Shown here: piece after piece, positions 1 through 20,000 of the stretch
Numbering within the stretch: position 1 is the first letter of the stretch
Layout of the letters: every line of letters begins with the position of its first letter
Virus record (IMG/VR): IMGVR_UViG_3300029955_000017
From: an uncultured virus (IMG/VR IMGVR_UViG_3300029955_000017)
Lineage: Duplodnaviria > Heunggongvirae > Uroviricota > Caudoviricetes
Reading direction: 5' to 3' (one strand)
Length of the DNA: 20,000 nt
Notes under the pieces: generated by a model
Told to the model about the DNA's origin: nothing
Database searches by the model: none
Seen by the model: only the letters and a program-made list of their open reading frames with translations
Made by a program: the position numbers and the translations under genes

Positions 1-78
1 GTTGCAGCAATCCACGTACAGCTGCCGAAAGTCGGCGATGACGCCGTCTACATCCAGAAGAATAATTGGTTGGCTCAT
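1..78 (-). CDS. HAD-superfamily hydrolase, probably 5'(3')-deoxyribonucleotidase (NT5C-like); N-terminal fragment, runs off the left edge
   Basis: Not in the ORF track. Manual translation from ATG at 78 gives MSQPIILLDVDGVIADFRQLYVDCCN, with HAD motif I hhhDxDGVhxDF. The ATG overlaps the TGA of the upstream gene (ATGA, 75-78). Confidence 0.75.
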   Translation of the reverse strand, partial: MSQPIILLDVDGVIADFRQLYVDCCN

Positions 79-314
79 TTAAGTTCCGTGGCCAGGTTGC
101 TCAGCGTGTCGACGCTGAAGCGCCGCCCGTTGATTGTAACGGTAAGAACCCAAACCGATTCTTTGAAGTATTCCTTCTGCACATGCTTCGCGTAGGTCAA
201 CGCGCGCTGCTCGATGCTTGCATTTTTGCTGTGTACGACATCGAAAGGAAAGGCGTTGATGACCCATTCGGCGACAACAACCTCGTCCTGCTCTTCGCTA
301 TTCTGTGTTGACAT
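75..314 (-). CDS. hypothetical protein (79 aa, MSTQNSEEQDEVVVAEW...)
   Basis: C-terminal part of track ORF 75..605. ATG at 314 lies just downstream of the stop of the 322..627 gene, and the stop is coupled (ATGA) to the HAD gene. Confidence 0.65.
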   Translation of the reverse strand: MSTQNSEEQDEVVVAEWVINAFPFDVVHSKNASIEQRALTYAKHVQKEYFKESVWVLTVTINGRRFSVDTLSNLATELK

Positions 315-321
315 AGGGCTC

Positions 322-627
322 TTAACGGTAGAAGCGAACCTTGGGGAACAGCTTTCGGATCTTTTCTTTGGCGTCTTCCCGCGTAAACGCGCGCAAGTTA
401 TCGTCGATGGTTCCTTCGTCGTTGGCGTACCAGTACAAGGGGGCGCCCAGCCCCCAGTAGGTTCCGCGCTTGTCGTAGCCGCCACTGTTGAGGTAGACGC
501 GCTGCAAGACGAGCTTGCCCGCGTAATCCTTGGGTTCCGCTCGAAGGCCCGTGCGGCCGTACGCAGCGCCGCGTTGTGGGTCGCCGCCCCAACCACGTGG
601 GTCACGTGTTGAGTAGCTTGGGGCCAC
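322..627 (-). CDS. conserved phage hypothetical protein (L-x-R-V-x-L-N-x-GGYD-xx-G-x-YWG-x-G-x-PLY type)
   Basis: Contains LQRVYLNSGGYDKRGTYWGLGAPLYWY...RAFTREDAK...FYR, a pattern I recognise from small phage proteins of unknown function. Start is GTG 627 or GTG 639 (uncertain). Confidence 0.7.
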   Translation of the reverse strand: MAPSYSTRDPRGWGGDPQRGAAYGRTGLRAEPKDYAGKLVLQRVYLNSGGYDKRGTYWGLGAPLYWYANDEGTIDDNLRAFTREDAKEKIRKLFPKVRFYR

Positions 628-949
628 GCTTCTTTCCACAGCGCTGTTGCGCGCGTATGTTGTTCTGCACGTCTGCTTCCATTTGCTTCGCCGCCTTCGG
701 CCCGCGTTGTGTTGCGCGTTGGATGTATTGATCGTTGCTTTCTGTCAACGCCCGGAGAGGATCTTCCTCTTCTTCATGAAGCCGACGAAGAAGGCAGCGC
801 AATACGTCCAAATGCAGTTCGAGCCCATGGCGCGCCGGCCCCTTGACGTCTGCTGTGCGCCTCGTGTCGATAAGGATGCCAACACTTGTGGTGACGCCGG
901 CGGCACAGCAGCGCAAAACGTCTGATTCCTTTGGCGTGGGATTTCGCAT
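602..949 (-). CDS. hypothetical protein (115 aa), apparent paralog of the upstream 745..1134 gene
   Basis: ATG at 949 is preceded by purine-rich CAGGAAGAAAC. The gene fills the gap in the minus-strand block and shares MR-x-PT-xx-E and EL-x-L-x-VL...RL motifs with its neighbour. Confidence 0.55.
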   Translation of the reverse strand: MRNPTPKESDVLRCCAAGVTTSVGILIDTRRTADVKGPARHGLELHLDVLRCLLRRLHEEEEDPLRALTESNDQYIQRATQRGPKAAKQMEADVQNNIRAQQRCGKKRGPKLLNT

Positions 950-1134
950 GTTTCTTCCTGTTCTGTCTTCAAACGGTCAATAACCTGGTGCAGAACACGC
1001 AGATTTAATTCGAAGGCATCGATGGTGTGACATCGCAATGCAGGGTTTTCGTGGAACAGCGTTGGTGTCTTTCGCAGTAAAGCGCGTAGGGAAAGAACAA
1101 GAAGCCATACTTCGTCGTTTGTAGGTTTTCGCAT
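745..1134 (-). CDS. hypothetical protein (MRKPTNDEVWLL...); the 3' ~200 nt overlap the next gene
   Basis: ATG at 1134 has GGAGG 6 nt upstream. The first ~62 codons look like a helical protein; the rest reads through into the 602..949 gene in another frame. Confidence 0.55.
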   Translation of the reverse strand: MRKPTNDEVWLLVLSLRALLRKTPTLFHENPALRCHTIDAFELNLRVLHQVIDRLKTEQEETCEIPRQRNQTFCAAVPPASPQVLASLSTRGAQQTSRGRRAMGSNCIWTYCAAFFVGFMKKRKILSGR

Positions 1135-1177
1135 GACGCGCCTCCGGCGCATGCATCTGGGTGAACCTCGAAAGGCG

Positions 1178-1193
1178 TGCTACAAAGCGCGCA
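1178..1193 (+). promoter_or_regulatory. possible extended -10 element (TGcTACAAA) 7 nt before ATG 1194
   Basis: TG-c-TACAAA at 1178-1186 resembles the TGcTAnnnT motifs at 4374 and 10638 but lacks the final T. There is no SD between it and the ATG. Confidence 0.3.
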
Positions 1194-1745
1194 ATGGCAA
1201 TGACAGCGAAAGCAATTCTCGCTCTTCTCTTGGCGCTACCACGCTACAGCGCCGATACCGAGACCGCCGAGCAGCGCACCAAGCGCCTCGAAACCGTGGC
1301 GACGTCCATCAACGTGGTCAGCGAAAGCGCCACGTGTTCCGGGCGCTACGAGGGAAAGGAAGGGTGCAAGCGCTTCTGGCCCTTGAGTGCCAAGGCGCTT
1401 CAGCGCTTGCTCATCACGGAGGGTTTTTTCGAAACGGGGTTTGCTCAGCGCGTGCACGAGGGGCATTGCTTGAAGCATGAGTGCGACGGGGGGCGCGCTC
1501 GAGGCCCTTGGCAGCTCCAGCGCAACGGCCTCATGCCCATCGAAGCCTGGGAGAAGATGACGGATGCCGGCGAAGAGAGTACGCGCGTGGGCGCCTTCTA
1601 CGCCGCACGTAAGCTCGCTCAGGATTTCAACGCGTGCCAAAGCATGGAAGGTGCCATCGCGCGGTACGCTACAGGGAGCTCCTGTACTTGGTCAGGCGCC
1701 CCCGCACGCGTGCGCTTTTTTGAGCGCTTGATGGCTAAGGACTAG
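1194..1745 (+). CDS. lysozyme-fold lytic transglycosylase (SLT-like) with a hydrophobic N-terminus
   Basis: SLT-like motifs in the expected order: LITEGFFETGF (catalytic Glu in E-T-G-F), ARGPWQL (GLMQ-like) and EGAIARYATG (A-x-A-x-Y). N-terminus MAMTAKAILALLLALP. Start is 1194 or 1200 (the track uses GTG 1161). Confidence 0.65.
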   Translation: MAMTAKAILALLLALPRYSADTETAEQRTKRLETVATSINVVSESATCSGRYEGKEGCKRFWPLSAKALQRLLITEGFFETGFAQRVHEGHCLKHECDGGRARGPWQLQRNGLMPIEAWEKMTDAGEESTRVGAFYAARKLAQDFNACQSMEGAIARYATGSSCTWSGAPARVRFFERLMAKD

Positions 1746-1750
1746 CCTGA

Positions 1751-2104
1751 TTACTCCGTGGAACGCAAGCGTTCATCCCAACAGCAAGCGTCTCCAACCC
1801 AGGCTTTTTGATGCCGGTGAGCAGTTTCTTTCGGAACGAGCGCGCGGCAGAATCGGCAGCGTACGCGCTTGTGTACCGTAGGCGCATGACCGCACTGCGC
1901 ATGCAATTCCCGTAAGCGAGTGCGAATGTTGCCTTCTTCTCGTTGCAGCGCCACGCCATCATCAGCATCTTTTGCTTGTACATAGCGGTCGATGTCTCCC
2001 GCTAGGTAGATGAGCGTGGTGAGCAGGTCCTGAAGATCGCGATCCGCTCTGTTCTTGTAATTGAAGAGCGCATCTGGCAGACGCGCGTCAATGGACGAAG
2101 TCAT
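1751..2104 (-). CDS. hypothetical protein (117 aa) with a C-terminal Cys/His metal-binding motif
   Basis: ATG at 2104 overlaps the TGA of the XRE gene (ATGA). The C-terminus reads CRFC...AHRHQ...GDACCWDERLRSTE. Confidence 0.7.
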   Translation of the reverse strand: MTSSIDARLPDALFNYKNRADRDLQDLLTTLIYLAGDIDRYVQAKDADDGVALQREEGNIRTRLRELHAQCGHAPTVHKRVRCRFCRALVPKETAHRHQKAWVGDACCWDERLRSTE

Positions 2105-2610
2105 GTGGGTACTCGGCGGCGCCCCGGAGGTATGGGCATCGTGGGGTTGGTTTCGCTGGGCGCGTGGGTCGCGCACAAATCACGGTTCGGGCCCGCCGGG
2201 CGGGCACAGCGTAAACACATGGGCCGGTCACAGGTTGTACCGGGGGTTTTACCCGGCCCATCGCAGAGCTTGGTGCTAGAGGCTTGGCAGCGGTAGCAGG
2301 GCGCCTTCTTGCGGCCACAGATGAAGGTCGCAAGGGGTTCCGCCGTGGGGGGTCCTGCGGGCGGTGGAGCAGGATATTCGGACGTGCCCAGCAAAAAGTC
2401 GAGGGACGCCCCAAGGGCTTTGGCGAGACGGCGCGCGAAGTGAAACGAGGGCTCCACCTGACCCTTCTCAACCTTTTCGAGGTAAGTGGCGGTAATGGGC
2501 GTGATGCCCGTATTACGCATATTTTGGGCAAGGAGGGTCTGTGTCCATCCTTTTTCCTCGCGGATCGCTTTGACGCGAAGCCCGAAAGAGGGCTGCATCG
2601 CTTTGACCAT
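2101..2610 (-). CDS. XRE-family helix-turn-helix regulator fused to a Cys-rich (Zn-binding) C-terminal domain
   Basis: FGLRVKAIREEKGWTQTLLAQ...YLEKVEKGQVEPSFHFARRLAKALGASLDFLL is a typical HTH_3/XRE domain. A Pro-rich linker follows, then CxxC-x7-CD...TCD-xxx-CxxC...C-xx-H. GGAG SD upstream of ATG 2610. Confidence 0.85.
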   Translation of the reverse strand: MVKAMQPSFGLRVKAIREEKGWTQTLLAQNMRNTGITPITATYLEKVEKGQVEPSFHFARRLAKALGASLDFLLGTSEYPAPPPAGPPTAEPLATFICGRKKAPCYRCQASSTKLCDGPGKTPGTTCDRPMCLRCARPAGPNRDLCATHAPSETNPTMPIPPGRRRVPT

Positions 2611-2625
2611 TATGCTTCTCCAGCG

Positions 2626-2652
2626 TTAAAAGGCGACCCGTGAAGGCCGCCT
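2626..2652 (-). terminator. putative intrinsic terminator
   Basis: The minus strand reads AGGCGGCCT-TCAC-GGGTCGCCT-TTTAA: a 9-bp stem (two G-U pairs) plus a short U tract, 8 nt after the stop at 2660. Confidence 0.5.
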
Positions 2653-2659
2653 GTAAAGG

Positions 2660-3127
2660 TCACGCTTTAGGCGGACCGTCGTCGGGTACGCGCGTGTTGA
2701 CCCCGTATAGGGCCTCTTGCGCCCGTGCTTCCAGCCCAGGAATGGCAATCAGCCGGGCATCATACAAGGCCGCCGCAAGGCGAAGAAAGACCAACATGCG
2801 TGGGTCGGGGGCGTCGTCGCAGGAGCGCACGGTGTTGATCAGTTGGATCGCCGCATCCACATAGCTGTCCGCGAAAAGACGGGGCAGGGTGTGAAGAAGG
2901 ATGCCGTGCAGCTCGGCTTTGTCGTCCTCCGAAATTTCGTCCTCGAAGTCATCCACAGCATGGATGATTTCGTTGAGGTGCTGCGCGGTGGTCTCCCGCA
3001 GTTGGTGGAACAGGTCCATCTGCGCCTTGTTCAAACACGCCAGATGAAAAGCCATCAAGACTTTCAGGTCGTGGTCTTTCAAGTCTTTGAGCAACTTCTG
3101 CTTCAGATCGTCTTCACTGATGGTCAT
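2660..3127 (-). CDS. hypothetical protein (155 aa, alpha-helical, acidic)
   Basis: C-terminal part of track ORF 2660..3490. ATG at 3127 (MTISEDDLKQKLL...) avoids overlap with the ligase gene. Confidence 0.7.
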   Translation of the reverse strand: MTISEDDLKQKLLKDLKDHDLKVLMAFHLACLNKAQMDLFHQLRETTAQHLNEIIHAVDDFEDEISEDDKAELHGILLHTLPRLFADSYVDAAIQLINTVRSCDDAPDPRMLVFLRLAAALYDARLIAIPGLEARAQEALYGVNTRVPDDGPPKA

Positions 3128-3145
3128 GGTTTCTCTTTGAGTAAG

Positions 3146-3165
3146 CGGCGCGCTGAAGCGCGCCG
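3146..3165 (-). terminator. GC-rich hairpin downstream of the DNA ligase (weak terminator or processing/stability hairpin)
   Basis: CGGCGCGC-TTCA-GCGCGCCG is a perfect 8-bp stem on the minus strand, followed by CTTACTC (poor U tract). Confidence 0.35.
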
Positions 3166-3173
3166 TGCAGGTT

Positions 3174-4280
3174 TCAGGTTCCGGGTTCACGAATGTCGCC
3201 GCCGGTAGCGCAGCAGGGTTTTCCGTCTTCTGTCCAGCCGGTATACCGAACAGTGAGCTGTTTTCCGATGAGTGCGGGTGCTTCGATGAGCATCCGCCGA
3301 CGTTTATCCGCGGTCCCTCGTGGAACCACTTCGAAGGGCGCTCCGTTCTTGGTCTTACAGGTGAAGACCGGCATATCGAGAAACTTGCCCTTGCCGACCG
3401 TGTAGCCAACGATCGGAAACTCTGCATCCTCGAAGGCTTTGAACTTGAGCAGATCCGGGCTTCGAAAACCGTACCGGTAGGTGCCCTCATTCAAGCGCAC
3501 GATGCCACCTTCGTAGCCCTCGGCCACAAGCCGATCATGGTGGGCCTGGACGTCGTTCGGTGAATGGACAGTCCATGTCGGAACACATTTGATGGGGCCG
3601 TCCGTATGGGTTTCGAGAAAGGCCGAGAGCCAGACGCAGCGCGTTGACCACGGCACACTGCTATCGGGGGGCCACGTGGCATCGTAGGCATGGTACTCAA
3701 TCAGTACCGACTCCGGTTGGGGCTTGCGCACCAACGAGTTAATGCGCTCGAGGCTCATGCCGTGCGTGTACAGCTCGCCGTCAAGCGTCGTGTGCACAGG
3801 TAAAAACGTGCTTAGGGCGTTTGCAATGTGGACCACGCTGTAGGGATCGCCGCCTCTGGATTGAAGGCGTACGCTGCCGTTGCTCCAATAAGAAAGGCAG
3901 CGCAACCCGTTGTACTTGGGCTGCATCGTCGCCGGCCATACGATCCTCTTAACGCGATCCTTGAAGTTCAGCGCCAACATAGGCTTGAGCAGGAAGCTCA
4001 GCTCCCGCGTCTGGTTGTACTTCTTTTTGCACTGCTTCTTCCACTTCGCGATGGCTTCAAACCGTGCTTGTTCCTCCGCCGTCGTGGCGTTGACGCGTCC
4101 CACATTCTTGGGAACGCAGCGAAAGCGCGCTTCTTGCTGTTGCCCCTCCTCTAAACCCCAGCGTACGCAGACATCCGGACCTTCGACCCAGCACAGCCAC
4201 GTGTTGGTCGTTCCCGTCGCCGTCTTTGCGTAAAGGAGGGGAAGGGGGCTGTTCCCCTTCCAATTATCAATGTCGTCCAT
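3174..4280 (-). CDS. lig: ATP-dependent DNA ligase with an N-terminal WGR-like/ASFV-like domain, adenylation domain and OB domain
   Basis: PMLA; motif I QPKYNGLR; motif III LDGELY; IIIa YHAYDA; IV EGGIVR; V LLKFK; OB fold IGKQLTVRYTGWTEDGKP. N-terminal KNVGRVNATTAEEQA. GGAG SD upstream. Confidence 0.93.
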   Translation of the reverse strand: MDDIDNWKGNSPLPLLYAKTATGTTNTWLCWVEGPDVCVRWGLEEGQQQEARFRCVPKNVGRVNATTAEEQARFEAIAKWKKQCKKKYNQTRELSFLLKPMLALNFKDRVKRIVWPATMQPKYNGLRCLSYWSNGSVRLQSRGGDPYSVVHIANALSTFLPVHTTLDGELYTHGMSLERINSLVRKPQPESVLIEYHAYDATWPPDSSVPWSTRCVWLSAFLETHTDGPIKCVPTWTVHSPNDVQAHHDRLVAEGYEGGIVRLNEGTYRYGFRSPDLLKFKAFEDAEFPIVGYTVGKGKFLDMPVFTCKTKNGAPFEVVPRGTADKRRRMLIEAPALIGKQLTVRYTGWTEDGKPCCATGGDIREPGT

Positions 4281-4373
4281 CGTAAGTCTCCGTAATAGTT
4301 ATGCCAAAAAGTATCTGATGTTTCACGTGTTAGACGGCGCTCAGTACCGTTGTGCCCTAAATCCGTGCGATGT

Positions 4374-4388
4374 TGCTAGACTGAAGCC
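4374..4388 (+). promoter_or_regulatory. extended -10 promoter (TGcTAGACT) exactly 6 nt before GTG 4389; leaderless mRNA likely
   Basis: TG 4374-4375, TAGACT 4377-4382, spacer GAAGCC, then GTG. No SD and no TTGACA-like -35. Confidence 0.55.
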
Positions 4389-4730
4389 GTGGCCTCCGAC
4401 AAGGACAAAAGCGAAGAACGCGCGCAGCAAACAGCGCAGATGAAAATGCGCTCGGCGATCAACGATGCCTACGCCGCGCTTCAAGGAGATGCGGCCACAC
4501 AATCCTTCGTGGCATTTACTTTTGAAGAAGCCGTGGACAGCCAGATCGAACGCATTTCGGGAACCAGTACGCGCTTGCGGCCCAATGAGCTGGATCGCGT
4601 GACCGCGATTCAGAACAATTTAACCCAAGCCATTCAAGTCATTAAGCAGTCGCCCCCGTCGGCCTTCATGGCCCCCGATCCGACGCGGGACGTCAATACA
4701 CCCGTTACCCCTACAGGGAGTGGATCATGA
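4389..4730 (+). CDS. hypothetical protein (113 aa)
   Basis: Clean ORF, first of the plus-strand block. Its stop overlaps the next start (ATGA, 4727-4730). Confidence 0.7.
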   Translation: MASDKDKSEERAQQTAQMKMRSAINDAYAALQGDAATQSFVAFTFEEAVDSQIERISGTSTRLRPNELDRVTAIQNNLTQAIQVIKQSPPSAFMAPDPTRDVNTPVTPTGSGS

Positions 4731-5326
4731 GAGCAGTGACGGCAGCAGTAGGTTCTCGTGGAATTGATGCGTTGACCCTTGTGAACACACCCGCCGTGGC
4801 CGCTGGGTTGAAGAAAAGCGGTGTTGATTTTGTTGGGCAGTACCTTGGCCGGGTTACGCCGGCGAGCGTCGCTTGCCTCTTGGAAGCCGGCTTGGCCTTT
4901 ACACCGATTACTTACGCCGACATCTTCGATCCCAATGACGGGCTTGAGGTACTGAAGCTCCTCGGTGCTCCTTCAGGATGCACGGTTTGGCTCGACGTGG
5001 AATCGGTAACGACGCTGACGGTCGCTGAATTGCAACAGAAGATCAATGCCTGGGCGAGTGCCTTGGCAGGCGCGGGGTATCAACCCGGCGTGTACGTGGG
5101 CTGCTTGAGCTTGTTGACGAGCGCGGAGCTCTACGCACTCAAGGTGGTGCGCTACTGGAAGTCGCAGAGCTGCGTACGGGATCGCTTTAACAATCTGGTC
5201 GAGCCTACATGCGGTTGGTGCATGTACCAGCTTTACCCCAGCGTTAGCTGGGCAGGGGTCTGGTCGGACGTCAACTTCGTGCAGCAAGACCATAAGGGGC
5301 GCTTGCCTGTCTTGGTGCAGGCGTAG
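4727..5326 (+). CDS. DUF1906 / Rv2525c-like glycoside hydrolase (GH25-like barrel, putative peptidoglycan hydrolase)
   Basis: GID...AAGLKKSGVDFVGQYL; LGAPSGCTVWLDVE (D-x-E); WASALAGAGYQPGVYVG; W-x-MYQ; D-V-N near the C-terminus. These follow the DUF1906 pattern. Confidence 0.8.
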   Translation: MRAVTAAVGSRGIDALTLVNTPAVAAGLKKSGVDFVGQYLGRVTPASVACLLEAGLAFTPITYADIFDPNDGLEVLKLLGAPSGCTVWLDVESVTTLTVAELQQKINAWASALAGAGYQPGVYVGCLSLLTSAELYALKVVRYWKSQSCVRDRFNNLVEPTCGWCMYQLYPSVSWAGVWSDVNFVQQDHKGRLPVLVQA

Positions 5327-5332
5327 CTTTTC

Positions 5333-5361
5333 TTGACAAGGGATCGAACTTGTTTTAGCCT
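5333..5361 (+). promoter_or_regulatory. sigma70-type promoter TTGACA-N17-TAGCCT
   Basis: Perfect TTGACA at 5333-5338, a 17-nt spacer and TAGCCT at 5356-5361 (T, A and last T conserved). Confidence 0.65.
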
Positions 5362-5365
5362 TCCC

Positions 5366-5447
5366 ACTCCTTCGTTGGTTCGGGTGATTCGTCGCGTGTG
5401 TGCTCTTCGAAGACCCGCTGGTTAGCTCCGGCGGGTCTTCGTCTTTG
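5366..5447 (+). ncRNA. candidate ~80-nt small RNA
   Basis: Bounded by the promoter at 5333-5361 and the terminator at 5408-5447, with no ORF carrying a ribosome-binding site in between. The 5' end is approximate (5366-5368). Confidence 0.45.
5408..5447 (+). terminator. intrinsic terminator
   Basis: CGAAGACCCGCTGG-TTAGCT-CCGGCGGGTCTTCG is a 14-bp stem (one U-G pair on the plus strand), followed by TCTTTGT. Confidence 0.7.
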
Positions 5448-5452
5448 TGGTG

Positions 5453-5464
5453 TAGAATCACGCG
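5453..5464 (+). promoter_or_regulatory. -10 element TAGAAT exactly 6 nt before GTG 5465; leaderless mRNA likely
   Basis: TAGAAT at 5453-5458, spacer CACGCG, then GTG 5465. It lies just after the terminator; no SD. Confidence 0.55.
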
Positions 5465-6124
5465 GTGGCTCTCGACCTACAGATCATCCAACCGCAAAAC
5501 GCGATTCCCGTTAGTCGCACCACGCTGGTGACCATCGGAGGGCTGCGCGCGCTGGATGTTTTGGGTTCGGACTTTCGCAGTGTTGATACGGTGTACATCA
5601 ACGACGTGGAGAGCCCCGATGTCATCGTGGTCAGCGCAACGCGTCTCCTCGCGCAGTTGCCAAGCAGCTTGCAGAGCTTCCCCGACGTTCAAAGCGTTCA
5701 GGTACTGAGCCGCCAGCTGACCCTGTCGAAAAGCAGCGTCCTACGCTTTATCATCGGAGATACCCCCGGTACGGTGTTTGGTATTCTTCGGTTGCTTCAG
5801 CTCTTCGTGAAAGTGCTTCTGAGTGAACCCGGCAGCGACATATTCAACAAGACGTTGGGGGGTGCGCTCCTTCGTTCTGTAGGCACTACCTTTGGCAGCG
5901 AAGAGGGCGACAACATTCGAACCAATGCGCTGATCGCGGTAGACCGAACCTCGCGACAGATCATTTCAATTCAAAGCCGCAATGGTACGCTGCCCCGCGA
6001 CGAGCGCTTGCTCAGTGCAAAGCTGATGGGCGCCACGTTTTCTCGAGCAAGCACGTCCATGTTTCTCAGCATTGAAGTCATGTCCCAGACCGGTGTACCG
6101 GCACGAATGAACATGGAGCTATGA
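5465..6124 (+). CDS. baseplate wedge protein, gp25/GPW-like C-terminal domain with an N-terminal Ig/IPT-like domain
   Basis: LLQLFVKVLLSEPGSDIFNKTLGGAL matches the gp25-type 'LxTxxGxxxFxPxxG' pattern, and ERLLSA follows. The N-terminal GSDF...V-x-IND...VVSATRLLAQLP is IPT/TIG-like. It sits directly before the baseplate J-like gene. Confidence 0.7.
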   Translation: MALDLQIIQPQNAIPVSRTTLVTIGGLRALDVLGSDFRSVDTVYINDVESPDVIVVSATRLLAQLPSSLQSFPDVQSVQVLSRQLTLSKSSVLRFIIGDTPGTVFGILRLLQLFVKVLLSEPGSDIFNKTLGGALLRSVGTTFGSEEGDNIRTNALIAVDRTSRQIISIQSRNGTLPRDERLLSAKLMGATFSRASTSMFLSIEVMSQTGVPARMNMEL

Positions 6125-9100
6125 ATGGCCCTGCGCGATTATGAGGCGTTTATCCGGCAGTGTGTTGCGGCGTTCGACCCGAACCTCGACACGACTCCCG
6201 GCTCGCCGTTCGACAACAAGGTCATTCAGCCCCTCGAGCGCCGTTTAGGCCCCGATCCCTTTTCGGTGGACTTGATGACCTTTGTCATCGAGCGCTTGCG
6301 TCAAGCGTACCCGCAAATGGCCACGGGGGAAGCGGACACTCTGACGGATCTCTTGGTCAAACCCGTGACCCTGCTCTGGGATCCACTGGTCCGCGAGAAC
6401 ACGCGCGTGCGTCGCAATTTATCGTTTGCGGATCCCAGCACGCTAACTGCTGAAGAGGCCGATAGCTTGGGCGGCAACTTTTTTGTGCCGCGGCAGCTCG
6501 GCAAGTTCTCTCAGGGGACAGGGCGCGTTTACTTCGCAACCCCACAGCAGATTACGGTGACCCAAAACAATTTCGTCACGGCACTGGGAGGGCTCATTTT
6601 TGTGCCCACGTCGGTGCAGAGCATTCGCAGCGAAGAGATGCTCCTAAACATCGATACGAACGGTCTTTACTACATCGACATTTCCTTGATCGCGAGCGCC
6701 CCGGGAAGCGCGTACGACATCACTCCCAACACGCTGTCGTCCATCGCCAACATCCCGTCGGCGGTGCAGATCACCAACCTGGCGCGCTTTCAAGGAGGGG
6801 ATGACGAAGAGTCCCCCGTGGATTATGCCGGGCGGCTTCAGCAGGGGTTGGGGGAAAAGAGCTTGGTTACCCTGCGCGGCGCCGCGGCCAAGCTGCTGGA
6901 AGCCTTCCCCGCGATCAACCGGTTGAACTTGGTGGGGGCGGGGGACCCGGAGATGCAGCGCGACGTGCTCACCGGTGGCGGGCTAGGGCCCATCGTGGCT
7001 TCGGGGACCGGGGGCGTGGCCATCAGCGATGGGGGCGATGGGGCATTTACGCGACGCTTCTTCACCAACGAAGTGAACTTCGACGACGTCGTCGGGTCCG
7101 AGACCGATTTTGTGCTGACCGTCTTCGGGGCTGTGTCCGGGGTGGCCGCCGCTGTCGACATTGCAGTGCAGCGCGTCGTCGATCAAAACAGCGTCGATCT
7201 CGTAAGTCCTCTTTTGGTGCTGACGACGTCGGGCATCGCATGGATGCTGCGTCAGACGCAATTGACGCTAAGCACCATCCCCGGGGGAATTCTCTTTCCC
7301 AACACGCCCAACGGGGAACTGGTGGTCCCGAGCGGAACCATTCACATAGGGGGCGCTTTTGACTCTTACGTGCGCGGCAATGACTTTGATACAGCCACGT
7401 TGGCCCTCGCCAATGTGGCGGCAGACACCCCGTTGATTTCGGGTGTGCACGCGCTCGTTACGGACAACACGGGGGGCGGCGTAACGAACACGTCCTTGGT
7501 TACGCTGGCGGATTTGCTGCTTGGAGGGAACTACCAAGCGGGAGACAGCACGGACACCGTGCTCGCCACCGCCGAGTACGAGGGGTACGCCTTTCAGCTC
7601 GAGAACGGACCCAACACGGGAACGTATCGCATTCTTGAGTACTTTCCGGCCAGTGCCCCGGGGGGAAATCCAGCCCTTCGTGTAGCGGGTGCTTTGGCGG
7701 TCAGCACCCTTGTACCGGCGCGCTGGCGGCTTTTCAGTGACATCGACGTCAACTTGATTGAACCGAAGCAAACCCATGTGAGCGGGCAGGATTTGGTGGC
7801 GACGCAAGGCAGCGCGCTTGTTACTACCGAAGGGGACATCAGCTTTACAGATTTTGGCGTCAGTAAAGGCGATACGCTTCGAATCCTTGATGGCCCCAAT
7901 GCGGGGGATTACACCATCATCGCTAACCCCCTGGTGCCGGATTACGATTACATCCAGGTGGACCGGGCGCTTGCTTTCTCGAGTACGGATACAAGTTACA
8001 CGGTATTCACGCCGAATAGCGGAAGCCTGACGCTGCCACTGGTGCGCATTACGAGCGTTGAATTGTTGGACTCCAGCGCGCAGCCGCTTGGTAGCTTTAT
8101 TCCCTACGCAAAGCCTATCGACATTCAAAGCCGGTCCTTTCAAAATGCTGGGCAGGGCGTTAAGCACGATCTACGCAACGTTCGTGTAGGGCTCGTCAGC
8201 CTTCAGGCGGATCCCACATCGCTGAGCTTTGTCATTGGCGTGGGCGCTACCACGTTGACATTTTACTTCCCCACGTTGGCGTACCCTGCGGTTACGGTGA
8301 CCTTAACCCCGGGCGCGGTTCTTTTAACTGATCTCATCGACCAGCTCAACGAACTGCTTTTGGTAGGAACTGGGGGTATTTATGCTGAAGTCATCGTTCA
8401 GGTAAACACACGTCAGTTTGGCGTGCGCCCGGTGGGTGACGGCTTCGTAGCCCTCATCGGGGGTACTGCGCGCACCACCTTATTTGGCTACGCCGATTTG
8501 CGCACAACCGCGGATATCCGTACCGACGAAGGCGACACCGTCGACAATTGGTGGGGTACTCTAAACCCCGCCATCGACCCCATTACAGGGCTGGACGTGG
8601 TGCAGATCATCGATGGGCGCAATAGCGGGTTCTACGCGGGTCCTTTCCTTTTGCAGGCGCAGGACACGACCGACTTTCCCCAGGCCGCAGCCTCCCGTGC
8701 TCTGCTCATTGGAAGCTCCCTCGACGCGTTGAGTAATGGGGGCGTCTGCTTTGCTCCTGATGCCCAGCGCCATGTCATTCTGGGTTCGCGGTCCCTTGGC
8801 AGCGCGCGCGTTTACTTCTTGGAACCCACGACGTTCGAGGTCAACGCCAACACCGTCTTTACCTACGACGCGGGCGCGACAGGTTTCATTCAGTTCATCC
8901 CGGACCCCACGCTGAACCAACAGCAGATTCCGCCTCTACCAAACGGTGTAACGCCCACCGATGGGGTGGCTACTGCGGCGGGTACTTCGTTCAGTTCCGC
9001 GAGCCAGGACTTTCTTCTTTCGGGCATTAACATTGGGGATCAGCTCTTCATCGACAACATTCCCCTGGCTGGTACGGTTGCACTGACCAATCCCGTTGTA

Positions 9101-10252
9101 GGGGCTGCTGGAACAACGCTGATTTACAGCATTCAAGACAGCCCGGATCGCCAGCTCGTGTTGGTGCGTGATGACCCAACGATTCCCGCCAATGCCGTTA
9201 CAATGACGGGCATCATCAACCAGATCAACGCATCCATCGGATTGACAGTGGCGTCGTACAACGCCAGCAATCAGCTGACGTTCAGCACAAGTCTTCCCTT
9301 TGTTATTCGAGCGCAGGGAACAGCAAACCCCATTCTGCTAGGGGATATTCTGGGGTATGCGGGGCCTCGTGCGTTCAGCGATGAAGACACCAGTAATGCG
9401 TCGCCGTACAGTTTGGAGGATGGGTACACCGTCACGGATGTGGGCACGACAACGTTAGGGGTAATGCCAGTCTTCACGTCCAGCGACCCCAACTGGCCCG
9501 CTACAATGACGAATCAAACCTTTCGCGTACTGCGCAAAGGGGTGCAGCGGGTATCCACCACGCAAATGGCTGTGCAGATAGCGGAGGCGGGGCTTTACTA
9601 CGTGGATGTGCAGCTCGTTAGCATGGGCGCCGGAGACTTCTGGAACATCACCGACAGTAACCAGATGACGGCCATGGGGTACAAATCCGACGGGTATTAC
9701 TTAACGACCGCCGATTCCAATTTGACGTTCAGCCTTGTCGAGCGGCCTACCTTGATCGTGTCCCGAACCATCCTCGAGCAGGGGGTGGATGATGATCCGC
9801 GAAACGCGACACAGGTTTCTGGGCAGAACCTTCAGATTGCGTACGATCGCTCAGACCTCGTGGGATCCGTTCAAGCGTTTGAGATGAGTGAAACGGAGCG
9901 GGTTGTTTGTGCGAGCCCCCTAAGCCGCCACCTGATCCCTCATTTCGTGCGCTTCGACATGACGTACTACGGGGGTAGCGACGAAAGCGTCGTTCTGGCG
10001 GATGTGCAGACGTACATCAAGAACATTTACCCAACGGATGGGCTGGACGCGTCCGAAGTTCAACAGTTGGCGGGTAATCGGGGAGCGACCAAGGTCACGA
10101 ACCCACTGACCCTCCTCGCAGTGGTTCACTACGAAGACCGCTCCGTTTACATTCAGCGGTCCCAGGATTCTCTGGGTGTCAGCCGTCTAAATGCGTTCTT
10201 CCCTGATGTGCTCAACATCACGCGCAGTCTTTCGAGCACGAGTAACCTATAA
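6125..10252 (+). CDS. very large baseplate J / gp6-like wedge protein (1375 aa)
   Basis: N-terminal LDTTPGS...; GTGRVYF; ASAPGSAYDI; and ITNLARFQGGDDEESPVDYAGRL (the baseplate J 'GG-x-D-x-E' motif). GGAG SD, and the start abuts the previous stop. Confidence 0.8.
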   Translation: MALRDYEAFIRQCVAAFDPNLDTTPGSPFDNKVIQPLERRLGPDPFSVDLMTFVIERLRQAYPQMATGEADTLTDLLVKPVTLLWDPLVRENTRVRRNLSFADPSTLTAEEADSLGGNFFVPRQLGKFSQGTGRVYFATPQQITVTQNNFVTALGGLIFVPTSVQSIRSEEMLLNIDTNGLYYIDISLIASAPGSAYDITPNTLSSIANIPSAVQITNLARFQGGDDEESPVDYAGRLQQGLGEKSLVTLRGAAAKLLEAFPAINRLNLVGAGDPEMQRDVLTGGGLGPIVASGTGGVAISDGGDGAFTRRFFTNEVNFDDVVGSETDFVLTVFGAVSGVAAAVDIAVQRVVDQNSVDLVSPLLVLTTSGIAWMLRQTQLTLSTIPGGILFPNTPNGELVVPSGTIHIGGAFDSYVRGNDFDTATLALANVAADTPLISGVHALVTDNTGGGVTNTSLVTLADLLLGGNYQAGDSTDTVLATAEYEGYAFQLENGPNTGTYRILEYFPASAPGGNPALRVAGALAVSTLVPARWRLFSDIDVNLIEPKQTHVSGQDLVATQGSALVTTEGDISFTDFGVSKGDTLRILDGPNAGDYTIIANPLVPDYDYIQVDRALAFSSTDTSYTVFTPNSGSLTLPLVRITSVELLDSSAQPLGSFIPYAKPIDIQSRSFQNAGQGVKHDLRNVRVGLVSLQADPTSLSFVIGVGATTLTFYFPTLAYPAVTVTLTPGAVLLTDLIDQLNELLLVGTGGIYAEVIVQVNTRQFGVRPVGDGFVALIGGTARTTLFGYADLRTTADIRTDEGDTVDNWWGTLNPAIDPITGLDVVQIIDGRNSGFYAGPFLLQAQDTTDFPQAAASRALLIGSSLDALSNGGVCFAPDAQRHVILGSRSLGSARVYFLEPTTFEVNANTVFTYDAGATGFIQFIPDPTLNQQQIPPLPNGVTPTDGVATAAGTSFSSASQDFLLSGINIGDQLFIDNIPLAGTVALTNPVVGAAGTTLIYSIQDSPDRQLVLVRDDPTIPANAVTMTGIINQINASIGLTVASYNASNQLTFSTSLPFVIRAQGTANPILLGDILGYAGPRAFSDEDTSNASPYSLEDGYTVTDVGTTTLGVMPVFTSSDPNWPATMTNQTFRVLRKGVQRVSTTQMAVQIAEAGLYYVDVQLVSMGAGDFWNITDSNQMTAMGYKSDGYYLTTADSNLTFSLVERPTLIVSRTILEQGVDDDPRNATQVSGQNLQIAYDRSDLVGSVQAFEMSETERVVCASPLSRHLIPHFVRFDMTYYGGSDESVVLADVQTYIKNIYPTDGLDASEVQQLAGNRGATKVTNPLTLLAVVHYEDRSVYIQRSQDSLGVSRLNAFFPDVLNITRSLSSTSNL

Positions 10253-10254
10253 TG

Positions 10255-10623
10255 TCAACGGTGTACTCCGCTGACATCATCATCCAGGGGGATGGTGGGT
10301 ACGAAGTGGCCTTCGTCGACGATCAATCCACTGCGTGGGTTCATCAAGAGCTTGCACGAAAGGCAGCGCAGAAGCGCTTGCGCCGTTGCGCAGTCTGGAA
10401 GCCATGTGGTGCCGGCACCCCGTGCACCACCGATAAATTCACGGATCATGTCGCTGCGGCAGCTCGGGCACACGAATTGGTTGTAGAAGGCGGCGTCTGC
10501 CTTGGCAGCCGGCGCAATTGCATCCGTGTATCCTTGAATGGCCTTGCGCGCGACGTCCGGGTTCAGCGTTTGAACCGCGCCGCGGGCTTGCGCAAAGTCA
10601 GCCAGCGTTATGGTCTTCGACAT
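10255..10623 (-). CDS. Zn-ribbon protein (122 aa), antisense to the structural block
   Basis: From ATG 10623 ([12 protein letters not shown]...), with CPSC and CLSC pairs. It fits exactly between the baseplate J stop (10252) and the fibre start (10641). Confidence 0.7.
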
Positions 10624-10638
10624 CGAATGAGGGTAGCA
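10624..10638 (-). promoter_or_regulatory. extended -10 promoter (TGcTACCCT) exactly 6 nt before ATG 10623; leaderless mRNA likely
   Basis: The minus strand reads TGC-TACCCT-CATTCG-ATG, the same geometry as at 4374-4389 and 5453-5465. Confidence 0.5.
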
Positions 10639-10640
10639 GA

Positions 10641-13600
10641 ATGCCGAGTGCTGTAGCGCTTTTGACGTTTTCTCAAGGGTTGCGTGTAGGCAGTCCGGGT
10701 CAGGCACTGATCGTGGTCGACGGCGCTCCCGTCACCATCACCAATGCGGGGAACTCGGGCGTTCAATCCTTTTTGATCGAGCTTCTGTACGCGCCCCCAA
10801 GTAGCAGTCAGCAAATCACCCCGGGTACGCAGCCTCCGACGGTGTTGGCACAGGGTAACGGTGTACCGACGGCCAGTTTGATGCCCGACGAGGGCGTTCA
10901 CGGGTGTTACCGTCTTCGTTTGACGGTGTGGGCGGGGACGAATTACACGGGGCAATCGGACGTCGACATCCGCAACGTCGCGGTGGTGACACCGATCTTG
11001 AAGTCGGTGAAGCCCCCCTACCAAAAGTTTCCGGATCCGTTGCCTCTGGAGGCCACAGGGGTTTCCGGTGCCAAGCCTGATGAGCTGAATTTCGAAGGGC
11101 AGCCGTGGGGATGGTCCGGTTCGGATTCCTATGAACGCACGGAGTACCACCTCTTAGACTCGTTTATGGAGCGCGTGGACGGCTTGGCCAGCGAGGGCAT
11201 CGCCGGCCCCACAGGTCCCGCGGGCGCTACTGGTGCGGCGGGAGCCACGGGAATCCCGGGGCTTGCGGGAGCTACCGGTGCGACGGGAGCCCCGGGCGCT
11301 ACCGGCGCGATGGGGTCGGCCGGGCAGTCTTTGGCCGCCAATTCCATCGACTTGTTCAATCGCGTGGGTCCCACGTTGAACATGTCCGCGAGCTGGCCTC
11401 CGCAGCCTACGGGCGCATTGCTCCCCTGGGGTGCTTTCCCCCAAACGGTTACGGGGGCGCATCCGTTGACGCTTTCGGTAGATCCCACCACGAACGCGGT
11501 GGAAGGGGTTGGGCCTTTTGTTTGGTACACGCGCGTCGGGTCCCGGGACTTGGTACGCGTGGACATGGGCGCCGGGGGTATTTCAAGCAACGCTAGCGTC
11601 GTGGTGCCCTTATTTGGGGTTGCCCCCAACGTGACCATCCTTGGTCATCTACAAACGCCCGGCGCACTCTGGGTTTTTGCGTACACCACCGTTTCTTACA
11701 ACCCGGTGAAGACCCTCATCGCGCGCGTCGACTCCGCTACCACCGCGGTCACGTACGCGTACTACCCAGGAGATGTGAGTGCACCCACGGAGCCTGGGGC
11801 TATTGGACTGACCAACGCGTACGTTGCCCCGGTGTTCAATACGTACCTCGGAAAGATTTTGTTCACGTCGGGGTATGAACAAATCACCACTTTTCTCGTC
11901 TACAGCCTCGACGTTGTAACCGGCGAGGTGGACCATCTCACTCTTTCGCTAACGTCTCTCGATGGAACCCAGACGATGTACTTCACCAACATCATGGGGA
12001 TGTTGATGGTCGGCGCTTACTTGTGGCTGGTTGTCTCTGGTGATTACAGTACTTCGCCGGATATCGGTTCCAACGCGACGTACTTGGTAAAAGTCAATCC
12101 GTACACGTATCAAGCCCTCGATCTTGTCGAGCTGTACACCAGCTCTTCGGGCACGCCCAGCAAGATGCTGGCTACGGCAACCAAGATTTACATTTACCCT
12201 TACCATCCCGGAAGCGCGTCTGAGCCAGGCTACACAACGACGCTCACGCAAGTGGATATGACGACGCTTGCTGTTGAAACCGTGACGTGGTTGGGCGAAG
12301 GAAGCATCACTGCGCTGGCTTACGATGGTACCTACGTGTGGGCTGCGGTGGCGTTGTCATCGGCTCCTGAAATCGGATCACCGGCGCTTCAATTCAATCA
12401 GCTGACACTGGTAGAAACGGCCACGCCGGTTTGGGGGTCGTCGTTTAATGTGAATCAACCGGAACCGGACGGCGTAGAGGGTAACCAGTGGTATTGGGGG
12501 CCTATTGTCGCTTACGACATGGCGTACGACCCGTACACGCAAACGTTGTACGCGGTGGACTCCAACAACGACTTTTTGATTACCTGTGCTTTACCCTCGG
12601 GGGGTACCTGGCTTGGTGGAACGAAGGGCATCGTAAATTGGGGGAATGGCGCGCAAGGCCCCGTGGGAGCCACAGGCACAGACGGTGCAACTGGAGCCAA
12701 GGGGGCTACTGGTGCAACTGGTGCCACCGGTGCAACTGGAGCCACGGGGGCTACTGGTGCAACTGGTGCCACCGGTGCGACGGGTGCAGCGGGGAGCTCC
12801 GGCGCTTTCACGGCGACAACAACCGCAGGGTTCACTCAGCCGGCGGTCAATGCCTCTGTGGTCGTCGCCGTGCCGACGGCACCTTTCACGACCGGGCAGC
12901 AAGTAACGATTCCAGGGGTCGGCACGTACACCGCGACGGTGACGGACGGCTCACATCTAACACTGTTGAATTCGTACCTTACGAAAAACGCCGCGCCGGG
13001 CACCGTCGAGCCGAGCGGGCTTATCGTGACGTCAGGCGGCTTGACGTCGCGAGACGTTCGCACGCCGGTACCCCTGCATGAGTGGTACCTCACCGAATCT
13101 TCGAGCCCATTCGCTGATACGGGGTCGAGTGCTAATCCATTCTCCTTCGCTGTTCTTACGGGTACGTCGGTCTCGTTTCAGCAGGCGGGACCCTTGCAAT
13201 ACGCGGTCGATACGAGCAGCGGCCTAAACCCCCCGCATGGGGGGGCTATGACGGGCGGCAACAACGCAACCGAGGAAATCGTCTACCCGTTTACGCTGAG
13301 TGTGTGGTTCTGGAAGAACTCGAATCCTGGAACATCGGGTTTACTTGGCCGAAGCTACGGAACATCCGGTGGAATTACGAGTTGCTCGTGTGGCCTATGG
13401 GACTACAGCGGTACGCCTGGGTTTGGGTTGTACACTTCCGCGACCGTTACTCTCGTTAGTTCTTATCAGACTATCACTTTGGGTGCCTGGCACAATATTG
13501 TGGGCACCTACGACGGCGCGTACGCGCGCCTGTACTACGACGGGAACCTCGTGCAATCGACGGCGGTAACGGGGGCAATTCAGTGGACGACGACCAACAA

Positions 13601-13751
13601 CTGGTGGTTTGGCGATGAGCTTGTAACGTCGAGTTCGACGCTCAACCCAAATTCCTACCCAGGCATGGTCGCGCTCCCTCGCATTTACAACGTCGCGCTG
13701 ACCGCCGTGCAGGTTCAAACGCAGTACCAAGCCATGATGGGTCGGTTCTAG
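10641..13751 (+). CDS. collagen-repeat fibre / receptor-binding protein with a C-terminal LamG (concanavalin A-like) domain (1036 aa)
   Basis: ATG 10641 has GAGGG 7 nt upstream (the track start at 10518 overlaps the antisense gene). Two G-X-Y tracts; a central beta-rich, propeller-like region ([26 protein letters not shown]); C-terminal FTLSVW...[19 protein letters not shown]...RIYNVALT (Laminin_G_3 pattern). Confidence 0.8.
11196..11330 (+). repeat. collagen-like G-X-Y tract 1 (15 triplets)
   Basis: [45 protein letters not shown]. Confidence 0.9.
12648..12800 (+). repeat. collagen-like G-X-Y tract 2 (17 triplets) containing a 45-bp tandem duplication at 12684-12773
   Basis: [18 protein letters not shown](GAT)9GAAGSS. 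DNA units 12684-12728 and 12729-12773 are identical at 44/45 positions. Confidence 0.9.
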
Positions 13752-13752
13752 C

Positions 13753-16700
13753 ATGAGTTTCGGTAATACCCCGTGGGGTAGCAATTGGGGAGCCGGAGAA
13801 GACGCTGTTCCCCTTGAGAATATTCCCACGAGCCGCCAGTGGGATATCTTCGATTTATCGGGTGTTGCACGACCCGATGACTTGGAGCGCGTCGCTACCT
13901 TTGTTCAAGTGGCTCTTGTCGGAAGTGCTGAAGGATTCTTTCCCAGTTCCTTCAATGTTGCATCTGGGGGAGCGTACCCAGCAACCACCGCTATCCTAGC
14001 GATTGATGTTGCGGTCACAGCTTCCTTCACGGTTCAGTACGACGTTAGCTTTGAGGCGCTCCCCCCGGACTTTAGTGGCTTATCCCAGGACGTTCCTTGT
14101 GGGCCTCATGTTTACCTAGGGGTTTGGGATGCCAATGGGTACGCTGCCGGCTTTTTCATCTCGGAAGAGGGTTGGGCTTATACCGGGGAAGTCACTATCG
14201 ACAGCGATGGAAACATCATCCCCGACCAGCCCGTTACGCAGATTCCGGGAAGCGCCACGTGGACGCAAGTCGGGGTTGAGTACGTTATTCGCGTTGTTGT
14301 CGACGCCAGCGCTCAGCTTTTGTACCTGTTCATTACACCCAGCGCGAGCGCTTCTGCGGGACAGCAGCTTCAGGCCATTCTAGTAGCGCTGCCGACCATC
14401 AGCGACATTCCTAGTGCCGCCTTTGTTTCGGTACTAGGGGCGCCCGAGGCTGTTTCTTGGGTCGAGCTATTCAACTACCAGCTTTCCTCTCAAGCGCTTT
14501 TGTTGTCGGTACCCCCCACCGCGAACGCGGGCAGTGATCAGACGACGCTGTTCTGCAGTATTGTGCAGTTGGATGGTAGTGCGAGTTTTGACCCGCATGG
14601 ACTCGCGCTGACGTACGAATGGCGCTTGGTCGACGCACCGAACGGCAGCATGTTTTTGGCCACGGGCGGTGACGGCCAAACGTTCGAAGAGGTACCCCCC
14701 ACCGGGTTTACCGATACCTTCTACAGCGAAGATTTGGTAGCGATTGATGCACTCGAACCGCTGCAAGTCGGGGATGTATTAACGGACAACGACGGGTCGT
14801 TCACGATCGTTAATATCAATAGAGTAAATCCGTTTTCTGTCCAAGTAGAGTACCAAGATTTGCCCGAGAACATTTCGGGTACGCAGTTCAAAGTACTTCG
14901 ACAGAACGGGATCAATGGAGCAACAACGGTCAAGCCGACGTTCTACCCCGACGTCTTGGCGTTCTTTACGTTTGACCTTCGCGTGAATAACGGCAGCACA
15001 AGTTCGAGCCCCCAGGGAACCAATCGAAGCCGCGTGCTGGTGAACGTGCTCGAGAGCGCGCTTCCAAAGGGATGTCCTATTGATGCGTCCTTCCTGTTCG
15101 ATAATTTGCTGTCGGTCTGGAAGCAGGTTGAGGATCGGGATCGCATCAGCGTCTTTTGGGAGGCGTTGGCGCGCGTTGCGTCCACTGAGCTCTATACGCT
15201 GTGGCAGGTCGAGTACAGCAAGAGCCTTCGGGATATTCAGCGCACCTTTATTCGTCGTTGGATTCACTACGACTTGTTGTTGCCCGAACCGTCGCCGGAG
15301 CTTACCGCCGTGCGTTTCATCTGGGGTGGGATTACCTCCAATGCACTGCCCTCCTCAGGGGTGAGCGGGGTCGCGGGCACGCGCGTGGTGGTGGGCTCTC
15401 CTTTCTTGGCGGCACCCGTGGCCGTCCCCTTGGTCGGACTGGGCACGGTGCCCCCCACAGCCTTCGCGCAAGAGCTGCAGGCACGCCTTCGCGAAGTGTT
15501 GGGGCCTAGCGTCACGGCCACGGTGTGGTGGACGCGCCCCTCAGTTACTTCAGCGCCCATCGGCGTGTTGACGTACCCCGACGCCGTCGCGGGGCTCACT
15601 CTGACCGTTTCCGTGGACGGGGTATCCGCTACGGCCACCGTCGGAACGCCAAGCGATCTTCCCAGCTTTCTGGCGGACTTGGCCGCGCAGTTGCCCGCAG
15701 CCGTGCTGACGCTGACGAGCGCGCAGGGCCTGCGCGTTGGTTCCCCTACCGTGGGCAGCCCCGCCGGGGCGGCGCTCAGCATTGATCTGGGCAGCACACT
15801 GCTTGTGAGCAATGGGGGGCCGCTGACCTTCGCTTCGCTGACCTCGGCGCCCGCGGCGTATGTGCACGTAACCGCCGCGATTCCTTTTGTTCTCCTTGGT
15901 ACATCGACGTCGCCAGGCTTTACGTACCCGTGCGTCAACACCTTGTTAGGGGGTACGGGCGGCGAGGCGTTGAGTGCTTACGCCTTTCGGGTTTCGTGCT
16001 CTCTAAGTGACAGCGCCCTACTGGAAGACGACTTGTTGGTGGTTAACCGGCAAGGGTACCGCGTGGTGCGCGCCGTGGATGACCCTAGCGATGACTTCGC
16101 GTTTCAACGCCTCGTGGTTAAGGACCCCCTTCCACCAACAGTGTTGGGCGGCGCGAGTTGGGTGGTTCCGGGGTGGGTGGATTCCACCTTTTTGAATTTC
16201 TGGGCGGGACTGGTGGACGCGGGCGACCCCGTGGACTTCGAGCTCATCGTTCCGGTCAACGGGCAGAACGTCATCACGTTGGTGTCCACCGTGGCCCTCG
16301 GAGCGAATGCAACGCAGGTCAATCGCCTGGCGGTGGATACGGGACTCTTGGCGGCTCAGCTGTCGCTTCAGCCCGGCGCGTTCGTACGTCTCGCTCGTGT
16401 ACTGCGCCGTCATTTCATTCCGGTGGACAGTCGCATCGTCGATATCCCCACGCTCAGCGATGTCATCGCGATCGTGGATACAGACGAGGTGTTGCTACGG
16501 AACGTGGATTACTTCCTCGAAGCGTTTCGAGGACAGTCGGCCCTGCGTTTCGTGTCGGGTGTTGCGCCCGATGTCGGGGATGTTTTTGAAAGTGAGCGTC
16601 CCCCGGTGCGCTTGTGGGCGGAGTACACCTTTTTCGATAACAGCGATCTCATCGAGGCCAACTTCGGCTCTGCGATCGGTCTAACCCGGGACATGGTACC

Positions 16701-18036
16701 CGCTACCGTGGATTACCTATCGGCGGTGCGGGGCATCTGGTACGCGCGATACAACGGCCCGACGATGCAGAATCTGCGCATCGCCATGCAGATATTCTTA
16801 GGGCTACCCTTTGCGGAAGAAGCGGGCACCATTCTTGAGATCCGCACGGACTTCTTTACGCAGCAAAGCCGTATCCTAATTCAAGATACGGCGAATGCAG
16901 CTCTTGTTCGTTCCTACGTGTACCCCCGTGTTCTTGGCCTCGAAACCAACTCGGTGACGAATGCGCTGTACGCGGTTGGGGATACGGTTACGCAATTCGC
17001 GCCTCTTGTAACGGGCGCCGAGGTCGTGGATTACGTCAAGGATCCCTCGTGGTTTCAGGGGATCTTGATGCAGGGGGTCTTCTACGAAGTTCAGAAGTAC
17101 CACACCTTCTTAATCCAGGTTAATAGCCAGGCGTTCAACCTTGCGTCAGTGGTGTTCGCGCAACAGTTTATTCAGAGCATCAAACCGAAGTACACGATCC
17201 CGCTCTACGTAGTGTCCATGGATGCGGGGGCGTCGGATGGCACCAACGGCGATCAGATTGACGTGGAGGATGACGTCACCATGGTGTTGACGCTTTACCT
17301 GTACGACACACCAGGAGATCGAGAGGGCGCGAGCATTTACTTCGATGAGCCGTGGCCTTCGGGTGCGCGCTACAACAACGAGAGCTGGCGCAACTACTAC
17401 GATCGTGGGGATGACCCGACCGTGGCGCTGCCCGTTTATCCTGGTCCTTCGGCACCAGTACCCTGGGGTTTTGATAAGGAGTGGGTGTGCCCTGCAGACG
17501 AACTTGAGGCAACTCAGTCAGCTGTCTTCCCCGGGGGTACCCTTCCCACGTATGACAGCGTGTTCGCGTATGACCAAAATCTAACATCCCAAGAATTCGC
17601 GACCGTTCTTCCACCTCCTGCGTACCCCGCAACGGTTCCGCTGTTCATCGCACCCTACGGCGGCACGATTCAACGTGCCAGTATTCAGTTGAACGGGCCT
17701 ACCCAGGGGGGCGCTGCGTTAACGCAAGCTGCATGGGTCGCTACCCTTCTCGTTAATGGGGTTGCTGTGGCAATCCTACCGTTTACGCTGGGGTATACGC
17801 ACCCCGTCAACGGCTTCGTTGTAACCCTACCTCAGAACATCGAGCTCACGGTAGCGCTGACGGCTGCGTTGAATGGTGGGGATGCTGTTGCCTTGTCGAT
17901 TGCACCGGTGAGTGCGCTCGAACAAGTGCCGGGCTGGACGCAGATTGTGGCCACGGTGTTCATTGAGCGCGGCGCGTGGGCATTTGATGTACCCTTGGCG
18001 GCGGGAACATATTGTAGTACGGGGGATGTTACATGA
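13753..18036 (+). CDS. large baseplate wedge protein (gpI/gp7-like) with PKD/Ig-like and other beta domains (1427 aa)
   Basis: PKD-like PPTANAGSDQ...VQLDGSASFDPHG..LTYEW. Helical FWEALARVASTELYTLWQ. YLSAVRGIWYARYNGPTMQNLRIAM (gpI-like 'Y...KGT..I') and FIQSIKPKYT (KPAH-like). Located in the baseplate cluster. Confidence 0.7.
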   Translation: MSFGNTPWGSNWGAGEDAVPLENIPTSRQWDIFDLSGVARPDDLERVATFVQVALVGSAEGFFPSSFNVASGGAYPATTAILAIDVAVTASFTVQYDVSFEALPPDFSGLSQDVPCGPHVYLGVWDANGYAAGFFISEEGWAYTGEVTIDSDGNIIPDQPVTQIPGSATWTQVGVEYVIRVVVDASAQLLYLFITPSASASAGQQLQAILVALPTISDIPSAAFVSVLGAPEAVSWVELFNYQLSSQALLLSVPPTANAGSDQTTLFCSIVQLDGSASFDPHGLALTYEWRLVDAPNGSMFLATGGDGQTFEEVPPTGFTDTFYSEDLVAIDALEPLQVGDVLTDNDGSFTIVNINRVNPFSVQVEYQDLPENISGTQFKVLRQNGINGATTVKPTFYPDVLAFFTFDLRVNNGSTSSSPQGTNRSRVLVNVLESALPKGCPIDASFLFDNLLSVWKQVEDRDRISVFWEALARVASTELYTLWQVEYSKSLRDIQRTFIRRWIHYDLLLPEPSPELTAVRFIWGGITSNALPSSGVSGVAGTRVVVGSPFLAAPVAVPLVGLGTVPPTAFAQELQARLREVLGPSVTATVWWTRPSVTSAPIGVLTYPDAVAGLTLTVSVDGVSATATVGTPSDLPSFLADLAAQLPAAVLTLTSAQGLRVGSPTVGSPAGAALSIDLGSTLLVSNGGPLTFASLTSAPAAYVHVTAAIPFVLLGTSTSPGFTYPCVNTLLGGTGGEALSAYAFRVSCSLSDSALLEDDLLVVNRQGYRVVRAVDDPSDDFAFQRLVVKDPLPPTVLGGASWVVPGWVDSTFLNFWAGLVDAGDPVDFELIVPVNGQNVITLVSTVALGANATQVNRLAVDTGLLAAQLSLQPGAFVRLARVLRRHFIPVDSRIVDIPTLSDVIAIVDTDEVLLRNVDYFLEAFRGQSALRFVSGVAPDVGDVFESERPPVRLWAEYTFFDNSDLIEANFGSAIGLTRDMVPATVDYLSAVRGIWYARYNGPTMQNLRIAMQIFLGLPFAEEAGTILEIRTDFFTQQSRILIQDTANAALVRSYVYPRVLGLETNSVTNALYAVGDTVTQFAPLVTGAEVVDYVKDPSWFQGILMQGVFYEVQKYHTFLIQVNSQAFNLASVVFAQQFIQSIKPKYTIPLYVVSMDAGASDGTNGDQIDVEDDVTMVLTLYLYDTPGDREGASIYFDEPWPSGARYNNESWRNYYDRGDDPTVALPVYPGPSAPVPWGFDKEWVCPADELEATQSAVFPGGTLPTYDSVFAYDQNLTSQEFATVLPPPAYPATVPLFIAPYGGTIQRASIQLNGPTQGGAALTQAAWVATLLVNGVAVAILPFTLGYTHPVNGFVVTLPQNIELTVALTAALNGGDAVALSIAPVSALEQVPGWTQIVATVFIERGAWAFDVPLAAGTYCSTGDVT

Positions 18037-18680
18037 ACGCCGACAATGTTCTTATAGAACACCGCCGCGCAGGCATCCTCGTTGAAACGCGCAGTGTTCA
18101 CAATGTTTGGACGTCGGTCGGTAAAGCGTACTTATCCCAATTGGTCGCTTTTCAAGTCATCGATGACGCTATCGGTGACTTTCCGCAAGAAGACCATCGC
18201 ATCAAATACTTTGGGGTGGGCATCGGCGGTAACGAAGCCTCTGGGATAGCGTACGAAACGGTGTTGGCCACAGCGTACCCACCAGGCGAAGATCCTGTCG
18301 GTACGGCAGGCAACGCGTACAACAAGATCAATCCTACGGGACCCTTGATCACCACGCTTGAACGCCCTGTGCGCTTCACGGGAAGTACGCAGCCGTATCC
18401 TAGTGCGCTCTCTTCCGATGTTTGGCTCTCAAACCCTCTTGTGGCGTACTACCGCGATATCAACTCGGTGACGTTTCGCACGACATTGGATGGATCGGCG
18501 GGCATCTTAGCGTACAGCCCCTTTACGATCCTTCCCATTTCTGAGGCAGGGCTCTTCAACTCCGCGGCGTCCCCTAACTTACCGTACAACGCGGCGCTTG
18601 CTTACGTTAATTTCAACGCTCTCTTTTTCCAAAGTGACAGCGTGATCACGTTTTCTTGGACCGTGAGGTTTGCATCGTGA
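18033..18680 (+). CDS. tail collar / fibre-attachment-like protein (DUF3751-like), paralog A
   Basis: HNVWTSVGKAYL...YFGVGIGG...ISEAGLF...ITFSWTVRF follows the N-x-x-T-x-x-G...G-x-G...E-x-GLF...W pattern of tail-collar domains. ATGA coupling at 18033. Confidence 0.7.
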   Translation: MNADNVLIEHRRAGILVETRSVHNVWTSVGKAYLSQLVAFQVIDDAIGDFPQEDHRIKYFGVGIGGNEASGIAYETVLATAYPPGEDPVGTAGNAYNKINPTGPLITTLERPVRFTGSTQPYPSALSSDVWLSNPLVAYYRDINSVTFRTTLDGSAGILAYSPFTILPISEAGLFNSAASPNLPYNAALAYVNFNALFFQSDSVITFSWTVRFAS

Positions 18681-19327
18681 GATTCACGGAAGACATTGAA
18701 GTCAAACAGAACTTGCATCTCATCGCGCGGGAACGCGGAAAGATTGTCGCGCGACGCGATGGGCACAATATCTTCGTGGATCTGGGCCGCGGGTGGCTGT
18801 CGCAGCTCATCGCGTATCAGTCCTATGCTCCCGATGTAGCCCAGCGCGATGACCGCGTGCGCTACATGGGGTTCGGTATTGGTGGGGTTCGCCAGCTTCA
18901 ACTAACGACGGCCAACAGCTCGCCCATCGGAGGCCCTGGCGATCCGTACGCAGCCAGCAGCGCTACAGGCATTGGGGCCAATAATCAAACCGACTTAAAC
19001 CGTGCGGTTACGGCGCTCGAGCGCCCGGTGCGGGTGTCCGGGGGCTCCACCAGCTACCCCGGGGTGAGTGGCGATAAATGGCTGGGCGCTATCCAAGCCC
19101 CCGCGCAACATGCCAGCGGTGTGAGCACCACGTTTGCTCGGCTCTTTCTTCAAACGGAAGTCAGCTACTTACCGTTTGCGTCGGTTCCCTTGAGTGAGGT
19201 TGGGTTGTTCACGTCTGCTGCCGATTCAGGTTTCTACCTCAATACGCTCATTGCGTACGATACGTTTGATACGCTGAGCAAGACGACGGCGATCTCGCTC
19301 GAGGTCTCGTGGACGTTCAACTTTTAG
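18677..19327 (+). CDS. tail collar / fibre-attachment-like protein (DUF3751-like), paralog B (216 aa)
   Basis: GTG 18677 overlaps the previous TGA (GTGA), with GAGG upstream. HNIFVDLGRGWL...YMGFGIGG...LSEVGLF...EVSWTFNF. Confidence 0.72.
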   Translation: MRFTEDIEVKQNLHLIARERGKIVARRDGHNIFVDLGRGWLSQLIAYQSYAPDVAQRDDRVRYMGFGIGGVRQLQLTTANSSPIGGPGDPYAASSATGIGANNQTDLNRAVTALERPVRVSGGSTSYPGVSGDKWLGAIQAPAQHASGVSTTFARLFLQTEVSYLPFASVPLSEVGLFTSAADSGFYLNTLIAYDTFDTLSKTTAISLEVSWTFNF

Positions 19328-19336
19328 GAGTTTGCT

Positions 19337-20000
19337 ATGCCATTTATTCGCTTCAACGACCCCCTTTATAATCTGCAAGGCGGCGCGTATCCGGGAAGTA
19401 TCGGTACCCAAAGCTACGCGCGCGCCAACGTAACCAACGGGGGAACAGGGGGCGGTGACGGGAGTGCAAACGCCGACAGTGCCAAGGTTGGAGGGCCCAA
19501 CGCGGGTACCTACTTCGTGGCGTTTGGGGAAGACGCTACCAGCACGTTTACAAACCGCGGGCTGCGAGCGCTAACCCAGAATACGGACGCGATCGACAAC
19601 ATTCTTCGTGGAAGCCTTCCACGCGTTGAGCGGGATACAATTGTTGTTGGTACGGCGACCGCAAACATCTCGCTCGGAGGTGATGTATTCGTAGGCCCTA
19701 GCGGTACCCTGAACACCCAGGACGCCATCAATCGTTTGGTTTATCTCGAAAACAGCGACGGAAGCGTTTTGTGGGTCTCGGGGCAGATACCGCTTTGCTC
19801 CCTCATTCACAATGGTGCGGGTGTCAATGTTTTGGGCACCGCGGCCGATGGATTCTACACCAACCCCACCCTGCGCTTTCCTGTTCTAATCCCTCCGGGG
19901 ACGTACACACTTTTTGTTGGACGACGCACCAGTTACGCCAACTTGTTGGAAGCCCGCGCGGGCGATTGGGTTGCGGAGCACTTGCTGGGACGCGCGTACG
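19337..20000 (+). CDS. probable tail fibre protein, N-terminal part (runs off the right edge)
   Basis: Not in the ORF track. AGGAG SD and ATG 19337; the frame is open to the window end (MPFIRFNDPFYNLQGGAYPG...). GEDATSTFTNRGLRALTQNTDAID resembles the 'GE...NR...L...T..L' fibre N-terminal anchor motif. Confidence 0.7.
   Translation, partial: MPFIRFNDPLYNLQGGAYPGSIGTQSYARANVTNGGTGGGDGSANADSAKVGGPNAGTYFVAFGEDATSTFTNRGLRALTQNTDAIDNILRGSLPRVERDTIVVGTATANISLGGDVFVGPSGTLNTQDAINRLVYLENSDGSVLWVSGQIPLCSLIHNGAGVNVLGTAADGFYTNPTLRFPVLIPPGTYTLFVGRRTSYANLLEARAGDWVAEHLLGRAY

Follow-up and report, generated by a model that had tools for sequence, protein, structure and literature searches.

What does a promoter achieve that runs into a strong terminator shortly after its start, directly in front of a phage structural operon? 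The arrangement lies in the window, the whole stretch of 20,000 nt analysed here, which belongs to an IMG/VR virus record of 167,481 bp with 58.6% G+C. An earlier note on this DNA had seen in it a stand-alone small RNA, placed in a 138-bp gap between a DUF1906 gene and the next gene, and the coordinates of that gap agree with ours (5327-5464, between a 199-aa gene and the GTG at 5465; Table 1). The 199-aa gene is also weakly endolysin-like (phrog_291 endolysin, E 1e-4), it sits between a homologue of gene A and the RNA unit, and it is missing from that place in two related loci, L002 and L006. The 219-aa protein encoded beyond the gap matched no Pfam and no PHROG family, so that its earlier label of "gp25-like" was a guess. 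Its gene opens a + strand structural operon with tail/baseplate genes, ~26 kb in length, which, on a crude ORF map, reaches ~31.2 kb in window-relative numbering, beyond the window.

Table 1 Features in and around the intergenic gap, in window coordinates
Feature	Position	Strand	Basis or remark
Upstream gene, 199 aa, Rv2525c/DUF1906-like glycoside hydrolase	4727-5326	+	Pfam PF08924, E 4.3e-7
Weak hairpin, 9 pairs, tail AGCTTTTCT, spanning the stop codon of the upstream gene	5299-5324	+	
-35 element TTGACA	5333-5338	+	Direct read; TTGAC in 11/12 cassette loci, TTGCC in the 12th
-10 element TAGCCT	5356-5361	+	17-nt spacer from TTGACA; A2 and T6 alone kept in relatives
5' part of the predicted RNA	5366-5407	+	Predicted +1 most likely 5367-5370, canonical 5368
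Intrinsic terminator, hairpin 5408-5441 plus interrupted U-run TCTTTGTG	5408-5449	+	
TAGAAT, separate -10 element of the downstream operon	5453-5458	+	6 nt, then GTG 5465; leaderless start
First gene of the structural operon, 219 aa, no family	5465-6124	+	249 homologues

The promoter had been called near-consensus, which holds only for the -35 element and the spacing, both of the sigma-70 type; TAGCCT has just three of the six bases of TATAAT and so is absent from the promoter-scan listing. The host sigma-70 need not be what drives it, since the phage has a fused beta-beta' RNA polymerase of its own (2515 aa; Rpb2_6, E 1.6e-56) and a sigma-like protein, a 286-aa ORF with weak collinear matches to sigma-70 regions 2, 3 and 4 (sigma-factor PHROG, E 3.3e-5). 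Positions 5366-5383 read ACTCCTTCGTTGGTTCGGG, and the predicted 5' part also includes a small UUCG-looped hairpin (5381-5398) as well as a box, GUGCUCUU, at 5400-5407, which the window has in common with its two closest relatives. The canonical +1 would be U5368, 7 nt past the -10 element, whilst A5366 lies only 5 nt past it. Some 46 bases separate TAGCCT from the terminator hairpin, which begins ~40 nt after the predicted start as the earlier note had it, and which is the strongest terminator-like site that the terminator scan found in the window, with 14 pairs (10 of them G-C), a 6-nt loop and the tail TCTTTGTGGT; 5408-5449 thus holds the G+C-rich hairpin and following U-run that mark an intrinsic terminator. 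An 84-nt RNA from 5366 to 5449 would fold at -33.8 kcal/mol (z = -4.0), with none of 200 shuffles folding as well, and this terminator is the only strong one in the window's genome with a TTGAC-type promoter within 130 nt. That the U-run of the window is broken (TCTTTGTGG) counts against reading the unit as a small RNA; the run is cleaner in relatives.

Judged from the window's genome only, the promoter match does not rise above chance. The promoter scan returned five promoter-like sites in the window against 6.7 +/- 3.0 in shuffles, and TTGACA-N16-18-TAnnnT occurs once on both strands of the 167 kb, where arithmetic leads one to expect about one. It is the retention of the elements in relatives, not the window's genome by itself, that sets the unit beyond chance. 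Related loci were found via the 219-aa protein and its alignments, from IMG/VR and metagenomes, and after duplicates were dropped (L005, which where it was read is the same as the window; L012 and L013, the same as L011 over the stretch shown) there were 20 distinct loci with 38-78% identity in the 219-aa protein. Of the 249 homologues of this protein, ten have 72-78% identity, and at most two of these ten, L002/L009 and L006, are represented among the loci. Twelve of the 20 (window/L004, L002=L009, L006, L014-L018 and L020-L023) carry a cassette in which TTG[AC]C-N16/17-nAnnnT begins 120-150 nt upstream of the start codon, and in all twelve a hairpin of 11-14 pairs and a T-run lie downstream of it. 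Promoter, terminator and the separate -10 element of the next gene therefore recur together, which bears out the earlier description of a stand-alone promoter-to-terminator unit followed by a gene with a -10 of its own. No locus has the promoter without the terminator; the distant L024 and L025 have the terminator only, and L007, L008, L010, L011, L019 and L026 have neither. The 12 cassette loci share ancestry and are not 12 independent events.

The retention is sharply confined. The TTG[AC]C pattern reaches a density of 10 per kb in its 60-nt slot versus 0.149 per kb elsewhere in these loci, with both strands counted, and the stricter TTGAC-N16/17 form 9.2 per kb versus 0.041 per kb. An A..T at a spacing of 16-17 follows 11 of the 13 TTGAC sites that lie up to 200 nt upstream, the other two being in cassette-free loci, whilst flanks, spacer and discriminator share 27-33% pairwise identity and are essentially randomised. 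Of 11 genomes given a strict scan, 10 have the cassette ahead of the gene for the 219-aa protein (the exception, G010, has TTGCCC there), with at most two other candidate loci per genome, and the cassette is not a general operon-leader design. Only selection would keep four short elements in register whilst the DNA between them decays, and the element is real and conserved.

The -35 element nevertheless has a second possible reason to be kept, as the TGA stop of the upstream gene (open frames of 68-391 codons) falls inside TTGAC in 10 of the 12 loci. The unit might then have no dedicated function: the hairpin would be the terminator of the upstream, lysis-type gene, TTGAC would be retained for its TGA, and the A..T would be fortuitous or a relic. 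The terminators without promoter in the more distant L024 and L025, the chance-level promoter match in the window's genome and the RNA contigs described below, in which upstream mRNA enters the unit, all fit such an account. We consider it unlikely, because all 11 such sites retain the T before and the C after the TGA, together with an A and a T 16-17 nt further on, amid poorly conserved neighbouring bases, and because the chance of an A..T at one of three spacings is, by arithmetic, ~0.13 per site. The window itself is instructive here: its DUF1906 gene ends 9 nt before TTGACA, so that the stop codon has shifted upstream by this distance, and TTGACA is nevertheless retained. Finally, the intergenic DNA of these phages is enriched 2.5- to 3-fold in TTGAC-type sites, some of them at leaderless distance from genes, and this class of promoter is thus in real use.

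The region is transcribed on the + strand in the environment. Sequence from 4300-6600 turns up in ten metatranscriptome runs of nine studies, and contigs from four of these runs were placed on the window: 5097-5398 (X1), 5124-5394 (X2), 5099-5343 (X3) and 5383-5686 (X4). All seven informative adapter junctions share one orientation, which, given what we take to be the Illumina adapter sequences and a dUTP-type library, is that of + strand RNA and not of DNA. Contigs X1 and X2 cross the weak hairpin at the stop codon, which is in this respect an inefficient stop, and as contigs from the upstream gene enter the unit, the upstream mRNA crosses the promoter and has the strong hairpin as its terminator. 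As the contigs over the unit extend over the upstream gene as well, what they show is a 3' UTR and not a separate RNA, assembled contigs being blind to transcript starts and ends. Contig X4 bridges the terminator, by read-through or as carried-over DNA. Positions 5399-5488 are uncovered by X1 and X2, a contig gap which proves nothing.

The RNAs predicted for the 12 cassette loci are 57-89 nt long, and eight of these loci have a purine seven bases past the -10 element. The hairpins of the window, L002 and L006 differ by G-U wobbles on the + strand and one A-U to G-C swap, three RNAs folded individually gave z-scores of -4.0 to -4.9, and an alignment and consensus fold of the 12 RNAs (with starts one base late), in which only seven terminator pairs were resolved, has double changes in four of those seven. 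The hairpin is thus kept at the level of RNA, on the + strand. The 5' parts behave differently: they do not align, no motif is common to all 12, and the only shared 5' motif, GUGCUCYUU beside the hairpin, is restricted to the three closest relatives. CUCCU occurs in three of the 12 RNAs (window, L009 and L006), next to the terminator in L009 and L006, and UUCCC in four others (L016, L017, L021 and L022). The earlier note had made conservation of promoter and 5' seed in relatives a check on its reading; the promoter is kept, whilst the conserved seed expected of a trans-acting sRNA is not found across the 12 RNAs. What is found is the pair of features that mark a 3'-UTR-type sRNA, namely an own promoter at the end of a gene and a terminator shared with it. 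Several relatives have a small 5' hairpin with a C-rich loop, absent from the window, where the loop is UUCG.

Nothing in these RNAs has the marks of a leader-peptide or RNA-switch attenuator. None of the 12 predicted +1 positions opens with a start codon, and no pairing of the 5' part with the 5' arm of the terminator goes beyond that of shuffles. The fraction of shuffles that fold onto the terminator arm at least as well ranges from 0.20 to 1.00 with a mean of 0.71; the natural 5' parts thus pair with it worse than shuffles do, which argues against an RNA switch and fits an accessible 5' part. Rfam has no riboswitch or leader family to offer here: the search that the earlier note had proposed returned nothing at gathering score for the 12 cassette loci, the window region included, and the best match of an E-value scan of 4500-6500 was ctRNA_pGA1, with 22.2 bits against a gathering score of 45. 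There is no tRNA or tmRNA in the whole 167-kb record. The box GUGCUCUU was also considered as a boxA-like element, which we take it to resemble, and this was rejected, as the box occurs in only the three closest relatives, plus CGCUCUUC in L020.

The most specific claim of the earlier note concerned the 5' end of the RNA, where CUCCUU could mask Shine-Dalgarno (SD)-led ribosome-binding sites and, more speculatively, favour the leaderless messages of the phage. Its premises are partly sound. CTCCTT is present at 5367-5372, the two closest relatives have CUCCUU or CUCCUC, C-rich stretches such as the UUCCC of the four loci named above occur further afield, and leaderless starts are, as had been supposed, common in this phage group: of 189 crude ORF starts in the window's genome, 12 have a TAnnnT at precisely 6 nt upstream, versus ~1.6 at other offsets, and the same 6-nt peak appears in all 10 related genomes. 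However, a start at the canonical +1 would clip the first C from the motif, and CUCCU, found at differing positions in those three of 12 RNAs, is 5'-terminal in the window only. Within its own operons, moreover, the phage has mostly SD-led internal genes, so that a general SD blocker would hit the phage too, and one sRNA could hardly titrate all cellular SD sites. A general anti-SD blocker is on these grounds highly improbable.

The position of the unit raises the possibility that the act of transcription, and not its product, is what matters. The gap could be a terminator-gated entry into the late operon, similar to PR'-tR' of lambda, where the promoter is constantly active, transcripts end at the hairpin until a later phage protein allows read-through, and the short RNA is incidental. 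The layout fits, with a good promoter whose brief transcript meets a terminator just ahead of the ~26-kb + strand structural operon; contig X4 bridges the terminator, and poor conservation of the transcribed sequence would be expected if transcription alone mattered. Against this, searches for a Q-type antiterminator were negative: PF06530 and PF03589 had no matches in six frames, and a Pfam scan of 149 of the 157 ORFs with 90 aa or more brought up none either, although an antiterminator of an unrecognised kind may exist. The late genes also do not appear to depend on the upstream promoter, as a TAnnnT lies 5-7 nt before the start codon of the 219-aa gene in 12 of 12 cassette loci and is kept in the cassette-free L010, L011, L025 and L026, which suggests that the cassette is accessory to the operon. 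A read-through mRNA would leave the first gene without an SD sequence, and no strong intergenic terminator inside the operon calls for processive antitermination. We therefore give a gate of this kind little credence.

A second reading in cis turns on the distance between the two promoters. The T-run ends 5-28 nt before the downstream -10 in all 12 loci, the promoter never occurs without the terminator, and the length of the RNA is held at 57-89 nt whilst its sequence is free to vary, all of which would suit either a hand-off of RNA polymerase to the adjacent weak, -10-only leaderless promoter or an interference that occludes that promoter early in infection. According to the parts of three papers drawn on here, bacterial RNA polymerase can stay on DNA after intrinsic termination and re-initiate nearby (PMC6978380, PMC6978322, PMC10372574). 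Other leaderless promoters of related phages are nevertheless without such a cassette, some leaderless genes carry a TTGAC -35 of their own, which is a simpler way of strengthening, and the cassette-free relatives keep the operon promoter. Hand-off or interference is thus also an improbable explanation. Its most explicit form, in which the cassette is a loading ramp from which post-termination polymerase, perhaps with sigma, slides on to re-initiate at the leaderless start, we regard as quite improbable; if true, it would boost a leaderless late operon without giving it a leader, and would be a natural and conserved case of polymerase recycling.

The reading that we prefer, with a probability of about 45%, is that the unit produces a stand-alone non-coding RNA of 57-89 nt, of the 3'-UTR or StxS type, which acts by means of an unstructured 5' part rich in pyrimidines. 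On this view, a promoter whose -35 element is perfect and whose -10 element is minimal would fire into the strong terminator ~40 nt from the start, and its product in the window would be a non-coding RNA of ~80 nt in which this open 5' part is followed by the terminator hairpin and U-tail at the 3' end. The sRNA would have its promoter where the upstream gene ends and would share the terminator of that gene. Through its 5' part the predicted RNA may pair in trans with G-rich sites in mRNAs of the host or the phage, with targets that vary between phages or belong to the host; host mRNAs are probable. The unit is probably regulatory, whilst we infer the start site, the discreteness of the RNA, its action in trans and the kind of target.

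Searches of phage genomes for such targets gave no site better than chance. When 5366-5407 was paired with the 189 start regions in the window's genome, the lowest duplex energy was -42.7 kcal/mol; 60 shuffles averaged -40.3 +/- 2.5, and 20% of them equalled it. In a comparative search of 47 orthologue groups in 11 genomes, ranked by geometric mean, the best group scored 0.168, and 14 of 14 shuffled controls scored better (lower). Both scans took crude longest-ORF starts, hybridisation energy only and phage genomes only. The phage encodes no Hfq, a distant blastn search of 4300-6600 against the phage GenBank collection returned no match, and GTDB genomes scanned with a 32-protein alignment held no relative, and therefore gave no prophage or host lead.

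To our knowledge, phage sRNAs have come almost only from a few cultured model phages and from prophages. The unit described here is an uncatalogued candidate, conserved in position, in a clade of uncultured soil and peat phages of 100-190 kb whose members have a fused beta-beta' RNA polymerase of their own and leaderless messages. If its RNA is regulatory, it offers a handle on the timing or tuning of structural genes or on an action on the host, and if the cassette acts in cis, it would be a compact natural device ahead of a leaderless operon. In either case it is a defined 115-bp element which can be tested in vitro without culturing the phage.

Several known systems resemble the unit in part. 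The oop RNA of lambda is a 77-nt transcript that runs from promoter to terminator and is antisense to cII. The unit shares with it a phage-encoded, promoter-to-terminator RNA of similar length, but here both neighbours are on the unit's own strand and no gene lies opposite. StxS/lambda 6S is the short PR'-tR' transcript of lambdoid phages, and the part of the report drawn on here gives StxS as 74 nt long and capable of acting in trans (PMC7547250). As far as that account goes, the likeness lies in a promoter with an immediate intrinsic terminator, directly upstream of late genes, that yields a short RNA, and the difference in that StxS belongs to a Q antitermination switch with PR'-dependent late genes, whereas no Q was found here. 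The operon here moreover has its own -10 and leaderless start, and StxS has no sequence similarity to the unit, for which Rfam again gave nothing. DapZ is a further point of reference, being a 3'-UTR-derived sRNA with its own promoter. The same holds for MicL, whose promoter lies in or at the end of the upstream gene in the portion of the study cited (PMC4102768). With these two the unit shares, on what that portion covers, a promoter that overlaps the end of the upstream coding sequence (the stop lies in the -35 element in 10 of 12 loci) and a shared terminator; they differ in having conserved seeds, known targets and Hfq dependence, where we found no family-wide seed and no target. RsaE of staphylococci and 6C of actinobacteria are C-rich or UCCC-motif sRNAs that pair with Shine-Dalgarno regions. 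Such sRNAs are the subject of a review, used here in part (PMC9266662). Although no shared motif, structure or Rfam membership was found, an unpaired C-rich or pyrimidine-rich stretch before the terminator, with UUCCC in four and CUCCU in three of the related loci, recalls this group. Set beside these systems, the unit is an uncatalogued candidate sRNA of a known general kind.

A single ORF of 2515 aa in the 167-kb record (G000), located outside the window, carries both beta-type (Rpb2_6, E 1.6e-56, and Rpb2_3) and beta'-type (Rpb1_2 and Rpb1_5) RNA polymerase domains, which makes it a fused beta-beta' multisubunit-type polymerase encoded by the phage. An orthologue was detected by blastp in 10 of the 11 compared genomes. 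The record also encodes a 286-aa ORF with collinear, weak matches to sigma-70 regions 2, 3 and 4 (13–17 bits each) and a match at E 3.3e-5 to the RNA polymerase sigma factor family phrog_351; it may be a diverged sigma factor of the phage. This ORF lies on the plus strand, and the crude ORF map had a call on the opposite strand at these coordinates. Across the whole record, 12 of 189 crude ORF starts have TAnnnT exactly 6 nt upstream, a leaderless-start signature (two examples are listed in the table), and the TAnnnT peak at 6 nt before the start codon recurs in 10 related genomes.

The word TTTAGCC, a U-run followed by AGCC, occurs at 14 sites in G000, around half of them directly 3' of terminator hairpins, and in most of the distant relatives (L015-L023) it directly follows the terminator of the promoter-terminator unit. 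The window copy (5354–5360) overlaps the −10 element of the unit instead of trailing a terminator. In the related genomes, a few other intergenic TTGAC promoters are paired with a terminator and lack a downstream gene within 200 nt; these pairs, in G003, G002 and G009, may be further small-RNA units.

Upstream of the unit the gene content differs between relatives. In the two closest (L002:2181-2882 and L006:1-210, compared with window 4389–5326), a gene ends inside TTGACA, and its C-terminal end, from reading the DNA, resembles the 113-aa gene of the window (4389–4730); the DUF1906/lysin-like gene (4727–5326) is therefore an insertion or swap at the module boundary. In relatives further removed, the upstream gene is a different one of ~380 codons.

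ARAGORN found no tRNA or tmRNA genes across the whole of G000. Elsewhere in the window, a tail-fibre-like protein with collagen repeats has a C-terminal Laminin_G_3/concanavalin-like domain. In the wider record, the Panacea-like and pentapeptide-repeat proteins may be counter-defence genes.

Coordinates of features in the window, in sub-stretches of G000 (L027, L028, L032) and in related genomes
Feature	Location	Strand	Detail
Leaderless-start signature, TAGACT-N6-GTG	window 4377-4391		GTG at 4389
Leaderless-start signature, TAGAAT-N6-GTG	window 5453-5467		GTG at 5465
286-aa sigma-like ORF	L027:7291-8151	+	weak sigma-70 region and PHROG matches
2515-aa RNA polymerase ORF	L032:6086-13630 = G000 106086-113633		window-relative 60138-67685
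Promoter-terminator pair	G003 ~53306	-	
Promoter-terminator pair	G002 ~11101	+	
Promoter-terminator pair	G009 ~55632	-	
1077-aa tail-fibre-like protein	window 10518-13751		collagen triple-helix repeats
410-aa protein	L028:12117-13346		SocA/Panacea antitoxin-like domain, E 9.5e-18
333-aa pentapeptide-repeat protein	L028:14207-15205		E 2e-99
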